Source: an uncultured Gammaproteobacteria bacterium (GTDB lineage Bacteria > Pseudomonadota > Gammaproteobacteria > Pseudomonadales > Pseudohongiellaceae). From it: DNA of 64,000 nt. The stretch lies in assembly GCA_963975155.1 (NCBI GenBank), contig CAXBFG010000002.1, positions 264,181 to 328,180 on the forward strand. Reading direction: 5' to 3'. The position numbers and the translations under genes were made by a program. This document shows positions 1 to 64,000 of the stretch, one piece after another. Under the pieces are notes generated by a model. The model made no database searches and was not told the DNA's origin. It saw only the letters and a list, made by a program, of their open reading frames with translations. How positions within the stretch are numbered: the stretch's first letter is position 1; every line of letters begins with the position of its first letter.

Positions 1-167
1 TTAATTGCTTAATTCCAGTTTGCCGCAAACAAGTATTTGTTAGAATTCATGCTAAGCAATACCTCATCTTACTGCTTGTTTCTATGTGTGTGTTTAAACA
101 TAAACTTAAGCAGTCAGCTTCACGTATACTGGTGCCATTCAAGCTCATGATATTAACGAGACAAAGC

Positions 168-1118
168 ATGCAGACTCTTAAATTCAGCAATGGTGACCAG
201 ATGCCCATCCTCGGGCTCGGTACCTGGAAAACCTCTGATGATGCCATCAGGCCGGTTATCAAACAGGCCCTTGAATACGGTTACCGGCATCTGGATTGTG
301 CCGCCGTCTATGGCAATGAAAGCGGCATAGGGCAAGCCCTGAGCGAAGTTTTTGCTGACAAGGTGCTAAGCCGTCAGGACCTGTGGCTGACATCCAAACT
401 CTGGAACAACGCGCATCTGGCAGAAGACGTGGAACCGGCGCTCAGAAAAACGCTGAACGATCTGCAAGTCGACTATCTCGACCTTTATCTGATTCATTGG
501 CCGGTGGCGGTCAAACCCGGGGTCGGCTTTCCACAATCTGACGATGATTATCTGAGTCTGGTTGAAGCACCAATTATAGAAACCTGGCGAGCCATGGAAG
601 CCTGTGTCGATGCCGGGCTGGTAAAGCATATTGGGGTGTCAAATTTTAGCGCTGCAAAACTGCAGGATCTGGTAGCCCTGTGTCGCATCAAACCGGAGAT
701 GAACCAGGTGGAATTACATCCCCTGCTACAACAACCTGAACTGAAAGATTACTGTGATGTAGAAAATATTTTTCTGACCGCCTATGCGCCACTGGGTTCC
801 GGCGACAGACCGGCTTTTTTCCAAAATGCCGATAGTCCCGTTCCGCTTGAACTGCCGCTTATTAAAGCCATCGCAGACCAACATCAGGCCAGCCCGGCAC
901 AGGTCTTACTGGCCTGGGCTATGCAGCGTGGCACGGCTGTGATTCCTAAAACGGTTAAGCCTGCACGCATGCAAGAAAACCTCGCAGCTGCCAAACTCAC
1001 GCTTAAACCTGAAGAAATGGATCAGATTAAGAATCTGGATCAGCATTGCCGACTTCTGGATGGCAGACTCTGGGGTGGTCCTTACAGCTATGAATACCTT
1101 TGGGACGAACCCGAATAG
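168..1118 (+). CDS. Aldo/keto reductase family oxidoreductase
   Basis: ORF 84..1118. AKR hallmarks are MPILGLGTWK, HLDCAAVYGNE, LYLIHWP, GVSNF and IPKT. The ATG at 168 gives the usual ~316 aa length. Confidence 0.9.
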   Translation: MQTLKFSNGDQMPILGLGTWKTSDDAIRPVIKQALEYGYRHLDCAAVYGNESGIGQALSEVFADKVLSRQDLWLTSKLWNNAHLAEDVEPALRKTLNDLQVDYLDLYLIHWPVAVKPGVGFPQSDDDYLSLVEAPIIETWRAMEACVDAGLVKHIGVSNFSAAKLQDLVALCRIKPEMNQVELHPLLQQPELKDYCDVENIFLTAYAPLGSGDRPAFFQNADSPVPLELPLIKAIADQHQASPAQVLLAWAMQRGTAVIPKTVKPARMQENLAAAKLTLKPEEMDQIKNLDQHCRLLDGRLWGGPYSYEYLWDEPE

Positions 1119-1172
1119 AACCTGCTTACTTCTCCTGCCTGGATATCCAGCCCTTGAAAAAAAATAAATCCG

Positions 1173-1925
1173 ATGTTTGAGCTACTGGGTGCAGAGCCAT
1201 GGCTGCTGCTGATCATCATTGCAGCATCCTTTATAGCCGGCCTGGTTCACGGCGCAATTGGCATGGTTGGCGGTCTGTTGATGACCGCCGTTATTGCACA
1301 TTTTATTGGTATAAAAGCGACGGTTCCCCTCGTTACCTGCGCATTGATTTTCAGCCACTTCAGTCGTGGTTACATGCTCAGAAAAGATACTGACTTTAAG
1401 ATAGTGCGTCATGTTCTGTTATTCGGTCTGCCGACCGTCGTGCTGGGCTCAATCGTATTCGGCTATCTTCCACCACGGATTATCGCGCTGGTTTTTGGTT
1501 TTGTATTGACGGCTTCTGTACCCATCAAGTACTGGGCCAGACAGTATTCCATTAAAACCGGGCCCAAACTGCTGGCTGGTGCATCGGTCCTCTGGGGTGG
1601 CCTGGCCGGTAATGTTATTGGCCCGGGCTTTTTCCTGGCCCCTTTCCTGTTAGGCACAGGCATGAACCGCCTGACTTTCGTCGGCACGCTGGCAACCATT
1701 ACCCTTGTCATGAACCTGATCAAGGTTTCGGTCTTTGGCTATACCGACCTGCTCACTCCGGAATTAATTATTCTGGGCATCATTGCAGGGCTGTCCACTA
1801 TTCCCGGCAACTACCTGGGCCAGAAAGTACTGAGATGGATGACAGACGGTATTCACGAAACAATCGTGGATGTCATGACTCTCTTTCTGGTGGCCAACTT
1901 TTTTTATTTAGCATTCACTTATTAA
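1173..1925 (+). CDS. TauE/SafE (DUF81) family anion exporter-like membrane protein
   Basis: 250 aa, about 7-8 Gly-rich hydrophobic helices. Length and pattern are typical of the sulfite exporter TauE/SafE family. Confidence 0.65.
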   Translation: MFELLGAEPWLLLIIIAASFIAGLVHGAIGMVGGLLMTAVIAHFIGIKATVPLVTCALIFSHFSRGYMLRKDTDFKIVRHVLLFGLPTVVLGSIVFGYLPPRIIALVFGFVLTASVPIKYWARQYSIKTGPKLLAGASVLWGGLAGNVIGPGFFLAPFLLGTGMNRLTFVGTLATITLVMNLIKVSVFGYTDLLTPELIILGIIAGLSTIPGNYLGQKVLRWMTDGIHETIVDVMTLFLVANFFYLAFTY

Positions 1926-1966
1926 CAAGCATTGGTATACTCGGACAAGCTTCAAGGGAGACTTAG

Positions 1967-2776
1967 ATGACCACACTGAGCACTTTCAGAATAACAACAT
2001 ATTTTAGCTGCGCATTAGCGCTTTGCCTGACACTGCTACCTGGAATGTCCACTGCCCAGCTGGCAGAACCGAATGCCATGGGTACCAGCATGGGACATTT
2101 ACACTTCCAGGCCGCTGATGCAGAAGCAGCCGGAGAATTCTGGCAAAAACTCGGGGCACAGCAGGTTCAGAATGGCCCTTTAAACATGTATGGCATACCG
2201 GGTGTGCTGATACTGGTCCGCGAAGCAAGACCCAGCAGTGGCTCGGCAGGCAATATGATTATTCATGTCGGCTTTCATGTGCCTGATGTGAATGCTGCTT
2301 ACGAAGGCTGGCAGGCTGCTGGTATTGATGTAGAACGAGGCGGGTTCCCCGGACAACTCTGGGTTCACGGCCCGGATGGCCTGTTAATTGAAATTCTTCA
2401 GAACACTGAAATTAATACACCGATTCAGATGCATCATATCCACTGGGAAACGCCTGATATTGCAGCCATGCAGGCCTGGTACAGCGATATGTTTGGAGCC
2501 GTACCCGGCATGCGTGGTAATTTCCAGGCCGCCGATATCCCCGGTGTTAATCTTACTTTCAATCAGGCTGAAGCCCCGGTGCAGGCAACGCAGGGAACTG
2601 TGCTGGATCATATCGGATTTGAAGTCAGTGATTTAAGCGCCACCATTGCCAAACTGGAAGCAGCGGGTATCACAGTTTCCGGCTATCGGGAAATTGAAGC
2701 GGCCAATCTGACCATTGCCTTTTTAACTGATCCCTGGGGAACTTATATTGAATTAACTCAGGGACTGGAGCCTTAA
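1967..2776 (+). CDS. Secreted two-domain VOC (glyoxalase/bleomycin-resistance/dioxygenase) family protein
   Basis: N-terminal signal peptide ending in AQ. Two repeated beta-alpha-beta-beta-beta modules (HLHFQ...HVGFHV and IHW...HIGFEV) are typical of the VOC fold. Confidence 0.7.
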   Translation: MTTLSTFRITTYFSCALALCLTLLPGMSTAQLAEPNAMGTSMGHLHFQAADAEAAGEFWQKLGAQQVQNGPLNMYGIPGVLILVREARPSSGSAGNMIIHVGFHVPDVNAAYEGWQAAGIDVERGGFPGQLWVHGPDGLLIEILQNTEINTPIQMHHIHWETPDIAAMQAWYSDMFGAVPGMRGNFQAADIPGVNLTFNQAEAPVQATQGTVLDHIGFEVSDLSATIAKLEAAGITVSGYREIEAANLTIAFLTDPWGTYIELTQGLEP

Positions 2777-2833
2777 GTTTTAATAAACTTTGTTTAGGCT
2801 TTCCTGAACGCTGACCATATATCCGGAGAAGAC

Positions 2834-3124
2834 ATGATTGCTACTTTAGTTACATTTACCTATACCGACAATTTCAATAAGGATCAGCTTCGCAGCATTG
2901 CTGAAAAAGTAAGAGGCAAATTCGAGAACATGCCCGGCCTGCGTTCAAAAGCATTCACTATCAATGTAGCAAAAAAGCAAGGCGTTAATTTTTACCTCTG
3001 GGATGATGAAAGTGCCGCCAGAAATTTTTTCTCGGAACAGACTCTGGAAGGCGTTACAAAAGCATACGGCGTCAGACCCAGTGTCGAATTTCTGGAGCTG
3101 GCGACCCTGGTCGACAACAGCTAA
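2834..3124 (+). CDS. YdhR-like putative monooxygenase (dimeric alpha-beta barrel)
   Basis: 96 aa. The pattern PGLRSKAF...GVNFYLWDDESAARNFF parallels E. coli YdhR (GFLWKVW...GGIYLFTDEKSALAYL). Confidence 0.6.
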   Translation: MIATLVTFTYTDNFNKDQLRSIAEKVRGKFENMPGLRSKAFTINVAKKQGVNFYLWDDESAARNFFSEQTLEGVTKAYGVRPSVEFLELATLVDNS

Positions 3125-3200
3125 AAAAGAACCAAAAACATGCAGTGGAAGTGCTAAGCTTGCCGCACCTTTAATCCGGATATTCGGGCAATAGCAAAGC

Positions 3201-3731
3201 ATGGCCACCAAACCTACCATCTACAAATGTCGTATAGATCTGTCTGATCTTAATCGTAACCATTACGAAACACTAAACCTGACCGTCGCCCTGCATCCAT
3301 CTGAAACACTGGAGCGCATGATGGCTCGCATCATTGCTTACTGTATAAATGTCCGCGAACATCTAATCTTCAGCAAAGGTATCAGTGATCCCGATGAGCC
3401 CGCCTTGTGGCAACACAGCCTGAATGGAAGCCTGGAACTCTGGATAGATGTTGGCGAGCCTCAGCTGGACCGCATTAAGAAAGCCTCCGGTCTTGCCAGA
3501 GAAGTACTGGTCTACAGCTTCAATAGCAAAGCCGACACCTGGTGGCAGCAGGACAGGGACAAGTTCAATAAACTCAAGGCTATTTTCTATCGCTTCGACT
3601 GGGTACAGATTCAGGCGCTTAGCAAGCTTGTGGAGCGCACCATGGAGATGTCTGTCACCCTTACCGGTGACTCGGCATACGTGACTACAGATAAGGGTGA
3701 TTGTGAATTAAGCTGGGTTGAATTGAGCTAG
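3201..3731 (+). CDS. yaeQ: YaeQ family protein
   Basis: 176 aa. The N-terminus MATKPTIYKCRIDLSDLNRNHYETLNLTVALHPSET is characteristic of YaeQ. Confidence 0.85.
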   Translation: MATKPTIYKCRIDLSDLNRNHYETLNLTVALHPSETLERMMARIIAYCINVREHLIFSKGISDPDEPALWQHSLNGSLELWIDVGEPQLDRIKKASGLAREVLVYSFNSKADTWWQQDRDKFNKLKAIFYRFDWVQIQALSKLVERTMEMSVTLTGDSAYVTTDKGDCELSWVELS

Positions 3732-3746
3732 GCGCTAGCCACAATT

Positions 3747-5978
3747 TCAGAAACGAAGATTGCGGCTGTATTTCACAACCAGCTCTGAATCAACAGGATT
3801 TAATTCCTTAAAAGCACCGGAGCTGGAATCAAAATTGTAGTTAACAACCAGGTACAGATTCTCACCAGCACGCGGATTCCAGCGTAATCGGCTGTTAATA
3901 CCTGCCGAACCTGAACCATTGTCGTATTGCAGCAGATTTACCCAGGACCATCTGGCATTAAAAGCAAAACTGGCATTCATAGTGATCAGGCGGGTGATGA
4001 AATCTCCTGCAGGTAATGAGGCGTGCGTGAAATTATAGGCAAAGTCGAGTGACAGGTTACGATTCGGATTCCAGCCTACACCAGCATTTACTACACGACT
4101 ATCCCCATCATAGAACTCACCTTCCCGATAGGTAAGATTGGGGGCAATATTACGGTTTCTGCTAGACCTGATCATAAGCTGCGCGTAGTCAAAGGAATAA
4201 TTGCCAGCCGGTATAAAGATACCCGGCTGAATCTGAAAAGGCTGGGTAAGCCCTTCCCTGTCCCTTTGCAGCATGATAAATACCAGATCACCCTGCATGG
4301 TATCAAAAGCCAGGGGGTTAAACTGAATGAAACCACTTTGCAATTCTCCGGTCGCAACATCCCGAATCTCATCGCCTCTCAGTACAAAGGTCAGATTCCG
4401 TATAAATGGATTCGCATCCAGAAAATACCGGTAATTGCTTGAAAAGGCTGCTCGTTCAATGCCTTTACGGTTGGCGAAACCCAGGCTCGGATTGAACTGA
4501 TCACCGATATAGCTGTAATCCAGTTCCAGACTGGCCCCGGTTCCCTGTGTTGAATAATTAACATTGGCGTTATAGGCCTTGTCATCGCCGTCAAGTCCTT
4601 GCGTATCGGTTTGCTGGTACCACAGATCACTGGTCAGCGTATGACTGTTGGAGAACTGGGTATTACGGTAGGTAAAATCAACGCCAGCCAGTGAGTTATC
4701 GGTAAGACTATTGGGATCTCCGTTGGTGAATATGGCGCCTATTCTGGATTCCGAAAGAATATTCGAGGTGATACGACCCACGAACACATCCTGTCCTTCC
4801 AGACCAATACGATCACCCTGTTGTATCGCCAGTGCACCAATACTGAGATTGCCCACGCGTCCGGCCAGTTTTCCACCTACATCGATATCAACCGGCTGTC
4901 CGCTGGCAGGGTTAAGACCGATACGTCTTGAATAAAACGGGATGCCATTGCGAAGCTTGGCGCCTGGTGGTGCCGTACCACCGCTGCTGCTCGAAACACC
5001 GATATTTCCAAAACTGAATATCTCGGAATCCTGCAGGAAAAAATCGCGCTTTTCTGGAAAAAACAGCGAAAAACGCGTCAGGTTTACCTGCCGGTCATCG
5101 ACTTCGGTGGCTGAAAAATCGGTATTCAGCGTCAGTACACCGGTAAGGTTTGGGGTGAATTTGTAGAACACATCCAGCGAAGGGTCCACACGATCTTTAG
5201 TATCACCGGTCACTTGATTCTCTGCCTGGGCAACTGTAATAGAAGGCACAATATCCAGGCCCAGCCCCTGGCGGATCTCATTTATTCCTGCGACCTGACC
5301 TGCTGTGGAAGGATTGGTACTACGATTAAATGAAGACCAGTAAATTCTTTCGTTTTTACGTGCGATTGAACGTCCCAGATTGAGTCCCCATTCGTCTGTA
5401 TTCGGGTCGAAATTAAGTGTGGTGAAAGGAATGATCATTTCCGTCGTCCAGCCCTGCTCATCAATTCTGGACTCAACCTGCCAGATACCGCTCCAGTCAC
5501 CATTAAAGGTGCTGGCACTTTCCCAGACGCCTTCACTGCGTACACCATTGGGATTGGTCTGAAAATAAAAGGCTGTGCGATCGTTGTTAAAGGTATCCAG
5601 AAGAATATCTGCAGTATCATCTCCATTCACGTTCTGGCCCTGAATAAGCTGGTTGGCCCTGATCAGTGAGGGATCCCCATCATAAAGACGTGCCGCCATA
5701 TAAAAGTTATTTTCATCATAGGTGATGTAATATTCGCTCACTTCGGTGGGCTCGCCATGATCAACCGGCTGAACCTGATGAAAGTCAGTGATCACAGTAG
5801 CTTCACGCCAGATAGGATCATCCAGCAGCCCATCAAGAACGGGTCTTAAAGTGGTTTTACGTATTTCGGCCAGCTTGATTTCAGAATTTTGTGGCGTAGC
5901 AGTTGATGAACTGCTCTGCGCCAGCGCAATCATTGGGCAGATAGATAAAATCAGAACGATGAGCCGATACAGCTTCAA
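3747..5978 (-). CDS. Large secreted/outer-membrane protein, CBM9-like N-terminal domain plus DUF5916-like beta-rich region
   Basis: 743 aa with a signal peptide (ALAQ). The N-terminus matches the carbohydrate-binding family 9-like pattern (LDGLLDDPIWREA). The remainder is long, beta-rich and aromatic-rich and ends ...NLRF. Confidence 0.6.
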   Translation of the reverse strand: MKLYRLIVLILSICPMIALAQSSSSTATPQNSEIKLAEIRKTTLRPVLDGLLDDPIWREATVITDFHQVQPVDHGEPTEVSEYYITYDENNFYMAARLYDGDPSLIRANQLIQGQNVNGDDTADILLDTFNNDRTAFYFQTNPNGVRSEGVWESASTFNGDWSGIWQVESRIDEQGWTTEMIIPFTTLNFDPNTDEWGLNLGRSIARKNERIYWSSFNRSTNPSTAGQVAGINEIRQGLGLDIVPSITVAQAENQVTGDTKDRVDPSLDVFYKFTPNLTGVLTLNTDFSATEVDDRQVNLTRFSLFFPEKRDFFLQDSEIFSFGNIGVSSSSGGTAPPGAKLRNGIPFYSRRIGLNPASGQPVDIDVGGKLAGRVGNLSIGALAIQQGDRIGLEGQDVFVGRITSNILSESRIGAIFTNGDPNSLTDNSLAGVDFTYRNTQFSNSHTLTSDLWYQQTDTQGLDGDDKAYNANVNYSTQGTGASLELDYSYIGDQFNPSLGFANRKGIERAAFSSNYRYFLDANPFIRNLTFVLRGDEIRDVATGELQSGFIQFNPLAFDTMQGDLVFIMLQRDREGLTQPFQIQPGIFIPAGNYSFDYAQLMIRSSRNRNIAPNLTYREGEFYDGDSRVVNAGVGWNPNRNLSLDFAYNFTHASLPAGDFITRLITMNASFAFNARWSWVNLLQYDNGSGSAGINSRLRWNPRAGENLYLVVNYNFDSSSGAFKELNPVDSELVVKYSRNLRF

Positions 5979-6305
5979 TAGGATTGCTCCGCTTTGGATT
6001 GTTGCAAATCAACAATGAACGGTGCAGGAGTATAATAACTTCACAGGTAAATTGAAGTTATTAGAGACGAAAGCAGAAAGTTCCATAATTTCTCCTTATT
6101 TCTCATTGATTTAACAGGCTCTGTGTCTTCTTTTATGCAGGCAGGAACAGAATGTGCAGGATGCTGCCCGGTCCCGTTAAGTAAAGTTGTCGATTTGTGT
6201 GTCTGCCTGCAAACTGCCGCTGATTGCACAATAGCCTGCCTTAGCTAATTTTTTGTTTTGGTGCTAGATTGAATCTTCACTGAATGAACCTGTACGACAA
6301 AGCCT

Positions 6306-7622
6306 ATGGAATTTAGTTTTCAGTCAATTTCCCAAATGTTATCCACACTGCCGGGCAAGCTTGCTGACTGGTCTTCTCAAACTGATGCCCTGTATCAGAT
6401 TATCATTCTGGTAATCCTCTACGGTCTTGCCCTGATCATTGCAAAAAAAATTGAACCCCGTCTGGAGGTCTATGCCAGAAAAATCAAGGGTTACCCCGGC
6501 CTGTTGCGGGTTGTTATCTCGATTTTACGCCGCTCCAACTGGGTTTGTTTTGTTTTCGAGCTCGCCATTGTGCTGGCCCTCATTACCGGTATGGGATGGC
6601 GTGAGCAAAGTTATCTGATCTATCTTGCCCTGCTTTTATCGTTAGCATGGCTGATCATCTCAGTCGCCACTCAATCCATCAGAAACCGCTCCCTTAGTCA
6701 GCTGGTAGCACTGATGGGCTGGGCATACGTGGCGATTACCATACTTGGCATCACAGAAAATACCACGCTCTTCCTTGACGCTGCAGGTTTCACCATCGGT
6801 GAATTTCGCATCTCACTACTGCTTGTTTTCAAGGTCTTTGTGTTTCTGGGTGTCACCTTCTGGATAGCCATTTCAACAGGCAATTTCCTTGACCGTCGTA
6901 TTCAAAAAAATGACGAACTGACCCCTAGTCTGCGTGTGCTGATCGGCAAGATTTTAAAAATCACCCTGATTTTTATTGCGGTGATGGTAGCCATCTCAGG
7001 AATCGGAATAGACCTTACCGTTTTTTCAGTGCTATCTGGCGCTATCGGTGTCGGCATCGGTTTTGGTTTCCAGAAAGTTATCTCCAATTTTATTTCCGGA
7101 CTGATTATCCTGGCTGACCGCTCTATCAAACCGGGTGACACCATTTCTCTGGGAGATACCTTTGGCTGGATACGTGAACTAAGAGCGCGCTTTGTCTCAG
7201 TAGTGACCAGGGATGGCAGAGAATTTCTGATACCTAACGAGGATTTTATTACCCGTGAAGTTATCAACTGGTCCTTCTCGGATGATATGGTCAGGCTGGA
7301 TGTGCCCTTTGGCGTTTCCTATGACTCAAACCCTCATCAGGTAACTGAATTAGCTATTCTGGCAATCAAGCAGGTTGATCGTGTGATAGAAACACCATCG
7401 CCAGTATGCTGGCTAACAGGCTTCGGCGATTCATCGCTGGATTTTCTTCTACGATTCTGGATCCGGGACCCTCAAAACGGCTTAACCAATATACGTGGCC
7501 AGGCCTTGTTGGCGCTATGGGATACCTTTAAAGAACACGGCATCAAAATTCCTTATCCGCATAGAGAAGTTATTATGAACACGCCTGTTTCCATCACAAC
7601 AAAGGATAAGAACCTGGATTGA
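6306..7622 (+). CDS. Mechanosensitive ion channel (MscS family)
   Basis: 438 aa with multiple N-terminal TM helices. The conserved MscS pore/beta domain reads ISNFISGLIILADRSIKPGDTISLGDTFGWIRELRARFVSVVTRDGREFLIPNEDF. Confidence 0.88.
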   Translation: MEFSFQSISQMLSTLPGKLADWSSQTDALYQIIILVILYGLALIIAKKIEPRLEVYARKIKGYPGLLRVVISILRRSNWVCFVFELAIVLALITGMGWREQSYLIYLALLLSLAWLIISVATQSIRNRSLSQLVALMGWAYVAITILGITENTTLFLDAAGFTIGEFRISLLLVFKVFVFLGVTFWIAISTGNFLDRRIQKNDELTPSLRVLIGKILKITLIFIAVMVAISGIGIDLTVFSVLSGAIGVGIGFGFQKVISNFISGLIILADRSIKPGDTISLGDTFGWIRELRARFVSVVTRDGREFLIPNEDFITREVINWSFSDDMVRLDVPFGVSYDSNPHQVTELAILAIKQVDRVIETPSPVCWLTGFGDSSLDFLLRFWIRDPQNGLTNIRGQALLALWDTFKEHGIKIPYPHREVIMNTPVSITTKDKNLD

Positions 7623-7719
7623 CCAGTTGGGATGATTGACCTGGAAATTTAAGGTGCCAGTTCTATTTTTTTAGTTTTTCTATTTATTTCGGACAAAAAA
7701 GCATTAGATCAGTAATTTA

Positions 7720-8565
7720 TTATTCTATATAGGGCAATAAAGTATTCATTAACATTCTGTATTTTCCATTTGCACCCGCGCTGTCACTGTCTGCCAGATC
7801 CTTGCGCAGGGACTCATATTCCAACACAAGCAAGTCGCTTTCAATGCTGGCCAGCCTTTGCATACCTGCTAAGGATTTTTGTAATGAAACCGCTCCGGAT
7901 TCCAGTTGAAAACTGCTGTACACAGCCCAGCCTAAATTAAAATATCCTCTGTGTAGCCGGACAACGGCTTCCTCCCAGGTCTGGGAATTCGTACAACTGC
8001 TTCTGCTTATATCAGCCTGATTGGCTTCTGAAAAAAAACGCTCCACAACATATAAATAAACGTCCATGTGTTCAGCATTCTCATACATGTTATGAGCATT
8101 AGTACACTGCAGGTCATTAACCGGGCAAATACTTAATTGTTCAAAGACCTGATACAGCAAACCGGCCTGAGTGGTGTTTAAATCATCACCAAATATTAAA
8201 CATTGGGCATCCTGCTCCTGCCTGTTAAAGTTGCAGGTAGATGGCCACGCGTAAGCTTTATTTTTAAAACCATCTAATAACCACTGCATGTTATCCATGT
8301 TGAATAAGCTGCTATCGTAGTCAAAAACGTAGTTAAAATTAGTCAGGAGCCGGCATTGCAGCCTGCCCGCCTCAAGCCCCGTTATTCGATCCATGTAGAA
8401 CTGAGCCATTTCACGATTGCCGGATTCCAGATTATTTACAATAAGCTGAGCGTCACTCTGAGCTAAGGCAGCATTTGCACCCGATAAAAACAGCACGACT
8501 AAATAAATAATCAGCAAATTAGCTTTGCGTTTAGGAATGGTCACGAGTGAAGCCTCAAAATCCAA
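7720..8565 (-). CDS. Hypothetical secreted Cys-containing protein
   Basis: 281 aa with a signal-anchor/signal peptide (KRKANLLIIYLVVLFLSGANAALAQ) and 8 Cys in the mature part. I recognise no family. Confidence 0.5.
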   Translation of the reverse strand: MDFEASLVTIPKRKANLLIIYLVVLFLSGANAALAQSDAQLIVNNLESGNREMAQFYMDRITGLEAGRLQCRLLTNFNYVFDYDSSLFNMDNMQWLLDGFKNKAYAWPSTCNFNRQEQDAQCLIFGDDLNTTQAGLLYQVFEQLSICPVNDLQCTNAHNMYENAEHMDVYLYVVERFFSEANQADISRSSCTNSQTWEEAVVRLHRGYFNLGWAVYSSFQLESGAVSLQKSLAGMQRLASIESDLLVLEYESLRKDLADSDSAGANGKYRMLMNTLLPYIE

Positions 8566-8620
8566 GTTTCAGTCTAAACTAACCCTCAATTTTTATTAAT
8601 TCAAGGTATGTCTACACCAA

Positions 8621-8892
8621 ACTGAACGCGAGAGCCTTATCAGCGAGCTGGATAGTCCTCTGTGGCTCGACCCCTAAGCAACTGGACGCGAAAAAAGGAG
8701 TTATTTACCTAAAGAATGGTTTGGTGCCCAGGAGAGGGTGAAGTCTGCCGTTTATGAAGCGCAGCTTCATGGCAGACTGAACGCGAGCGCCTTATCAGCG
8801 AGCTGGATAGTCCTCTGTGGCTCGACCCCTAAGCAACTGGACGCGTAAAAAAGAGTTATTTACCTAAAGAATGGTTTGGTGCCCAGGAGAGG
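8621..8892. repeat. Tandem duplication (period 155 bp) of the tRNA-Leu 3' end plus ~100 nt of downstream flank
   Basis: 8621-8737 and 8776-8892 are near-identical. Each copy ends in TGGTGCCCAGGAGAGG, the reverse complement of the last 16 nt of the tRNA. A 38-nt hairpin-forming spacer lies at 8738-8775. Confidence 0.9.
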
Positions 8893-8963
8893 ACTTGAAC
8901 CTCCACGACCTTTCGATCACTAGCACCTGAAGCTAGCGTGTCTACCAATTCCACCACCTGGGC
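8877..8963 (-). tRNA. tRNA-Leu (anticodon CAG)
   Basis: The reverse complement folds as a cloverleaf. Acceptor stem is GCCCAGG/CCTGGGC. Anticodon arm is CTAGC-TTCAGGT-GCTAG. There is a long variable arm, a T arm GGAGGTTCAAGTCCTCT, and an encoded CCA. Confidence 0.93.
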
Positions 8964-9082
8964 CTGAGAAGTGAACTGCAATTTGCAGGGGGCGCAATTT
9001 ACCGATTCTACCCTGCTCTGTCAATGTCGTTTAAGCACCCGAGTGCTATACTAGCCCCTTATTCATCTACACGCAGGCTTGC

Positions 9083-11464
9083 ATGCCAAGACCTAAAAAC
9101 ACCAAAGACCCCCACGCCAAGCGCGAAGCGACGCGTTACGATAACCCTATTCCCAGTCGTGAATTTATTCTGGAGCATCTGGAAGAGCGCGGCGAACCTG
9201 TAGCCCATCTGGAACTTTGTACCGAATTACTCTTATTCGATGCCGAATCACAAGAGGCACTACGACGCCGTCTTATCGCCATGGCGCGTGATGGCCAGCT
9301 GATCGAAAACCGTGGTGGAGCCTATGGGCTGGTGCGCAAGATGGATCTGCTCAAGGGCGTAATCCAGGGCAATAAGGAAGGCTTTGGTTTTGTCATACCC
9401 GATGACGGAACAGACGACCTGTTCCTGTCACCACATCAGATGAACAAGGTCTTCGATGGCGATACAGTACTGGCACGGATATCGGGCAGGGATAAGCGTG
9501 GTCGCCTGGAAGGCAAGATTGTTGAAGTGCTGGAACGCAAGCGCAATCAGTTTGTCGGCCGTTTTTATCTCGAATCCGGCGTGGGTGTGGTGATTCCGCA
9601 AAACCGCCGCATTTCACAGGAAATACTGATTCCCCCTAAAAAGCACAAGAATGCCAAAGATGGTGATTTTGTCGTGGTGGATATTCTTAAATTTGCGCAA
9701 AACCATGTTAAAAGTACCGGCGTTGTCACTGAAGTGCTGGGCGATGTTGCCAAACCCGGCATGGAGATAGAAGTTGCCATTCGGGCACATGAGATTCCAC
9801 GCATCTGGCCCAAGGCCATTATCAGTGAGCTCAATAAAATTGCCAAACAGTCTGCTCCCTCAAAGGAAGCCGGGCAGCGTATCGATCTGCGTCATCTGCC
9901 CTTTGTCACCATCGATGGTGAAGATGCCAAGGATTATGATGATGCCGTGTATTGCCAACGCCAGCGTGGCAAGGGCTGGACCCTGTATGTCGCCATCGCT
10001 GATGTTTCACACTATGTCAAAGTCGATAGCGTGCTGGATCACGAAGCTCAGCAACGTGGTAACTCCGTGTATTTCCCTGGCCATGTGATTCCAATGTTGC
10101 CGGAAGATTTATCCAACGGGTTGTGCTCGTTGAAACCCAGGGAAGATCGCCTGGTGATGGTTTGCATCATGGACATCGACCGGGATGGCAATATCACATC
10201 CTATAAATTCTGTGAAAGCATTATCCATTCCCATGCCCGACTGACCTACACAGAAGTCGCTGCCATGCTGGAACCTGCCAAATCAGATACCGACAAACGC
10301 TTGCAACAGCGCATTCAGGAAAAAAATCAGGTGCTGCTTCCTGATCTCAAAAATCTTTATGCCTTATACAAGGTCCTGCATCATTCCCGCAAACAGCGTG
10401 GCGCACTGGATTTTGAAAGCACAGAAACCCGCATTATTTTTTCTGAAAAGAAAAAGATTAAGGAAATTATTCCGGTAGAACGTAACGATGCTCACCGGCT
10501 TATTGAGGAGTGTATGTTGTGCGCCAATGTGTGCAGCGCAGAATTTTTATTGCATGCAAAATTACCGGCCTTGTATCGTGTCCATGAAGGTCCAAACGAA
10601 GAAAAAGTCACTAAACTGTATGACTTTATGCGGGGCATTGGCATAGGTCTGGCACGCAAAAAGAAACCCACGCCCATTGATTACCAGGCCATTCTGGAAC
10701 GACTGAAAAACAGAGCTGATCGTCACCTGCTGCAAATCATGGTTATCCGCTCTCTGATGCAGGCGGTCTATCAGCCGCAGAATGCCGGTCACTTTGGCCT
10801 GGGCTTTGAAGCCTATACGCATTTTACTTCACCGATACGACGCTACCCCGACCTCCTGGTCCACCGGGCAATTCGCTACCTGATTCGTAGCGGTAAACAT
10901 AAAGAGCATACCTTGCAGGCTCCTGGTGCTAAGCCAATTGCCAGGCAGGAAATATATCCCTATAAACTGGCTGATCTGGAGAACCTGGGTCAGGAATTAT
11001 CCATGACGGAGCGTCGCGCCGATGCAGCGACCTACGATGTCATCGACTGGCTCAAGTGTGAATATATCAAGGAGCATATTGGTGAAGAGTTTTCAGGCAC
11101 CGTTGCCTCGGTCACCAGCTTTGGGCTCTTTGTGCAGCTGGATGATGTGTACGTGGAAGGTCTGGTGCATGTAACGGCCCTGCAGAATGATTATTATCAC
11201 TACGATGCCACGGCTCATACCCTGACCGGAGAGCGCACCAGTTATCAGTACCAGATGGGTGATAAAGTGCGGGTAATCGTTGCGCGAGTTGATCTGGATG
11301 ACAAGAAAATAGACTTACAGATCATTACCGATACCAAGACCCAGCGCAAAGGCACGAAAGGTAAAAACATTCCACAACGGCAGCGTTCCACAAAACTGCG
11401 CGATCTGGCGCGTAAAAAGTTATCCAGGTCATCCCGAAAACGCAGCAAACCACGGAAGAAATAA
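9083..11464 (+). CDS. rnr: Ribonuclease R
   Basis: 793 aa with an RNB catalytic core (TIDGEDAKDYDDAV, HFGL...YTHFTSPIRRYPDL). It also has a C-terminal S1 domain and a basic Lys/Arg tail. Confidence 0.95.
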   Translation: MPRPKNTKDPHAKREATRYDNPIPSREFILEHLEERGEPVAHLELCTELLLFDAESQEALRRRLIAMARDGQLIENRGGAYGLVRKMDLLKGVIQGNKEGFGFVIPDDGTDDLFLSPHQMNKVFDGDTVLARISGRDKRGRLEGKIVEVLERKRNQFVGRFYLESGVGVVIPQNRRISQEILIPPKKHKNAKDGDFVVVDILKFAQNHVKSTGVVTEVLGDVAKPGMEIEVAIRAHEIPRIWPKAIISELNKIAKQSAPSKEAGQRIDLRHLPFVTIDGEDAKDYDDAVYCQRQRGKGWTLYVAIADVSHYVKVDSVLDHEAQQRGNSVYFPGHVIPMLPEDLSNGLCSLKPREDRLVMVCIMDIDRDGNITSYKFCESIIHSHARLTYTEVAAMLEPAKSDTDKRLQQRIQEKNQVLLPDLKNLYALYKVLHHSRKQRGALDFESTETRIIFSEKKKIKEIIPVERNDAHRLIEECMLCANVCSAEFLLHAKLPALYRVHEGPNEEKVTKLYDFMRGIGIGLARKKKPTPIDYQAILERLKNRADRHLLQIMVIRSLMQAVYQPQNAGHFGLGFEAYTHFTSPIRRYPDLLVHRAIRYLIRSGKHKEHTLQAPGAKPIARQEIYPYKLADLENLGQELSMTERRADAATYDVIDWLKCEYIKEHIGEEFSGTVASVTSFGLFVQLDDVYVEGLVHVTALQNDYYHYDATAHTLTGERTSYQYQMGDKVRVIVARVDLDDKKIDLQIITDTKTQRKGTKGKNIPQRQRSTKLRDLARKKLSRSSRKRSKPRKK

Positions 11465-11503
11465 AGCTAATTCCTGGACAGCACAAAAAGATTACAGAAC
11501 ATT

Positions 11504-12247
11504 ATGAGCAAAACTGAATGGGTCTTTGGCATACATGCCATCAATGCACTCCTGAAACATCGTCCGGAAGTCGTACTGCAGATTTTTATGCAAAGCGGTC
11601 GACTGGATCAACGTATTTCAGCCATCACTGATCAATGCAACAGTCTGGGCATTGCCATTGAAGTGCTGGATAAAAATGCACTGGACAAAAAAGCCAATGG
11701 CGTACACCAGGGCGTCATTGCCCTTTGTAAGGATATAAAACTTGAATATAACGAAGCCTATCTGGAGCAGCTTTTGGATAAGCTTGAGCGACCACCACTA
11801 TTATTGGTCCTGGATGCTGTCACCGACCCGCACAACCTGGGGGCCTGTTTACGTTCGGCAGAAGCAGCCGGCGTGGATGCCGTTCTTGTGGCCCGGGATA
11901 AATCTGTGCTGATGAATGCGACGGTCAGGAAAGTAGCCAGCGGAGCCGCAGAAATTATTCCCTTTATCGTTGTGACCAACCTGGTGCGCTGCCTGCAGAC
12001 TCTGCAGAAGCGGGGTATCTGGATTATGGGAGCTGCCGGCGAAGCCGATAAGTCTTTATACGACGCTGATCTGAAAGGCGCCATTGCCATCGTACTGGGC
12101 GCCGAAGGTACAGGACTGCGCCGCCTGACCCGGGAAACCTGCGATCAGTTACTGGCTATTCCCATGCAGGGTGAAACCAGTTCACTGAATGTATCGGTAT
12201 CGGCAGGGGTTTTCCTTTTTGAGGCGCTTCGCCAGCGTATTGGTTAA
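11504..12247 (+). CDS. rlmB: 23S rRNA (guanosine2251-2'-O)-methyltransferase RlmB
   Basis: 247 aa SpoU/TrmH methyltransferase (LDAVTDPHNLGACLRSAEAAG, GAEGTGLRRLTRETCD...IPM, SLNVSVSAG). It sits directly downstream of rnr, as in many gammaproteobacteria. Confidence 0.9.
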   Translation: MSKTEWVFGIHAINALLKHRPEVVLQIFMQSGRLDQRISAITDQCNSLGIAIEVLDKNALDKKANGVHQGVIALCKDIKLEYNEAYLEQLLDKLERPPLLLVLDAVTDPHNLGACLRSAEAAGVDAVLVARDKSVLMNATVRKVASGAAEIIPFIVVTNLVRCLQTLQKRGIWIMGAAGEADKSLYDADLKGAIAIVLGAEGTGLRRLTRETCDQLLAIPMQGETSSLNVSVSAGVFLFEALRQRIG

Positions 12248-12292
12248 TTATTTAACTTTATTTGCCGCTATTGCGCTTGAAATCTCTTCGTT

Positions 12293-12560
12293 AAAGCAGC
12301 TTGTTATCTTGCTCAATTACGGGCTTGTAAACTCCGCCGATAACAAGCTGCTTTGCCTCGATCTTTCTTCGCTCATAACGCGGCCTGAGTTGGAGTTCAG
12401 ACTTACTCTTAGCCTCGTGAGCCCATTGAATTGCTTTCTCCCTTGGCTTAAGTTCGGATTCAAGCGAGGACTGTCTGAGTCGCGAAGCGGCGAGTTCCGC
12501 AGCGCCGAACTTAAGTGAAGGGAAGAATGAAGGGTGAACCGAAGCAAGAGCTGGGCTTCA
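12293..12560 (+). repeat. Copy A of a structured intergenic element family (3' domain conserved, 5' domain reduced)
   Basis: The core CAAGCGAGGACTGTCTGAGTCGCGAAGCGGCGAGTTCCGCAGCGCCG (12461-12507) is shared with 15476-15524 and with 26914-26960 on the other strand. Nested stems include 12447-12457/12505-12515 (11 bp, perfect). Confidence 0.8.
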
Positions 12561-12714
12561 ATACCTATATTGTTCAAATAGATTTGCATCTGGCCCCCAA
12601 CCTCTCTACAATTCGCCCTCTTTTTAACTCCTTGTCTTACCGCAGAAGCTTAAAGATAGCTGAAGGCTCCACAATGAGCCCTGCTGGAAGACTGCCAATC
12701 CGTAAGGAGAAGTA

Positions 12715-13206
12715 ATGCGACACTATGAAATAGTATTTATGGTGCATCCCGACCAGTCCGATCAGGTTCCCGGGATGATCGAAAAATACAGCACTTTGAT
12801 CACCGAAAGCGGTGGTGCTATTCACCGTCTGGAAGACTGGGGTCGACGCCAGTTAGCCTATCCAATCAATAAAATTCACAAGGCACATTATGTGTTAATG
12901 AATGTTGAAACGGGCTCTGATGTTCTGGAAGAAATCACTACACTATTCCGTTATAACGACGCGGTCATTCGTAACCTTGTTATAAAACGCAAGGAAGCCG
13001 TCACTGAAATGTCTGATATCCAGAAAGCTGAGAATGAAAATCGTGAGCGTAAAGCCCGCGTTAGTCAGCGTATGCAGGAAGAAGCCGATTACAGTGCTCC
13101 AGACTCTGACGATGACGATGATGATGATGACGACACAGATACTGTTACAGCAGATGTTGATTCTCCGGCTGTAGAAAGTTCGGATGAAGAAGAACCTAAA
13201 AGTTAA
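12715..13206 (+). CDS. rpsF: 30S ribosomal protein S6 with a long acidic C-terminal tail
   Basis: [23 protein letters not shown]... is the canonical S6 N-terminus. The C-terminus carries a run of 9 Asp (13108-13134). Confidence 0.97.
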
Positions 13207-13229
13207 GCAAAGAGATTTGGAGAAAAACT

Positions 13230-13463
13230 ATGGCTCCCCGATTTTTTAGACGTCGACGCTTCTGCAAATTTACTGCTGAAGGCGTGACAGAAATAGATTA
13301 CAAAGATTTGGATACCCTGAAAGCTAATATCAGTGAAACAGGCAAAATTGTTCCCAGTCGTATTACTGGCACAAAAGCCCGTTATCAACGTCAGCTGGCG
13401 ACCGCAATCAAACGAGCTCGCTATCTGTCCTTGATACCTTATACGGATTCACACGAAGTTTAA
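13230..13463 (+). CDS. rpsR: 30S ribosomal protein S18
   Basis: 77 aa with [13 protein letters not shown]...[10 protein letters not shown]...ITGT.A..QR.LA.AIKRAR.L.L.PY. Confidence 0.97.
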
Positions 13464-13481
13464 GAACCCAGGGAGGAAGGG

Positions 13482-14312
13482 ATGCGTGGCTTAGCGGGAT
13501 ATGCAATGCATGGCCGCCGTCAGGCCATCATTGTCGTGTTGCTGACCGGCATCTTTCCACTGGTTTATTGCCTTAGCGCGGCTGTCGTCGGATTAGTTAA
13601 TCTGCGCAAAAATGCTACAGAAGGTTTATTGATTCTGCTGTGGTCTCTGATTCCGGCAGGAATCTACTGGATTCTCGGTGATAGTCAGCCGCTGATCCTG
13701 ATGTTAAGTGTTGCTGTACTGGCCCAGGCCCTCAAATATCTGGAGTCCTGGTCCAAAGTGATCATGCTGGGAACTGTGTTAGGAATACTCGCACAGCTCA
13801 GTCTGGTCTGGCAGGGTGAGTATGTGGCTCAACTGACCTCGATGATGAATGAAGTCATCATTCTGCAGGAAAGTCAGGGAGTCGTGTATGACTACACTGC
13901 CGATGAACTGGTCGGTTTGCTGCTTGGTTTTTACGGCGCTTACCATTTTGCCATCGTCATTTCGTGCCTGGTTCTGGCACGCTGGTGGCAGGCGAGACTG
14001 TATAACCCCGGTGGGTTTAAGCATGAATTTCACCAGTTGCGGCTGGAACCCGGTTTTGCAATATTGCTGACGGGTTTTATTATTGCCGCGCTGGCAGGGG
14101 TGCCGCCCTTGAGTAGTTGGCTGGCAATCCTGTGTATACCTCCTTTATTGGGAGGGCTGGCCCTACTGCATTATATGGTGGCCTATAAAAAGCTCAGCCT
14201 GAGCTGGATTGTGATGGCATGGCTGGCGGCTCTGTTCATATCACCCCTGGTGATTTTATTGGGACTGCTGGACAGCGTAATGAATTTTAGAAAACGAATT
14301 ACCAGTAACTGA
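13482..14312 (+). CDS. Polytopic membrane protein of unknown function (rpsR-rplI intervening gene)
   Basis: 276 aa, about 7 TM helices, with a good SD (GGAGGAAGGG) upstream. The same position is occupied by a hypothetical membrane protein in Pseudomonas-type rpsF operons. Confidence 0.7.
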
Positions 14313-14341
14313 TTCAGGCTCTGGTAATAGGCGAGGTTAAG

Positions 14342-14890
14342 ATGAACGTAATACTACTGGAAAAAGTCGGAAAAATTGGCGACGTCGGTGATCAGGTCAA
14401 CGTCAAGGCTGGTTATGCCCGCAATTATTTATTTCCTTTTGCCAAGGCAATTCCGGCGACCAAATCCAATGTTGCTGATTTTGAAACACGCAAAGAAGAA
14501 TTAATGAAAGCTGCCAATGAAAAAATGGCTATCGCACAGGCACGTGCCGACAAACTGTCTGGCCTGGCTATCACCATCGAAGCCAACGCCGGTGAGGAAG
14601 GCAAATTGTTCGGTTCAATCGGAACCCGCGATATTGCCGATGCCCTGATTGCTGCCGGACATGAAATCGAGAAAAGCGAAGTGTTGTTGCCAGAAGGCGC
14701 GCTGCGTAATACCGGAGAATTTGTGGTGAGTCTGTCATTGGGTTCTGAAGTAACTGCCGAAATCACCCTTCTGGTAACTGGCTCTTCTGCTCCGGCTGAA
14801 ACCATTGCCGCCATGGAAGAGATAGAAGGCAAGCAGGATCAGGATTTATCAGAAGCATCTGAAGAATCTGCAGTAAAAGACGAAGAATAA
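14342..14890 (+). CDS. rplI: 50S ribosomal protein L9 with an acidic C-terminal extension
   Basis: [32 protein letters not shown] is the canonical L9 N-terminus. It is 182 aa against the usual ~149, because of a Glu/Asp-rich tail. Confidence 0.95.
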
Positions 14891-14904
14891 CTGAGTCTTT
14901 GCAG

Positions 14905-15206
14905 TACCAAAAAGGGAGCCAAAAGCTCCCTTTTTTTTTGTCTTTTGAATACCAGATAGTGAGATTTAATTATTTTTTTATGTGCTGAAAATACCAGACC
15001 GGGAGCCCTTAGCTCCCCTTTTTTTTTGTCTTTCGAATACCAGATAGTGAGATTTAATTGTTTTTTATGTGCTGAAAATACCAGACCGGGAGCCCTTAGC
15101 TCCCTTTTTTTTTGTCTTTCGAATACCAGATAGTGAGATTTAATTATTTTTTTATGTGCTGACAATACCAGACCGGGAGCCCTTAGCTCCTTTTTTTGTC
15201 TTGAAA
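14905..15206 (+). repeat. 87-bp tandem array (about 3.4 units), each unit ending in a terminator-like hairpin plus T-run
   Basis: Hairpins GGGAGCC(AAA/CTT)AGCTCC(C) start at 14914, 15001, 15088 and 15175, an exact 87-nt period. The inter-hairpin sequence is also repeated. Confidence 0.9.
14914..14939 (+). terminator. Rho-independent terminator of the rpsF-rplI operon (first of four repeated hairpins)
   Basis: GGGAGCCAAAAGCTCCC followed by 9 T, 24 nt after the rplI stop codon. Confidence 0.85.
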
Positions 15207-15634
15207 TTCTCAAAAACGGGTAGTGCATCCGTTTGAAATTTTACTGTTTATTCTCAGTCTTAATGATGAGCTATCCTTTTGACGACACGCCAAAAAGCGT
15301 ACATCCTTGTACAGGCTCGGCTGACGACATCCCTGTCGTCAGACGGTCGCCAACCTGATAGCTCATCATTAAGACTGTGCATTAAACATCCTTTAAAAGT
15401 CGACAATGCTAGGAAAGCCGCCCTTCCTGCCATGTGAACCCATTGAGATGTAGTTTTCCTGAGTGTTTTTCCGATCAAGCGCGAGGACTGTCTGAGTCGC
15501 AAAGCGACGAGTTCCGCAGCGCCGGAAAAACAGGAAGGAAAGATCGAAGGGTGAACATGGCAGAAGCGGCGGCTTCTACAACGTCAGCCTTTTCAAACTG
15601 ACGCACTACCCAAAAACGGGAACCACTAGTCGTA
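15207..15634 (+). repeat. Copy B (full length) of the structured intergenic element family; candidate ncRNA or non-autonomous mobile element
   Basis: Perfect 21-bp stem 15255-15275/15357-15377. Conserved core at 15476-15524. 21-nt inverted repeats at 15218-15238/15591-15611. Flanking 15-nt direct duplication at 15192-15206/15635-15649. Confidence 0.8.
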
Positions 15635-15699
15635 TTTTTTATCTTGAAAATACCTAAACAGTGAGCTTTCCACACTCGCTTATAAACTAAAACTAACTT

Positions 15700-16989
15700 T
15701 TACTTGCCGCCAAACAGGCTTTTCACGACTTCCGGATCCCGACCTTTTGTATAAATCAGGCTGGAATCAAAATTAGTCTTATCAAAGCCAAATACTTCAA
15801 ACAAGGCTTCGAAACTATTGGCGTCTGAGGCTGATAAATTCGGACTTGCCTGAATCTCTGCCAGCATTTCTTCACTGTCAATCAGCTGTGAGATATTGAT
15901 CAGGCTTTCATCCCGCATACCGGCAATCATGGTTATCTGATGGCCGTTTGGCGAAGGGAAGGTGGCCAGCATGCTGAAGTCCTGATAGGAATCGGCACCG
16001 GAAAGTCCTGAATTACTAACATAATAATCGCCAGTCTCCAGATTGATCAGTTCATCGTAGGTATTGCCAATCTGCAGGGCGGAATCCACGAACATCAGAC
16101 TGTATAAATTATTCAAACCGCTTAATAAACCCAGGTAAATAACATGGTTATTGGCCAAATCAGCAGTCGTGTAGTCAGAAACCATCTTGATATTTATCCG
16201 ATCGGCATTTACGCCATGCAGCAACACTTCCATCACCTGTGCCAGTGCATAAGCAGTGGAACTCGGGATGTAATTCAGGCCGATATCAAAATACTGAGCA
16301 GTCCCTTCGAGTCCCATGTCCTGCAGAAAGTCGAGTTCCTCGGCGGAATTCACATCGAATTCCCGCACCAGTTTGGCGACGTCTCCATTGGCATTTACCT
16401 CGCCGAAGATGTAATAGTCGCCAATCAGAATCAGTATGGGAGCTTCATCATCAAAGATCATATCCCAGGGACTGAAGGCCGCCAGCGGATATGCCCTTGC
16501 ATCCTCTGCTGCATTTTCTTCATTGTTTGAACCAAGCTGAATAAGCAAGTTGACCAGCAATAGTAAAATGGCAAGGCTAGCCAGCACTTGAGTCCTGGCC
16601 TGCCGTTTCAGGGTCTTGCCGGTCACACTTAGCGTAGGCTCGGCTGGCTGGGGAATATCTTCACTGAGTACGGCAGTCAGCAGATACTGCCCTTTGGGGA
16701 TGTCCAGGCGATATTTTTCCTGTTTCCCATACTTATCAAAGTAGGTTTTTAGTTTATTTCGCAGATGATAAATATGCACCCGCACGATGGAGTCCTTGCC
16801 AACATCAAATTCCGCATCACGGCCCAGCACATCAATCGCAATCGCCATTTCCTTGGGATTGTGTCCGCTCAGGGCGCATTCGGCCAGATAGTTCAGAATG
16901 TCACTATAAGTTTGTGAGCGACCCAGAACACCACTGTTGATAATGCGCTGAACCAGTGCCTGAAGTTCCTCGGGCTGAATATTATTCAT
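15700..16989 (-). CDS. Membrane-anchored winged-helix (ToxR/CadC-like) transcriptional regulator with periplasmic domain
   Basis: 429 aa. The N-terminal ~100 aa resemble an OmpR/CadC-type DNA-binding domain (...SIVRVHIYHLRNKLKTYF...YRLDIPKGQY). A single TM (VLASLAILLLLVNLLI) precedes a ~270-aa C-terminal domain. Confidence 0.6.
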   Translation of the reverse strand: MNNIQPEELQALVQRIINSGVLGRSQTYSDILNYLAECALSGHNPKEMAIAIDVLGRDAEFDVGKDSIVRVHIYHLRNKLKTYFDKYGKQEKYRLDIPKGQYLLTAVLSEDIPQPAEPTLSVTGKTLKRQARTQVLASLAILLLLVNLLIQLGSNNEENAAEDARAYPLAAFSPWDMIFDDEAPILILIGDYYIFGEVNANGDVAKLVREFDVNSAEELDFLQDMGLEGTAQYFDIGLNYIPSSTAYALAQVMEVLLHGVNADRINIKMVSDYTTADLANNHVIYLGLLSGLNNLYSLMFVDSALQIGNTYDELINLETGDYYVSNSGLSGADSYQDFSMLATFPSPNGHQITMIAGMRDESLINISQLIDSEEMLAEIQASPNLSASDANSFEALFEVFGFDKTNFDSSLIYTKGRDPEVVKSLFGGK

Positions 16990-17054
16990 TTGATTGCCGA
17001 TGCCATGAAAAGATGTGCATTGTGGCGCAATCTATAAAAATAACAAGTGCTTTT

Positions 17055-17262
17055 TTAACGTTAACGATTGTGGCAAGAAGAACCAGAGGTTTTCTGTTTA
17101 ACGCAAATTAACGAATTTATCTTATTAAATATCAGCATGTTACATAAATTCCAGAAAACGGAAATTGCTGGAACAGGAAGCTCGGTTTTGGCGTTAATCG
17201 AGTATCCTGCCTGTATTATCAAATACCTTATCAGGCGCTCTGAATTTATTTATTAACGTTAA
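17055..17262. promoter_or_regulatory. Cluster of TTAACG half-sites, including two perfect TTAACGTTAA palindromes
   Basis: TTAACGTTAA at 17055-17064 and 17253-17262. Half-sites at 17098-17103, 17108-17113 and 17192-17197. All lie in the 269-bp gap upstream of the ToxR-like regulator gene. Confidence 0.3.
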
Positions 17263-19292
17263 AACTGGTAGCTAACGCCAACTCTGAAAGCCCTGGGTGT
17301 CGTTGCACGACTCATTAAACAGTTCGTCACATCGCAATCAATATCCTCAGAAGTCAGGCCAGGCGCATCCAAGCCCTGAACATAAGCCGGATAGTAATAA
17401 ACGATTTCCTTGCCGTCGGTATCAGCCAGATTGATGACCTCCACAAACATGGTCAGCGAATCCCAGTGATAGGCGCCACGTAAATTGATAGTCGTCAGAG
17501 ACTCTCCGCGATGAGTATTGGCAGCATCCAATGCATAAGGCCCCAGATAACGCATGCGGATACTGGCATCCCAATCGGGCCGTGTCAGTGACAGGCCTAA
17601 TTGTGCGGCTTCTTCCACCGCCTGCTCAACATAGATTCCATCGGGGTTATTCACGTAACGGGCTTCACTGCTGGTAAAAACCGCATCCAGTCCTAACCAG
17701 TCAGTTGGCTGCCAGAACATGGTTAATTCCAGCCCCTCTCTTTCCGATCCGCCCTTCGGCTCAACCGAGTTGGAATCACCGACGAAAATCAGTTCACTAT
17801 CCTGATTCAGCCACCAGTATGCACTGGTGAACTTGAAGTCTCCCAGGCTTAGACGACCACCTACTTCGTAACCTGTGCCGGCAGAAATACCCGCGATGGG
17901 ATCTGTTCTGTTTACCACACCTCTGCCATCATTGGAGTGAAAGCCCCTGCCCCAGTTGTAATATAGTTCAAGATTTTCAAGTGCCGTGTAGGCCAGACCT
18001 ATTTTAGGTGAAGCCTTGGCTGCCTCTTCCTTGCCATCGGCGCTCATGCTGTTCTTGGCGGTAATATCAAAATTATAAAAGTCGGAACGCAGGCCACCGG
18101 TTACCCGCAGGTTACGACTGGCATACCAGATTGCCTCGACATAGGTACCAATTGAGGTCTCGGCAATCTCATTTTCGGCAATGTCAGCAACATAGACACC
18201 GTTATTAAATTGTTCCACCCCGACACGGCTGCCATTATCATGCCGAAACTCTGCACCCGCCGTGATCACATAATCGGCACTATCAACCACTGTATAATTG
18301 CTATCTCCACCAAGTATCCAGCGCTTATCAAACTGGTTGATCTGGAAGTCATAAGTTGGATCAGAGGACATGGTCCAATCATAAAACTGGGCATAGACAT
18401 TCGCATTCCAGTCATTGCCATCCAGCCCCAGATTAGCGATCCAACGTGTTGTTTCACCTTTGGCGGTGCTATCCAGAGAGCAAAAGGCATCTTCACAGAC
18501 ACTGGTGCCAAAGGCGCGTTCAGGAATCTGTTCTGTTGGTTCCCAGCTGGCTTTATAGGCTGAAAGCGTAAAAGCCGCTTCCGCAAAACTCAAATCCGTC
18601 AGGTATTTGGCCCATAGGGAAAAGTGATTGAGATCTTCTGAATGCTCCCAGGGGCCATCATATGTTTTGTACTCCCCAATGACAGACAGAGTCCCGTCGT
18701 CCAACTCCTGACTCATGCCGCCGACATAACGGTGCCAGCCATTCTGTCCCAGCTCAGTAGAAACAAAGGGTCTCTCGACAATATCAATGGTGTGGATAAA
18801 AGAAGCACCAGCCAGTGAAAAATCCCCCAGATCAGCATAATAGGGCCCTTTGCGATAATCGATACCATCTACCGTTTCAGGAATAATGCCGTTGACGTCC
18901 AGATAGCCCTGTCCATGGCCATGAGTCCGTAAATTCAACGGCGTACCGTCCAGCCTTACGGTGTAGTCAGTACCATGATCCAGATTGAAGCCTCGCAAGA
19001 AATATTGATTCGCCTTGCCACTGCCGGAATGCTGGACGGCGACCATGCCGGGCATGGATTCAAGCAATTCTGCTGTTTTAACCAGGGGCCGTATCAGGAG
19101 GTCCGCGCCTCCGACATAGCCAACACTGGCAGATTCTGCCACACCCACCAGGTCAGTATTTCGGCCAAACACCACGACTTCTTCAATCTGAGCACCAGGT
19201 TGGGCAATTGCCATAGCACTCGCCATAGCTGCGCTTAATAAGCCTGCATTAAGCGTGAGTCTTTTGTTTGTCCTGGCTAATGTTTTATACAT
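17259..19292 (-). CDS. TonB-dependent outer-membrane receptor
   Basis: 677 aa with a signal peptide and a plug domain (IEEVVVFGR..., LLESMPGMVAVQHSGSGKANQYFLRGF). The long beta-barrel ends in the terminal motif ...FRVGVSYQF. Confidence 0.9.
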   Translation of the reverse strand: MYKTLARTNKRLTLNAGLLSAAMASAMAIAQPGAQIEEVVVFGRNTDLVGVAESASVGYVGGADLLIRPLVKTAELLESMPGMVAVQHSGSGKANQYFLRGFNLDHGTDYTVRLDGTPLNLRTHGHGQGYLDVNGIIPETVDGIDYRKGPYYADLGDFSLAGASFIHTIDIVERPFVSTELGQNGWHRYVGGMSQELDDGTLSVIGEYKTYDGPWEHSEDLNHFSLWAKYLTDLSFAEAAFTLSAYKASWEPTEQIPERAFGTSVCEDAFCSLDSTAKGETTRWIANLGLDGNDWNANVYAQFYDWTMSSDPTYDFQINQFDKRWILGGDSNYTVVDSADYVITAGAEFRHDNGSRVGVEQFNNGVYVADIAENEIAETSIGTYVEAIWYASRNLRVTGGLRSDFYNFDITAKNSMSADGKEEAAKASPKIGLAYTALENLELYYNWGRGFHSNDGRGVVNRTDPIAGISAGTGYEVGGRLSLGDFKFTSAYWWLNQDSELIFVGDSNSVEPKGGSEREGLELTMFWQPTDWLGLDAVFTSSEARYVNNPDGIYVEQAVEEAAQLGLSLTRPDWDASIRMRYLGPYALDAANTHRGESLTTINLRGAYHWDSLTMFVEVINLADTDGKEIVYYYPAYVQGLDAPGLTSEDIDCDVTNCLMSRATTPRAFRVGVSYQF

Positions 19293-19501
19293 GCCCTTGC
19301 TTCCCTAACTGATTTCAATGACTGACTGAGCCAAAGCTCATGGCTCCACTCTATCTCAGTTGCCGGGAAAAGGGCCGTACTTAACCGTTGTTGAACTGTT
19401 TAAGGACGTTAATGCATTGTTAAAAAGCCTTGTCAGGCCTTTGGATAGCCGGGTCTGGTGCTGCTGATCTGGGTGAGGTGCCAGAAATGCTTGCCTGCGC
19501 T

Positions 19502-20905
19502 TTACTTGATCATTAAATCTTCGCCGGATTGCCTGCGTTGCTGCTGCAATTCTTGTTGCTGTCGCCTTTCTTCTTCATGGCTGTTTTCACCGCCAACCCA
19601 TTTGTCCATGACAACACAGGCAACCATGTCCCCGGCAACATTCACCGAGGTTCGACACATATCCAGAATCCGGTCTACACCCATCAGCAAGGCAATGCCC
19701 GAAGCCGGAATGCCCACCGTGCTCAACACCATCGACAAAATGACTATGCCCACACCCGGAGTGGCCGGTGAGCCAATTGATGCACCTACGGCAACTACCA
19801 CCAGCAAAGCCAGGGAGCCGGTACTGAGGTCTATACCATAAACCTGCGCCAAGAATATCGTTGCTACCCCCTGATACAGCGCGGTGCCATTCATATTGAT
19901 GGTGGCACCGATCGGGATCACAAATTCGGCAATGGATGGTCTGACATTCAGTTTATCTTCAGCGGTTTTGATGGATAAGGGCATAACTGCCGCTGAACTT
20001 GACGTGGAAAAGGCCAGCAAGAGTAATTCCTTTAATTTACTGAGAAAAGTCAAAGGTGATTTTTTGGTGACAATCAAAATCAGCAGCAGATAGAGCATCA
20101 GCATAATCAGTAAGCCGAGCAACACCGTCATGACATAGATACTCATGCCGAGCAGGGCTTCGAAACCGATTCTGCTGACTAGCTGTGCCATCAGACCAAA
20201 TACGGCAATGGGGGCCAATAACATGGCGCCTTTAACCACCGTCATGCAGACTTCCTGCAAGGCGCCCAGAAAATCAAACAGTGGTTTAGTCCTTTCGACA
20301 GGTGTTAATAAAAGGGCAAAACCAAAAATAACCGAAAAAATGACCACTTCAAGCATCTGGTTCTCGACCATTGAATTCAATGGGTTGGTCGGAAACAGAT
20401 TAATCAGTGTTTGCGGCAATGTTGATAAATCAGGTAGCGCTGCTGCAGCCTCGTCGCCAACCTGACTGACCTGCTGCACATCAGAGAACAGAGAAGCTTC
20501 TATATAATTTCCCGGCTCAATAAACAGAGCCAGATTGATCCCGATGATAATGGCAATCGTGGTGGTGATAATAAAAAAAGCCACCACCGAAAGGCCCAGC
20601 TTTTTTAACTGATTAATATCATCCGTAGATGCCAGTCCGCGTATGATTGAGGCAAACACCAGCGGCACAACAATCATTTGTACCAGGATCAGGAACAGCT
20701 GCCCCGGTAAAGCCAGCCAGTTAGCGATCAGTTCTGAGTTAGCACTTTCAATCAGCCCAAGGGACGGACCCAGAAGAATACCAACCAGGATGCCGCACAA
20801 CATTCCCAGCAGAACCTTGAGCCAGAGTCGACCAGCCACCAATTTGTTGAGGTGGGAACTGAGGTAACTTAACGGTCTTGGATTTAGGGCCTGTAGAGAA
20901 ATCAT
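19502..20905 (-). CDS. Dicarboxylate/amino acid:cation symporter (DAACS, GltP-like)
   Basis: 467 aa with family motifs FSTSSSAAVMPLS, IGATINMNGTALYQ and DRILDMCRTSVNVAGD. It has an unusual charged C-terminal tail (EEERRQQQELQQQRRQ). Confidence 0.9.
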   Translation of the reverse strand: MISLQALNPRPLSYLSSHLNKLVAGRLWLKVLLGMLCGILVGILLGPSLGLIESANSELIANWLALPGQLFLILVQMIVVPLVFASIIRGLASTDDINQLKKLGLSVVAFFIITTTIAIIIGINLALFIEPGNYIEASLFSDVQQVSQVGDEAAAALPDLSTLPQTLINLFPTNPLNSMVENQMLEVVIFSVIFGFALLLTPVERTKPLFDFLGALQEVCMTVVKGAMLLAPIAVFGLMAQLVSRIGFEALLGMSIYVMTVLLGLLIMLMLYLLLILIVTKKSPLTFLSKLKELLLLAFSTSSSAAVMPLSIKTAEDKLNVRPSIAEFVIPIGATINMNGTALYQGVATIFLAQVYGIDLSTGSLALLVVVAVGASIGSPATPGVGIVILSMVLSTVGIPASGIALLMGVDRILDMCRTSVNVAGDMVACVVMDKWVGGENSHEEERRQQQELQQQRRQSGEDLMIK

Positions 20906-21022
20906 AGAGTATCGTGCATTCCCGCAAATGAAATAATTCTGCGAATGTAAAGTTCTGATCAGCTTCGCCTGTGATTAGCGATATAATAACCGATCTCAAC
21001 TTAAAGATATGTTATCTCATCT

Positions 21023-22717
21023 ATGACGGTATTAATCAGCACTTTGCTGGGCGGGCTGGGTCTTTTACTGATCGGTATGACGCTGATGACCGACGGCCTC
21101 AAGCTGGCGGCAGGCAATACCCTCCGGGATATTCTAGCCTTATGGACCAATAGCCGAATCAGAGCATTATGTTCCGGCTTTCTCATTACCGGGATCGTGC
21201 AATCATCCAGTGCCGTCACCGTTGCAACCATTGGCTTTGCCAATGCCGGAATGCTCAGCCTGGAGCGTGCTGTCTGGGTAATTTATGGCAGCAATGTGGG
21301 CACAACCATGACCGCATGGATCGTGGCCCTGATCGGCTTCAATGTAAACATAGAAGCGTTCGCACTCCCCCTGATTGGTCTGGGTGCCCTGCTGAAGTTA
21401 ACCGGTGCACAGTCAAAACGAGCCTCGCTGGGCATGTCCCTGGTCGGTTTTGGTTTATTGTTTCTGGGCATCAGTGTTCTTAAATCAACATTCGCCAGCA
21501 TTGGTAATGACTTTAGTTTTCCGGCTTTTGAACAGGTAAGCCTGTTAAGTGTCTGCCTTTATGTGCTGCTTGGATTCATACTGACGAGCATCATGCAATC
21601 TTCAAGTGCCGCAATGGTTATCGCACTGAGTGCCGCTGAAGGAGGCTTGATACAACTGGATGCTGCTGCAGCTGTCGTCATCGGCGCCAACCTCGGCACA
21701 ACAACGACTGCCTTAATTGCTGTTTTCGGGGCAACCTCTCTGGCTAAACGGGTTGCGGTAAGCCATGTGCTGTTCAATGTAGTGACTGCCCTGGTTGCCA
21801 TCATTCTGTTGACGCCCATGTTATGGATGGTCGCACTGCTCGAGAACCTGTTTAATCTAAACGCTTCCCCAGCCATGAGCCTTGCTGTTTTTCACTCCAT
21901 CTTCAATGTAGTCGGGGTCTTGTTAATGTGGCCCATTTCAAACAGCATGGTCGCTTTTTTAGCCCGGCGATTTACAACAACAGAAGAAAAGGAATCACAG
22001 CCTCAGCATCTGGACAAGAATGTCATGGCCCTGCCTTATATTGCCATTGACTCCATAGGCCTGGAACTTAAGCGTATTTCAGGACTGACTTTTAGTTACA
22101 TGCTGGCCTGTTTCGATGCCAGCAAAGAAATTACCACCCCATTTATCATACGCAACCTTGCTAAAGCTGTTGGTTCTTATGCTGCTGAATTAAACAGAAC
22201 TTCACTTACACCCTTTCTCGCCGAAGCCATTACCAGCCTCATTGAATCGTTACAGGAATTTATGTTTGTGCTGGAGCTCAGTACAGAAATATCCGCTTTA
22301 CAGGACATACACTTGATGTCACACAATACCGAGCTGGAATCCGAGGTAAGCAAATTTACCAGGAGTGTGCAGAACTACCTGAATTTATTAGCCAACATTT
22401 CTCTGCTGGAAATAGATAGCGAAAAAAGCAACTACATGCAAATTGAGGCAAACTACAGTCAGTTCAAGAAAGTCATTATGCAGCAGGCCTCCTACGGTAA
22501 TGTGCAAATCGATGAAATGGACAAGCTCCTGCAATATGCCAATGCTGCCAAACGTGCCAGCAGACATTTGTGGAAAGCCCAGCGACGTTTACTATCTGTG
22601 CAGGAATCCCTGCGACGTAATGCCGCCGGAGAAGTGACGCCTTCTTCCCTGCCGGAAAATTCTACCCTGAGTTTGCTGCAGGAAAACAACGCCATACTGG
22701 AAGAAAAAATCAGCTAA
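21023..22717 (+). CDS. Na/Pi cotransporter family protein with PhoU-like C-terminal domain
   Basis: 564 aa with duplicated Na_Pi_cotrans motifs (GIVQSSSAVTVATIGFANAG and SIMQSSSAAMVIALSAAEGG). A helical cytoplasmic C-terminus follows. Confidence 0.85.
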   Translation: MTVLISTLLGGLGLLLIGMTLMTDGLKLAAGNTLRDILALWTNSRIRALCSGFLITGIVQSSSAVTVATIGFANAGMLSLERAVWVIYGSNVGTTMTAWIVALIGFNVNIEAFALPLIGLGALLKLTGAQSKRASLGMSLVGFGLLFLGISVLKSTFASIGNDFSFPAFEQVSLLSVCLYVLLGFILTSIMQSSSAAMVIALSAAEGGLIQLDAAAAVVIGANLGTTTTALIAVFGATSLAKRVAVSHVLFNVVTALVAIILLTPMLWMVALLENLFNLNASPAMSLAVFHSIFNVVGVLLMWPISNSMVAFLARRFTTTEEKESQPQHLDKNVMALPYIAIDSIGLELKRISGLTFSYMLACFDASKEITTPFIIRNLAKAVGSYAAELNRTSLTPFLAEAITSLIESLQEFMFVLELSTEISALQDIHLMSHNTELESEVSKFTRSVQNYLNLLANISLLEIDSEKSNYMQIEANYSQFKKVIMQQASYGNVQIDEMDKLLQYANAAKRASRHLWKAQRRLLSVQESLRRNAAGEVTPSSLPENSTLSLLQENNAILEEKIS

Positions 22718-22873
22718 GGTCTGTTTTGGCTGCTGAAGACATATTTTCTTGCTGAAAAATTTTTTTTGAGCTGCAACTTGGAGCCGCATTGGGTAAGATT
22801 GTTAGCCTGCCTTTTGTAAAAGGCAAAGCATATTTTTCACCTACATAAGCCAACATAGACAGATTAAAGAGCA

Positions 22874-24340
22874 ATGCCGGAAGCACCCTCAAGTCAACCA
22901 CGAGCAATTGATTCAGCACTGGGCAACACCAGCAGCCTGAAGCTGCCGCCACATTCCATCGATGCTGAACAGGCTGTTTTAGGTGGACTGATGCTGGACA
23001 ACACCATGTGGGACGATGTTGCCGACATCCTTGTTGATGCAGATTTTTATCGCAAGGAGCACAGTATTATTTTTCAGGCCATGCAAAAACAGGATGATGC
23101 CGGCAAGCCCATCGACCTGGTCACCCTGGCGGAAGCTCTGGATCATGTAAACCAGCTTGAGCAGGCTGGCAGCCTGGACTATCTCGGTGCGCTGGCTAAC
23201 AACACTCCCAGTACGGCCAACATACTTGCCTACGCCAACATAATCCGGGAGCGGGCCATTTTGCGCCAGTTGATTTCGGTCGCCAACCAGATTGCCGATA
23301 GTGGTTATAACCCGGACGGACGTGATAGTGCCGAACTGCTGGATCTGGCCGAACAAAAAGTCTTTAAAATTGCCGATGAGCGCCCTAAGGACGGCGGACC
23401 ACAAAAGATAGATCCCTTACTAAAAAAGGGCCTTGACCGTCTCGAAGAACTCTTCAACTCAGAAGGGAACCTGACTGGCCTGACCACCGGCTTTAAGGAT
23501 TTAAATAACAGCACCTCCGGCTTGCAAAAATCCGATCTGGTGATTGTGGCCGGGCGTCCTTCAATGGGTAAAACCTCGTTTGCCATGAACATGGTAGAGA
23601 ATTATATCCTCAGTGAAGAGGAGCCCTTACCGGTACTGGTCTTCAGCCTGGAGATGCCTGCCGAGAGTCTGATTACCCGTATGCTTTCTTCCATTGGTAA
23701 AGTCGACCAGACCCGCATGCGTAACGGTAAATTACTTGAAGATGACTGGCCCAAGCTGACCCAGGCCATTAACAAACTGACCGGCAAGCCTTTATACATT
23801 GATGACACCGTCGGTTTGAACCCTACTGAAATGCGTGCACGTGCGCGCCGCGTCGCCAAAGATCACAACAATAAAATCGGCATGATCATGGTCGATTATC
23901 TGCAGTTAATGCAATTGCGCGGTTCGACCGAAAATCGCACCGGCGAAATCTCGGAAATCTCACGCGCCCTGAAACTGATGGCCCGTGAATTCTCGTGCCC
24001 GGTAGTAGCCCTGTCACAGCTAAATCGAAGCCTTGAACAACGCCCCAACAAACGCCCTGTCATGTCAGACCTGCGTGAATCAGGTGCTATTGAGCAGGAT
24101 GCCGACGTTATCATGTTCGTCTATCGTGATGAGGTATATAACGAAGATACCGAGCATAAAGGCATGGCCGAAATCATTATCAGCAAACAGCGTAATGGCC
24201 CCATCGGTACTTGTAACCTCAGTTTCATCGGAAAGTTCACCCGCTTTGAAAACTATATGCCAATGAGCGCAGGACAGAATTTCGGGGCAGCTTCCAGTTA
24301 TGGAAGCTATGGCAGTGACCCCGGAGATTTCGACGAGTGA
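22874..24340 (+). CDS. dnaB: Replicative DNA helicase DnaB
   Basis: PPHSIDAEQAVLGGLM, Walker A GRPSMGKTSFA, IMVDYLQLM, SQLNRSLEQR and IISKQRNGP. Confidence 0.97.
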   Translation: MPEAPSSQPRAIDSALGNTSSLKLPPHSIDAEQAVLGGLMLDNTMWDDVADILVDADFYRKEHSIIFQAMQKQDDAGKPIDLVTLAEALDHVNQLEQAGSLDYLGALANNTPSTANILAYANIIRERAILRQLISVANQIADSGYNPDGRDSAELLDLAEQKVFKIADERPKDGGPQKIDPLLKKGLDRLEELFNSEGNLTGLTTGFKDLNNSTSGLQKSDLVIVAGRPSMGKTSFAMNMVENYILSEEEPLPVLVFSLEMPAESLITRMLSSIGKVDQTRMRNGKLLEDDWPKLTQAINKLTGKPLYIDDTVGLNPTEMRARARRVAKDHNNKIGMIMVDYLQLMQLRGSTENRTGEISEISRALKLMAREFSCPVVALSQLNRSLEQRPNKRPVMSDLRESGAIEQDADVIMFVYRDEVYNEDTEHKGMAEIIISKQRNGPIGTCNLSFIGKFTRFENYMPMSAGQNFGAASSYGSYGSDPGDFDE

Positions 24341-25461
24341 TCCACCGGGTCAGAGCCAGCATCAAGCTCAGCGCCTTGACCAATAACCTGCGGGTCGCGC
24401 GTTCGCATGCCAGGAATCGCAAAATCATGGCCGTCATCAAGGCTAATGCCTATGGGCATGGCCTGCTGTCTGTGGCCGAAGCCCTGCAGAGTGCTGATGC
24501 TTATGCGGTCACCGATGTTGATGAAGCCGATCTGCTGTCAGCGGCAGGCACAGATAAACCCATCGTTATCTTGCAAGGCATTATCGAGCGCAGTGATATT
24601 GCCCGCATCGCCATAGCCGGTTACCAGCTTGTCATACATTCCGTGGAACAACTTGGCTGGCTCGAACAAGAACTAAGTAAGCTTAACAAGCCCCAGGCCC
24701 TGACTCTGTGGCTAAAAGTGAATACCGGTATGAGCAGATTAGGACTCATGCCGGATGAATGCCTCAATGCCAGGCAGTTCTTACAGGCCAAGCCCTGGTG
24801 TCAGGAAATCGTTCTGATGACACATCTGGCCAATGCCAACCTGCTGGATTCGAATCTTAATCAACACCAAGTTGATGCCTTTGTCGCTGCCAGCATGCAG
24901 ATGCCTGATCTTGCAAAGAGTATCGCCGCCTCTTCCGGCTTGCTGGCCGGTTTTGGTGCAGATACAGACTGGGTCAGACCCGGCATCATGCTCTATGGCA
25001 GTTCACCCTTTCCCTACTCCGATGAAAAACTCCGCCGCGAGTCTTTTGGTTTACAGGCTGTGATGACACTGCAATCGAAAATTATTGCCATCCAGAATTG
25101 CCAGGCCGGAGACAGTGTTGGTTATTGTTCGCAATTTATCTGCCCGCAGGCTATGCGCATCGGCATTGTCTGCATAGGTTACGCCGATGGTTACCCGAGT
25201 AATGCACCCAATGGCACTCCGGTGCTGATAAATGGCAAACGCTGTCACACTGTTGGCCGGGTTTCCATGGATATGATCGCAGTCGATTTATCGGCCGTCC
25301 CGGAAGCCAGCATAGACACAATCGTGACCTTGTGGGGTGATGAGCTGTCTGTGGATGAAATTGCCGAACATACCGGGATACTCTCCTATAATTTATGCTG
25401 CAGTGTTGCTGCGCGCGTTGAGCGAGTAACAGACAGTCAAAATGAGAGCTCCCGTGGCTAA
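24337..25461 (+). CDS. alr: Alanine racemase
   Basis: PLP-Lys motif AVIKANAYGHG about 35 aa from the GTG start, which overlaps the dnaB stop (GTGA). The C-terminal domain has VSMDMIAVDL. Confidence 0.93.
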   Translation: MIHRVRASIKLSALTNNLRVARSHARNRKIMAVIKANAYGHGLLSVAEALQSADAYAVTDVDEADLLSAAGTDKPIVILQGIIERSDIARIAIAGYQLVIHSVEQLGWLEQELSKLNKPQALTLWLKVNTGMSRLGLMPDECLNARQFLQAKPWCQEIVLMTHLANANLLDSNLNQHQVDAFVAASMQMPDLAKSIAASSGLLAGFGADTDWVRPGIMLYGSSPFPYSDEKLRRESFGLQAVMTLQSKIIAIQNCQAGDSVGYCSQFICPQAMRIGIVCIGYADGYPSNAPNGTPVLINGKRCHTVGRVSMDMIAVDLSAVPEASIDTIVTLWGDELSVDEIAEHTGILSYNLCCSVAARVERVTDSQNESSRG

Positions 25462-26824
25462 ACAGAAATCAGCCTATGTCTGCACAGATTGCGGAACTGA
25501 ACACGGTCAATGGCAGGGCCAGTGCGCGAGTTGTGGCGCATGGAATACCTTATCAAAAATAATGCTTGGTGCTGCCAGCGCCCCATCAGCCAGTGCCAAC
25601 TTCAAGCGCCAGGGTTTCACCGGCTCCAGCTCCACTGTAAAAACCCTCAATGACATTAATCTCGATGAAACCCCACGCATCGCCACCGGAATTGGTGAAT
25701 TCGACAGGGTGCTGGGTGAAGGTATTGTACCGGGCTCAGCGGTACTGATCGGCGGCAATCCCGGGGCCGGCAAAAGCACCCTGCTGTTGCAGATATTCTG
25801 CAAGTTGTCGCAGGACGTAAAGGCACTGTATGTCACCGGCGAAGAATCTTTGCAGCAGGTTGCCATGCGTGCCAAACGCCTCGGCCTGCCTACCGATAAA
25901 TTATTGATGCTGGCTGAAACCAACATTAACGCCATAACCGATGTTGCCCAGGAACATCAGCCCAAGCTAATCGTTATTGACTCCATTCAGGTGATGCACA
26001 GTGCCGAAATTGCTTCGGCGCCGGGCTCCGTTAGTCAGGTCCGGGAGTGTGCGGCTTACCTGGTGCAGTACGCCAAACAAACCAATACCGCCATCTTTCT
26101 GGTGGGCCATGTCACCAAAGACGGCAATCTGGCCGGGCCCAAAGTACTGGAACACATGATTGACTGCTTCATGATGCTGGAGGGTGGCGATGATTCTCGC
26201 TATCGCACTTTACGTGGCCAGAAGAATCGCTTTGGCGCCGTCAACGAACTGGGTGTTTTTGCCATGACGGAACTCGGCCTTAAGGAAGTAAAAAACCCTT
26301 CGGCTATTTTCCTGGCACGCACCGAAGATCTTTCTCCGGGTTCACTGGTGACCGTACTCTGGGAGGGTACCCGACCTTTACTGGTAGAAATTCAGGCCCT
26401 GGTAGACAGCTCACAGTTGGGTAATCCACGCCGTATTGCCGTGGGCCTGGATCACAATCGTATGGCCATGTTACTGGCAGTGTTACATCGGCACGGCGGT
26501 TTGTTTATGGCCGACCAGGATGTCTTTGTGAATGTCGTTGGCGGTGTTCGGGTGACTGAAACCAGCGCCGACCTGGCATTGATTCTGGCTGTTGTTTCCA
26601 GCTTTAAGGACAAGACCCTTGATCAGGAACTGGTGGTCTTTGGTGAAGTCGGTCTGGCCGGTGAAATCCGCCCGGTCCCGAATGGACAGCAACGCCTGCA
26701 GGAGGCTGCCAAACATGGTTTTACCCGTGCCATCGTGCCCAAGGCCAATGCGCCCAAACAGCCCATCAAAGGCATGCAGGTGATTGCCGTATCACGCCTA
26801 AGTGAAGCGATCGACGCGCTGTAG
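25442..26824 (+). CDS. radA: DNA repair protein RadA (Sms)
   Basis: Zn-finger YVCTDCG...CASCGAWNT, Walker A GGNPGAGKSTLLLQ, KNRFG motif and a Lon-like C-terminal domain. The true start may be the GTG at 25454 (MAKQK...). Confidence 0.95.
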   Translation: MRAPVAKQKSAYVCTDCGTEHGQWQGQCASCGAWNTLSKIMLGAASAPSASANFKRQGFTGSSSTVKTLNDINLDETPRIATGIGEFDRVLGEGIVPGSAVLIGGNPGAGKSTLLLQIFCKLSQDVKALYVTGEESLQQVAMRAKRLGLPTDKLLMLAETNINAITDVAQEHQPKLIVIDSIQVMHSAEIASAPGSVSQVRECAAYLVQYAKQTNTAIFLVGHVTKDGNLAGPKVLEHMIDCFMMLEGGDDSRYRTLRGQKNRFGAVNELGVFAMTELGLKEVKNPSAIFLARTEDLSPGSLVTVLWEGTRPLLVEIQALVDSSQLGNPRRIAVGLDHNRMAMLLAVLHRHGGLFMADQDVFVNVVGGVRVTETSADLALILAVVSSFKDKTLDQELVVFGEVGLAGEIRPVPNGQQRLQEAAKHGFTRAIVPKANAPKQPIKGMQVIAVSRLSEAIDAL

Positions 26825-26847
26825 AGAGCCTAGCCAAAAATTATTCC

Positions 26848-27208
26848 AAACTTAACTCTAGATCCGCCACACTCTTGCCCTTGCTCACCCTTCAATCTTC
26901 CCTTTGCTTTAGTCGGCGCTGCGGAACTCGTCGCTTTGCGACTCAGACAGTCCTCGCTTGATCCCGACGAAAGCAAAGTGAAAAAACATTTCAATGGGTT
27001 CACAAGGGTAAGAGTTGTGCCGTCTCAACAATTCATGTGATATCTGTAAAGTTTATGGCACAGACTATGCGCTCTTAGTCTTTGCGTGACCGTCTGGCGA
27101 CAGGACGTCGCCAGCCGAGCCTGCACAAGGACGTGCGTTTTTTGGCGTGTCACAAAAAGACTAAGAGCGCATAGTCTGAATGCAATCGAAAGATTTTTAG
27201 ACTAAGTT
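26848..27208 (-). repeat. Copy C (full length, opposite strand) of the structured intergenic element family; candidate ncRNA
   Basis: Its reverse complement aligns with copy B. Domain 1 stem is 27061-27083/27156-27178 (23 bp, perfect). Core is 26914-26960. Outer stem is 26848-26862/27196-27208. The stems differ in sequence from B but remain complementary. Confidence 0.8.
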
Positions 27209-27287
27209 ATGACTGTTAATAAATATTGCATTTCTTCGGCAGAATGCTATTGTGCGCCACCTTTTTTACGAGACGAGCATTTAAAGA

Positions 27288-29204
27288 ATGCCTGATCCAG
27301 AAACTGACACCAAAAGTAAAACACCCGCGCCAGCAAAATTTGGCACTGTACTAGGCTATGCGCCCGGCAATGTCGCAGTTTACTCATCCGATTATGACAG
27401 CGCAGATGAAAATGAATTACCCAATCGACACGCCTACCGCAGTTATGTTGATGACGTATTTATGGGCTATAAATGGCAATGTGTTGAATTTGCGCGGCGC
27501 TGGATGTATCTCAATAAAGGCTATATTTTTGATGATGTCTCCATGGCCTATGATATTTTCCTGCTCAGTCACGTACGGGATGTCATCGCCAAAAAACCCA
27601 GGCGTCTGCCACTGAAATCTTTTAAAAACGGCTCTCGACGTCATCCCGAACCCGGCTGCCTGCTGATCTGGGACGAAGGCGGAGAATTTGAAGTCACCGG
27701 TCATGTTGCCATCGTGACTGAAGTATTTGCCGATAAGATTCGTCTGGTTGAACAGAACAATCATCATCATGTCTGGCCCGAAAGCCAGAATTATTCACGG
27801 GAATTAAAAGCCCGGATTGCCGAAGATGGTGCCTACTGGGTTGAATCCTCTTTTGCCGATGCGCCGCTGCTGGGCTGGGTTATCCAGACCAGTGACGGCA
27901 CAGATGCGGTGGTACATGACACTGCCAGGAAATCCATGTTCCTTATCAAGATGCAGGCCGCAGAGCTGCAGGTAAATCCTGCGCAATCCTGGCTCAACAT
28001 TGCCAATGAGGACGAAGCTACTTTCGTAAAAATGATGGGTGGGCATCGACTCACCGCTAACCCTGATAACTATGATAAATATCTGATTATCAGCGAGACA
28101 GCAGCCAAGCAATTAAAGCGCGCTACTAACGAGCTGCATGCTCTGTTTCTGCACGCCACAGACTATGTACTGCAACACGAAGAAATTCTGGAAAAATTTA
28201 ATCTCCCCAGAGTTCTGTGGAAGCGTATTCAACAATCCTGGGATAACCGTCGCAATGAAATGATCACCGGGCGCTTCGATTTTTGTATGCAGGAACAGGG
28301 ACTCAAGGTTTATGAATATAACTGCGATTCAGCTTCCTGTTACATGGAATGCGGCAAGATTCAGGACAAATGGGCTGAGCATTTTGATGTCACAGAAGGA
28401 CGCAGTGCCGGCAATAAATTACATAAGGAACTGGTAGAAGCCTGGCGTAACAGCTCGGTGAAAGGCGTGCTGCATATCTTGCAGGATAAAGACCTCGAAG
28501 AAACCTATCACGCACTCTTTATGAAAGAAGCCATCGAACAGGCAGGCATTCCCTGCAAGGTACTGAAAGATTTCGATACCTTAACGTGGAATGCAGAAGG
28601 ACAGATTATTGATGATGAAGGCGTAGAAGTTCGCTGGGTCTGGAAAACCTGGGCCTGGGAAACGGCACTCGATCAACTTCGTGAAGAATGTGAACAGGAT
28701 GATGCCCGTCTTTCAGCTTATGAATTCGATCAGGTCAGAGAAGGCAGCCCGAGACTTGTCGATGTGCTGTTGCGTAGTGAAGTAGTGGTTTTCGAACCCT
28801 TGTGGACGCTTATTCCAAGCAATAAAGCCATTATGGCCGTGCTCTGGATGTTGTTCCCGGAACATCCGTTCCTGCTCAATACCCAATTCAGCCTTACCGA
28901 CGAACTGAAAACCAAGGGTTTTGCCGAAAAGCCCATCGCCGGACGCTGCGGACACAATATCAGCCTGATAGACCAGGACAAGGTCCTGGAAAGCACCGGT
29001 GGCAGGTTTGAACATCAGGACCTGATCTATCAGGAGCTGTTTATGCTGCCTCGCATTGACGACCTGAATATGCAGCTTTGCTGTTTTACCGTGGAAGGAT
29101 CTTATGCCGGAACCTGTATGCGAACAGATACGACTGCACTTATTACCAAGGATAGTGACTTACTCCCCATGCGCATCGTTGAGGATGATGATTTTCAGTC
29201 CTGA
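27288..29204 (+). CDS. gss: Bifunctional glutathionylspermidine amidase/synthetase
   Basis: 638 aa. The N-terminal CHAP amidase has the catalytic Cys context GYKWQCVEFARRW and GHVAIVTEV. The C-terminal part is a glutathionylspermidine synthase pre-ATP-grasp region. Confidence 0.85.
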   Translation: MPDPETDTKSKTPAPAKFGTVLGYAPGNVAVYSSDYDSADENELPNRHAYRSYVDDVFMGYKWQCVEFARRWMYLNKGYIFDDVSMAYDIFLLSHVRDVIAKKPRRLPLKSFKNGSRRHPEPGCLLIWDEGGEFEVTGHVAIVTEVFADKIRLVEQNNHHHVWPESQNYSRELKARIAEDGAYWVESSFADAPLLGWVIQTSDGTDAVVHDTARKSMFLIKMQAAELQVNPAQSWLNIANEDEATFVKMMGGHRLTANPDNYDKYLIISETAAKQLKRATNELHALFLHATDYVLQHEEILEKFNLPRVLWKRIQQSWDNRRNEMITGRFDFCMQEQGLKVYEYNCDSASCYMECGKIQDKWAEHFDVTEGRSAGNKLHKELVEAWRNSSVKGVLHILQDKDLEETYHALFMKEAIEQAGIPCKVLKDFDTLTWNAEGQIIDDEGVEVRWVWKTWAWETALDQLREECEQDDARLSAYEFDQVREGSPRLVDVLLRSEVVVFEPLWTLIPSNKAIMAVLWMLFPEHPFLLNTQFSLTDELKTKGFAEKPIAGRCGHNISLIDQDKVLESTGGRFEHQDLIYQELFMLPRIDDLNMQLCCFTVEGSYAGTCMRTDTTALITKDSDLLPMRIVEDDDFQS

Positions 29205-29350
29205 GAAATTTCCACAGCTTTACCACAGTTTTATACTCTGACAGTGCTTCGACTAATGTGTTAGCATTTTTATCCTCGGCCTTGACTGCAGGTAATGACT
29301 AACAGTTGAGGCTATTTAACGAAGCCGACTGCCATAAACTGATATCCATA

Positions 29351-30451
29351 ATGAGCTCAAGCCTGATCCCGGAACGTCCTTTACTTATCTCACCAACACT
29401 CGCGGCGACCATCGGCCTGGAAGAAACTGTCATGCTGCACGTACTCAGTGAACTGCTGTTGCGATACCCGGCGATCGTCAGGCAGCAACGCCGCTGGGCG
29501 GAATTAAATTTCGATATCCTGCAGGAACATATGCCCTTCTGGTCGCTGCTCGATATTAAACGGGTACGCCAGAATTTGCTGGAAAAAGGCTTAATCCAGC
29601 TCGACGCCGTAGCGCAAAATACCGATGCCTTTCTTATTGCGATCAATCAGGCCTATCGTGACAGCACAGTACCTGCACCGCAAAAGCCGGTACCCACTCA
29701 GAATTTACATACGGCTTTCAGTAATGCCGAAGCCAGTGGGAAGGCAAACTATATACCGCCCAACTGGCAACCCAGTGAAGACCTCTATCAACAATGCCGG
29801 CAGCACAATATCCCCAGGGAATTTGTTGAACAGCGCATCAAGACCTTTGTCATGTACTGGCGCGAAAGACAGAAGGCCCAGTACTCCTGGCACAATACCT
29901 TTCTAAACTGGATACTGAAGGACTGGCGCAAGGAGCAAAGTTTTCAGGGCGCCAAGGAAAGCGAATCCGACATGAATAGCAACTGGCTCCCCAGTGAAGA
30001 AGCGCTCAGCATTCTTGAGCATGCCGGTGTCAACAGAAGCTTTATCGAAGACGCCATTCCTGAATTCGTTCTGTACTGGAAAGAACGCGGACTGGTCACC
30101 AGCACCTGGAATACCAAATTTATTGCGCACATTCGCCGGCAATGGGCCAAGTTTACTCTGGCTGTAGAGCATGACCCCACACCGCGTCTAATGCCTGATA
30201 TATACGAACCCAGCCCGGCCTGCTTTGAAGTTCTGGCTTTAGCCAATATCGATGAAAGCTTTGCCCGCGAACAGATCAAGGAATTTATACTCTACTGGCA
30301 GGATAGAAAGGAAGCTCATCCGTCCTGGAATACCAAGTTTTTACAACATGTGAAATACAAATGGGCTTATCATCAGCAATCCAATCTGCCCGCAACGCAG
30401 CAAATTCAGAATACGATAGAGCGTTTTACTGATCGTAGCTGGGCTGAATAG
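29351..30451 (+). CDS. Protein with three tandem DnaT C-terminal (ssDNA-binding)-like domains
   Basis: ORF 29306 (TTG)..30451; the ATG at 29351 is preferred. Three ~58-aa repeats (nt 29759-29935, 29978-30154, 30200-30373) have the pattern W.PS......L......I....I.EF..YW..R......W..KF......W. This matches the E. coli DnaT segment DWQPDADFIRLAALWGV...[25 protein letters not shown]. Confidence 0.6.
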   Translation: MSSSLIPERPLLISPTLAATIGLEETVMLHVLSELLLRYPAIVRQQRRWAELNFDILQEHMPFWSLLDIKRVRQNLLEKGLIQLDAVAQNTDAFLIAINQAYRDSTVPAPQKPVPTQNLHTAFSNAEASGKANYIPPNWQPSEDLYQQCRQHNIPREFVEQRIKTFVMYWRERQKAQYSWHNTFLNWILKDWRKEQSFQGAKESESDMNSNWLPSEEALSILEHAGVNRSFIEDAIPEFVLYWKERGLVTSTWNTKFIAHIRRQWAKFTLAVEHDPTPRLMPDIYEPSPACFEVLALANIDESFAREQIKEFILYWQDRKEAHPSWNTKFLQHVKYKWAYHQQSNLPATQQIQNTIERFTDRSWAE

Positions 30452-30579
30452 ATCAAAGGATCAAAGGGGTCAGAGTAACTTGATATTCTTCTGCAGTATT
30501 ATTTGGCTACCAGTCAGCCTTTAAAGTTAATTTACCGTTAGTGTTTTGCCTGCTCTCAATAATCATGTACTAAATCGAA

Positions 30580-31647
30580 ATGACCGATATTAATTTTTCA
30601 ACATTAGCTGACGATATAAAAATCTGGGGGCGTGAACTGGGCTTTCAGCAAATTGGTATCAGCGATATAGATCTGAGTGAAGCTGAAGAACATCTGCAAG
30701 TCTGGCTGAAAAATAATTTCCATGGCGAGATGGATTACATGCAACGCCATGGTGTGATGCGCAGTCACCCTGAGCAACTGGTGCCCGGTACCTTACGCAT
30801 TATTTCTGCGCGCATGGATTACCTGCCCGCCAACCCACAAAGTATTGAGGTATTGAAAGACTCTTCGCTCGCCTATCTTTCCCGATATGCTCTGGGTCGC
30901 GACTATCACAAATTGATACGGCAGCGCTTGCAGAAACTGGCAAATAAAATTCAGGACCATTGTGGTGAATTTGGTTATCGGGCACTGGTTGACAGTGCGC
31001 CGGTACTGGAACGGGCACTGGCTGAAAAAGCCGGGCTTGGCTGGATTGGCAAGAACGCCATGCTGATTAATAAAAATGCCGGCTCATGGTTTTTCTTGGG
31101 CGAGCTGTTCACCGACTTACCTCTGCCAGCTGATGAAAAAGCCGGCGCGCATTGCGGAAGCTGCAGCGCATGCCTCGATATCTGCCCGACCAATGCTTTT
31201 GTCGGACCCAATCAACTCGATGCCAGAAAATGTATTTCCTACCTGACAATTGAATTAAGAACTTCCATTCCGGAACAACTAAGACCACTGATGGGTAACC
31301 GGGTCTTTGGTTGTGATGATTGCCAGTTGTGCTGCCCCTGGAATAAATTTTCAGCGCCAACTCAGGAACAGGATTTCACCCCGCGCCATGAACTGGATCG
31401 AGCCCAATTGGCCACTTTGTTTAACTGGACAGAAGAGGAATTTCTAGAGAAGACAGCCGGCTCGCCAATTCGCCGTATCGGTTATGAGTGCTGGTTACGA
31501 AATCTTGCTGTGGGATTAGGAAATGCGCAAACTACACCAGAGGTCATCCATGCACTTCAGGCCAGACTCGAGCACCCTTCAGCGCTTGTAAAAGAGCATG
31601 TCAGCTGGGCGCTTGAGCGACATAAGCAGACTACAATTAATGCGTGA
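30580..31647 (+). CDS. queG: Epoxyqueuosine reductase QueG
   Basis: 355 aa with two 4Fe-4S motifs (CGSCSACLDICPTNA and CDDCQLCCPWNKF). The HEAT-like C-terminus is typical of QueG. Confidence 0.92.
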   Translation: MTDINFSTLADDIKIWGRELGFQQIGISDIDLSEAEEHLQVWLKNNFHGEMDYMQRHGVMRSHPEQLVPGTLRIISARMDYLPANPQSIEVLKDSSLAYLSRYALGRDYHKLIRQRLQKLANKIQDHCGEFGYRALVDSAPVLERALAEKAGLGWIGKNAMLINKNAGSWFFLGELFTDLPLPADEKAGAHCGSCSACLDICPTNAFVGPNQLDARKCISYLTIELRTSIPEQLRPLMGNRVFGCDDCQLCCPWNKFSAPTQEQDFTPRHELDRAQLATLFNWTEEEFLEKTAGSPIRRIGYECWLRNLAVGLGNAQTTPEVIHALQARLEHPSALVKEHVSWALERHKQTTINA

Positions 31648-31663
31648 AAGACCTTTAACAAGA

Positions 31664-32143
31664 TTACGACTTCGCCACAACCCTGAACTCACCTACCTCG
31701 GCAACAGCAACTTCCACTTCAGTGCCGGCTGATAAAGGCTGATCACTTTTCACACGCCATTCAATACCTGAGTAATGGTAGTTGATACTTTTGCCCGGGG
31801 CGAGATCCCCACTCAGAATGAAGCTGTGCCCAACCAGATCACCACCGGCAGGCTTATTATCCACATGGTTCTGCATTTCCTTTAGCGGTTTCCACAACAG
31901 CACTGCCAGTAAACCAGTCAGAACGGCTACAACAACAAAGGCAACTGTAAGTGAGGGAGCAAGCAGGCCCAGAAATACCAGCAAGCCGCAGATGAGACAG
32001 GCAAGACCAATAAAAAACAGAATAAATGAAGAGAAACCAAATACCAGCATTTCTACAGCCAGCAAAGCTATACCCAGAAAAATTAAAATGCCGCTTAAGT
32101 TTTCACTAAGCCATATCATCTTCTGCTCCTCCGCCTGAGCCAT
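31664..32143 (-). CDS. NfeD family membrane protein
   Basis: 159 aa with an N-terminal TM bundle and a C-terminal OB-fold-like soluble domain. It overlaps the stop of the upstream SPFH gene, the classical SPFH-NfeD pair. Confidence 0.8.
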   Translation of the reverse strand: MAQAEEQKMIWLSENLSGILIFLGIALLAVEMLVFGFSSFILFFIGLACLICGLLVFLGLLAPSLTVAFVVVAVLTGLLAVLLWKPLKEMQNHVDNKPAGGDLVGHSFILSGDLAPGKSINYHYSGIEWRVKSDQPLSAGTEVEVAVAEVGEFRVVAKS

Positions 32144-33083
32144 TGCCTGAGTTTTTCTTGTTAAGCGTCTGAATAATACTCATTGCCTGCGCCACAATAG
32201 TGGCGGGCTCATTACCACTTTCCGGCAGCAGTACTACCGTGGATTCTCTGGCGATAGCGGCCTTGGCTGCAATGGCCTTGCTACCCAGGTCCAGTTGAAT
32301 AGCTTTCTGTCCTTCTGCAGTGTTCGCCGCTTCACCCACTTTTCGTAAGGCCTCAGCCTGAGCTTCTGCGACTGCCAGTATGGCCTGCGCCTCGCCTTCT
32401 GCTCTCAATATTTGTTCAGCCTTGTCAGCTTCAGCAGCAAGTACTACAGACTGCTTCTGCCCTTCTGCAACATTGATGGCTGCTTGCCGGTCACCTTCAG
32501 ACTCAAGGATTTGCGCCCGCTTCACGCGCTCGGCCTTCATCTGGGCCTCCATGGCATCCATGATTGAATTGGGGGGAATAATATCCTTGATCTCATAGCG
32601 CATCACCTGAATTCCCCAGGGAGCTGCTGCATCGTTAATAGCATTCACTATATTGGCATTGAGCTGATCCCTTTCCTCGAAGGTTTTATCGAGTTCCATC
32701 TTGCCCAATTCCGAACGCATGGTGGTCTGTGCCAGCTGTGTCACTGCAAAGACATAATTATCAACACCGTAAGTGGCTTTGTAGGGGTCCAGTACCCGGA
32801 AATACAGGACCCCGTCTACTGACAGGCTGATATTATCCTTGGTTATACCGCTCTGGCTCGGCACATCCACCGCCTGTTCCTTCAGTGACCTTTTGGCTGA
32901 AACACGATCAATAAAGGGGATAATGAAGTTTAGTCCCGCACCTTTGGTGGACTGGAACTTGCCAAAACGCTCAACCACGAAGGCGGTATTATGGGGTACA
33001 AATTTAATACCCGACTTAAGGACAATAATGACCGCTATCAGGAAAATAACTGCCACTGGCAAATTATTCATTATGAAATTCAT
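32106..33083 (-). CDS. SPFH/Band 7 (stomatin/QmcA-like) protein
   Basis: 325 aa with an N-terminal TM and an SPFH core (VVERFGKF...GLNFIIPFIDR...TKDN...V.YRV.DP). An Ala/Glu-rich coiled coil follows. Confidence 0.9.
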   Translation of the reverse strand: MNFIMNNLPVAVIFLIAVIIVLKSGIKFVPHNTAFVVERFGKFQSTKGAGLNFIIPFIDRVSAKRSLKEQAVDVPSQSGITKDNISLSVDGVLYFRVLDPYKATYGVDNYVFAVTQLAQTTMRSELGKMELDKTFEERDQLNANIVNAINDAAAPWGIQVMRYEIKDIIPPNSIMDAMEAQMKAERVKRAQILESEGDRQAAINVAEGQKQSVVLAAEADKAEQILRAEGEAQAILAVAEAQAEALRKVGEAANTAEGQKAIQLDLGSKAIAAKAAIARESTVVLLPESGNEPATIVAQAMSIIQTLNKKNSGNGSGGGAEDDMA

Positions 33084-33296
33084 ATGTTCTCCCTACCAAA
33101 ATCAGAAATTTACGCTGCTTCGATAATAGCTCTATCAAAGCCTCAAAGCACCGTTTTTAACGATTTACCCCGCCTGAATCAAGAGCCGGCATATGAGTGA
33201 AATTCTAACCGGCTTGTTGCTCATTGCATACTGGCATACGCAGCGGCCTCTTGTTTAGGTATACTTCGTCACCATTAATCTAAGTGGATATTAACT

Positions 33297-33941
33297 GTGG
33301 CCGAATCTATTGCCTCTTTGAACAACCTGCTGGTCCTGAGCCTGGCTTTTGTCAGTGGCTTTATCATTATGGCCATAGAGCTGCTGGGAGGGCGCATTCT
33401 GGCGCCCTATTTCGGTAGCAGTATTTTTGTCTGGGGCAGCATCATTACAGTTTTTATGCTGTCTTTATCACTGGGTTATTTATTCGGTGGCCGCTTATCC
33501 CTGCGTGACCCCAGCCTGAAACAGCACGGCACCTTTTTTGTAGTGGCGGCATTTCTATTGTTACCACTGATTTTATTTGGCAACCAGATTATGGAAACCT
33601 TGTTCCTGATTATTGAAGATCCACGTTACGGTTCACTGATCGTCTCCATGCTCCTGTTTTTCCTGCCTACTGTCGTGCTTGGCATGGTTGCCCCCTATTC
33701 GGTACGTTTGCTGGTTATGGATAGCACCCGTAGCGGCCACGTGGCCGGCACACTTTATTTCGTCTCCACACTGGGCAGTGCCCTCGGCACATTGGCAACT
33801 TCGTTTTATCTGGTACTCTGGTTTGAAGTTAATCAGATACTCATTACCATGAGCCTGGTTTTATTTCTTGCCGGAATTCTGGCCATAACTTCTAATCGCA
33901 CTTTTAGCAGCCATGCTGCCAACGCGGAGCTCAGCCAGTGA
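33297..33941 (+). CDS. Membrane protein matching the N-terminal membrane half of fused MFS/spermidine-synthase proteins
   Basis: 214 aa, GTG start, about 6 TM helices. The motif FVSGFIIMAIELLGGRILAPYFGSSIFVWGSII is typical of the membrane module of fused spermidine synthase-like proteins. It overlaps the next ORF by 4 nt. Confidence 0.6.
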   Translation: MAESIASLNNLLVLSLAFVSGFIIMAIELLGGRILAPYFGSSIFVWGSIITVFMLSLSLGYLFGGRLSLRDPSLKQHGTFFVVAAFLLLPLILFGNQIMETLFLIIEDPRYGSLIVSMLLFFLPTVVLGMVAPYSVRLLVMDSTRSGHVAGTLYFVSTLGSALGTLATSFYLVLWFEVNQILITMSLVLFLAGILAITSNRTFSSHAANAELSQ

Positions 33942-34855
33942 AATCCAGTATTTCAGTTTTTGTAATATTATGCCTTACCGGGACATTCTCCCTACTCTCT
34001 GCCAATCCTGTGTTTGCCCAGATCGGCATTCGTGAAATTCATCAGGAACGTTCTCTGTATCGAAACATCATCGTTACCGAAGACTCAAGCCGACGTTGTT
34101 TACGCTTTACCATCACTCGCCGAACCGGGCAGAATCAATCTTGCCGTTTTCTCGACAATCCACAGCGGCTGGTTTTTCCCTACGCGAAAATGACTCTGTC
34201 CAGCCTGCTTGTTCAGGACAACCCCGAACGCATATTGATTATCGGGCTTGGAGGAGGAACCCTGCCCGCTGTATACAGTACATTGTTCCCACAGGCTGAA
34301 ATTATCATTTCTGAAATCGATGAAGCCGTCTTGAGAGTCGCCGAAAACTTTTTTGACTTTGAACAAAGCGCAAGCATCAAGGTGGATGTTGGTGACGCCC
34401 GCGTCTATGTTAAACGAGCCGGCTTGAGGAACGAAAAATTTGATCTGGTGATACTGGATGCCTTTAACGGCGAATATATTCCTGAACACTTAATGACAGA
34501 AGAATTTTTAGAAGAAATCAGGGTATTACTAAGCGATGATGGCATGCTGGTTTCCAACACCTTTTCCAGCAGTCGCCTTTACGATGCGGAATCACAAACC
34601 TATTACAATGTATTTGGTGAAATTTTCAATCTGCGTATGCCGAATACCGGGAATCGAATTATTATTGCATCCATGCAGGATCTGCCTCCGGCAGATACTC
34701 TTACTATGCGAGCCCCTGCCCTGCAGCAGAGACTGCTAGCCTTCGGCATGGATGTCATGGACTACCTGCCCAACATGAGCACAGCAATAGACTGGAACAC
34801 TTCTGAACGGCCCTTAACTGACCAGTATTCCCCGGCTAATCTGTTAAACAATTAG
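33938..34855 (+). CDS. Spermidine synthase-like (SAM-dependent, class I MTase fold) protein with N-terminal signal/anchor
   Basis: 305 aa with ILIIGLGGGTLP, EIDEAV, DVGDARVY, DLVILDAF and LSDDGMLVSN. Confidence 0.7.
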   Translation: MKSSISVFVILCLTGTFSLLSANPVFAQIGIREIHQERSLYRNIIVTEDSSRRCLRFTITRRTGQNQSCRFLDNPQRLVFPYAKMTLSSLLVQDNPERILIIGLGGGTLPAVYSTLFPQAEIIISEIDEAVLRVAENFFDFEQSASIKVDVGDARVYVKRAGLRNEKFDLVILDAFNGEYIPEHLMTEEFLEEIRVLLSDDGMLVSNTFSSSRLYDAESQTYYNVFGEIFNLRMPNTGNRIIIASMQDLPPADTLTMRAPALQQRLLAFGMDVMDYLPNMSTAIDWNTSERPLTDQYSPANLLNN

Positions 34856-35015
34856 AAACAGACCGACGCTTAGCTTGAATTTTTATTAAGCGAAGCTGAG
34901 GGCAATCAATATGAACCCGGCGCTATGAAATGCCCTCACGAAGCTACTAATATCTACTGACTCCAGAACCTGTTTGTATTCCGGAGTTACTGATATAAAT
35001 TGAATCTGACAGAAT

Positions 35016-35303
35016 TTATTTGTGAGCTATGGGTTTGTCGGTAAACAGATAATCTTTTAATTCCTTATCGAATCTCGGATCCTTGCGTCGCACCCATTCC
35101 AGCACCATGGCTGCATGTTCTTTTTCTTCATCACGATTATGCGCAAGTATCGCTTTAAGTTCCGGATCTTTGCAGGCATCCACGCGCTGGTTATACCAAT
35201 CTACTGCCTCCAGCTCTTCCATCAAAGATGTAATTGCCCGATGCATATCCCGCGTCTCATCACTCAGTTCATTGATGGGTTCGTGATAACCTTCATTTGC
35301 CAT
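35016..35303 (-). CDS. Encapsulated-ferritin (EncFtn)-like ferritin-fold protein lacking a C-terminal targeting peptide
   Basis: 95 aa. HEPINELSDETRDMHRAITSLMEELEAVDWYNQRVDACKDPELKAILAHNRDEEKEHAAMVLEWVRR closely parallels Rhodospirillum rubrum EncFtn as I recall it. Confidence 0.8.
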   Translation of the reverse strand: MANEGYHEPINELSDETRDMHRAITSLMEELEAVDWYNQRVDACKDPELKAILAHNRDEEKEHAAMVLEWVRRKDPRFDKELKDYLFTDKPIAHK

Positions 35304-35363
35304 TTCTGTTTCCTCTTCAGAGTTTATCGATCGTTGTAAGACTGCATTGAATCAGGTCACAAT

Positions 35364-35792
35364 TTAACAGTTATTCTTACTACTGTCTTTTAAATGCTGT
35401 TGCCAGTTTCCGCTCCTGATATAGGCTGATTCTAATACAGGTCTGTTATAGATATATACCCAGGCTTTTATGTCGAACTGCTTCAGACTGACCAAAGTTC
35501 TTAGATAAAGTGAAGCGTTCACATCGTCTGGTATATAATCCTCAAATTCATCCAGTTTTATAAGTACTTGCGGATCGACTAATTGGTAAAGCTCCGCCTG
35601 CACAGACCCATGATTCTCATGCAGACTTTTAAAGCCCGGATAAGCCCCAATGTTGTACAGACGCCCTGGCAGCTCACAGCGCCCCAGCAGCTTCAGCTTG
35701 TCTCTTATCCCCAGTTCGTCCTGGGTATTAAAAAATGACATCAGCGAGCCATATAAAACCATATAATCAGTAGTCTCCAATTCAGATTTCAT
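35364..35792 (-). CDS. Gamma-glutamylcyclotransferase (AIG2/GGACT-like) family protein
   Basis: 142 aa with the YGSLM N-terminal motif, ...LPGRLYNIGAYPG..., and an acidic residue in ...DEFEDY. Confidence 0.7.
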   Translation of the reverse strand: MKSELETTDYMVLYGSLMSFFNTQDELGIRDKLKLLGRCELPGRLYNIGAYPGFKSLHENHGSVQAELYQLVDPQVLIKLDEFEDYIPDDVNASLYLRTLVSLKQFDIKAWVYIYNRPVLESAYIRSGNWQQHLKDSSKNNC

Positions 35793-36016
35793 GATTGGCC
35801 CGTTTATCTGTGCACCTGTTCATCTGTATGTTCATTTGGCATTATAAAACTTTTTCCCTTTTTATAATTCACTATATAAAGTAAATATCAATGTCATTTT
35901 TGAGACGGCCACTATCAATGCTGCAGAAAATATATATTCTGAATATGGTTTAATTGCTCAGAATTTGATCTATTCTAGCAGTTACGTTTTCTTCTCATAT
36001 TTTTTGTTTATAGTTT

Positions 36017-36982
36017 GTGTTTATGCACAGTTACAGCATATTTTATAAGTACACCCTGCTGAGCATCTGCCTGCTCGTGCCGAAGTATGCGTACGGCGCA
36101 GAGCAGGAGACTATTCCTGAAGAAGGCTCTTTTGGCTTGGGCTGGTTAGACGAAACTCAGGCATTTGCCTCAAATTCTGTTGACAATCTCGCTGTTAAAA
36201 TAGATCGCTTTTTCGGTGAACCCCGAAGTGATCTGGAAGCAGCCTATTCGTCATTACGCATAAGCGCAGAGCAACTCTCACATGAAGATAATAATTCATC
36301 ATACAAACTACGTTTGCGTGGCAAAGTACACCTTCCAAGAATTGACGAGCGTCTGAGTCTGCTTTTTTCTGAAGATGAAGGTGAAGGTACAGACTTTTAT
36401 GCACAAAATAATCTTGACAGCACACAGCAGGAATCCATTAAAGCCAATCTGCAATTTAACCTGGTCGACAGAGTCAGAAACCGCTTGGACTTTCGACTAG
36501 GTCTTCGCACTTCCCTAAAAGGCAAAGCCAGCCTCCGCTACCGTCATGAATTACCCAGTGGGGATAATCTTCAACATCGATTTGCACAAACATTGTATTT
36601 CAGAGACGGAGATGGCTTTGGGTCACTGACACGTTATGAGCTGGACAAATCTCTAAACGATAACTCCTTATTACGCTGGAGCAGCGATCTGCGATTTGAG
36701 GAAGAATATTCAGGTGGCCACTGGGGCAGCCAATTAAGTTATTCACGCCAGGTCTCAGATAAAACTGCTTTATCGTATTACACACGAATCAATGGAGAAT
36801 CGAGCCCGGATTATATTCGAAGTTATGACATTGGCTTGAGAGTACGAAAGAACATTGGCAGGCCCTGGTTATTCGCCGAACTGGAACCTGGACATGCCTG
36901 GACAAAAAGCACCCCGGAATCCAAGAGACTCAGTTCATTTTATTTATTTCTGAGAATAGAAATGGCAATTGGCAGAATTTAA
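36017..36982 (+). CDS. Hypothetical secreted beta-rich protein (possible outer-membrane protein)
   Basis: 321 aa with a signal peptide (ICLLVPKYAYGAEQ). Alternating hydrophobic/polar strands occur throughout. I recognise no family. Confidence 0.5.
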   Translation: MFMHSYSIFYKYTLLSICLLVPKYAYGAEQETIPEEGSFGLGWLDETQAFASNSVDNLAVKIDRFFGEPRSDLEAAYSSLRISAEQLSHEDNNSSYKLRLRGKVHLPRIDERLSLLFSEDEGEGTDFYAQNNLDSTQQESIKANLQFNLVDRVRNRLDFRLGLRTSLKGKASLRYRHELPSGDNLQHRFAQTLYFRDGDGFGSLTRYELDKSLNDNSLLRWSSDLRFEEEYSGGHWGSQLSYSRQVSDKTALSYYTRINGESSPDYIRSYDIGLRVRKNIGRPWLFAELEPGHAWTKSTPESKRLSSFYLFLRIEMAIGRI

Positions 36983-36998
36983 GTAATTTCCGCGAATA

Positions 36999-37421
36999 CT
37001 AAGAGTCATTATATAAGGCAAAGACTTCCGCTTCGGTCATATTCTTCGTCTTATTTTCAAAATGATAAAAGAGCGGTTTTTTATCAATAAATACCTGATG
37101 ATCAAAATGAAGTTCTTCATCAAGATTAAACAAACCTGCCGGTAGAAAATACTGCTGATTTTGTTTTAATTTATAAAACAGGTGGGTTCCACAGTGATTA
37201 CAAAATCCACGTTCTGCCCATTCCGATGAATTAAAAATTGAGACTTTATTTTTATTATTTATGGAAATTTCACCCTCACACTGAATCGAAAAAAAAGGAC
37301 CTCCGCCCCAGTTTCGACACATGCCGCAGTGACAAACCCCGACCCTCGTTTGTAAGCCCCTGGCATCGATTTCCACATCACCACAAAGACACTGACCTAA
37401 AGCATCCAGCGTTTCACTCAT
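36999..37421 (-). CDS. GFA (glutathione-dependent formaldehyde-activating / CENP-V) family Zn protein
   Basis: 140 aa with Cys motifs CLCG...CHCGMCRNW...CNHCGTHL. Confidence 0.8.
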   Translation of the reverse strand: MSETLDALGQCLCGDVEIDARGLQTRVGVCHCGMCRNWGGGPFFSIQCEGEISINNKNKVSIFNSSEWAERGFCNHCGTHLFYKLKQNQQYFLPAGLFNLDEELHFDHQVFIDKKPLFYHFENKTKNMTEAEVFALYNDS

Positions 37422-37678
37422 GTTGTATCGCCTCCCTTATTTAGTTCTATGCCCGGTTTAGACCAAAGCATAATGGCCCTGGCATTGACCAGAATAAACG
37501 CGGCATTAGCTATCATTGTCGCTAAACTACCTGCCATCAACCCCATGCTTATCCAGCAGACGTTACCTACAATATGAACCACAAAGCCATTTTTATTTTT
37601 ATTCCCGATTAGCCAGATGGCCATAAACGTTAAGATCATTGCCAACCAGTCAACGCCGTAATACTGGAATAAATTCAT
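37418..37678 (-). CDS. Small 3-TM membrane protein (weak PnuC/SemiSWEET-like resemblance)
   Basis: 86 aa with three hydrophobic helices. Its start abuts the upstream GFA stop and its stop overlaps the downstream GFA start (ATGA), which implies translational coupling. Confidence 0.5.
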   Translation of the reverse strand: MNLFQYYGVDWLAMILTFMAIWLIGNKNKNGFVVHIVGNVCWISMGLMAGSLATMIANAAFILVNARAIMLWSKPGIELNKGGDTT

Positions 37679-38080
37679 TTACTTTTCCCTGTCAGAAGGA
37701 TGATTAATGCCGTCAAATGTAGGAACTTCGCCCAGCAAAAATGGATTTACGCCTTCAAGGTTTGCTACGTTATAGCCATATTGATCAGGACTTGAACGGC
37801 GTTTGTGGTGTGTATAAATACCGCACTTTGAACAATAATAATGTTCTGCCGTGCCAGTATTAAACTGATATAGGCCGAGTTTATCTTCTCCCTTCAAAAT
37901 ATTGATATCTTCCTGATAAGTAGTAGCCGTTATAGCGCCTCTGCGTCGGCAATAACTGCAACTGCATCTTCTTGGGTCGACTATACCATTGGGCAATGTC
38001 AGCATCATGACTACTGACCCACAGTGACATGAAGCTTTGTGCCTGGGAAGAATTTCTGTGTCACCAACTTTTTTAATCAC
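37679..38080 (-). CDS. GFA family Zn protein
   Basis: 133 aa with CHCG...CSCSYCRRRG...CSKCGIYTHH. Confidence 0.8.
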   Translation of the reverse strand: MIKKVGDTEILPRHKASCHCGSVVMMLTLPNGIVDPRRCSCSYCRRRGAITATTYQEDINILKGEDKLGLYQFNTGTAEHYYCSKCGIYTHHKRRSSPDQYGYNVANLEGVNPFLLGEVPTFDGINHPSDREK

Positions 38081-38119
38081 TGTTGCACCTCACTGAGAAC
38101 TCATGCCAGCAATTTTTTT

Positions 38120-38902
38120 TCAGAGTTCAATCGTGCCTTCCAGAAATTTCACGGCTTGTCCGGAAATCAGTACACGATCACCTTTAAGCTCAAGTTGCAA
38201 ATCACCGCCTCGCTGAGAAACCTGCCGAGCCCTGAAAGAAGTCTTGCCCAGCCTTTCTGCCCAATAGGGTGTCAGTTTTGTGTAAGCAGAACCGGTCACA
38301 GGATCTTCATTAATACCCGAAGCGGCGGCAAAAAAGCGTGCGACAAAATCATAATCTTTTGCCGGAGCCGTTATAATCACACCGCGGGCATCTGTCTGTT
38401 TGATTAACTCATGGTTGGGCGACATATTCCTGACCGTATCTTCATCTTCATAGACCAGTACATAATCAACATTTTTCAGACAGGCCTGAGGCTTTTTACC
38501 CGTCATTGCCTTCAGTAAGGCTGGTGGTAGTTCACAAGGCTCAGGTATTTGGCTGGGGAAATTAAGAGTTAACAGCTCCCCGTTTTTTGTGACCATGAGT
38601 TTGCCGGACAGAGTATTAAAGATGATTTCATCACCTTCATAATGCAATTCGTTAAACAGCACAAAGGCTGAAGCGAGTGTGGCATGACCACACAATCTGA
38701 CTTCGACTTTAGGTGTAAACCAACGAAGGTGAAAGCCATCGGCTTCATGAACAAAAAACGCCGTTTCGGCCAGATTATTTTCCGCAGCAATCGACTGCAT
38801 AATATTATCATCCAGCCACTCCTGCAGCGGCATCACCGCTGCAGGATTACCGGCAAAGATCTTGTCTGTAAAAGCATCTATCTGATAGACAGGTAATTTC
38901 AT
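38120..38902 (-). CDS. PhzF family isomerase-like protein
   Basis: 260 aa. MKLPVYQIDAFTDKIFAGNPAAV...ETAF...RWFTP..EV.LCGHATLA...DPVTGSA is the standard PhzF pattern. Confidence 0.88.
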   Translation of the reverse strand: MKLPVYQIDAFTDKIFAGNPAAVMPLQEWLDDNIMQSIAAENNLAETAFFVHEADGFHLRWFTPKVEVRLCGHATLASAFVLFNELHYEGDEIIFNTLSGKLMVTKNGELLTLNFPSQIPEPCELPPALLKAMTGKKPQACLKNVDYVLVYEDEDTVRNMSPNHELIKQTDARGVIITAPAKDYDFVARFFAAASGINEDPVTGSAYTKLTPYWAERLGKTSFRARQVSQRGGDLQLELKGDRVLISGQAVKFLEGTIEL

Positions 38903-38978
38903 ATTGAGAATCCCATACTAACTGGAGAGGCTTCCTACAAAAAAATTAGTCTGCCAGACTCCGATGAGTCATAAGCTA

Positions 38979-39212
38979 TTAGACGTGGCTACCATCACAC
39001 ATAGGTTTGTTTGCGGTCGCTTTACAACCACAGAAAAAAACCTGTTTTGTTGCTTCGGCTTTATAGGCTACCGGCGCAAACTCGCTGCCCTGGTGAGAAC
39101 CATCACACAATGGCTGCTTGCCGCTTTTGCCACAGGAACACCAATAATAGGTTTTACCTTCTTCTACATCGGTGGCATATGGAACATCGGCAACTCTGAC
39201 TGGATTACTCAT
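38979..39212 (-). CDS. CDGSH iron-sulfur domain protein (two CDGSH motifs)
   Basis: 77 aa from the ATG at 39212, preceded by GAGGAAAG. It has CSCGKSGKQPLCDGSH and CGCKATANKPMCDGSH. The longer ORF up to 39485 overlaps the peptidase gene. Confidence 0.85.
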   Translation of the reverse strand: MSNPVRVADVPYATDVEEGKTYYWCSCGKSGKQPLCDGSHQGSEFAPVAYKAEATKQVFFCGCKATANKPMCDGSHV

Positions 39213-39258
39213 TGTACTTTCCTCAATTGATGTATGACTTAAATTTTCTATTTGTGAT

Positions 39259-41331
39259 TTACCAGATTTTAACTCTTTCCTGTGGTGGCAGATACATCGC
39301 ATCCTCCGGCTGTATATCAAAAGCCTCATACCAGGCGTCAATGTTTCTGACGATACCATTGGTCCTGGCTTCACTATGTGAATGAGGATCTGTAGTAATG
39401 CGAACTTCCAGATTCTCATCTCGGTATAGTCTACGCCAGACTTGCGCCCAACCCATAAAGAAACGTTGATCTCCCGTATAGCCATCTATGACTGGCGCCT
39501 CTTCTCCATTGAGTGACAACTGATACGCTTTATAGGCAACTGCCAGCCCGCTCAAATCCCCGATATTTTCGCCCAGTGTAAATTCTCCATTCAGTAATTT
39601 TCCAGGTAAAACTTCAAATTGGTTATATTGCTCTACCAGAGCATTTGCCCGCTCTGAAAAAGCTGCAGCATCTGCTTCGGTCCACCAGTCCCTGAGCATA
39701 CCGCTACCATCTGATTTTCGTCCCTGATCGTCAAAGCCATGGCTGAATTCATGCCCGATAACCGCCCCAATCCCGCCATAATTTACGGCATCATCGGCTG
39801 CTACGTTGAAGAATGGAGGCTGTAAAATAGCCGCCGGAAAAACAACTTCATTCATGTTTGGATTGTAATAGGCGTTGACCGTATGGGGTGTCATAAACCA
39901 CTCCCCGCGGTTGATTGGCTGCCCCAGTTTACTGACTTCACGTTGATGTTCAATTTGCCGGGATCTCATAACGTTACCGACCAGGTCATTTTCATTAACA
40001 TCCAGACCTGAATAATCTTTCCACTCATCGGGATAGCCTATCTTGGCAGTAAAGCTGGCTAATTTGTCCTGGGCTTCAGCTTTGGTGGCATCCGTCATCC
40101 ATTCAAGCTCATCTATACCAAGACGAAATGCCGTACGCAGATTTTCAATCAATTCATCCATACGTTGTTTGGCTGCATCCTGGAAATAACGTTCGACATA
40201 CAGTTTGCCAACCATTTCACCCAGGGCGCCATCTACTGCATCAACACCTCGTTTCCAGCGTGGACGGTTTGCTTCCAGTCCACTAAGTACACCGCCTTCA
40301 AACTCAAACTCAGCATCAACAAAGTCCTGACTAAGAAAAGATGCATAGGCATTCAGCAGTTTAAAACTGGTGTAATTTTTCCATTGTTCCAGGCCAACTT
40401 CCGACCATATTGTACTGAGCTCTTCAAAGAAGCTGGGCTGACTGATGACAAATTCATTGGTAAACATCCCAAGTCCCTGCATTGCTGCTGCCCAGTCAAT
40501 AGCCGGTGACAGGATTTGCAGCTCGTCAAGACTGAGTTTGTTATAGGTAAGCTCACGCTGACGGTTTTGAACCCGATCCCAATGCGCCTGCGCGAGTCGG
40601 TTTTCAATCTGCAAAACTGAATCTGCAATATCCGCACCATTTGAAAAACCTGCCAGCGACATCAGGGTGTTAATGTAGCCAGAGTATGCCTGCCTCGCTG
40701 TCTGATATGTGTCGTTGTCACTTTGCAGATACCAGTCTCGATCAGGTAAACCCAGGCCAGACTGAAATACATTCGGAACATATTGGTCAGTCTGTCTTTC
40801 ATCGACATCGATATAAAAACTGAAAGGCATCTGCACCCCGATATAATTCAGTGCCGTCATCACCTGGATCATTGTGGCTTTATCTTCCACGGCAACAATT
40901 TCTGCCAGCCTGTCAGCGAGAGGATTACTGCCCAGGTTTTCAATCAAATTTTCGTTCATAAAGCTTTGGTAAAAGTCGCCAACTTTCTGACTATCTGAAC
41001 CTATAGCGGCATCAGCAGCTGCAGCTTCTTCAATAATGGTGAGTAAATTTTCTTCAGCCACATCGGCCAGGACAGTAAAGGCGCCATAATTGGATTTATC
41101 TGCTGGAATCTGCGTATTGCTCAGCCAGGCACCGTTTACATAATGATAAAAATTATCACCGGGAGTTATCGAGTTATTCATATTCTCAAGATCAAGCCCC
41201 GAACCGAGACGCAACTCAGGCGGGCTTTCCGACTCGGCATTTTCATTCACATCAGGAGCAACGGTTCCCTGCGGGGAACAAGCAAGCAGGGCCAGGGCAG
41301 TTAGCAGAATAACCGAATAAATTTTAAGCAT
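39259..41331 (-). CDS. M13 family (PepO/neprilysin-like) zinc metallopeptidase, lipoprotein
   Basis: Zn motif VIGHEFSHGFD and GENIGDLSG. It ends ...PPQERVKIW. The start at 41331 gives MLKIYSVILLTALALLACS (lipobox) with a GGAGA SD. Confidence 0.9.
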   Translation of the reverse strand: MLKIYSVILLTALALLACSPQGTVAPDVNENAESESPPELRLGSGLDLENMNNSITPGDNFYHYVNGAWLSNTQIPADKSNYGAFTVLADVAEENLLTIIEEAAAADAAIGSDSQKVGDFYQSFMNENLIENLGSNPLADRLAEIVAVEDKATMIQVMTALNYIGVQMPFSFYIDVDERQTDQYVPNVFQSGLGLPDRDWYLQSDNDTYQTARQAYSGYINTLMSLAGFSNGADIADSVLQIENRLAQAHWDRVQNRQRELTYNKLSLDELQILSPAIDWAAAMQGLGMFTNEFVISQPSFFEELSTIWSEVGLEQWKNYTSFKLLNAYASFLSQDFVDAEFEFEGGVLSGLEANRPRWKRGVDAVDGALGEMVGKLYVERYFQDAAKQRMDELIENLRTAFRLGIDELEWMTDATKAEAQDKLASFTAKIGYPDEWKDYSGLDVNENDLVGNVMRSRQIEHQREVSKLGQPINRGEWFMTPHTVNAYYNPNMNEVVFPAAILQPPFFNVAADDAVNYGGIGAVIGHEFSHGFDDQGRKSDGSGMLRDWWTEADAAAFSERANALVEQYNQFEVLPGKLLNGEFTLGENIGDLSGLAVAYKAYQLSLNGEEAPVIDGYTGDQRFFMGWAQVWRRLYRDENLEVRITTDPHSHSEARTNGIVRNIDAWYEAFDIQPEDAMYLPPQERVKIW

Positions 41332-41539
41332 TTCTGTTCTCCATGGATTTTGCATGCCGCAGTATAGAACGCTTGTTCCGAAGACATCAATGTATGCACT
41401 GATATTGGGCAAGTCTGACTGTGAAGAGTATATTTTGTGCAGTTTATGTTTTCTTCAAAGTGCTTTGATGCCATGTCATTAATTTAATATTTCTAACAAA
41501 TACAACAAGTTAAATCTTTATTATGGTGATTCTATAAAT

Positions 41540-41555
41540 TGGCACCGGACTTGCA
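41540..41555 (+). promoter_or_regulatory. Sigma-54 (RpoN) -24/-12 promoter
   Basis: TGGCAC-CGGAC-TTGCA is an exact match to the TGGCAC-N5-TTGCW consensus. It lies in an intergenic region with no downstream + strand ORF. Confidence 0.5.
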
Positions 41556-41565
41556 ATGATCAACA

Positions 41566-41656
41566 TAGCAAATTCAGTATTCCCCGTATTGAATTCAGCT
41601 CCTGAAAGAAATTTCAGAAATTTTTTAAGCCCTGTCCCACACAGGGCTTTTTTTTT
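41566..41656 (+). ncRNA. Candidate ~90-nt sigma-54-dependent small RNA
   Basis: Predicted start ~12 nt after the -12 GC. Hairpin 1 is 41571-41595. Hairpin 2 is 41602-41617 with a GAAA tetraloop. The terminator is 41628-41648 followed by a 9-T run. The flanking genes are both on the - strand. Confidence 0.4.
41628..41656 (+). terminator. Rho-independent terminator (+ strand)
   Basis: AGCCCTGT-CCCAC-ACAGGGCT followed by T-rich TTTTTTTT. On the opposite strand the hairpin is followed by TTAAAAAA, so it is strand-specific for +. Confidence 0.8.
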
Positions 41657-41697
41657 GCCTGTAATGTAGCTTTTGTACCTGCTTTTTTTCAGCCTGC

Positions 41698-42249
41698 TCA
41701 GGGTTTTGCTGTTTTAATGAAATGTTCGCGGTAATAACGTAATTCATCGATAGAATCACGTATATCTTCCAGGGCAAGATGGGCACTTTGTTTTTTCAAA
41801 CCATCCACTAAATCCGGACGCCAGCGTTTTACCAGTTCCTTGATAGAACTGACATCCAGGTTGCGATAATGAAAGAAGCTTTCCAATGCCGGCATATAGC
41901 GCGCCAGAAAACGCCTGTCCTGACAGATACTATTGCCACACATCGGCGAATAACCTTTGTCACAATACTGGGATAGAAACTGCAGGGTGAGATGCTCAGC
42001 ATCACTTTCGCTGGTCGGGCTGACCTTGACGCGCTTAACCAGACCCGAAGCATTATGATGTCTCTGATTCCAGTCGTCCATACCTGCCAGGGTAGACTCA
42101 GACTGGTAGATTGCCAGTACCGGACCTTCCGCAACAACCTGCAAATCGGTGTTGGTAACAATAGTGGCAATTTCAATGATGCGGTCTGATTCCGGAATCA
42201 GGCCAGTCATTTCCAAGTCAATCCATATCAAATGCTGTTTTTTATCCAT
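41698..42249 (-). CDS. orn: Oligoribonuclease
   Basis: [11 protein letters not shown] (DEDD exo I), ...[11 protein letters not shown]..., and ...[17 protein letters not shown]. Start chosen at MDKKQH (42249). Confidence 0.95.
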
Positions 42250-42314
42250 GCCGCATTGTAGCAAAGGCTTTACTTACTTAGTATGCTGATGACAAAACAC
42301 CTTCTCGGGTAGGC

Positions 42315-43370
42315 ATGAAGAAAAAACATCTTAATCGTCAACAGCTTTGGCGCATCCAAAAAATTCAGGAAGATTATGCCGCCCGCGCTGAACGTAAGGC
42401 TAAGGGAAATGCTGAAATTCTCGATGTCGGGAGCCCTGATGAATCAAGCAATGAACAAGCGCTTAACGAACTGGGCCCGGAAGAAAAAGGTCTGGTTATC
42501 TCTCATTTTGGGCAGCAACTGGATGTAGAAGCCCTGGATGGAGATCGTGCCGGTGAGATTGTTCGCTGTCATCAACGCAGCAACCTGAAGCGATTGGTAA
42601 CCGGTGATCATGTTATCTGGCGGCGTGGAGAACCTACCGGGATTATAGTTGCAGGACTGAAACGCAGCTCGCTCCTACAGCGTCCTGATAAAAATGCTGA
42701 TTTAAAACCGGTCGCCGCCAATATCGACATCGTTATCATTGTTATCGCTCCTGAACCGGAATCACATGCCAATTTAATTGACCGCTATCTGGTCGCCGCA
42801 GAAAATAGCCAACTGAGTTCACTGATTCTACTCAACAAGGTCGATATGCTAAATAAGGAGAATCGGCAGCAATTGGAAGGCTTGCTAAATAGTTATGCTG
42901 CTCTTTCTTATCCTACCTTGCAGGTTTCCAGTAAAACCGGTTTTGGACTTGAAGCTTTGCAAAAAAGACTGCAAGGCCAGACCAGTATTTTTGTAGGGCA
43001 ATCCGGCGTGGGTAAATCAGCTTTAATCAATGCTCTGCTGCCGGGAGTAAATACACTGGAAGGCAGTTTAAGCAGTGCCCGGGCAAAGGGTCGGCATACC
43101 ACAACTTCTGCTCGCCTGTTCCATTTTCCTGCCGGTGGAGATTTGATTGATTCACCGGGGATTCGCGAATTCGGAATGTGGCATATGAGCCCTGAAGAAG
43201 TATTCCGGGGTTTTAAAGAATTCTCAGACTACGCTGGTCGGTGTAAATTCAGGGATTGTAAACATGACCAGGAACCTGACTGTGCTTTTAAGCTTGCTGT
43301 TGAGCAAGGAAAAATTCAACCGCGACGTATGCAAAGTTACCAGCAGATTTTGCAATCTCTGGATGAATAA
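42315..43370 (+). CDS. rsgA: Ribosome small-subunit-dependent GTPase A
   Basis: Circularly permuted GTPase motifs (NKVDML, GQSGVGKSALINALLP, DSPGIREF) and a C-terminal Zn finger CKFRDCKHDQEPDC. Confidence 0.93.
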   Translation: MKKKHLNRQQLWRIQKIQEDYAARAERKAKGNAEILDVGSPDESSNEQALNELGPEEKGLVISHFGQQLDVEALDGDRAGEIVRCHQRSNLKRLVTGDHVIWRRGEPTGIIVAGLKRSSLLQRPDKNADLKPVAANIDIVIIVIAPEPESHANLIDRYLVAAENSQLSSLILLNKVDMLNKENRQQLEGLLNSYAALSYPTLQVSSKTGFGLEALQKRLQGQTSIFVGQSGVGKSALINALLPGVNTLEGSLSSARAKGRHTTTSARLFHFPAGGDLIDSPGIREFGMWHMSPEEVFRGFKEFSDYAGRCKFRDCKHDQEPDCAFKLAVEQGKIQPRRMQSYQQILQSLDE

Positions 43371-43417
43371 CATAACGTTATGGCCCCTAATATACTCTGA
43401 AAAAATTTACCCAGAAT

Positions 43418-44257
43418 ATGAAACTAGAGCTGATTATTGAACCTAAACAACTGGAGGCACAGTTAGAGCATGCTGGGCTCCTGATCATTGATTTGTGCCA
43501 GCAGCAAACCTATGAGCAGATGCATATACCAAACGCTATACACATCGCTCCTGCTGAGCTGTTAAGTGGCATTCCCCCTGCTTCAGGTAAACTGCCAACA
43601 CTAGAGCAGCTCAGCAGCCTGTTTATGCGCATAGGCTATAGCCCTGATAAACATATAGTGGTTTACGACGACGAAGGCGGCGGCTGGGCTGGTCGTTTCA
43701 TCTGGACTCTTGATGTTATTGGACACACCGCCTATTCCTATCTTAACGGAGGCCTTCACGCCTGGATAAGAGAAGGACACCCCGTCAGTAAAGAGGTACC
43801 TGATGTACAAGCAAGTAAAACGACATTGACCATTAATCACGAAGTCATTGCTGAACTGGACGAAGTTCTCGCTGCACTGGAAGATAGCAATATAAAAATC
43901 TGGGATGCGCGCTCTGCAGAGGAATTTGCCGGAGTCAAAGTAACCGCGCTACGCAATGGTCATATTCCGGGAGCGGTGAATCTGGACTGGCTTCATACCA
44001 TGGATAATGACAACAATCTGCGTTTACTGCCTATGCAAGAACTGCAAAGTAAGCTGGAAGCACTAGGCATAGATTCCGGTAATACTATAATTACGCATTG
44101 TCAGTCTCACCATCGTTCCGGTCTGACCTATTTAATTGCTAAAGCTCTGGGTTACAAGGTTAAGGCATATCCCGGCTCATGGTCTGAATGGGGGAATGAA
44201 CCTGACACCCCTATAGAAACCGGCACTAATACCCCGCAGAAAAACTCACATGAATAA
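43418..44257 (+). CDS. Two-domain rhodanese (thiosulfate/3-mercaptopyruvate sulfurtransferase-like)
   Basis: 279 aa with tandem rhodanese domains. The active-site loop is CQSHHRSG in the second domain. Confidence 0.88.
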   Translation: MKLELIIEPKQLEAQLEHAGLLIIDLCQQQTYEQMHIPNAIHIAPAELLSGIPPASGKLPTLEQLSSLFMRIGYSPDKHIVVYDDEGGGWAGRFIWTLDVIGHTAYSYLNGGLHAWIREGHPVSKEVPDVQASKTTLTINHEVIAELDEVLAALEDSNIKIWDARSAEEFAGVKVTALRNGHIPGAVNLDWLHTMDNDNNLRLLPMQELQSKLEALGIDSGNTIITHCQSHHRSGLTYLIAKALGYKVKAYPGSWSEWGNEPDTPIETGTNTPQKNSHE

Positions 44258-45125
44258 GTTGTTTATAATTTTCCAGCATATCATTCCACAACATTTCCTT
44301 TCGCGTGTAATTGGTCTCTTAGCCAATTGTCGAATCGGTTTTATTAAAAATTTTCTGATCACTATTTTTATTAAAAAATATAACGTGGACATGAGTGAAG
44401 CGAAATATAAATCGGCTACAGACTTCGGTTGTTTTAACGACTTTTTCACACGCCAGCTGGAACCAGGTATACGCCCACAAGCTCAGGATCCGGAGGCGAT
44501 TGCCTGCCCGGTTGATGGTGCAGTCAGTGCCATCGGCGATATTCAGGCAGAGCAGGTTTTTCAGGCCAAGGGAAAGTCGTTTTCGCTCACTGCATTACTG
44601 GGCGGGAATCCACAGCATGCAAAATTATTTGGCAGTGGAAAGTTTGCCACGCTTTATCTTTCACCGCGTGATTATCACCGCATTCATATGCCAGTCACTG
44701 GCACGCTGGAAGAAATGATTTATATCCCCGGTAAATTATTTTCTGTAAATCAGACGACCGTGGAAAATATCGATGAACTATTTGCCCGCAACGAACGTGT
44801 TGTTTGTATTTTTAAGACTGAGTTTGGTCCAATGGCTTTGATACTGGTTGGGGCCATGATTGTAGCCAGCATCGAAACAGTCTGGGCCGGGCAGGTTGCT
44901 CCCAGCAGATTAAAACAACATACCGAGCTCTACCGTGATCAGGCTCCTATTGTTATTCGCAAAGGGGAGGAAATGGGACTCTTCAAACTTGGTTCCACGG
45001 CCATTATTTTATTTCCGCCGGATGTCATGAGCTGGGATGAAACATTGCAGATAAACTCCAGCATCAAACTGGGACAGGTTATCGGCTCAAAGTCAGCTTC
45101 AGGCACGCCCCATAGGGAAGCTTAA
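44250..45125 (+). CDS. psd: Phosphatidylserine decarboxylase proenzyme
   Basis: The N-terminus is collinear with E. coli Psd. YLSPRDYHRIHMP is present, as is the self-cleavage site FKLGSTAI. Confidence 0.95.
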   Translation: MNKLFIIFQHIIPQHFLSRVIGLLANCRIGFIKNFLITIFIKKYNVDMSEAKYKSATDFGCFNDFFTRQLEPGIRPQAQDPEAIACPVDGAVSAIGDIQAEQVFQAKGKSFSLTALLGGNPQHAKLFGSGKFATLYLSPRDYHRIHMPVTGTLEEMIYIPGKLFSVNQTTVENIDELFARNERVVCIFKTEFGPMALILVGAMIVASIETVWAGQVAPSRLKQHTELYRDQAPIVIRKGEEMGLFKLGSTAIILFPPDVMSWDETLQINSSIKLGQVIGSKSASGTPHREA

Positions 45126-46064
45126 AACTTCATCTATTGATGCTGCTCCACTGACCAGCATCAGCAAACGATCCAGACCCAGTGCAACACCTGAACAATC
45201 CGGCAGGCCTGCATTTAACGCAGCCAGCAGATTTTCATCAAGCGGATAATTGCCCTTCTGCTGTTTGCGTCTTATCTGCTGGTCGTGCAGAAAACGACGT
45301 TGCTGTTCTGCAGGGTCTGTCAGCTCAAAATAGCCGTTTGCAATTTCCATACCTCTGATCACGAGTTCGAAACGTCTGGCTATTTGATGCCCTTCATCAT
45401 TTTTCTCTACTTTTGCCAATGCGGCCTGTGACCCAGGGTAATCATAAATAAATACCGGCGATTGCAATTGTGGCTCTATCAAATGACTGAAAAGCAGATC
45501 GAGCCAGGTATCTTTATTTGCACCTGGGAAATCAACTGCAATACTACGCCTGGCGAATTGCGAGAGTTCTACCGAACTTAAGGCATGAGGATTAATATCC
45601 AGAAACTGTTCAAATAGCTGCTGATAACTCAAACGTTGCCAGTTTTCCTGCGGACAAAGATGATCCACCAGCGCCATAACTTCATCCATAAGCTGATACT
45701 CATCGAATCCGGGTCGATACCATTCCAGCATGCTAAATTCAGGATTATGTCGCCCCCCACTTTCATCATTTCGAAAGGACTTGCAGATCTGGAAAATGGC
45801 ACCACTGCCTGATGCGAGCAGGCGTTTCATCGCAAACTCTGGAGAAGTCTGCAAAAAAAATTGCTGTGTTTGTTTGCCTGCCAGATAGTTAACAGTAATC
45901 GGTTCCAGGTTTGGATCAGTACCTGTAGCCTGAGACATAATCGGCGTTTCTACTTCAAGCACCCCACGCTGCAAAAAGAATTCCCTGGTTTCTTTTAACA
46001 ATTTGGCCCTGGCTATCAACCGGTCTTTATTCGCTGATGGTTGCCATTGCCGGTCAGTCATCAT
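45099..46064 (-). CDS. epmA: EF-P--(R)-beta-lysine ligase EpmA (PoxA/GenX)
   Basis: Truncated class II LysRS-like catalytic core (FRNDESGGRHNPEFSMLEWY, ELVIRGMEIANGY, GVALGLDRLLML). It sits immediately downstream of efp. Start chosen at MMTDRQW. Confidence 0.9.
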   Translation of the reverse strand: MMTDRQWQPSANKDRLIARAKLLKETREFFLQRGVLEVETPIMSQATGTDPNLEPITVNYLAGKQTQQFFLQTSPEFAMKRLLASGSGAIFQICKSFRNDESGGRHNPEFSMLEWYRPGFDEYQLMDEVMALVDHLCPQENWQRLSYQQLFEQFLDINPHALSSVELSQFARRSIAVDFPGANKDTWLDLLFSHLIEPQLQSPVFIYDYPGSQAALAKVEKNDEGHQIARRFELVIRGMEIANGYFELTDPAEQQRRFLHDQQIRRKQQKGNYPLDENLLAALNAGLPDCSGVALGLDRLLMLVSGAASIDEVLSFPMGRA

Positions 46065-46068
46065 CGCT

Positions 46069-46641
46069 CTACTGTTTGGCTCGATTTTGGTATTCCCCGG
46101 TACGTGTATCGACCCGTAAGACATCGCCAATTTCTATAAACAAGGGCACTTTTACCACTGCGCCTGAACTGAGTGTGGCTGGTTTCGTACCACCCTGGGC
46201 AGTATCACCTTTCAAACCAGGATCGGTAGCGGCGACTTCCAACTCAACAAAATTTGGCGGACTTACCGATATAGGAGCATCATTCCAGACAATAACCGTA
46301 TATATTTCCTGCTCCTTGAGCCAGTCTAAGGATTCGGTTATCGCGTTTTTATCAGCCGCTACCTGTTCGAAACTGCCGTCAGTCTTCATGAAATGCCAAA
46401 ACTCACCATCCGTATAGAGATACTCCATCTCCAGTTCCATGACATCAGCGCTTTCAAGTGATTCCCCTGATTTAAAGGTACGGTCCCAAACCCGGCCATT
46501 CAAAAGATTACGCAATTTAACACGATTAAAAGCCTGCCCCTTTCCGGGTTTAACAAATTCATTATCTAAAATTGAACAGGGATCGCCATCCAGAAGTACT
46601 TTTAGTCCTGATTTAAATTCACTCGTTGAGAAGCTTGCCAT
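46069..46641 (-). CDS. efp: Elongation factor P
   Basis: [15 protein letters not shown]...[18 protein letters not shown] carries the modifiable Lys in the PGKG loop. ~190 aa from the ATG at 46641. Confidence 0.96.
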
Positions 46642-46759
46642 GATTTTCCTCGTTGACACATCAATTCAGGCAGGAATGATATGAATTTAACAAAAGGAAA
46701 GCCAGTCAGCATCAATAATACAGTTAAACCTGCAGCCCATAATCAGCTATTATTGCAAT

Positions 46760-47764
46760 ATGTTAAAAATCATAACGCTACATAACCAAAATAGCTGGCA
46801 GGATTGCCTGGCTGACCTTATTACCGACCCCCAGGAATTACTGGATTTGCTGGGTCTGAAGCCGGAGCAGCTGGATTTAAGTATGGACGTCTTACGGGAG
46901 TTCCCGCTACGTGTGCCCCGTACTTTTGCAGCCCGTATGCAAAAAGCAAATCCGCTCGATCCGCTGCTCCTGCAGGTACTACCGCAGGCAAATGAACTGA
47001 CAGACTATCCCGGATATACTCTGGACCCTCTGGCAGAAATTCAGTTTAATCCCATCCCGGGCATACTTCACAAATACGCCGGGCGTATACTGCTTATGCC
47101 AACCAGTAGCTGCGCCATACATTGCCGCTATTGTTTTCGGCGCCATTTTCCCTATTCCGACAACCGACCCGATAAACGACAATGGTTACAGAGCCTGCAA
47201 TATATTCGTGATGACAGCTCCATCATCGAAGTCATCCTAAGTGGCGGTGATCCTCTGGCTATTTCAGATAAACATCTGGAATGGCTTCTTGAACATTTGA
47301 GTGCTATTCCCCACCTACAGCGAGTCAGGATTCACACTCGTTTCCCTGTTGTGATCCCGCAACGAATCACACAAAAACTTTGTGATCTCTTAAGTCGTTT
47401 TCAGTTAAGATTTATTCTGGTATTACATTCTAACCACGCACAGGAACTTGATAATGACGTTAGTACTGCCTGTACCAGGCTTAAGGATGCAGGTGTGGAC
47501 CTTTTAAATCAAAGTGTTTTACTGAAGGGCATAAATGATAATCCAGAAGTATTATGCAATCTGAGCGAACGCTTGTTTACTTGTGGCGTAAGGCCTTACT
47601 ACCTGCATATGTTGGACAAAGTAAAAGGCAGCGGACACTTTGAAGTTAGCTTGGCAAGGGCACAAAATATAATGACAGAACTCAGAGCTAGCTTGCCCGG
47701 CTATTTGGTACCTACACTTGTGCAGGAAGAAGTGGCCGCAAAAAATAAAATAACACTCGGTTGA
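46760..47764 (+). CDS. epmB: EF-P beta-lysylation protein EpmB (lysine 2,3-aminomutase-like radical SAM)
   Basis: Radical-SAM cluster CAIHCRYCFRR, plus SGGDPL and the KamA-family C-terminal part. It is divergent from efp. Confidence 0.9.
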   Translation: MLKIITLHNQNSWQDCLADLITDPQELLDLLGLKPEQLDLSMDVLREFPLRVPRTFAARMQKANPLDPLLLQVLPQANELTDYPGYTLDPLAEIQFNPIPGILHKYAGRILLMPTSSCAIHCRYCFRRHFPYSDNRPDKRQWLQSLQYIRDDSSIIEVILSGGDPLAISDKHLEWLLEHLSAIPHLQRVRIHTRFPVVIPQRITQKLCDLLSRFQLRFILVLHSNHAQELDNDVSTACTRLKDAGVDLLNQSVLLKGINDNPEVLCNLSERLFTCGVRPYYLHMLDKVKGSGHFEVSLARAQNIMTELRASLPGYLVPTLVQEEVAAKNKITLG

Positions 47765-47835
47765 ACATATTCTTTTGATAAAAATCTTCAGGAACTGGGC
47801 TACAATTAAAAACGGGAATCAGGCTGAGTCAAAAA

Positions 47836-49941
47836 ATGGATACCAAAGATAAACCAGAATTAATCCAGCTGCTTGTTATTTCCAATCAGTTCCATCTTGT
47901 CAATAAATTACTGAGTGCTTTACGTGAAGATGGTATTGAACTAAAAGCTTTCGGGGCAAATGACAAGGCCGGGCTCATTGAGCAACTTAAATTACAAAGT
48001 TGGGATCTGGTACTCTGTTGTGAAGATGCTGGAATTTCTCTTGCAAGTGCTCAGGAAACAATTCATGACCTGGGTCTGGAACTTCCAATAATATTTCTTG
48101 CAGATGAAGACTCTAAAGTTGATGCTGCTGAACTGCTGAATTCAGGCATCAGGGACTTCCTGCCTATCACTCAGATCAGGCATATCCAGCATGCAATCAG
48201 ACGCGAAGTTGATACACATCAGCTTATAAACAATCACCGCTTGCTTGCATTGAACTTCAAGGAACTGGAGAAGCGCCAGCAGACTTTATTAAACAGCACG
48301 ACACAAGCCCTGGCTTATATACAGGAAGGCATGCACCTTTATTGCAATGAAAGCTATGCAAAGTTATTTGCTTTTCCGAGCCAGTCAAGCATAGAACAAA
48401 CACCGTTGCTCGATTTATTTCACAATAAAAGCAGGACTGATTTAAAAAAATTCCTAAGCAATAAAATTGAAGAAGAGCAAAGCATCAACCTTGTGATAGG
48501 CGATCAACACGCAAAAAACAACGAAATGCAGTATGAAGTAGAGCTCACTTTTTTACCAATAAGCTTTAATGGACAGTCCTGCTTCCAGCTGATCGTAAAG
48601 GCCGCTACCGGCAACTCAGCATATGCAGAAAAAATCAGTGCCGTTAATGCCCAAGACCTTCTGACCAGACTGTATAATAAAAACTATTTTCTTGAGAAAA
48701 TTGAACAAGCTATCAGCCGGGCAATCAAGCAACAGCAGCTAGCTTCACTGTTAATAGTTCAAATCAATGAATTTCTTGATATTAAATCAACAATCGGCCT
48801 AAGTAACGCCAATCAGGTCCTGAATGATATTGCTAAATTTCTCAGGAAGTCTGTACAAAAGAAATTTGCTGCAGCCCGACTTGGTGATTATGAGTTCGGC
48901 TTACTCATCAATGAGTGCAGCCCCCTGGAAGCTGTAGAACTAGGGAATTTTATTAAAAGTAAAATAAACAATCATATAACCAGCGCCGCCTTACCCAGCC
49001 TGCAGTTAAGTTGCTCTATAGGCATAGCAACAATAAACGGACACGCGCTCGATAATGAAGATCTACTTGCCAAAGCCCGCATTAATCTCAACACAAATAT
49101 AGGTAGTAATAAAAGTTCAGACAACTACAGGATCGGGAAAGCCCGGGAACATACTATTGATGAAATGGCAGCTTATATTGACCTGGCGCTAAGAGAAAAC
49201 CGTTTCAAATTGCTTTTCCAGCCTATAGTAAGTTTGAAGGGAGAAGTGGCACATGAATATGAAGTGCTCAGTCGCATGCAAGATAGCGAAAAAAATGACA
49301 TCCCTCCATCTGAATACATGGCTATTGCAAATCTGAACGGTATGGGTGAAGAGCTCGACAAGGTTATTATCACTCAGGCTCTGGATGTCCTGCAGAACTC
49401 TAACAATAAGTCGGTTCGACTAATTATTAATCTCACCAATAACACTTTAGTCAGTAAAACCTTTTTACCCTGGTTTGCCGATTCCTTACAAACTGCTGAA
49501 ATCAGCACCGACCGAATCATATTTCAGATCAGTGAAACTCATATCTGCAATAACCTTGATTACTGCATACAGTTTTGCGAAGGCTTAAATCAATTAGGGC
49601 TATTGAGCATAGTCTGCCATTATGGCTGCCTTGTAGACCCTGGAAATTATCTTGAGGCTATTCGCCCTGCTTACGTTAAACTGGACAGAACTCTGGTCAG
49701 GGATATCAGGTATAGTCAGCATCATCAAAATGAACTGAAAAGGTTAATCTCTGGATTACACACTAAAAATTACAAAGTAGTGGTACCTCAAGTTGAAGAT
49801 CCAAGTGCTTTACCAACATTGTGGAAGCTTGATGTGGACTATGTACAAGGCTATTACCTGGAAAAACCCAGTCAAACAATGGACTATGAATTTAATCAGA
49901 ATCATGAAATTACTCTGAATGCACCCCCACCTAACCAATAG
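47836..49941 (+). CDS. Pseudo-receiver / PAS / degenerate GGDEF / EAL signalling protein (probable c-di-GMP phosphodiesterase)
   Basis: 701 aa. The N-terminal REC-like fold lacks the acidic pocket and phospho-Asp (LLVISNQ..., DLVLCCED). The GGDEF motif reads LGDYEF. The EAL domain looks intact (FQPIV...EYEVLSRM, INLTNN, ISETH, KLDR, VVPQVED, DYVQGYY). Confidence 0.85.
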   Translation: MDTKDKPELIQLLVISNQFHLVNKLLSALREDGIELKAFGANDKAGLIEQLKLQSWDLVLCCEDAGISLASAQETIHDLGLELPIIFLADEDSKVDAAELLNSGIRDFLPITQIRHIQHAIRREVDTHQLINNHRLLALNFKELEKRQQTLLNSTTQALAYIQEGMHLYCNESYAKLFAFPSQSSIEQTPLLDLFHNKSRTDLKKFLSNKIEEEQSINLVIGDQHAKNNEMQYEVELTFLPISFNGQSCFQLIVKAATGNSAYAEKISAVNAQDLLTRLYNKNYFLEKIEQAISRAIKQQQLASLLIVQINEFLDIKSTIGLSNANQVLNDIAKFLRKSVQKKFAAARLGDYEFGLLINECSPLEAVELGNFIKSKINNHITSAALPSLQLSCSIGIATINGHALDNEDLLAKARINLNTNIGSNKSSDNYRIGKAREHTIDEMAAYIDLALRENRFKLLFQPIVSLKGEVAHEYEVLSRMQDSEKNDIPPSEYMAIANLNGMGEELDKVIITQALDVLQNSNNKSVRLIINLTNNTLVSKTFLPWFADSLQTAEISTDRIIFQISETHICNNLDYCIQFCEGLNQLGLLSIVCHYGCLVDPGNYLEAIRPAYVKLDRTLVRDIRYSQHHQNELKRLISGLHTKNYKVVVPQVEDPSALPTLWKLDVDYVQGYYLEKPSQTMDYEFNQNHEITLNAPPPNQ

Positions 49942-49964
49942 TCTTTGTTTATCTTAGTTCTTAT

Positions 49965-51299
49965 ATGATCACTCCTTTATTTTTAAAAAGATTAAACCTG
50001 CATTATAAAATAGCATTATGCTTCTGCAGCGTTTTGATATTAACCTTGAGTACCTTATGGCTGCTTATCGAGAATGAAGTAGAATCCAATTTGCAGCTTC
50101 AGGCAGATGATTTGGGTGACACACTCACGCAACAAACTGCTGATTCTATAAGAGAGTTAGTCCTGGCAAATGATTTACTGGGTCTCAATGTCGTTATTAA
50201 TCAACTGACCCGCAATGGCAGTATCAGCAAAATATCAGTCTATGATGTGGATTCAAACATCCTCGCAAGTGCCGGCACTGCGGTATTAAATAATCCTATT
50301 GAGACTCTTTATAGTGCTGAGATCACCCTGCAGGACGCCGTAGCTGGCTCAGTCGAGCTTGAACTTGACACCAGCAAGTTAATAGCCAATCTCAATAGTA
50401 TTTATTATTACTTTCTGGGCACATTGTTATTTGGGCTTCTGTTTGCAATAGCAATTTCACTTGCACTTGCTTCACACATTATTAACCCACTTCAAACTTT
50501 AAAGGCGGCAATGCAGGACCCTGATGAAGGTTCAATAAGTATTGATGACCATAGGCATGATGAAATTACAGAGCTACAGGCTGCCAGTAAGGCTCTGCTG
50601 GAGAAATATCAGGAAACTCGTTCACATCAAATGAGCTTATCAGGATTCAGTAATAATAATAAAAAACCTGCTCAATCCAGCAAATTAATGGCCAGCTTAC
50701 TTGTTATCAAAGTTGTAAATGTAAACACTGCCATCGAATTACTTCACCCCAGTACATTATCTCTTTTATTAAACGAGTATTATTTTTATCTCAAACAGGC
50801 AGCAAAACTCTATGGAGGGACTGTGCAGCGTTTCTCCGGAGATTCTGCTTTGGTTTCCTTTGATACCCGAAATTGTGGTGAGGAACACAGCTTTAATGCT
50901 GTTTGTTGCGCACAATTATTCTTGCTTTTGATGCAAAGAATCAATCAAAGTCATCATGCTAAAAAGTCGCAAGCTTTACAATTCAGGTTAGCCATACATA
51001 GTGGCGAAACTTTCTTCACGGTTGATTCCAGCAATGAAGGCAAACAGGCTGTTTTAGGGAAAACATTGGAAACTTGTTATTTTTTAAGTAAAAGGAGCCA
51101 ACCTGGCCAACTCATTATCAGTGAGACTACATACTCCCAGGCAGATGTAGAAAATCGCCTGCAAAGTTCAGACAGCATTGAAATTACAATGCCTACTGAT
51201 AATATGTCATTTATGGCTTATCTGTTAAGCTCAAATATGGGCTCATATTCGGAGTTATTACAAAAACAATCTTTTCACATTCTTCCGCCAACTGATTAA
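49965..51299 (+). CDS. Membrane sensor with HAMP-like linker and degenerate class III nucleotidyl-cyclase-homology domain
   Basis: 444 aa arranged as TM, ~130-aa extracytoplasmic region, TM. The C-terminal region aligns by eye to the cyclase motifs (LLNEYYFYL...YGGTVQRFSGDSALVSF...FRLAIHSGE...). The first metal Asp position reads K (LLVIKVVNV). Confidence 0.55.
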   Translation: MITPLFLKRLNLHYKIALCFCSVLILTLSTLWLLIENEVESNLQLQADDLGDTLTQQTADSIRELVLANDLLGLNVVINQLTRNGSISKISVYDVDSNILASAGTAVLNNPIETLYSAEITLQDAVAGSVELELDTSKLIANLNSIYYYFLGTLLFGLLFAIAISLALASHIINPLQTLKAAMQDPDEGSISIDDHRHDEITELQAASKALLEKYQETRSHQMSLSGFSNNNKKPAQSSKLMASLLVIKVVNVNTAIELLHPSTLSLLLNEYYFYLKQAAKLYGGTVQRFSGDSALVSFDTRNCGEEHSFNAVCCAQLFLLLMQRINQSHHAKKSQALQFRLAIHSGETFFTVDSSNEGKQAVLGKTLETCYFLSKRSQPGQLIISETTYSQADVENRLQSSDSIEITMPTDNMSFMAYLLSSNMGSYSELLQKQSFHILPPTD

Positions 51300-51312
51300 A
51301 TCAAAAATTATT

Positions 51313-52374
51313 ATGGATAAAGACAATAAAGAAACGGACAAGACATTTACTGTAGGGCATCCCTTTTATTTTCCGACACAAGTAATTTTACTGGACGATG
51401 ACCCTGATTTCCTTGAAGGGATAAGTCTGATGCTCAATAAAAATCTTAGTTTCAAACTTTTTCAATCTGCCAGCCAGGCCTTAGATTATGTAAACAATGC
51501 TCATAAGCATGTTCAAATTCAAGAACGCTGTTACTCTAATTACAAGACCGGACCTATGGAATCTGATTCTCTGTCTCACATTGATATAGACAAACTGCAC
51601 CTGGAAGTAATGAACGGAGCAAGATTTCAAACTGCATCGTCAGTGATCGTTGATTACAGCATGCCGGAGATGAATGGTCTGGAATTTTTGCTTAATGTGA
51701 AAAACCCATTCATAAAAAAGGTTTTATTGACCGGTCAAGCCGACACTGAACTCGCAATTAAAGCATTTAATAAGCAACTGATAGATCAATTCATTGACAA
51801 ACATGACCCTAAATTAAGACTAAAAATTAATAGCGTTATTGCTAACTTCCAGGATCAGTATTTCAGAAACAGTTTTAAATTGATCACAGACCCTATAATT
51901 GCAAATAATCGTGATGCTTTTCTAGTCGACAGTATTTTCCAGCAATTCTTCCAGGATTTAAGAGAAAAATATAATTGTGTTGAATATTATATGATTGATT
52001 CACCAAATCCTGGTTTTCTGCTCATTGACGCTAAAGGCTTACGTTACAGTTTATTTGTTTTCACTAAAGAAGCTTTGGATTTACATCTGAAAGCCTTGCA
52101 GGATTTTAAGGCTCCAAAACAATTAATTGAAAAAGTAAAATCTGGCGAATTACTCCCGAACTTGAAACTAAGCAGTGAAGAAAACTGTATCACTGCTGAA
52201 GTCATTAATAATTGGAATAAGCATTACTTTCCAGCAATCAAAATCAGTCATTCTTCAAATTTTCATGCAACATTAATTGCTGATGATACTTTGAAGAGTT
52301 TAAAAAATAGCAATCTTATTGCTTATGCTGATTTTCTGGAAGCCAATACAATGACCAACGAAGTATTGCATTGA
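51313..52374 (+). CDS. Response regulator with an insertion-bearing receiver domain and an uncharacterised ~200-aa output domain
   Basis: 353 aa. The acidic pocket LLDDDPD, phospho-Asp in VIVDYSMPEMNG (residue ~114), LLTGQAD and FIDKHDP are all present. About 45 extra residues lie before beta-3. I do not recognise the C-terminal domain. Confidence 0.7.
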   Translation: MDKDNKETDKTFTVGHPFYFPTQVILLDDDPDFLEGISLMLNKNLSFKLFQSASQALDYVNNAHKHVQIQERCYSNYKTGPMESDSLSHIDIDKLHLEVMNGARFQTASSVIVDYSMPEMNGLEFLLNVKNPFIKKVLLTGQADTELAIKAFNKQLIDQFIDKHDPKLRLKINSVIANFQDQYFRNSFKLITDPIIANNRDAFLVDSIFQQFFQDLREKYNCVEYYMIDSPNPGFLLIDAKGLRYSLFVFTKEALDLHLKALQDFKAPKQLIEKVKSGELLPNLKLSSEENCITAEVINNWNKHYFPAIKISHSSNFHATLIADDTLKSLKNSNLIAYADFLEANTMTNEVLH

Positions 52375-52403
52375 GCTAAAGCAAAAGGTGTTACACATAT
52401 GCT

Positions 52404-53924
52404 TCAAGAGAAGGCATTTAACTCTGGCAAACTAATTTTAAATTCACAGTACTCTCCCACAACAGACTCACACTCAATTTTTCCATGGAAATTCTGAATA
52501 GTTCTTTTACAATAAGCTAATCCAGCTCCTGTGCCCCCTTCTTTTGTTGTAAAAAAACCGTCAAATATTTTTTCAAGCTCATCTTCTCCAATACCTAATC
52601 CTGTGTCTCTGAAATAAATAATGTTGCTTCTTTCATTAGGCATAGCCGGATTCCGCAACTTTCCGGCCTCAAGTGTAATATATATTTTCCCTTTTTGAGC
52701 TGAACCTAAGGCATATAATGCATTTTTTAACAGATTGAAAATCACATAAACAAACATACTTTCTATCCCCAGGAATTTAAAATCATCTGCCAAATCCAAT
52801 ATTACTTTTTCTCTTTCGCCACTTTTAAATGGATATCTTTCTACCGCTTGCTCAATGCTTTCTGAAGCTGAGCAAACATTCATCTGATTTTCATCAAGAG
52901 ATGTTTCCCGTAAATTCATCAGCAGCATATCAATAACAGTATTTGCCTGATCTATCATTAGTGTAATTCTACCAGGCGTAGACTTTAGTCCATTTAAATG
53001 CTCTTCCCTAATCACAGGAAAATCATCAGGTGCGGCCTTTACCGCATAAAAATATGCTTTGATTAATTCAGGCAAATATTCATCAACTCCGGATATACTG
53101 GCTCTGATACCTGATAAAGGAGTGCGCATTTCATGAGCAATATTGCTACTGATACTTTGCATGACTTGCATTTTTTCTGCATGATCCATCGCTGTCTGCA
53201 ACATAACCTGTTGATAGATTCTAATACGATCAAGTATTAATGCTAATTGACTGGCTAAATATTCAAGAATTCGAAGTTGCTCATTTTTATAAGCATCTCT
53301 TTGTTCGTTTTGAGATATTAAAATTAAACAGAGTAATTGATGATTATGAATTATTGGAATGGCCAGGCTTGTCTCTGTAACAGTAAATATTTTCTTATTT
53401 TCAGAATGCACATCCTTTTTAGAAAATATATTATTAATGTTTAGTACTTCACTAATAAAACTATCTGACAAATTAACTTGCTTGTTATCAGATTCTGGCC
53501 AGACTCTGAGTTTATTTGTATTTGTCGTTTTTGCCGGAGCATCCAGGCTGGTTATCATTTCTATTTCAATATTTTCATTTAAAAAGAATATGACCTGATC
53601 TGCATTTAACTGATCTCGTAAAGCCACATCCACTAATCTTAAGACTTTATCAGCCTCAATATAATTTTGAATTTTTTTATTAAGCTCTAGAACTTCGCTA
53701 AATACAACCAACTCATTTCTATAATCACCTCCTGTAAACTGCTTTATCACTCTAAGCAAATAATCATGGCTGAGAATTATAAAAATCAATAACGATGCAT
53801 AAATCACTGGCTGCCAATAAGACCCAATACTAAGATAATCAGCAAACAAAAACCTTATCAGTAAAGCAAAGAGTGTGTACGCTGCCACTAAATACAAATA
53901 GTTTTTATTAATCTTGAATTTCAT
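52404..53924 (-). CDS. Sensor histidine kinase (2 TM, GAF-like, HisKA, HATPase_c)
   Basis: 506 aa with H-box SSNIAHEMRTPLSGI, N-box NLLKNALYA and G-boxes DTGLGI / GTGAGLAYC. Confidence 0.88.
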   Translation of the reverse strand: MKFKINKNYLYLVAAYTLFALLIRFLFADYLSIGSYWQPVIYASLLIFIILSHDYLLRVIKQFTGGDYRNELVVFSEVLELNKKIQNYIEADKVLRLVDVALRDQLNADQVIFFLNENIEIEMITSLDAPAKTTNTNKLRVWPESDNKQVNLSDSFISEVLNINNIFSKKDVHSENKKIFTVTETSLAIPIIHNHQLLCLILISQNEQRDAYKNEQLRILEYLASQLALILDRIRIYQQVMLQTAMDHAEKMQVMQSISSNIAHEMRTPLSGIRASISGVDEYLPELIKAYFYAVKAAPDDFPVIREEHLNGLKSTPGRITLMIDQANTVIDMLLMNLRETSLDENQMNVCSASESIEQAVERYPFKSGEREKVILDLADDFKFLGIESMFVYVIFNLLKNALYALGSAQKGKIYITLEAGKLRNPAMPNERSNIIYFRDTGLGIGEDELEKIFDGFFTTKEGGTGAGLAYCKRTIQNFHGKIECESVVGEYCEFKISLPELNAFS

Positions 53925-53952
53925 CTAAAGTCAGTTAGTTACATGATAGCTA

Positions 53953-54531
53953 ATGATGGCATTATGCCTCTATTTTGTGCCCTATTTTATAGTTTTATTT
54001 CTCGTGTATACTTGTAAACCAATTTATAATTTATATAATTTTGAAGCTGATCATATTAGCTTAAATTTTAATTTAATTACTTACTTTATATTCCATATGC
54101 AGATGTTATATAGATTACCCAAAATACTTTTCTTCCCTCTGGTCCTGATCTGGAGCGTCATATATGGCGGAATTGCCGGTTTCATTTATAAAGTATTCGC
54201 TGTATATGAAAACTGGTTAGCCATCAATCGTTTACAGATGCGTCTTTGGAAGAAATTTCCAAATCGAAGCTATCGCAAATATATTGAAAGCATGTGGGCT
54301 CATCAAGTCCAAGGCCGACCTGTTGAGCTTGCTGAATTCAGAAAAATCCAATTGGAAAAATCTCACCCTGATGAACCCTTCCCGGTACTTTGTTTACTCA
54401 CAAATACTTTTTTTATGGTGCTCATTACCCCATTTATGGCATTATCCGGCCTCTATTATGGCCCCACATATGTTTTCAAGACATTATTGATGCAGCACAA
54501 CCGATATTTTAATCACCCTGTTGTAAAATAG
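53953..54531 (+). CDS. Hypothetical membrane protein
   Basis: 192-aa ORF in very AT-rich DNA, where long random ORFs are unlikely. It has 3-4 hydrophobic helices and no family I recognise. The start is uncertain (internal Met at MQMLYRL). Confidence 0.45.
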   Translation: MMALCLYFVPYFIVLFLVYTCKPIYNLYNFEADHISLNFNLITYFIFHMQMLYRLPKILFFPLVLIWSVIYGGIAGFIYKVFAVYENWLAINRLQMRLWKKFPNRSYRKYIESMWAHQVQGRPVELAEFRKIQLEKSHPDEPFPVLCLLTNTFFMVLITPFMALSGLYYGPTYVFKTLLMQHNRYFNHPVVK

Positions 54532-54566
54532 TGAACCGCGCCACAATTAACTAAAATAACCGATTC

Positions 54567-55106
54567 ATGAGTGGATTTTTGATGTCTTTATTTTCTTCCA
54601 GATCTACTAAAGAAGAAAAACCTCTGGTTTTAGTGGTTGAAGACAATGAATTACAATCTGATTTAATCACTAAACTAATAAACGAAACCGGTCTCTATCG
54701 GGCCCTGACGGCCTATAACGGTTATGATGCCTTTGAAATACTTAGCATGCACCAACGAGGTTTCGATTTTCTCTCCAATAAGATTGCTTGTATCCTGCTG
54801 GACTGGCAGATGCCTAAAATGCATGGCGAAAAATTTTTGAAATTATTAAGAGAAAAGGAAAACCGAAGCCCATTCAAACGTCATATCCCGGTAGTTATCA
54901 TCTCTGCCTATGACGACAGAGAGCGTCGCCGAATTGCTGAAGATCCCGAGTTAGGGCTGGCCTCTGCCTACCTTCAAAAACCTTTTAGTGAAGATCAACT
55001 ACTCAACATACTTAAGCGAATTGTTATTAATAAGGAAGCTGAGGTATTACGCGAGCTACTGATTGAGCAAAGGGCAAGGGAAGCTCAGGAGTACAAAAAG
55101 CCTTAA
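54567..55106 (+). CDS. Single-domain (CheY-like) response regulator
   Basis: 179 aa with LVVEDNE, phospho-Asp in ILLDWQMPKMHG, VVIISAY and YLQKPF. Confidence 0.88.
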   Translation: MSGFLMSLFSSRSTKEEKPLVLVVEDNELQSDLITKLINETGLYRALTAYNGYDAFEILSMHQRGFDFLSNKIACILLDWQMPKMHGEKFLKLLREKENRSPFKRHIPVVIISAYDDRERRRIAEDPELGLASAYLQKPFSEDQLLNILKRIVINKEAEVLRELLIEQRAREAQEYKKP

Positions 55107-57193
55107 ACTGCTTGAATTGGCAGGATTATTGTAAATGTCGTTCCTTCACCAATCTCACTGACAAAATTTATCGTGCCCCTGTGCTCTGTCACGATTCTGT
55201 TAACTATAGTCAAACCCCAGCCTCTTCCAGCCGTTGAATTTCCAACTTCAGTATCTTTACCGCTAACATATGGCTCCCACACTTTTGAGCGCATATTTTC
55301 AGGTATTCCACTCCCACTGTCTTCGACTTCAATAACAATGTTTGAATCACGCATGTAAGTCCGAATAGCCAGTAATCCTCCATCAGGCATTGCATCCAAA
55401 GCATTATGAATCAAATTTGCAATAACAACCTGCATATCACTGAAATTACCAGTAAACTCATTCAGGTTTTCAAAATCAAGATCAAGCTGATAGTGTTCCA
55501 GATCTATCACTCGTATGCTGCGTCGGATAACTTCATTTATATCAAATGACGTTAATCTGGCTTCTTCTTCGTTTGCCTGTGAAACATCTGTGATTGACAA
55601 AGTTTCATCGACAATTTCCAGTGCCCGTGCAACTTCTTCATTTGCATATTTTTTATACGATTCCAGGTCTTCAAGAGTTTTAATTCTACCAATGCCCAAT
55701 TTTATGATATTCAATGGAGTTCGTATTTCATGATGACACTGTCGGGTAGCATGAACAATTGCTTCAATTTTTTGGGCTCTGATAAGCTGTATCTCAGCTT
55801 CATGTAATCTTTCCCTGTTTTCAAAATATAAATTTTCTAATTTTTCAAAAGGAGTAAGTCGATATAATATAGCCGCAATATAATTAACCAGCCTGTTCAT
55901 AAATCGTATATCGCGTTCACTATATGTCGACTGATTACTACGTTCTCCCATGACCACAATCCCTTCCAGGTATTCAGGAGAATAAAATGGGACTATAAGG
56001 CAATTTTTTCCTGACTTATATCCAAGCTCTGCCAGATATTCTTTTACTTCACTATCACAATTATCCAAAATATCAGGGCTTTTTCTAGTTTGGAAATTTG
56101 TAATCATAACAGCTTTTTCTGCTTCTAATTTTTCTCTAAAATATACAGGCTGTGTTATTTCGACGTAATGCGAAATTCTTTCATCTTGATCCCTAACAGC
56201 CAAAATTAATGTGTTTTTCTCTAACTGAAAAATATCATCCAGGACTCTGACCAAAATTGTGAATATAGTTTCCCTATCTTTCTCAACTGTTAATTGCTCT
56301 GCAATTTCTGAAATTACATCATCTGGTTCATACCAGTTCCGAATAAACTTTCTTCTAGCAGAAGTAAGTAAAAACTGTTGGAAAGGGATAGCTGCAAAAG
56401 CCCAAAAAATTATTACTATAAGAAGAGAACTAAATAAATAAATATTATTAAAATAAGTGAAGTTGTAAACTAAAGCGTAGCTGAATGCTATAAACCCAAG
56501 CGTTATACCCCACGCAACCTTTTTATTTATAATAACCGTTATATCCATAAAATCATATTTTGTTATCGCATATGAGAAAAACAAGGCTGGGAATATACTA
56601 CTTAAACGTCCGATAATTAAAAAATTATAGATATTAACCAGTGGTAAAATTACATTGAATAATGCGCCACAGATCATGAATGTTGCTACGCCTATAAACA
56701 AGAATTTAATCTTATCTCTATATTCTGGATAATTTCTATACCTTGAGTACAAGGTTAAAAGTGCGGCTAAAGCCAAAGAACCTTCGTATAAGAAATAGCA
56801 AAAAAATCCAAATGGATGATCTACATAGACAATCTCACCTGCTTCAATATATGCAGTACTAATAAAATCAGTGAATAATACCGCAGTTCCCAACAGTACA
56901 AAGATGACAATATTTAATCTTAAGAAGTAGCTTTTTTTCAGGACTGGGTAAGATGAACAAAAATAATAAAGTCCATTAGTGAAGATCATCGACGAGAAGA
57001 GCTGAAGTTTTGAAATTAAATTAACATCAACAAGCAATGGTAATTCGTTTATCAAAAACAGACAGATGCTCCACGACGCGACCCCCAGGTTAAAAATGAG
57101 GAGTCTGAAACTAGGAACATCTCTATTTCGGTAATAAAGAAAAGGACCAAGAAAAAACAGAATGCTAGCATTCAATAAAAACAGATAATTCAT
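55103..57193 (-). CDS. Sensor histidine kinase with N-terminal 7TM-type membrane domain, GAF-like domain, HisKA and HATPase_c
   Basis: 696 aa with ~7-8 N-terminal TM helices. H-box is CHHEIRTPLNII, N-box is NLIHNALDAM, and G-boxes are DSGSGI / GRGWGLTIV. Confidence 0.88.
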   Translation of the reverse strand: MNYLFLLNASILFFLGPFLYYRNRDVPSFRLLIFNLGVASWSICLFLINELPLLVDVNLISKLQLFSSMIFTNGLYYFCSSYPVLKKSYFLRLNIVIFVLLGTAVLFTDFISTAYIEAGEIVYVDHPFGFFCYFLYEGSLALAALLTLYSRYRNYPEYRDKIKFLFIGVATFMICGALFNVILPLVNIYNFLIIGRLSSIFPALFFSYAITKYDFMDITVIINKKVAWGITLGFIAFSYALVYNFTYFNNIYLFSSLLIVIIFWAFAAIPFQQFLLTSARRKFIRNWYEPDDVISEIAEQLTVEKDRETIFTILVRVLDDIFQLEKNTLILAVRDQDERISHYVEITQPVYFREKLEAEKAVMITNFQTRKSPDILDNCDSEVKEYLAELGYKSGKNCLIVPFYSPEYLEGIVVMGERSNQSTYSERDIRFMNRLVNYIAAILYRLTPFEKLENLYFENRERLHEAEIQLIRAQKIEAIVHATRQCHHEIRTPLNIIKLGIGRIKTLEDLESYKKYANEEVARALEIVDETLSITDVSQANEEEARLTSFDINEVIRRSIRVIDLEHYQLDLDFENLNEFTGNFSDMQVVIANLIHNALDAMPDGGLLAIRTYMRDSNIVIEVEDSGSGIPENMRSKVWEPYVSGKDTEVGNSTAGRGWGLTIVNRIVTEHRGTINFVSEIGEGTTFTIILPIQAV

Positions 57194-57235
57194 ATTTTTC
57201 TTAGTTAATTAATTATTTACTTGTAGCTTAACTAA

Positions 57236-58075
57236 TTAACGGCAGAAATACCTGTTAATATTTGAAAGAATCATATGTTGGCTTTTTCTTTTATTTCCTT
57301 CCAGCAAGCCACTTAAAACACTAACTGCGTATTTTAAACTTCCCTGCATAAGTAATAAGCCATCAACCATGAAAAACTGTAATGGTACGAGCCCAATTCC
57401 TAATCCCCACTTGAAGGCATTACTGCTTAATTTGGTTCTAACAAATATTACGCTGCAGTCAAAATCTTTAGCTTTTTCAAACAGCGGGAGACTCAGGAAG
57501 GGTGCTTTATCTTTACGATGCTCTTTTAATACCCCTAGCTCACGCATTGTCACAAATTTATTTTTTTTGCCTACTGACTCCAGCCAATATTTAGCAATAT
57601 CAATACTTTCATGGCGTTTAAGTGTAGATGATGAAAATGGTGAACTTTCACCGGCCAGACTGTCACTATCCACAACGAAACCCCAGCAGAATCCTATAAC
57701 CTGTTCATGTTTAAATAATAAACTCAGAATAGGTGTTCTATCTGGATCAGGAGCCAGGCATGATTTAATTTCTGCCAAGGCTGAATGAATTGTCCAGTTT
57801 TCACCCCAGCTTTCATTGAAAACATCTCGGTAACATTCAGCTAGACTGGTTAAGACTTCCTCATCAATCGTATGAACCTGTACTCCACTATAAAACTCCA
57901 TATGGAATTCAAGTCCAGCCTGTTCAGCAAGAGTTTTATTTAATTTCGCGACCCTTAGTTCATCTTCTGATTGCTCAAAAGCGGTATAAAGATGATTTAC
58001 TCTTGGGCGATATCCACCAACATCTGGCAGATTCTCTACAGCATTATTTCTATAATATGGCATGGCAGCCTCCAA
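57236..58075 (-). CDS. Hypothetical protein, possibly GNAT-fold acyltransferase
   Basis: 279-aa ORF in AT-rich DNA. Segments CYRDVFNESWGENWT and VIGFCWGFVV...MRELGVLKEHRKDKAPFLSL loosely resemble GNAT beta4-alpha3. The assignment is weak. The start may be MPYYRNN (58063). Confidence 0.4.
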   Translation of the reverse strand: MEAAMPYYRNNAVENLPDVGGYRPRVNHLYTAFEQSEDELRVAKLNKTLAEQAGLEFHMEFYSGVQVHTIDEEVLTSLAECYRDVFNESWGENWTIHSALAEIKSCLAPDPDRTPILSLLFKHEQVIGFCWGFVVDSDSLAGESSPFSSSTLKRHESIDIAKYWLESVGKKNKFVTMRELGVLKEHRKDKAPFLSLPLFEKAKDFDCSVIFVRTKLSSNAFKWGLGIGLVPLQFFMVDGLLLMQGSLKYAVSVLSGLLEGNKRKSQHMILSNINRYFCR

Positions 58076-58313
58076 ACTTTCATGCTAATTAAAAATTAAA
58101 TTTTGCTTGAAATAGTTCACAAATTTTGAATTCTCTCTTACAAAAATCAACAGACACTTGCATAGTTATTGCATATTTTCACGAACATAGATATTAAATC
58201 ACGCATTTTAGATTTAATTAAGCTATTTATTAACTTAAGCGACTGAAAAATAGTATGAATTTTAATTGAGAAAATTAAGATTCAGATAAATATAATATTA
58301 AATTGATATTACT

Positions 58314-60632
58314 TTACCAGTTTATTTGGAGTGCTATACCAGCACTGCGAGGAAGTCCGAACATATCAGCATAACTACGTAATCCATCACTTTTCACACG
58401 TGTTCGATACTGTTCATTGAGGATATTCTTGACCCAGAAGGATAAATTCCAGCTATCGTTTTGAGGATATACATCAATATTTGCACTCAGCAATTCATAG
58501 CCATCCAAAGCATATATAGCCTCTTCAGCCAGACTATTTTGTGTGCCTGAAAATTTACTTCTGAAATTGTAATATAAGCCCACTCTTGATCCGTACTGTG
58601 CAAAATCAGGCAATAGATAAGTCATCCCAAAATCACCATTCCATAAAGGTGCATAGGGGCGTCTACCGGAAATTGGGACAGCATTTTGAAATATATCTAA
58701 TGTCATAACGCCATCATTTCGCAATGTAGCATCCAGATATCCAAGATTTAAAGTCAAATTCAAATTATCACTGGGATACCAGTCCAATTCTACTTCCATG
58801 CCAGTGTGTTTAGCTCTACCCTGATTCGATAGGACGTTAATTGCTGTACTCGTCAATGCGTTAAGCCTACTTACAAAACCCTGTACATCGTCATAATCAT
58901 AATAAAATACTGCGGCGTTAAACCTTAAAGTAGAAGAAAAATCATTTTTCAAACCAAATTCATATGCCGTGATGGTCTCTTCTTTATAGGGGTCAATCTC
59001 TTGCGGAAACGATGGGAAGCCACCATAAAATCCTCCTGATTTATAACCATCTGCAATTGAAGCATAAACCAAGAGGTTCTCTTGAGGCGTCCACTCGACA
59101 CTGAAATTCCCGGAGAAATTATTTTCCAGGGAATAATCCCTACTCAAATTTCTAAAAACATAAAATGGCGTTGCACCTGGAACATATAAATTACCATTCC
59201 GGTATTCTTTCTCTTCATTGGTATATCGTAAAGATAAATTAAGCGCCCATTCTGGACTGACTACATAACGCATATTCCCGTATATCGACTGCGAAGATGT
59301 GTTTTGATCATAGTCTACGTTGCCTAAACTTAAGCCTGTACTGGCGATGACCAAAAAATTATCCCTGAATAAAAACCTTCTGCGTTCTTCAAATTTTTCT
59401 TCGCTAAAAGTTAGCCCTGCTAACCAGCTAAATTGTTGTGTTGGATCTGACTCCAGTCTGAATTCCTGGGAAAATACTTCTATGTCACTACTGGAAATTC
59501 GATGCGCAAATTCTCCTGAAGAGGCATCCAGATCCAGTTGAACGCCGTAATCATAAATATCATAGCTGCTGATTGAATTAAATTCGTAGCTGTTAACCTG
59601 CTTTGTTATGTGCAGTAGATTACTTAGATATTCATTATCTTGCTGATTAATCGGATCTGACAATACGGACGAACCGTCGGTACCCTGTGAATTAACCAGA
59701 TTAGTATTTGGCATTGTTTGCACAAGCTGATTGAATCCTGCCCAGCTCAAGCAGGATGCATCATTACGTTGGCCTGCTAAGACACTGCTACAAATAGAAC
59801 CAGTTGCATCATATACGCCAACGGTTCTACCTAAATCGATCTCTGATCTATCAGCCCCGCCCTGTATTTTCCACTCAATACTCAAATCATCTGAGTTGTT
59901 ATAATGAAGCCAGGAGCGGATATCCCATAACTCCTTTTCACCATATTCTTCACCTGTTGCAAGGCTTTTCTGCCAGGCATCTCCACGCGAGTCAATATGA
60001 CCAGACATCCTCCAGGCCAGAGAATCACTCAAACTCAGGTTTGAAAAAGCCTCAATAGATGCAGCATCCCAGGAACCATACTGAAAACGCACACTGCCGC
60101 TGTCCTCACCTATGATTGCCCGTTGAGTATTTAGCAATACTGCACCACCAGTGGTATTACGACCATAAAGACCACCCTGAGGACCTTTCAGCACTTCAAG
60201 TTGCTGAACATCAAACAATCTGGCAGCACCCATTACTACAGAGGTCTGATAAGTTTCATCAACGTAGACACTGGCAGTAGGAGTATTATTGGAATTGAAA
60301 TCCTGCAGACCAACACCACGGATGATCCAGCTTGGTATACCTGCTGAGGGATAATCTTCAAAAAGTTCTACATTTGCGATGGCTGCTGTTGCATCGGGGA
60401 GGCTTTCATAGGCGCGGGCCCTAAGCTCATCTGCATCCAGTACTGACATAGTAATGGAAACAGACTGGACGCTTTGCTCTCTTTTTTGCGCAGTGACTAC
60501 TATTTCCTGTATGTTATTTGCAGCTTGCGAAAAAACAGGAGTAACAGGTACGGCAAGAAACAGGAGCACGGCAACAACAGGCTTCAGGCAAAGTCCATTT
60601 TGATCGAGTCTTGATACAATCCAGGCCATCAC
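58314..60632 (-). CDS. TonB-dependent outer-membrane receptor
   Basis: 772 aa with a signal peptide and a plug (IQEIVVTAQKRE..., FNSNNTPTASVYVDE, LEVLKGPQGGLYGRNTTGG). The beta-barrel has the terminal motif ...GIALQINW. Confidence 0.9.
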   Translation of the reverse strand: MMAWIVSRLDQNGLCLKPVVAVLLFLAVPVTPVFSQAANNIQEIVVTAQKREQSVQSVSITMSVLDADELRARAYESLPDATAAIANVELFEDYPSAGIPSWIIRGVGLQDFNSNNTPTASVYVDETYQTSVVMGAARLFDVQQLEVLKGPQGGLYGRNTTGGAVLLNTQRAIIGEDSGSVRFQYGSWDAASIEAFSNLSLSDSLAWRMSGHIDSRGDAWQKSLATGEEYGEKELWDIRSWLHYNNSDDLSIEWKIQGGADRSEIDLGRTVGVYDATGSICSSVLAGQRNDASCLSWAGFNQLVQTMPNTNLVNSQGTDGSSVLSDPINQQDNEYLSNLLHITKQVNSYEFNSISSYDIYDYGVQLDLDASSGEFAHRISSSDIEVFSQEFRLESDPTQQFSWLAGLTFSEEKFEERRRFLFRDNFLVIASTGLSLGNVDYDQNTSSQSIYGNMRYVVSPEWALNLSLRYTNEEKEYRNGNLYVPGATPFYVFRNLSRDYSLENNFSGNFSVEWTPQENLLVYASIADGYKSGGFYGGFPSFPQEIDPYKEETITAYEFGLKNDFSSTLRFNAAVFYYDYDDVQGFVSRLNALTSTAINVLSNQGRAKHTGMEVELDWYPSDNLNLTLNLGYLDATLRNDGVMTLDIFQNAVPISGRRPYAPLWNGDFGMTYLLPDFAQYGSRVGLYYNFRSKFSGTQNSLAEEAIYALDGYELLSANIDVYPQNDSWNLSFWVKNILNEQYRTRVKSDGLRSYADMFGLPRSAGIALQINW

Positions 60633-60696
60633 ACCCTCTTGTTTCTTTTTTTTCTGGTTATCCAGAGAGTAAAATCACATTTTGAAGGAAAAATTA

Positions 60697-62949
60697 CTAT
60701 CCTTGTACCTCAACTACATCAACTTTCTGAAATCCTCTTGGCAGTTTATTGCCCCGCCGACCTCTCTCCCCCCTGTAATGCTCAAGATCATCCATGCTCA
60801 GGTTGATGTGACGCTTTCCAGAATATAACACAAGGCTTTGTCCTGCTGCTATAACAATAGTCGCGACTACATATTCAATTCGTTCCGCAACGCGAGCCGA
60901 AGGAATATTAATAATTTTATTGCCTTTACCTTTTGCTAGTTCCGGCAATTCATTCAATTTAAACATTAACATCCTGCCTTCATTGCTAATGCTGACAACC
61001 TCGCTATCTTCTTTATCATATATAGGTACCGGAGCTAATACTTTACCGCCTTTTGGCACTTTTAGCATGGCCTTGCCAGAACGGTTTTTACTCAAAAAGT
61101 TTTCCATTTTTGTGATAAATCCGTAACCCGCGTCAGAAGCTACCAGGTAATAGCCTCCAGGTTCCCCAATTAGCAGTCCTTCAAAACTGGCTCCTGAGGG
61201 CGGACTAACCCGGCCCGTTAAAGGTTCACCTTGCCCACGAGCAGAAGCCAGTGAGTGAGCCGGAATTGTGTAGGCGCGGCCGGTGGAGTCCATAAAAACA
61301 GCATTTTGATTATTTTTACCCTTAACGAATAACTTTAATTTGTCTCCTGATCTGTATGTAAGACTTGCGGGATCCACTTCATGCCCTTTAGCAGTTCTGA
61401 CCCATCCAGCCTCTGAAAGCACTACCGTCACTGGCTCTGAGCCAATTAGCTCTGCTTCACTAAAAGCCTGCGCCTCCTCTCTCAGAACCAGTTCGGAACG
61501 GCGATCATCACCAAAAGCCTCGGCATCTTCTTTAATTTCTTTTTTTATCAGTGTCTTTAACCTGGCTTTGGATTCCAGTGTTTGCTCCAGGCCTTTACGC
61601 TCTTCAGCCAGCTCTTCCTGCTCAGCCCTGATTTTAATTTCTTCCAGTTTGGCCAGATTGCGTAACTTTAATTCCAGGATAGCTTCTGCCTGCTTATCAC
61701 TTAATTCGAAACGCTTCATCAGCATTTCTTTCGGCTTATCCTGAGTACGAATGATTTCAATTACCTCATCAATATTCAAAAATGCTATCAATAAGGCATC
61801 AAGGATATGTAAACGTGAAGTTATTTTATCAAGACGATATTGCAACCTTCTGGTTACTGTCGTAATGCGAAAGCTCAGCCATTCCTTTAGCAATACATCC
61901 AGTGTTTTTACCTGAGGTCGCCCATCAATACCAATCATATTGAAATTGACCCGATAGCTTTTCTCCAGATCGGTCGTAGAGAATAAATGTGCCATCACTC
62001 CGTCAATATCAACTCTATTTGAACGTGGTTCTATAACTATTCGTGTCGGGTTTTCATGATCTGATTCGTCCCTTAAATCCACAATCATTGGCAGTTTTTT
62101 CTTCTGCATCTGCGCGGCAATCTGTTCCAGAACTTTAGCTCCAGATACCTGATACGGCAGAGCATCGATGATGATGTCATCATTTTCCTTATGATAGACA
62201 GCCCGACATCTGATCATACCGCGACCCGTTTCGTACAGTTCCTGAATATCTGCTCTGGGTGTAATGATTTCGGCATAGGTTGGAAAATCAGGCCCCTGAA
62301 TTATTTTGCATAATTCAGCAGTATTTGCTTTGGGATTTTCAAGCAGATAAATACAAGCTTCGGCTATTTCACGGAGGTTATGAGGAGGAATATCAGTTGC
62401 CATACCAACGGCTATGCCGCTGCCACCATTAAGAAGAATATTAGGTAGGCGAGCCGGCAAAATAACCGGCTCTTCCAGCTCTCCATCAAAATTCAGTTTC
62501 CAGTCAACGGTATCCTGGCCTAATTCGGCAAGTAAGACCTCTGCATAATGGCGCAAGCGGGACTCGGTATACCGCATAGCGGCAAAGGATTTAGGGTCAT
62601 CTGCCGAACCCCAGTTTCCCTGACCATCCACCAGTGGGTAACGATAGGCAAAAGGTTGCGCCATTAACACCATCGCCTCATAACAGGCTGAATCGCCGTG
62701 AGGGTGAAATTTACCAATCACATCACCGATGGTTCGAGCTGACTTCTTGAATTTTGAACTCGCTTTCAGTCCCAGTTCAGACATGGCATAAACAATTCGC
62801 CTCTGTACGGGTTTCAGGCCGTCTCCGATATGTGGCAGAGCCCGGTCATTAATGACGTACATGGAATAATTTAAATAGGATTGTTCGGCAAAATCGCTTA
62901 ATGCAATCTGCTCCATACCTTCATCGTTCAAGGTTATCAAATCGGCCAT
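60697..62949 (-). CDS. parC: DNA topoisomerase IV subunit A
   Basis: 750 aa, collinear with E. coli ParC ([45 protein letters not shown] with the catalytic Tyr). It lacks the GyrA box and is followed by parE. Confidence 0.96.
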
Positions 62950-63024
62950 ATCTGTTCTCTTAGCTACTCTCTTGTGAGTTATATATTGCGGTCATTTACT
63001 GTGACTGGTCGCACTTAATGACAC

Positions 63025-64000
63025 TTACGAAATGTCTGCCAAATTGCCATTTTTCTCTAACCAGCTCTTTCTGTCTCCGGAACGTTTTTTTGCCAATAAC
63101 ATATCCAGCAACTCGTTGGTTTTTTCTATGTGGTCCATACTTAACTGCACCAGACGACGTGTATCCTTATCCATAGTTGTTTCGCGTAATTGCAAAGGAT
63201 TCATTTCGCCCAAGCCTTTGAAGCGCTGCACATTTGCTTTACCTTTTTTCTTTTCTGCTACCAACCGATCAAGTATGCCCTGCTTTTCATCATCATCCAG
63301 CGCATAAAAAACTTCTTTGCCGATATCAATACGATATAAAGGTGGCATGGCGACATAAATATGACCCGCCACAACCAGCGGCCGAAAATGTTGCACAAAC
63401 AGGGCACTTAATAATGTCGCAATGTGCAAGCCATCCGAATCGGCATCGGCCAGAATACAAATTTTGCCATACCGCAGGCCTGTTAAATCATCTGAACCCG
63501 GATCTACTCCGATGGCGACAGCGATATCATGTACCTCCTGAGAAGCCAGTATTTCACTGGAATCAACTTCCCAGGTATTCAGGATCTTTCCACGTAAAGG
63601 CATGATTGCCTGAGTTACCCGATCGCGCGCTTGTTTCGCAGAACCTCCGGCCGAGTCGCCTTCCACCAAAAACAATTCGCCCGCCATTACATCCTGTGTA
63701 GCACAATCGGCCAACTTGCCAGGCAAGGCAGGCCCCTGTGTGACTTTTTTTCGGACTACTTTCTTGCTGGCCTTCAAGCGACTTTGTGCATTTTGAATAC
63801 ACATTTCAGCAATCAGTTCTGCCTCATTGGTATGCTGATTCAGCCAAAGACTTAATTTGTCTTTTACAACACCGGAAATAAAAACAGCACATTGTCTGGA
63901 AGATAATTTTTCTTTCGTCTGGCCGGAGAATTGCGGATCAAGCATCTTGGTAGACAGAATGTAGCAACATCGATCCCAGATATCTTCTGAACTCAATTTC
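63025..64000 (-). CDS. parE: DNA topoisomerase IV subunit B (C-terminal ~325 codons; the 5' part lies beyond the window)
   Basis: Toprim/C-terminal motifs LVEGDSAGGSAKQARDR, PLRGKILN, ILADADSDGLHI and RFKGLGEM. The reading frame is open to the window edge. Confidence 0.95.
   Translation of the reverse strand, partial: KLSSEDIWDRCCYILSTKMLDPQFSGQTKEKLSSRQCAVFISGVVKDKLSLWLNQHTNEAELIAEMCIQNAQSRLKASKKVVRKKVTQGPALPGKLADCATQDVMAGELFLVEGDSAGGSAKQARDRVTQAIMPLRGKILNTWEVDSSEILASQEVHDIAVAIGVDPGSDDLTGLRYGKICILADADSDGLHIATLLSALFVQHFRPLVVAGHIYVAMPPLYRIDIGKEVFYALDDDEKQGILDRLVAEKKKGKANVQRFKGLGEMNPLQLRETTMDKDTRRLVQLSMDHIEKTNELLDMLLAKKRSGDRKSWLEKNGNLADIS

Follow-up and report, generated by a model that had tools for sequence, protein, structure and literature searches.

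A probable mobile element of marine gammaproteobacteria, non-coding and with two folded modules on opposite strands

The spacer downstream of rplI measures 809 nt in the uncultured gammaproteobacterium studied here, compared with 98–132 nt in three relatives (L117, L118 and L121, RplI identity 78–85%), and the question arises as to what occupies it, where the additional sequence starts and ends, and whether it forms one unit or several. An earlier note on the window, i.e. the whole analysed stretch of 64,000 nt, regarded the interval termed copy B as a single two-domain structured RNA of 428 nt and unknown class, inserted with duplication of a 15-nt target into the terminator array of rplI, and named two further copies (A and C). 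In the present study copy B is interpreted, with a probability of roughly 0.6, as a 394-nt non-coding, MITE-like mobile element at 15218–15611, carrying a CsrA-type decoy module (D1) and a new partner module (D2). The features on which this interpretation is based are compiled in Table 1.

The earlier claim that copy B was genuinely inserted among the terminator repeats that follow rplI is supported by presence and absence among relatives, not only by the short spacers mentioned above, but also by an empty site. The closest relative, L116, possesses an uninterrupted homologue of the two flanks of copy B, which is only ~75% identical and lies on a contig ending 60 nt further on. This homologue contains one copy of the direct repeat CAAAAACGGG, which is present twice around copy B, 100% identical, 400 nt apart and adjoining the terminal repeats (repeat search), and is likely the target-site duplication, 6–10 bp in length. 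Such a duplication is clear for copy B only, the flanks of the siblings L133, L124 and L127 being ambiguous. The units of the array into which copy B was inserted are rplI-distal terminators in direct repetition, each with a GGGAGCCCTTAGCTCCC hairpin and a T-run, with four terminator-like sites in total; the period of 87 bp was confirmed by TRF. Since L117 has a single unit and L118 and L121 have none, the array is considered a lineage-specific amplification.

The boundaries of the insertion differ from those first proposed. The 15-mers are found at the positions given in the earlier note, the array unit resumes after the second of them and the whole interval between them is missing from the relatives, all of which spoke in favour of an insertion of 428 nt. 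However, they are not a target duplication, because the same T-tail motif also flanks the empty site in L116; they are the T-tails of array units. The actual ends are located further inside, at the 21-nt inverted repeats starting at 15218 and ending at 15611, which had been noticed before and are 90% complementary according to the repeat search, together with the closer 10-nt duplication. These terminal repeats, with GGGTAGTG...AGTTTGAAA ends, take the form GGGTAGTG-N4-AGTTTGAAA over ~21 nt, and the motif GTAGTG-N4-AGTTTGAAA is kept at fixed offsets in the siblings L124, L125, L127 and L133.

Table 1. Features of copy B, its surroundings and the two further copies (window positions).
Feature	Position	Strand	Remarks
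Left terminal inverted repeat	15218..15238	+	GGGTAGTGCATCCGTTTGAAA; 19/21 complementary to 15591-15611
Right terminal inverted repeat	15591..15611	-	Minus strand reads GGGTAGTGCGTCAGTTTGAAA
Direct repeat CAAAAACGGG, left copy	15211..15220	+	Overlaps first GGG of left terminal repeat
Direct repeat CAAAAACGGG, right copy	15611..15620	+	Repeat search; empty-site comparison
Module D1	15248..15384	-	TwoAYGGAY-class structured RNA, judged by RF01731 match and folding
D1 GGA-loop hairpin ACAGGGAUGU	15321-15342 (plus-strand numbering)	-	
D1 GGA-loop hairpin ACAAGGAUGU	15299-15312 (plus-strand numbering)	-	
Spacer D1/D2	15385..15412		28 nt, no strand; separates 5' ends of the divergent modules
Module D2	15413..15576	+	164-nt imperfect hairpin, nested helices
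D2 conserved apical module	15474-15527	+	Base stem, CGAGGAC, UGUCU bulge, tandem G.A, GUCGC-AAA-GCGAC hairpin, GA, GUUCCGCAG
Copy A	12293..12560	+	Between rlmB and rpsF; decayed D1 position, intact D2; no terminal repeats
Copy C	26848..27208	-	Between radA and glutathionylspermidine synthase gene; no terminal repeats
87-bp tandem array	14924..15197	+	Context outside the element; TRF period 87, 3.2 copies, 95% matches
Left 15-mer	15192..15206	+	TTTTTTGTCTTGAAA, T-tail of array unit
Right 15-mer	15635..15649	+	TTTTTTATCTTGAAA, periodic T-tail motif of local repeat units

A protein-coding nature of the element was rejected, as the reading frames that run open through the core are not the same from copy to copy, which agrees with the former statement that no ORF is common to them; spurious translations of beta-proteobacterial elements had no match in Pfam. 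An origin from plasmids or phages was likewise discarded: copy B gave no blastn match to plasmids and the D2 pattern gave only two matches in 2.9 million viral contigs. A literature search with sequence words returned unrelated primers only.

Module D1 comprises the perfect 21-bp basal stem (15255–15275 with 15357–15377, enclosing 81 nt) that had been described as domain 1. The element was formerly believed to match no RNA family, but D1 aligned with the full-length model of the TwoAYGGAY RNA motif (RF01731 in Rfam; Weinberg et al., 2010, PMC2864571), an orphan since 2010, with 41.8 bits and E = 2.3e-5. This score lies 1.2 bits under the gathering cut-off of 43, and that of sibling L133, 43.7 bits, lies above it, and D1 is best assigned, by model match and fold, to the TwoAYGGAY class on the minus strand; copy C gave no match at E <= 5. 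Folded as RNA, D1 reaches on its minus strand -71.8 kcal/mol (z = -10.1). Across seven copies compensatory changes were detected at 20 of the 46 pairs of the basal stem, which reaches 23–30 bp in siblings and is hypervariable to the point of complete sequence turnover while its pairing stays near perfect. Even L128, a near-identical D1 copy (~95% by eye) with different sequence past its 3' end, differs from copy B by two compensatory double changes. The loops of copy B read AGGGAU and AAGGAU, with a purine (R) at position 2 as opposed to AYGGAY; AUGGAU is found in loop 1 of L127 and L133 and in loop 2 of L137. Both loops fit ACARGGAUGU, with the two GGA sites ~25 nt apart, match the CsrA SELEX consensus RUACARGGAUGU and look like high-affinity CsrA/RsmA sites.

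Module D2 corresponds to domain 2 of the earlier note, whose nested helices were recovered by repeat search and folding (MFE -80.2 kcal/mol, z = -8.4). Its tip of ~50 nt follows the scheme CGAGGAC-UGUCU-GA-[GNA-capped stem]-GA-GUUCCGCAG and is predicted to combine tandem G.A pairs and a GNA-capped stem with an asymmetric loop resembling a kink-turn. D2 of copy B was matched by covariance model R1 with 66.3 bits (E = 1.4e-16). Among 78 distinct sequences, cells with a standard pair amounted to 90.3% versus 71.2% in shuffled data, cells altered on both sides to 174 versus 63, and the covariation score to 0.392 versus 0.095 in shuffled data and 0.03–0.06 in slid registers, the invariance of the core being partly forced by the search pattern. 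Covariation is hence present in D2 as well as in D1. In 70 distinct apex hairpins 334 Watson-Crick, 36 G.A, four G.U pairs and one A.C pair were counted, and 43 of the 70 had GAA, GCA or GUA loops. The strand of D2 was assigned by G.A/GNA features and by the asymmetry of folding energy, sense folding 6.4 kcal/mol better than antisense in 84% of 114 copies (p = 1e-15). Strand-specific non-Watson-Crick pairs point to a function as RNA, while single-stranded DNA could form them too, C-GNA-G triloops being classic DNA mini-hairpins. In Rfam, no match to D2 was obtained at E <= 10 for copy B, at the gathering threshold for 18 diverse loci or at E <= 1 for eight gammaproteobacterial loci, so that the assumed lack of a family holds for this domain and fails for D1. 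Resemblances to the hammerhead, the sarcin-ricin loop, 5S rRNA, the tRNA-Asp anticodon loop and ERIC, noticed by eye, were dropped as unsupported.

Whether the two modules constitute one RNA can be judged from their strands and their distribution. The window contains exactly three instances of each of the cores GAGGACTGTCTGAGTCGC and CGAGTTCCGCAGCGCCG, located at 12466 (+), 15483 (+) and 26938 (-), with chance expectations of 0.01 and 0.07, respectively, and a D2 covariance model run with filters off gave exactly three matches of 62–66 bits. Three copies are thus present as reported, except that copy A is devoid of an intact domain 1: next to its D2 match (12457–12510, plus strand), the D1 position is taken by a perfect 16-bp hairpin (12293–12308 with 12339–12354, sense on the minus strand), the loop of which has kept no more than a decayed remnant of a single GGA hairpin. 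The orthologue of copy A in L116 has a mutated core (38.6 bits), and L121 is without the element. In copy C, D2 is situated on the minus strand (model match 26911–26964) and D1 on the plus strand (27061–27178), divergent as in copy B. At the orthologous site in L137 D1 is present and D2 absent; L138 and L139 show another gene order there, so that the empty-site comparison is only partly informative. The repeat search returned terminal repeats for neither copy A nor copy C. The siblings on scaffolds of the Tara ocean data come in two forms, TIR-D1-TIR and TIR-D2-D1-TIR, in which the repeats lie at fixed offsets; D1 occurs alone in L133, L123, L126 and L137, and D2 alone in L060 and in other phyla. 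In the divergent arrangement of D1 and D2, the 5' ends are 28–50 nt apart. D1 and D2 are separable modules, sense on opposite strands, and not one two-domain RNA. With D1 assigned to RF01731, and with terminal repeats and a duplication inside the ends once proposed, the former reading as a single RNA of 428 nt is hardly credible.

The D2 pattern was found in at least 114 genome stretches, labelled as about a dozen phyla by the titles of metagenome-assembled-genome records, and mostly as divergent doublets: within 1 kb, 37 of 41 doublets were divergent, three convergent and one tandem. This parallels the divergent doublets and mobile-like behaviour described for TwoAYGGAY in a preprint (10.64898/2026.09.22.753630). 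An associated protein gene, for which the earlier note had suggested looking, was not recovered, as the 1144 ORFs located up to 2.5 kb from D2 cores cluster only as generic families (e.g., ABC ATPases) and spurious repeat ORFs, and the genes beside the doublets of L023 and L046 are housekeeping genes, not transposases. A cis-regulatory role of D2 was rejected for its unbiased orientation relative to flanking genes. GGA-loop hairpins were not enriched near D2 outside the lineage of copy B, i.e. no general co-occurrence of D1 and D2 was seen. D2 nevertheless constitutes a second module with strong covariation, no Rfam family, spread across phyla (by record titles) and divergent-doublet arrangement. 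A further-reaching proposal, tentative and in our opinion rather doubtful, would be that D2 is a previously undescribed cross-phyla structured nucleic-acid module and that TwoAYGGAY and D2 can replace each other as arms within a single super-family of mobile elements built as divergent doublets, in which the folds would serve as handles for mobilising or host machinery, namely an RNA- or ssDNA-binding protein common to many phyla. If so, the two groups would be bridged for the first time by the D2–TwoAYGGAY pair of this lineage. Should the two modules share a mobilising or binding partner, its identification would account for a large class of highly structured, unannotated intergenic DNA of bacteria.

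Two other explanations have to be weighed against a MITE-like element. According to the first, the modules are a divergently transcribed pair of host small RNAs, D1 acting as a CsrA/Rsm sponge and D2 as another RNA that binds protein, which spread by duplication and were kept by selection. The strong conservation of the cores with covariation, in D2 across phyla, the fixed divergent arrangement with closely spaced 5' ends, the match of the D1 loops to the CsrA consensus and the orientation of D2 independent of neighbouring genes, as expected of a trans-acting RNA, would suit such a pair. However, a promoter scan revealed no sigma-70-like promoter between 14800 and 15800, the spacer included, no consistent -35/-10 elements were seen by eye in sibling spacers, and a spacer this short and this variable could not hold two promoters. 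The inverted repeats at the ends, the duplication at the flanks and the empty sites also speak against it, as do the decay of copies (D1 of copy A degraded, the core in L116 mutated, L137 without D2) and the differing copy content of close relatives, and we consider a host small-RNA pair improbable.

The second explanation would be a REP/REPIN-type single-stranded DNA element moved by a RAYT (HUH Y1 transposase), with the hairpins as DNA recognition structures and the doublet as an inverted REP pair. The terminal repeats begin with GTAG, reportedly a hallmark of REPs, the C-GNA-G triloops and tandem G.A pairs of the D2 apex are typical of stable DNA hairpins and the doublets are overwhelmingly inverted pairs; moreover, D1 stems staying near perfect despite turnover, including the double changes between copy B and L128, would suit arm-to-arm templated repair. 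In Pseudomonas fluorescens SBW25, TwoAYGGAY has been tied to REP arrays in the preprint (10.64898/2026.09.22.753630). On the other hand, the asymmetry of D1 and that of D2 favour opposite strands, whereas in HUH systems the two ends are read from the same strand, the terminal repeats are ~350 nt apart, far above REPIN spacing, and the surroundings of the copies revealed no RAYT gene. Copy B is also flanked by a duplication of 6–10 bp, which REPIN/RAYT movement is not known to produce. Movement by a RAYT is thus regarded as unlikely.

For the favoured MITE-like element the following course of events is conceivable. Moved by a transposase acting in trans, probably of the DDE type because of the inverted repeats and the target duplication, copy B would have entered one of the T-rich terminator-tail units that follow rplI; in the loci examined, no transposase or autonomous element with the same terminal repeats was seen. 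The modules may work as RNA upon read-in transcription from either flank, each being sense for transcripts which enter from the far side. D1 could then titrate a dimer of the CsrA family, and D2 might bind a widely conserved factor or else stabilise and terminate the transcript.

Compared with known structures and elements, copy B combines familiar traits in an unfamiliar manner. In the predicted fold, D2 is similar to a kink-turn in its GGAC/GUUC helix, the asymmetric bulge on one strand and tandem sheared G.A/A.G pairs followed by another helix, but its bulge consists of 5 nt (UGUCU) in place of 3; no partner of the L7Ae family is known in Proteobacteria. D1 shares with the sponges CsrB and RsmZ the GGA in hairpin loops and sites at a distance within the bridging range of a CsrA dimer, yet has two sites per copy as opposed to several to about 20, and it is embedded in a mobile repeat with no GacA-type promoter or own terminator identified. 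As in REP/REPIN-RAYT systems, the ends are headed by GTAG, inverted doublets appear as the unit and the hairpin-forming, extragenic sequences vary in copy number, in contrast to which copy B is much larger, has a flanking duplication and modules asymmetric to opposite strands, and lacks a RAYT nearby.

MITEs which fold as RNA hairpins include the Correia/NEMIS elements of Neisseria, ERIC, RUP and BOX, and their hairpins, when co-transcribed, can be RNase III substrates. Copy B resembles them in being non-coding, a few hundred bases long, intergenic, often at 3' ends of genes, and variably present among relatives; terminal inverted repeats were found in it, and so was a short target duplication with an empty site. 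Its interior differs from theirs, for it is not a simple palindrome but consists of two distinct conserved modules on opposite strands, one of them cross-phyla, and the D1 basal stems turn over fully and still remain paired.

A close likeness also exists to TwoAYGGAY itself, with two adjacent xGGAy-loop hairpins on a common long basal stem matching the full-length model, a gammaproteobacterial host and many copies, always intergenic, in divergent pairs and with tandem repeats beside the 3' side; the deviating loops and the score just under the cut-off set copy B apart. For an extended form in Pseudomonadota, the preprint describes a 3' pseudoknot and three additional hairpins, all on one strand, along with GMTBT repeats on the 5' side, long repeats on the 3' side and divergent doublets, and suspects a mobile-like spread as well as a link to Csr/Rsm (10.64898/2026.09.22.753630). 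Unlike in that form, the divergent partner in copy B is D2 and not a second TwoAYGGAY, and GMTBT pentamers are not enriched (~3 per 250 nt by eye versus a null of 2.84 per 200 nt in the same text; 10.64898/2026.09.22.753630). As for the long 3' repeats, the 87-bp array is located 3' of D1 but outside the duplication of the element, and it exists in L117 without the element. In the main text of the preprint (10.64898/2026.09.22.753630) no mention was found of terminal inverted repeats, target duplication or an empty site. To the TwoAYGGAY motif the present locus adds inverted repeats conserved at the ends, a duplication at the flanks, an empty site in a closely related genome and short and long forms, and because these are now supplied, mobility becomes directly testable.

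The two structured domains of copy B, the element downstream of rplI that the earlier note had taken for a single two-domain structured element, are sense on opposite strands, occur apart from each other elsewhere, and are separable modules carried by a single repeat family. The anatomy described for copy B (15-mers, inverted repeat, Domain 1 stem, nested helices of Domain 2) was recovered throughout, and each domain folds much more stably than its shuffled counterparts (z = -10.1 for Domain 1, -8.4 for Domain 2). Three copies were likewise found again, as the window contains exactly three instances of each of two conserved core strings (expected 0.01 and 0.07) and a covariance model run without filters returned the same three places and none besides; no reading frame is common to the copies, as had been claimed. 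Copy C is the mirror image of the copy B arrangement, and copy A holds an intact Domain 2 and a decayed remnant of Domain 1. Terminal repeats were found in neither A nor C. In L117, a relative's contig that begins inside the element at site A, a solo right-end repeat (TTTCAAAAAGAAGCACTACCC) lies immediately upstream of the conserved rpsF leader and suggests that copy A formerly had terminal repeats.

Coordinates of the features in the window and in loci of relatives and siblings
Feature	Position	Remark
Copy A	12293-12560	
Copy B, as first delimited	15207-15634	
Copy C	26848-27208	
15-mers	15192-15206; 15635-15649	
Terminal inverted repeat	15218-15238; 15591-15611	21 nt, 19/21 complementary
Domain 1 stem	15255-15275; 15357-15377	21 bp, perfect, enclosing 81 nt
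Domain 2	15413-15576	
Array after rplI	14924-15197	87-bp unit, 3.2 copies
Terminator regions compared	L117:2356-2510; L116:4500-4659	
276-aa protein gene	13482-14312	
429-aa protein gene	15700-16989	
Direct repeats	8618-8892	two of 120 nt, 97% identical, spacing 155 nt
tRNA-Leu(CAG)	8877-8963	minus strand
Solo right-end repeat	L117:20-60	
Site downstream of radA	26825-27287; L137:1833-2205	
Loop-1 inserts	L125 ~7340-7420; L126 ~2470-2545; L137:1965-2025	
Siblings beside RNA genes	L127:231-330; L123:273-570	
Weaker Domain 2-like match	L139:5053-5106	minus strand, 37.9 bits
Domain 2 tail	L017:2040-2110	example

Domain 1, read on the minus strand, is assigned to the TwoAYGGAY class, and the claim that no known RNA family matches was lost for this domain, while it held for Domain 2 against Rfam. 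On that strand it aligns end to end with the Rfam model RF01731 (41.8 bits, E = 2.3e-5; cut-off 43), its loops read ACAGGGAUGU and ACAAGGAUGU, and its inner stem has G.U pairs that are A.C mismatches on the plus strand. Scanning metagenomes with the Domain 1 core yielded sibling elements in Tara ocean scaffolds, one of which (L133) reaches 43.7 bits against RF01731; the canonical AUGGAU loop is present in L127 and L133. In the seven copies compared, the basal stems differ completely in sequence yet pair nearly perfectly, with compensatory changes in 20 of 46 pairs, and two compensatory double changes separate copy B from its near-identical sibling L128 (~95% by eye). The loops fit the CsrA SELEX consensus RUACARGGAUGU, and the spacing of the two sites lies within reach of a CsrA dimer. 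In L125, L126 and L137, loop 1 is broken at the identical point, between ACAGG and AGA, by ~50 nt comprising a small hairpin and an opposite-strand AYGGAY-type hairpin (e.g. CCTCC-ATGGAT-GGAGG); such copies either carry a nested insertion or form a subfamily with three hairpins.

Domain 2 forms a module of its own and is sense on the strand opposite to Domain 1. Its tip consists, in order, of a base stem, CGAGGAC, UGUCU, GA, a variable stem, GA and GUUCCGCAG. A search pattern that used the two constant halves as anchors matched at least 114 genome stretches in a collection of one genome per species, and the record titles of the matches listed include Rhodocyclaceae and other Betaproteobacteria, Gammaproteobacteria, Alphaproteobacteria, Coriobacteriia, Lachnospiraceae and other Bacillota, Akkermansia, Prevotellaceae, Spirochaetes, Phycisphaeraceae, Longimicrobiales, Thermodesulfobacteriota, Saccharimonadales and Paceibacterota. 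Covariation was strong at positions left free by the pattern: in 78 sequences, 90.3% of cells form a pair (71.2% in shuffles), both sides are changed in 174 cells (63 in shuffles), and the covariation score reaches 0.392 (0.095 in shuffles, 0.03-0.06 in slid registers). The 70 distinct apex hairpins contain 334 Watson-Crick, 36 G.A, 4 G.U and 1 A.C pairs, with GAA, GCA or GUA loops in 43. The GGACUGUCUGAG strand outfolds its complement by a mean of 6.4 kcal/mol (84% of the 114 copies listed; p = 1e-15), and the G.A pairs and GNA loops are present on this strand only; in copy B, Domain 2 is therefore sense on the plus strand, opposite to Domain 1 on the minus strand, with 28 nt between their 5' ends. 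Neither an Rfam family (copy B, 18 diverse and 8 gammaproteobacterial loci), nor a Pfam family for spurious translations, nor a recurrent protein gene (ORFs near the cores; doublet loci) was found for Domain 2, whose orientation is independent of adjacent genes. Of the Domain 2 pairs at most 1 kb apart, 37 are divergent, three convergent and one tandem, and the doublets of one Rhodocyclaceae genome lie in ~1-kb repeated units. A weaker match lies between a DnaT-like gene and queG in Haliea sp. AH-315-K21 (L139). The betaproteobacterial tail 3' of Domain 2 (...CTTTGGCTACTTTCTTTTGGCGAAGCAAAAGAAAGT...) is 88-90% identical to plasmid records (NC_014633.1, NZ_CP020346.1), matching an Ilyobacter polytropus replicon six times and also Pasteurella multocida records, and may be another widely shared module.

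A long form, with Domain 2 (antisense) and Domain 1 between terminal repeats, is seen in copy B, L124/L131, L125/L134 and L127/L130, and a short form, in which the repeats enclose Domain 1 alone, in L133 and L123; the GTAGTG-N4-AGTTTGAAA repeat keeps fixed offsets from Domain 1 in the siblings. Domain 1 stands without Domain 2 in L126 and at orthologous site C in L137, and Domain 2 without Domain 1 in L060 and every other lineage examined. The L137 site, downstream of radA in a relative with 96% RadA identity, therefore indicates that Domain 2 was gained or lost independently of Domain 1 at an equal relative position. In L116, the closest relative, the orthologue of copy A's Domain 2 is mutated at core positions that do not vary elsewhere and carries 115 nt more, and its score falls to 38.6 bits.

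Insertion into the rplI terminator region was borne out by empty-site relatives, although the ends differ from those proposed. Where RplI is 78-85% identical, the relatives lack the element, have one array unit or none, and keep rplI only 98-132 nt away from the convergent gene; this distance is 809 nt in the window. The outer ends of the terminal repeats are at 15218 and 15611, each abutted by a copy of CAAAAACGGG, and the joined flanks (...TTGTCTTGAAATTCTCAAAAACGGGAACCACTAGTCGTATTTTTTATCTTGAAA...) align unbroken to L116 (...TTGTGCTGAAAGTACCGAAAAAGGGGGCCCCTACCCGTATTTTTTATCCTGAAA...). The 15-mers, previously read as a target duplication, reflect array periodicity, because their T-tail motif already stands on both sides of the uninterrupted L116 unit. 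A target duplication is clear for copy B only. Its terminal repeats, together with the 6-10 bp duplication, suggest that a DDE-type transposase moved copy B in trans; no such gene was found in the loci inspected. The 87-bp array, also confirmed, is a lineage-specific tandem amplification of an ancestral bidirectional terminator region; there is a single unit in L117 and none in L118 or L121, while L116 shows other short T-tail units, and its contig breaks there.

Gene order in the window is rnr, rlmB, copy A, rpsF, rpsR, a 276-aa protein, rplI, array with copy B and a convergent 429-aa gene, and further along dnaB, alr, radA, copy C and a glutathionylspermidine synthase gene. Haliea sp. AH-315-K21 is the nearest named relative (78% RplI, 90% RadA identity), which places the source organism among the marine Cellvibrionales. 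Synteny of the 276-aa and 429-aa genes is kept in all relatives, and neither protein has a Pfam match. The 120-nt direct repeats end within or beside tRNA-Leu(CAG) and may be a duplicated tRNA flank. Translation-related genes adjoin copies in siblings as in the window: L127 lies next to a t44/rpsB leader RNA and L123 next to a three-tRNA cluster.

Copy B is most likely a MITE-like element whose modules would act as RNA. Transcription entering from either flank would let them work, each being sense for transcripts arriving from the far side, with Domain 1 as a putative CsrA-family decoy and Domain 2 as a hairpin, with a kink-turn-like core, that would bind a protein or stabilise the transcript; no promoter was found in 14800-15800. 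A single-stranded-DNA mechanism of the REPIN/RAYT type is a live rival, which the C-GNA-G triloops and tandem G.A pairs would suit, both being hallmarks of stable DNA hairpins as well; the asymmetry of the two domains towards opposite strands and the flanking duplication speak against it.

The family of Domain 1 is already known, and a recent preprint covers its mobile-like behaviour: according to this preprint, TwoAYGGAY elements of Pseudomonadota are multi-copy, repeat-flanked, enriched in divergent doublets and "mobile-element-like", and a Csr/Rsm link has been proposed (10.64898/2026.09.22.753630, September 2026). New relative to Rfam and the main text of that preprint are the terminal repeats, target duplication and empty site of a TwoAYGGAY-carrying element, its short and long modular forms, and the Domain 2 module, which is spread across phyla and tends to occur as divergent doublets, the same bias as reported there for TwoAYGGAY.

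Follow-up and report, generated by a model that had tools for sequence, protein, structure and literature searches.

The window analysed here, a 64,000-nucleotide stretch of a contig from an uncultured gammaproteobacterium of the Pseudohongiellaceae, holds three copies of one repeat: copy A (12406-12550, plus strand), copy B (15219-15610, plus strand) and copy C (approximately 26838-27222, minus strand). Copy C lies between radA and gss, two plus-strand genes that had been named from the sequence alone and that Pfam confirms, and it is laid out on its own strand as a leader, domain 1, a linker, domain 2 and a tail. The inserted DNA begins immediately after the radA stop codon (26822-26824) in the junction alignment, and in relatives with a RadA at least 90% identical both C and gss are missing between radA and a DnaT-like gene. 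The features of the locus, in the order in which copy C is read and framed by the two genes, are the following.

25442-26824, plus strand: radA, left neighbour of copy C (Pfam, junction alignment)
26838-27222, minus strand: copy C, whole element (end-to-end alignment with B; fold with z = -10.5); 26848-27208 in the sequence-only reading
27198-27208, minus strand: 5' arm, AACTTAGTCTA, of an imperfect terminal inverted repeat peculiar to C (outermost MFE helix)
27061-27178, minus strand: domain 1 (fold and comparison with B)
27156-27178 / 27061-27083, minus strand: closing stem of domain 1, a perfect 23 bp (fold)
27123-27136, minus strand: small hairpin of domain 1 (fold)
27122-27143, plus strand: predicted terminator-like hairpin with T6, on the strand opposite to C (consensus scan only)
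27094-27114, minus strand: inner hairpin of domain 1 (fold)
27015-27060, minus strand: linker between the domains, poorly conserved (54% versus B)
26872-27014, minus strand: domain 2, a long hairpin (fold and covariation)
27004-27014 / 26872-26882, minus strand: P0, the outermost helix of domain 2
26996-27003 / 26883-26890, minus strand: tandem G.A segment, GTGAACCC / GGGTGAGC, of domain 2
26964-26978 / 26902-26916, minus strand: P1 of domain 2, enclosing the core
26916-26959, minus strand: 44-nt core (covariance-model match, 65.1 bits, E 8e-16)
26849-26860, minus strand: 3' arm, TAGAGTTAAGTT, of C's terminal inverted repeat, partner of 27198-27208 (outermost MFE helix)
27288-29204, plus strand: gss (CHAP and GSP_synth), right neighbour of copy C (Pfam)

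Inside its closing stem, domain 1 has a conserved, branched interior. Domain 2 carries the conserved loop strands ATTGAAATG / GATTGAAGGG between the tandem G.A segment and P1, and the core beyond P1 reads AAGC-GA-GGA-CUGUCUGA-G[UCGC AAA GCGA]C-GAGU-UCC-GCA-GCGC. Read on the opposite strand, the one shared with the mRNAs of radA and gss, the small hairpin of domain 1 and its A-run make up the terminator-like hairpin. At the ends of copy C there is no B-type terminal inverted repeat (TIR) within 3 mismatches, only the element's own 11/12-bp terminal repeat, and no target-site duplication (TSD) was seen; copy C is therefore perhaps no longer mobile.

The other two copies in the window differ in completeness.

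15219-15610, plus strand: copy B, a full-length MITE (TIRs, TSD, fold, core match)
15219-15241 / 15588-15610: left and right TIR of copy B, 23 bp each
15255-15275 / 15357-15377, plus strand: domain 1 stem of copy B
15479-15522, plus strand: core of copy B
15211-15218 and 15611-15618, plus strand: left and right arm of the 8-bp TSD of copy B, CAAAAACG (read from the sequence)
12406-12550, plus strand: copy A, domain 2 only, between rlmB and rpsF, with its core at 12462-12505

Copy B is missing from the matching intergenic region of the relatives with a RadA at least 90% identical. The rlmB-rpsF locus of copy A is also occupied in two related species, making three species in all; at this locus the inner stem of L128 is quite different and resembles that of copy B, and the core of L130 has decayed in situ. 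Neither the open reading frames that overlap copies A and B nor the spurious ones across the repeats have a Pfam match.

BLASTN with the reverse complement of 26800-27290 returns copy A at 12405-12550 (83% over 146 nt, E 2e-36) as well as copy B at 15276-15560 (294 nt at 73%, E 2e-35), and the end-to-end alignment of C with B from which the sequence-only reading had started is borne out. The string GTGAACCCATTGAAATG, allowing up to 3 mismatches, occurs exactly 3 times in the window, a number reached in none of 100 shuffles, and the covariance model of the core likewise finds exactly three matches, at 12462-12505 and 15479-15522 on the plus strand and at 26916-26959 on the minus strand. All of the helix strings quoted earlier lie at their expected positions, and MFE folds recover the helices: C and B each reach z = -10.5, while the fold of A is weaker (z = -3.8). 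Across the copies the stems differ in sequence and yet stay paired while the loop segments are conserved, just as had been noted: the domain 1 closing stems of B and C are 57% identical with complete complementarity in both, and identity between the two copies runs from 100% in the core and 84% in the domain 1 interior to 54% in the linker and 36-56% at the ends.

One narrower observation holds in the window and breaks down outside it. The only variants of the GTGAACCC/GGGTGAAC motif had been described as G:U wobbles, which is correct for the three copies; among further copies, however, L135 replaces the motif by GCTCACCC/GGGTGAGC, which is entirely Watson-Crick, L138 has a G.G mismatch within it, and L128 is without it. 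The tandem G.A helix formed by this motif, for which a K-turn or loop-E-like protein site had been proposed, is not invariant.

Covariation is statistically supported with more copies, both among those of the window type and across 114 distinct cores from many phyla. In a set of 11 copies, 3 of them from the window and the other 8 taken from Tara scaffolds or from relatives, both sides have changed in 26 of the 55 pairs of domain 2. None of 500 shuffles reaches this, and slid controls give at most 14. In the core family 10 of 13 pairs covary (209 cells; 0 of 500 shuffles). The similarity is not that of a recent duplication followed by random drift: away from the conserved islands B and C have diverged by about 50%, and their stems are still perfect. 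An 8x4 asymmetric loop, a bulged A and a tandem G.A are nearly invariant in the 114 distinct cores, and the tandem G.A adjoining P3 varies at neither its G nor its A positions. Our first model of the core, with a GGAC/GUUC helix and a conserved G.U, was rejected because in five sequences G8 has become C and, at the same time, C81 has become G (pair 8:81 is GC in 109 and CG in 5); the helix is accordingly GGA/UCC and contains no conserved wobble.

What these changes say about the nature of the molecule is a separate matter, as covariation cannot separate a fold of RNA, a fold of single-stranded DNA and the arm-to-arm correction of a palindrome. G.T "pairs" (51) exceed A.C mismatches (28), which fits RNA no worse than DNA, and purine-purine mismatches number 107 against 37 pyrimidine-pyrimidine ones, in line with strand specificity. 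Approximately 59% of the hairpin tips are C-GNA-G triloops, the classic signature of a stable DNA mini-hairpin; the usual tips in RNA are GNRA or UNCG tetraloops. In L135, two loops that are non-Watson-Crick in other copies are entirely paired (GCTCACCC/GGGTGAGC and TTCCTGCCTG/CAGGCAGGAA).

The ends of the element place it in a known class of mobile DNA. Full-length copies are approximately 390 bp long and non-coding, with TIRs, an 8-bp TSD and insertion polymorphism, all of them features of a MITE. The 23-bp family TIR, GGTAGTGNNTCAGTTTGAAATTT, is present in B and in L131, L133 and L137; 8-bp TSDs elsewhere are CGAAACAT in L131 and TGGAAGTG in L133, and L132 holds a MITE of 125 bp with the same ends as B and the TSD ATTTATTC. 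Domain 1 is wholly or partly missing from copies A, L132, L134 and L138. The same TIR is found in more than 120 IMG/VR loci, where 10 of 15 TIR pairs have identical 8-bp flanks, and its 20-nt form flanks transposase open reading frames of about 300 aa in L187, L242 and L250. The L250 frame matches Pfam DDE_Tnp_IS1 (31.0 bits, cut-off 24.1), the other two falling under the cut-off; NCBIfam transpos_IS1 is the best family of the TIR-adjacent frame, yet lies under its own cut-off (68.9 versus 100 bits), and JGI and NCBI give the name "IS1 family transposase" to its close relatives, which carry PF03400. Furthermore, the outer 11 nt of the TIR, GGTAGTGACTC, match the end of E. coli IS1A, GGTAATGACTC, at 10 of 11 positions, and IS1 makes duplications of 8-9 bp. 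No IS1 transposase was found by tblastn in the window or in the Tara loci.

IS1-derived MITEs and mobile insertion cassettes share with the present element a short, non-coding body, 23-bp TIRs, an 8-bp TSD and presence or absence between relatives, and here too the same ends elsewhere flank an IS1-family transposase and passenger genes. The cargo differs: it consists of two structured hairpin domains, whose conservation exceeds that of the ends, and is not the remnant of a deleted transposase, and in copy C the recognisable ends have been lost. Between B and C, TIRs that are the least conserved part (36-56%) next to a core at 100% and a domain 1 interior at 84% are not expected from selection for IS1-type mobility alone. 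Judged by sequence conservation, the constraint on the cargo is independent of the TIR ends.

The core at the tip of domain 2 reaches much further than the MITE. Its 44-nt consensus, GCGA-GGA-CUGUCUGA-[hairpin]-GAGU-UCC-GCAGC, is matched at more than 118 genome loci, in Beta- and Gammaproteobacteria, Coriobacteriia (Actinobacteria), Firmicutes, CPR and other groups, and the covariance model gives 144 core matches in 100 loci, mostly as minus/plus head-to-head pairs and including Saccharibacteria. Outside the lineage of the window, the usual setting is such a head-to-head pair inside a palindromic repeat of approximately 500 bp. Each module of the pair is a 110-150-nt hairpin with variable, covarying stems and an asymmetric, almost invariant 44-nt tip. 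Pair centres hold unrelated accessory genes (McrBC, RelA_SpoT, KilA-N, Mrr_N, an IS), and a compact version and an McrBC-carrying version occupy loci that appear orthologous. Modules are kept at apparently orthologous loci across species-level divergence, and in one locus (L081) the core of the left module has decayed in situ.

No enzyme for this module and doublet family was found, and no Pfam family is enriched among 115 flanking open reading frames; both a cis-regulatory element of a single gene family and an element with an enzyme of its own were rejected on this basis. At the ends of the Beta-type doublets, which are poorly defined, no TSDs were seen. Rfam 15 gives nothing relevant, at gathering or E-value thresholds, for the window, copy C, 8 loci from other phyla or a Dechloromonas doublet, the scan of the window returning a tRNA only; full-text searches of a paper collection with core, flank and hairpin strings and related concepts found nothing relevant. 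Searching 5,426 complete E. coli genomes with domain 2 by blastn gives no match, and in plasmids there is none for the window-type element and only fragments for the Beta-type. The 44-nt core is apparently a cross-phylum family without a catalogue entry. By eye, domain 1 could plausibly be a degenerate antisense core (AGGCTCGG-hairpin-TCAGACGGTCGCC against GCGGAACTCG-hairpin-CTCAGACAGTCCTCGCC), and it occupies the place of the left module in a doublet; the core model is silent on both strands, so that this is no more than a candidate.

With moderate confidence, we read copy C as a diverged member of a composite mobile repeat that is not autonomous and whose fold would form at the DNA level as the recognition structure of the repeat itself. 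The outer layer is a MITE with 23-bp TIRs and 8-bp TSDs in B and the Tara copies and, by end-to-end homology with B, presumably in C; an IS1-family DDE transposase using the same ends would move it in trans. The inner layer is a cargo of two hairpin domains, domain 2 being a member of the cross-phylum module family. What the compensatory changes record is the single-stranded fold of one particular strand, kept across the family together with specific loop bases. This fold may take shape either within single-stranded DNA, as a hairpin, or as one arm of a cruciform, and a protein of recombination, transposition or replication may recognise it. A copy that is read through from a neighbouring gene might serve incidentally as a 3'-end hairpin; in C, it is the strand shared with radA that carries the predicted terminator-like hairpin. 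The compensatory changes are thus real, but they are no demonstration of a regulatory RNA. That the structure is under selection stands in so far as the fold of one strand is constrained; nothing indicates a free-standing, transcribed structured RNA with a K-turn or loop-E site.

A tentative extension of this picture takes the 44-nt core as the founding feature of an uncatalogued cross-phylum class, either a protein-binding RNA motif or the hairpin of a single-stranded DNA mobility or recombination system that builds gene-capturing doublets. Copy C would then be a lineage-specific instance captured by an IS1-family MITE, and under the second option the doublet centres would capture accessory and defence genes (McrBC, RelA_SpoT-like, KilA-N, Mrr_N).

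That the element, or at any rate domain 2, is instead a structured, widespread protein-binding RNA with an asymmetric K-turn-like loop and tandem G.A, acting as its own transcript or in cis in an mRNA (3'-end protection, processing, termination) and only spread by mobile elements, is a serious competing reading, though we consider it rather unlikely. Strong covariation, conserved asymmetric loops between variable stems and the invariant tandem G.A by P3 are what such an RNA would display, and protein-binding RNAs, too, typically have purine-rich asymmetric loops and tandem G.A. Proteobacteria, CPR, Coriobacteriia and Firmicutes all share the conserved core, which was kept entire while the transposon ends decayed between B and C; G.U exceeds A.C, and the mismatches are purine-rich on one strand. 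A head-to-head pair would give one sense copy in transcripts from either direction, and a role for the host would be in keeping with the retention of copy A at the rlmB-rpsF locus of three species. Against this, a consensus scan finds no sigma-70-like promoter in B or C and no terminator was found on the element's own strand, the window-type copies are of mixed orientation relative to the flanking genes (6 sense, 3 antisense, 1 ambiguous), and no gene family is linked to the 115 flanking frames. The tips are GNA triloops, not GNRA or UNCG, the core has decayed in place in L130 and L081, Watson-Crick pairs take the place of the outer tandem G.A helix in L135, and the loop has 5-6 bulged bases where a canonical K-turn has 3. 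With MITE ends, TSDs, presence and absence between relatives, mixed orientation, no promoter, GNA tips and a variable G.A helix, a free-standing RNA is unsupported.

Two further explanations seem improbable. The repeat could be functionless palindromic junk, in which arm-to-arm conversion in extruded hairpins keeps the complementarity and the loops are alike by ancestry. The two paired loops of L135 require changes in both arms, as homogenisation would give, the B-like inner stem of L128 at the locus of copy A suggests replacement or conversion over point substitution, and the in-place decay in L130 and L081 is what one would see of a sequence without function. Conversion would, however, erase asymmetric loops, and the 8x4 loop hardly varies, nor do the bulged A and the tandem G.A; B and C have an identical core with about 50% divergence elsewhere, and a strand asymmetry of the mismatches is not expected under a symmetric process. 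The element could also be a chromosomal site of the host, comparable to BIME/REP, which binds a nucleoid, topoisomerase, replication-restart or recombination protein and whose pairing makes it independent of orientation. The elements are intergenic and lie between divergent genes in 5 cases versus 23 between convergent genes (a census that is noisy over the GC-rich loci, with 62 of 139 elements inside spurious ORF calls, and usable only for the AT-richer window-type copies); the doublet architecture across phyla, the retention at apparently orthologous loci over species-level divergence and the GNA mini-hairpins would also suit such a site. To our knowledge, however, no universal DNA-binding protein recognises the core sequence, the copy number is modest and patchy (8 window-type copies in the Tara/JGI scan, no match in E. 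coli genomes or plasmids), and copies decay in situ.

Of the known repeats, REP/BIME/REPIN come close to the doublets in being intergenic imperfect hairpins in inverted pairs and in either orientation, with no end duplication at the Beta-type doublets and with centres that take up insertions; REP doublets are mobilised by RAYT transposases, and BIMEs take up IS1397 and ISKpn1. In contrast, the modules here measure 110-150 nt, not approximately 35 nt, and have no 5' GTAG, REPs are lineage-specific while the present core is common to several phyla, and RAYT/Y1 transposases are not among the most frequent Pfam families of the 115 flanking frames. ERIC/IRU, imperfect palindromes of 127 bp in enterobacteria, are also long and intergenic, occur in either orientation and have size variants by internal insertion. 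The ERIC centre, which we take to be GTGAATCCCC...GGGGTGAGCG, could presumably form the G-C, U.G, G.A, A.G, A-U arrangement of GTGAACCC/GGGTGAGC. A relationship was rejected, as domain 2 is without a match in any of the complete E. coli genomes; moreover, we know of no TIR or TSD in ERIC and of no distribution across phyla. Integron attC sites are recombination sites that work as folded single-stranded DNA. They resemble the modules in that the shape of the hairpin, extrahelical or asymmetric bases included, is conserved over a stem of variable sequence, and in the association with accessory genes, but they form arrays of direct orientation beside an integrase, and the modules here are inverted pairs with no integrase family enriched nearby.

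Finally, the K-turn has in common with the core the succession of a helix, an asymmetric loop and then tandem G.A/A.G stacked on a second helix (P3). The bulged strand here has 5-6 nt and not 3, there is an extra base opposite, and 3b:3n is a G-C pair; tandem G.A can form in DNA as well. Other likenesses seen by eye were dropped, the matches being short and Rfam silent: 5S rRNA (GAGUAG..GGGAAC, CCGAACUC), group I intron P/Q/R/S, the hammerhead core, group II domain V, type I-E CRISPR repeats and the sarcin-ricin loop.

Taken as it stands, copy C is nothing unusual, a small mobile repeat in a decayed copy, and its use lies in a correction: a regulatory RNA cannot be argued from compensatory changes in a palindromic mobile element. 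Should the core have a protein partner or an enzyme, it would represent a new RNA motif of wide distribution or else the sign of an undescribed route by which genes move or are captured. Cultured carriers in which this could be tested are Thauera propionica, Dechloromonas hankyongensis, Litorivivens lipolytica and Maricurvus nonylphenolicus.

The earlier observation on copy C is confirmed: this copy of the hairpin-rich repeat lies on the minus strand between radA and gss, and its end-to-end kinship with copy B is borne out by alignment; a shorter alignment links it to copy A.

12406–12550 (+), repeat copy A
15219–15610 (+), repeat copy B
about 26838–27222 (−), repeat copy C
25442–26824 (+), radA, neighbour of copy C
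27288–29204 (+), gss, a CHAP + glutathionylspermidine-synthase (GSP_synth) gene, the other neighbour of copy C

The reverse complement of the copy C region aligns with copy B at 15276–15560 (+) (73% over 294 nt, E 2e-35) and with copy A at 12405–12550 (+) (83% over 146 nt, E 2e-36). A 17-mer of the conserved loop occurs three times in the window, a count reached by 0/100 shuffles, and a 44-position covariance model matches copies A, B and C in the window and no others. All helix strings quoted previously were located in their places and are reproduced by MFE folds (z = −10.5 for C and for B, −3.8 for A). Conservation between B and C is very uneven along the element: identity is 100% in the core (the 44-nt tip of the domain 2 hairpin), 84% in the domain 1 interior, 66–74% in the domain 2 arms, 57% in the closing stems, yet with perfect complementarity within each copy, 54% in the linker and 36–56% at the ends. 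These values bear out the view that stems diverge yet stay paired while loops are conserved, and divergence this uneven excludes a recent duplication with random drift. Upstream of copy A, a perfect 16-bp hairpin (12293–12354; AAAGCAGCTTGTTATC ... GATAACAAGCTGCTTT) occupies the place taken by domain 1 in B and C; in the relative L128 it is degraded, with five mismatches.

Further copies came from a metagenome scan for window-type copies (eight Tara loci, L131–L138) and from orthologous regions of relatives of the window organism (L128–L130). Covariation, which the sequence-only reading proposed to check, was tested on 11 domain 2 copies: RNAalifold predicts 55 pairs, 26 of them changed on both sides, while 0/500 shuffles reach any measure and the slid controls never exceed 14 such pairs. 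Covariation of domain 2 is thus supported, and the structure of the element is under constraint, the molecule concerned, RNA or DNA, being a separate question. The tandem G.A strand pair described as conserved (GTGAACCC/GGGTGAAC) is common among copies but not invariant: in L135 it is replaced by GCTCACCC/GGGTGAGC, Watson-Crick throughout, L138 has a G.G mismatch in it, and L128 lacks the motif.

The core also recurs in other phyla. Searched as GGACTGTCTGAG-N(9–17)-GAGTTCCGC in one genome per species, with about two chance matches expected by our own calculation, it was found at no fewer than 118 loci, many in Betaproteobacteria (Gallionellaceae, Sulfuricella, Rhodocyclaceae, Methylophilaceae) and others, by database label, in Gammaproteobacteria, Coriobacteriia, Lachnospiraceae, Clostridia, Phascolarctobacterium, Saccharibacteria and other CPR, Spirochaetes, Myxococcota, Thermodesulfobacteriota and Planctomycetota, with single contigs labelled Hyphomicrobiales and Akkermansia. 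Among the matches listed, the same core is always closed by a variable stem, and the small hairpin inside varies with compensation. Invariance of the 21 searched bases is partly by construction; the covariance model, with 144 copies in 100 loci, recovered divergent copies too, revealing which core positions vary. Our first drawing of the core, with a conserved wobble, was ruled out by five sequences with G8 -> C together with C81 -> G, so the inner helix is GGA/UCC and contains no conserved wobble. The revised structure, in which 10/13 pairs changed on both sides (209 cells, 0/500 shuffles), has an 8x4 asymmetric loop (CUGUCUGA / GAGU) whose tandem G.A is modelled as stacking on the small hairpin. 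Neither the element, the core nor the eight loci from other phyla compared with Rfam 15 have a relevant family match there, and a full-text literature search returned no occurrence of the core or element strings; the hairpin cargo belongs to a family of palindromic repeat modules that is widespread and apparently uncatalogued.

In lineages other than that of the window, the modules (110–150-nt hairpins carrying the core) form head-to-head pairs, minus copy left and plus copy right, within palindromic units of 430–615 bp that also bear flanking hairpins such as AAGAAAGTAGCCAAAGAAA; in Saccharibacteria the pairs are arranged similarly, and L060 has a flanking hairpin of a similar kind. No duplications were seen at the ends of these units, the neighbouring genes are unrelated housekeeping genes, and 115 flanking ORFs gave no enriched family and no transposase, reverse transcriptase or integrase signal. 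Some pairs are separated by 0.9–3.6 kb of DNA with unrelated accessory genes; their centres hold McrBC, a RelA_SpoT-like protein, KilA-N, DUF4357, Mrr_N, an IS4/5-type transposase and proteins without a family match.

Module pairs with gene-bearing centres (Gallionellaceae, Sulfuricella, related loci)
L024, 1836–5366
L028, 1680–2983
L078, 793–2160
L042, 5886–7042
L091, 6654–7559
L015, 1853–3528
L019, 3088–4302
L055, 1663–2756
L016, 4037–4910

The flanks of L018 (a compact pair) and L024 (with a central McrBC) align on either side, so the two look like orthologous loci. Different species retain elements at orthologous loci, with compensatory changes and one-module decay; a comparison of L081 (reverse strand) with the orthologous element of L039 shows that the core sequence has been lost from the left module, while the right one is intact. 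The left end of the L081 doublet also carries a partial tandem duplication. Domain 1 of the window-type element occupies the position of the left module of a pair and, by eye, looks like a degenerate antisense core, which we take as a lead; the core covariance model did not detect domain 1 in the window.

The ends of the element are those of a transposon. Full-length copies aligned with their flanks give terminal inverted repeats of the form GGTAGTG(NN)TCAGTTTGAAATTT ... AAATTTCAAACTGA(NN)CACTACC, and copy B is bounded as follows:

15219–15241 and 15588–15610, terminal inverted repeats, from the alignment of ends
15211–15218 and 15611–15618, direct duplication CAAAAACG, read from the sequence

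The flanking duplication is TGGAAGTG in L133 and CGAAACAT in L131. L132 holds a 125-bp miniature inverted-repeat transposable element (MITE; 9742–9870) with IS1-type ends as in copy B, an 8-bp flanking duplication (ATTTATTC) and, unlike copy B, a simple hairpin as interior, so in this lineage B-type ends move cargo of different kinds. Among the matches listed, the 20-nt end GGTAGTGNNTCAGTTTGAAA is found at more than 120 IMG/VR loci, in GC-rich as well as AT-rich DNA, and 10/15 inverted end pairs, 0.4–4.8 kb apart, have identical 8-bp flanks; in three of the 15, an ORF of about 300 aa adjoins the end (L187, L242 and L250).

Example units bounded by GGTAGTGNNTCAGTTTGAAA ends (IMG/VR)
L187, 1262–6058
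L191, 3757–7594
L242, 928–3866
L250, 129–2979

Such units carry an IS1-family transposase and/or passengers (type I restriction-modification, AbiEii-like ATPase, NYN, GNAT-type toxin). The ORF matches Pfam DDE_Tnp_IS1, in L250 above the curated cut-off; NCBIfam transpos_IS1 is its best family, at a score under the family cut-off, and JGI and NCBI name its close relatives 'IS1 family transposase'. The outer 11 nt of the end match the E. coli IS1A end at 10/11 positions. On the basis of the shared ends, the 8-bp duplications and the adjoining transposase ORFs, the window-type element is an IS1-family MITE, demonstrably in copy B and presumably in copy C, where no family-type end within three mismatches and no flanking duplication were seen and the termini have only their own 11/12-bp terminal repeat. 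Neither the window nor the Tara loci gave an IS1-type transposase, so the element would be mobilised in trans, by an IS1-family transposase encoded elsewhere.

The pattern of occupied and empty sites among close relatives is consistent with mobility. The spacer that follows rplI measures 810 bp in the window versus 106–137 bp in relatives, all without B, and in relatives a DnaT-like gene directly follows radA (13–170 bp), without copy C and without gss; no second repeat copy was found on the far side of gss. The copy A locus, the rlmB–rpsF spacer, is occupied in 3/3 species: L128 968–1134, corresponding to window 12396–12562, has an intact core and a different, copy-B-like inner stem (TTTTTCCTGG/CTGGAAAAA), and L130 a decayed core with many substitutions. 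With 80–90% identity elsewhere between the loci, this stem swap must involve more than point substitution.

The best-supported reading is therefore a composite mobile repeat, an IS1-family MITE shell (seen in B, presumed in C) around a hairpin cargo. Conservation is higher in the core than at the transposon ends, so whatever constrains the core does so independently of IS1-type mobility. A count over the arms of 132 copies gave more G.T 'pairs' than A.C mismatches (51 vs 28) and more purine-purine than pyrimidine-pyrimidine mismatches (107 vs 37), an asymmetry that points to one strand as the folded one. It favours a transcribed, functional structured RNA, as do the asymmetric purine-rich loops with tandem G.A, which are typical of protein-binding RNAs. 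G.T is the best-tolerated mismatch in DNA too, however, so the wobble excess does not settle the matter, and C:G-closed GNA triloops make up about 59% of hairpin tips; these we take to be the exceptionally stable DNA mini-hairpin d(GCGNAGC).

Moreover, module orientation relative to genes is mixed, B and C have no promoter-like site, and the modules form inverted pairs and lie inside a transposon. No computation supported the reading as a transcribed structured RNA, which we regard as less likely but still a serious rival. The same observations argue for a structure that acts at the level of DNA or of the mobile element, to which we give an even chance; neutral arm correction and a host DNA site share what remains. 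On the strand of radA and gss, copy C contains a terminator-like hairpin with T6 (27122–27143), which may end the radA transcript.

Around the composite repeat, the window has several other features. Between rplI and copy B, close behind the gene, there is an 87-bp tandem repeat (14924–15197; 3.2 copies, 95% matches); each unit has a terminator-like hairpin (GGGAGCCCTTAGCTCCC + T-run), and relatives have a single terminator here. Between a TonB-dependent receptor gene and dnaB, about 3.6 kb (19293–22873) with sodium:dicarboxylate symporter and Na/Pi cotransporter genes is a second insertion/deletion difference, the interval before dnaB being only about 280 bp in relatives (L128 7161–7439). The sole Rfam match in the window is a tRNA gene with a long variable arm (8880–8963, −). 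Proteins of the window organism occur in Tara and ENA marine assemblies, and the gene order rnr-rlmB-rpsF-rpsR-x-rplI ... dnaB-alr-radA resembles that of Pseudomonas. About 250 nt upstream of the cores in L131 and L133, the loop of the domain 1 inner hairpin has an extra insertion of about 50 nt (TGACCGCCAAGGATGGCGGGAATG...GCAGGAGCAAATTTCTGCC) that looks like a nested small palindromic insert. Another short repeat, a hairpin with loop TTCGCTCGC...GCTCCTCA (e.g. GTAGTTCGCTCGCTTACGCTCCTCACCTAC), recurs downstream of the L133 and L135 copies and inside the L132 125-bp MITE, and could represent a REP-like family of its own in this lineage.

Follow-up and report, generated by a model that had tools for sequence, protein, structure and literature searches.

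A predicted sigma-54-dependent small RNA gene beside orn in Pseudohongiellaceae, a candidate for control by NtrC

Pseudohongiellaceae are common, almost entirely uncultured marine heterotrophs, and a literature search found no paper on regulatory RNAs of this family. In the genome of one member, an orphan sigma-54 promoter on the plus strand lies between a gene for an M13/PepO-like peptidase (pepO) and the oligoribonuclease gene orn, which raises the question of what this promoter serves. An earlier interpretation made from the letters alone (here, the sequence-only reading) had proposed a small RNA (sRNA) gene between two minus-strand neighbours. The orientation of both neighbours is borne out in the window, that is, in the whole 64-kb stretch of DNA that was analysed. 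The reading favoured here, which as a whole is fairly probable, is that the spacer holds a stand-alone gene for an RNA of ~91 nt. This RNA would be induced by NtrC and sigma-54 and would act in trans as an Hfq-type anti-Shine–Dalgarno (anti-SD) regulator. The features of the locus are as follows.

39259-41331, minus strand: gene for the M13/PepO-like lipoprotein peptidase (pepO)
41361-41390, minus strand: putative sigma-70 promoter of pepO, TTGATG-18-TATACT, from a consensus scan; context, outside the RNA gene
41395-41411, no strand assigned: NtrC-type 17-bp dyad TGCACTGATATTGGGCA, centred at about -162 from the predicted start
41500-41512, plus strand: IHF-like site ATACAACAAGTTA with the core CAA-N4-TTA (41503-41512), at about -59
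41540-41555, plus strand: sigma-54 promoter TGGCAC-CGGAC-TTGCA (TGGCACCGGACTTGCA), with the -24 GG at 41541-41542 and the -12 GC at 41552-41553
41566-41656, plus strand: predicted sRNA of ~91 nt, with its start placed at 41565-41567
41567-41600, plus strand: hairpin 1, with the loop UCCCC at 41581-41585 as the proposed seed, from fold and conservation
41602-41617, plus strand: hairpin 2, CUGAAA-GAAA-UUUCAG, with a 6-bp stem and a GAAA loop, from fold and conservation
41618-41656, plus strand: A/U-rich linker, terminator hairpin (41627-41649) and U-tail, together a predicted Hfq-type 3' module
41698-42264, minus strand: orn, followed by rsgA and psd

The sequence-only reading had assigned the full -24/-12 consensus to the promoter, and the match indeed extends over 16 of 16 positions. 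It is the sole perfect occurrence of TGGCAC-N5-TTGCW across the window, although its significance at that level is weak, with at least one match in 17 of 100 shuffles. In the 2.75-Mb genome, perfect matches outside long open reading frames (ORFs) number four, the sRNA promoter included. Two of the other three are located upstream of the type IV pilin gene pilA and of a nitrogen-regulated Gcw_chp porin gene, and the remaining intergenic match is found 347 nt 5' of the gene for a 468-aa signal-peptide protein. Because of this genome-wide company, namely pilA and the porin gene, a perfect intergenic match predicts a real promoter well in this organism. Moreover, TGGCA-N6-TTGC is unchanged in all eight aligned relatives and is found in all 10 copies known from the genus. 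The genome also encodes rpoN (DNA-binding domain, 239 bits) and five Sigma54_activat proteins.

Downstream of the promoter, conservation in the eight-genome alignment resumes at an invariant TAGC (41566-41569), 12-13 nt past the -12 GC. This onset falls where a sigma-54 transcript should begin, and the start is for this reason predicted at about 41566. The RNA from 41566 to 41657 folds into three hairpins at -28.3 kcal/mol (z = -6.2), an energy equalled by none of 200 shuffles. The fold reproduces the two hairpins described in the sequence-only reading, one carrying the UCCCC loop and the other a 6-bp stem at 41602-41617 with a GAAA loop. That reading had also placed a plus-strand terminator at 41628-41656, and the terminator scan agrees, calling the plus strand only. 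Its stem is formed by 41627-41635 and 41641-41649, and the T-run extends to 41656.

In hairpin 1, opening of the UCCCC loop costs ~0 kcal/mol. Three of its four Cs (41582-41584) are invariant in the eight aligned copies, each of which retains a loop run of at least four Cs. The sequence of hairpin 2 is almost invariant across the genus (CTGRAAGAAATTTCAG), with 100% of cells paired. Such conservation of sequence beyond the needs of pairing hints at a function outside the anti-SD model. The 3' part has the features of Hfq-type sRNAs, that is, an A/U-rich stretch followed by an intrinsic terminator with its U-tail, in a genome that encodes hfq. The product of this gene is 85% identical to the N-terminal domain of E. 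coli Hfq.

Could the transcript encode a small protein? The sequence-only reading had stated that no plus-strand ORF lies between promoter and terminator. Taken literally, this is incorrect, as a plus-strand ORF of 37 aa at 41556-41669 is present in the ORF list. What stands is that this ORF is not a gene: it begins upstream of the predicted transcription start, it is not conserved, and relatives lack start codons. Comparison of the relatives' copies revealed no conserved ORF within the RNA. A small-protein reading was likewise rejected, as the RNAs of relatives contain no ATG, GTG or TTG.

The element is single-copy in its own genome. In other genomes, it was sought by BLAST and with R1, a covariance model built from the promoter and the RNA. 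Ten of 13 congeneric genomes yield an R1 match, with scores of 56-135 bits. Nine of these carriers keep the gene order pepO / RNA / orn / rsgA, pepO being absent from the remaining one, and orn adjoins the RNA in all 10. A sequence-pattern search of public contigs located the element on six MAG contigs. The labels of the carriers include Pseudohongiellaceae bacterium, uncultured Pseudomonadales, 'SAR86' and Gammaproteobacteria MAGs, with contigs from TARA and other aquatic metagenomes.

The stems of the RNA change in a coordinated manner among these copies. Covariation was assessed in a 12-sequence alignment fitted to the model, a procedure that favours structure, and 93.9% of its cells are paired, with changes on both sides at seven pairs. 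Four of these are in the terminator and three in the stem of hairpin 1, where 95% of cells are paired. The pairing and covariation values were unmatched in 500 shuffles, and sliding the partners by 1-3 columns left 19-50% paired. Compensatory variants of the terminator can also be recognised by eye (CTGT/ACAG versus CTAC/GTAG versus CCGC/GCGG), and near-identical metagenome strains differ there as well (CTAC/GTAG versus CTAA/TTAG). Stem covariation, a strand-specific terminator and conservation from the predicted +1 are RNA-level constraints. The earlier proposal of an sRNA gene is supported by these compensatory changes and by the presence of promoter, hairpins and terminator at the same locus in most of the genus.

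The sequence-only reading had made conservation in relatives the test of its proposal, including relatives that keep the spacer between pepO and orn. Three of the 13 genomes lack the RNA and retain pepO adjoining orn. In two of them (G007 and G012), the spacer measures ~120 bp, and the RNA gene and the upstream dyad are cleanly absent. The third (G003, L050:2064-2285) has a 220-bp spacer holding a decayed copy, in which the promoter has changed to TTGAGCTTCATTTTTG, hairpin 1 has been deleted and the terminator lacks a T-run. To judge from its sequence, this remnant is a small-RNA pseudogene. Since the spacers of the non-carriers are deletions or a decayed copy, and not diverged intact spacers, they are in keeping with gene loss and not with absent constraint. 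In other words, the element appears to behave as a discrete, losable and dispensable gene, unlike a merely drifting spacer.

Outside the genus, weak full-length matches to R1 (33-46 bits) come from 12 genomes belonging to a sister genus and from one genome of a third genus. The sister-genus RNA is ~120 nt long (L032:1501-1648, L033-L042) and is divergent from purL, adjoining a gene for a LysR regulator and not orn. It has a promoter of the sigma-54 type, TTGGCACGCTAACTGCAT, and mostly tandem NtrC sites, several of them near-perfect, such as TGCACCAACCGGGTGCA and CGCACCAGCATGGTGCA. The RNA contains three or four C-rich motifs, among its parts being the hairpin AUCAU-UUCCCCCCUUUR-AUGAU, a single-stranded UUAUUUCCCUU, the hairpin GAGAC-CCCCCUAA-GUCUC and a C-rich terminator loop. 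The orn-side and purL-side RNAs have in common the promoter type, the NtrC sites and a UUUCCCC(CC)UUU loop. This suggests that they may form a single family or, failing that, share a design, and their homology appears likely.

An order-wide search with R1 over 300 genomes gave no credible match outside the family. Two matches in another family (L088 and L089) were judged unrelated, as they have no sigma-54 promoter and represent the 3' region belonging to a 27-aa ORF. In both, the ORF encodes a hydrophobic peptide (MISSAVLAIMVPVTLGLLAMIAYDECH); C-rich stretches and a strong terminator come after it, and the R1 match to this 3' region is judged a chance resemblance.

The constant position beside orn invites another explanation, namely that the element acts in cis on this convergent gene. 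It could do so as an antisense RNA, by transcription interference or by lending its terminator hairpin to the 3' end of orn. The distances would allow this, with the terminator hairpin 49 nt and the end of the T-run 41 nt from the orn stop codon; no separate minus-strand terminator is called in between, and the adjacency is fixed in 10 of 10 carriers. Nevertheless, a cis role is quite unlikely. Read on the minus strand, the hairpin runs into UUAAAAAA, which makes it a poor terminator in that direction, and three species keep orn and pepO without the element. The sister-genus RNAs lie beside purL and not orn, and an antisense role leaves the invariant loop and hairpin 2 unexplained.

With regard to orn itself, no terminator belonging to this gene can be recognised in 41657-41697, the interval between its stop codon and the sRNA terminator. 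As judged from this interval, read-through from the convergent orn into the sRNA gene is possible.

If a trans-acting sRNA gene is accepted, the next issue is its control. The sequence-only reading had pointed to the upstream DNA as the place to look for an enhancer-binding-protein site, and the search found both the IHF-like site at about -59 and the NtrC-type dyad at about -162. The IHF consensus is WATCAANNNNTTR, with CAA-N4-TTA as its core. In the corresponding A/T-rich tract, C41503, A41504, T41510, T41511 and A41512 are invariant in eight aligned members of the genus. For NtrC, the E. coli consensus is TGCACCA-N3-TGGTGCA. The dyad at 41395-41411 has three mismatches to TGCACC-N5-GGTGCA. 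A dyad with at most three mismatches is present in 20 of the 22 upstream regions compared, which are orthologous or related, and its spacing is conserved; of shuffled 400-nt controls, ~10% contain one. Its distance from TGGCA is -131 to -145 in the genus and about -113 and -100 in the sister genus, where the sites are mostly tandem. Enhancer-type dyad, IHF-like site and promoter, as predicted here, make the upstream region a textbook sigma-54 enhancer layout.

The dyad also abuts the -35 element of the putative sigma-70 promoter of pepO (window 41361-41411), and predicted binding of NtrC there might affect the divergent peptidase gene as well. The promoter motif of pepO, CAGTATAAAACGC, is kept in members of the genus, RNA-less ones included. 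Because the species with clean deletions lose the dyad yet keep this motif, the dyad belongs to the RNA gene. The same observation, together with the RNA-level constraints of stem covariation, strand-specific terminator and conservation from the predicted +1, argues against a further explanation, in which no stable RNA is made at all. There, NtrC, IHF and sigma-54 would form a DNA-level block, as a roadblock or an architectural element, that controls the divergent pepO promoter. The abutting dyad would suit such a role, and sigma-54 holoenzyme can occupy promoters without firing, but we regard this explanation as very improbable.

The activator of the sRNA gene is most likely NtrC, the nitrogen-starvation regulator, as suggested by the dyad and its distribution. 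The genome contains a clear NtrC equivalog, which scores 708 bits versus a cut-off of 559 and has ntrB in front of it. Dyads of the NtrC type also precede other sigma-54 promoters of this genome, namely those of glnK (P-II), a glutamine synthetase, ntrB and the Gcw_chp porin gene. The remaining activators are PspF and three proteins of the response-regulator type for which no known equivalog could be assigned. One of these four could serve a real sigma-54 sRNA in place of NtrC, and the signal would then be something other than nitrogen status. It fits this possibility that three of the five encoded activators have no known equivalog and that the dyads of the genus are single and imperfect, with 2-4 mismatches to the NtrC consensus. 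A different enhancer-binding protein is nonetheless rather unlikely, given that the dyad fits the NtrC consensus and resembles the glnK, glutamine synthetase and ntrB sites. Moreover, the sister genus has near-perfect tandem NtrC sites, and no NtrC-type dyad is found at the sigma-54 promoter of pilA.

With NtrC as the preferred activator, the following course of events is proposed. As a closed complex, sigma-54 RNA polymerase would wait at the promoter at 41540-41555. Once nitrogen becomes limiting, NtrC in its phosphorylated form would occupy the dyad at 41395-41411, and a bend introduced by IHF at about 41500-41512 would carry it to the promoter, with transcription starting near 41566. Synthesis would end at the intrinsic terminator, whose last position is 41656. 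The unpaired UCCCC loop of hairpin 1 would then pair with G-rich Shine–Dalgarno (SD) sequences (GGGG or GGGGA), thereby lowering the translation of targets. Anti-SD repression is proposed because, apart from the C-run of hairpin 1, the RNA has no single-stranded motif that is both conserved and fully accessible. We infer transcription, activation by NtrC, use of IHF, binding of Hfq, anti-SD action and targets from the features described above.

Potential targets were sought in the own genome among ~2400 crude gene starts. A first scan by plain duplex folding gave meaningless long duplexes and was replaced by a score combining duplex and accessibility. The top candidate encodes a TAT-signal protein of 209 aa and is complementary to hairpin 1 at 17 of 18 nt. 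It was rejected as a target, as its orthologues in six sRNA-carrying genomes show no complementarity (-9 to -12 kcal/mol), and the match may be due to chance or represent a species-specific target. The leader of this gene (C1:26068-26267) carries three TAATAC repeats beside the 18-nt stretch with its 17 complementary positions.

Another candidate is a 342-aa secreted family without a Pfam match, whose G-rich sites have the form AAGGGGGAUUC-AUG. Its three close copies in the own genome rank 2, 52 and 62 of ~2400 genes. Cognate RNA/site pairs surpass non-cognate ones by a small margin only (-17.1 versus -15.8 kcal/mol; permutation p = 0.045, from species that are related to one another). G-rich SDs are found in all members of the family, including those from species without the RNA. 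The evidence for this family as an sRNA target is suggestive, making it a lead and not a finding. A conserved seed of 5 nt is too short for defining targets.

The genomic distribution of this ~342-aa family may be described separately. The own-genome copies are at C11:66289-67317 (minus strand), C8:61502-62530 (plus strand) and C4:258935-259969 (plus strand). Each related genome has several matches, mostly 7-9, of which about three are close copies with 73-87% identity. The copy on C4 lies just downstream of a gene for a 456-aa membrane protein that has a sigma-54-like promoter with two mismatches to the consensus, and an NtrC-like dyad is located 58 bp upstream of that promoter.

Two other modes of action were considered and rejected. 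The neighbouring pepO has the SD GGAGA, and its complementarity to the loop, as assessed by eye, comprises at most 5 nt and is not conserved. Sequestration of a CsrA-type protein was discarded as well, the GGA of hairpin 2 being missing in the window's copy.

Overall, the locus represents a well-delimited candidate riboregulator that lends itself to testing, and nitrogen limitation is probably the state that it reports. The RNA could be searched for in metatranscriptomes as a marker of nitrogen stress in a clade of Pseudohongiellaceae. A broader proposal is that the orn-side and purL-side RNAs form one NtrC/sigma-54 anti-SD family that performs translational triage in marine oligotrophs during nitrogen starvation; this is a speculative idea with a low probability. 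If it were true, the C-rich loops would act on mRNAs whose ribosome-binding sites are unusually rich in G, titrating or blocking them, and this subset would include the 342-aa secreted family with its AAGGGGGA sites. As one copy of this family would belong to an NtrC-controlled operon, a feed-forward loop would result.

Comparison with known RNAs was carried out through Rfam, at the gathering threshold and at E up to 10 for the window and E up to 1 for relatives, and no family reached its threshold. The sub-threshold matches in the window are anti-hemB (26.9 versus 49.5), ncS54 (19.7 versus 43) and the Betaproteobacteria toxic sRNA (19.0 versus 50), while Yfr10 (40.7 versus 43) appears in one sister-genus copy only. 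In these alignments, it is the terminator and a generic hairpin that account for the score. The absence of a Qrr match agrees with the remark in the sequence-only reading that the RNA does not resemble Qrr.

In its general architecture, the locus belongs with several well-known sigma-54-dependent sRNAs. Qrr (activated by LuxO), CrcZ/CrcY (CbrB) and GlmY (GlrR) share the layout of enhancer site, IHF and sigma-54 promoter followed by a short, terminator-bounded RNA. Their activators, sites, sequences and modes of action differ from those described or proposed here, and the window has no covariance-model match to any of them even at E = 10.

In its proposed mode of action, the RNA is closer to another group of regulators. 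RsaE/RoxS of Firmicutes present C-rich motifs in unpaired loops, for which G-rich ribosome-binding sites are the proposed partners, and NfeR1 is a C-rich anti-SD sRNA with the alpha-r14 motif CCUCCUCCC. Both alpha-r14/NfeR1 and RsaE/RoxS resemble the RNA described here in their C-rich loops, whereas they come from other phyla or classes, differ in motifs and promoters and have no homology to it that Rfam supports. NfeR1 of Sinorhizobium is connected with NtrBC as well, reportedly through a double-negative loop (PMC10746234), in contrast to the activation by NtrC proposed for the RNA studied here.

The closest functional analogue is NrsZ of Pseudomonas, which is induced by NtrB/C and RpoN under nitrogen limitation from a stand-alone gene (PMC4253122). 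The two RNAs have in common a promoter of the TGGCAC-N5-TTGCW type and a functional or proposed motif in a hairpin loop, and NrsZ was likewise found from an orphan intergenic RpoN promoter. NrsZ is at least 226 nt long, consists of repeated modules, undergoes processing, carries the loop motif ACAGGCAG, lies beside ntrC and activates rhlA (PMC4253122). The RNA described here, on the other hand, is ~91 nt long, has a UCCCC loop and adjoins orn. It shows no similarity to NrsZ in sequence or by covariance model, with no match up to E = 10, and ACAGGCAG is absent from it.

A different route to nitrogen control is used by GlnZ of enterobacteria. As described in PMC9731577, GlnZ depends on NtrC through the glnA promoter, is cut from the glnA 3' UTR and adjusts metabolism by base pairing under nitrogen limitation. 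By that description, GlnZ has no promoter of its own, whereas the RNA beside orn comes with a promoter and a terminator of its own. Hfq-type sRNAs driven by orphan sigma-54 promoters are well known; what is new here is the family and a clear regulatory hypothesis, and not the principle. Besides NrsZ and GlnZ, the RNA would represent a third, unrelated solution to the problem of placing an sRNA under the control of NtrC.
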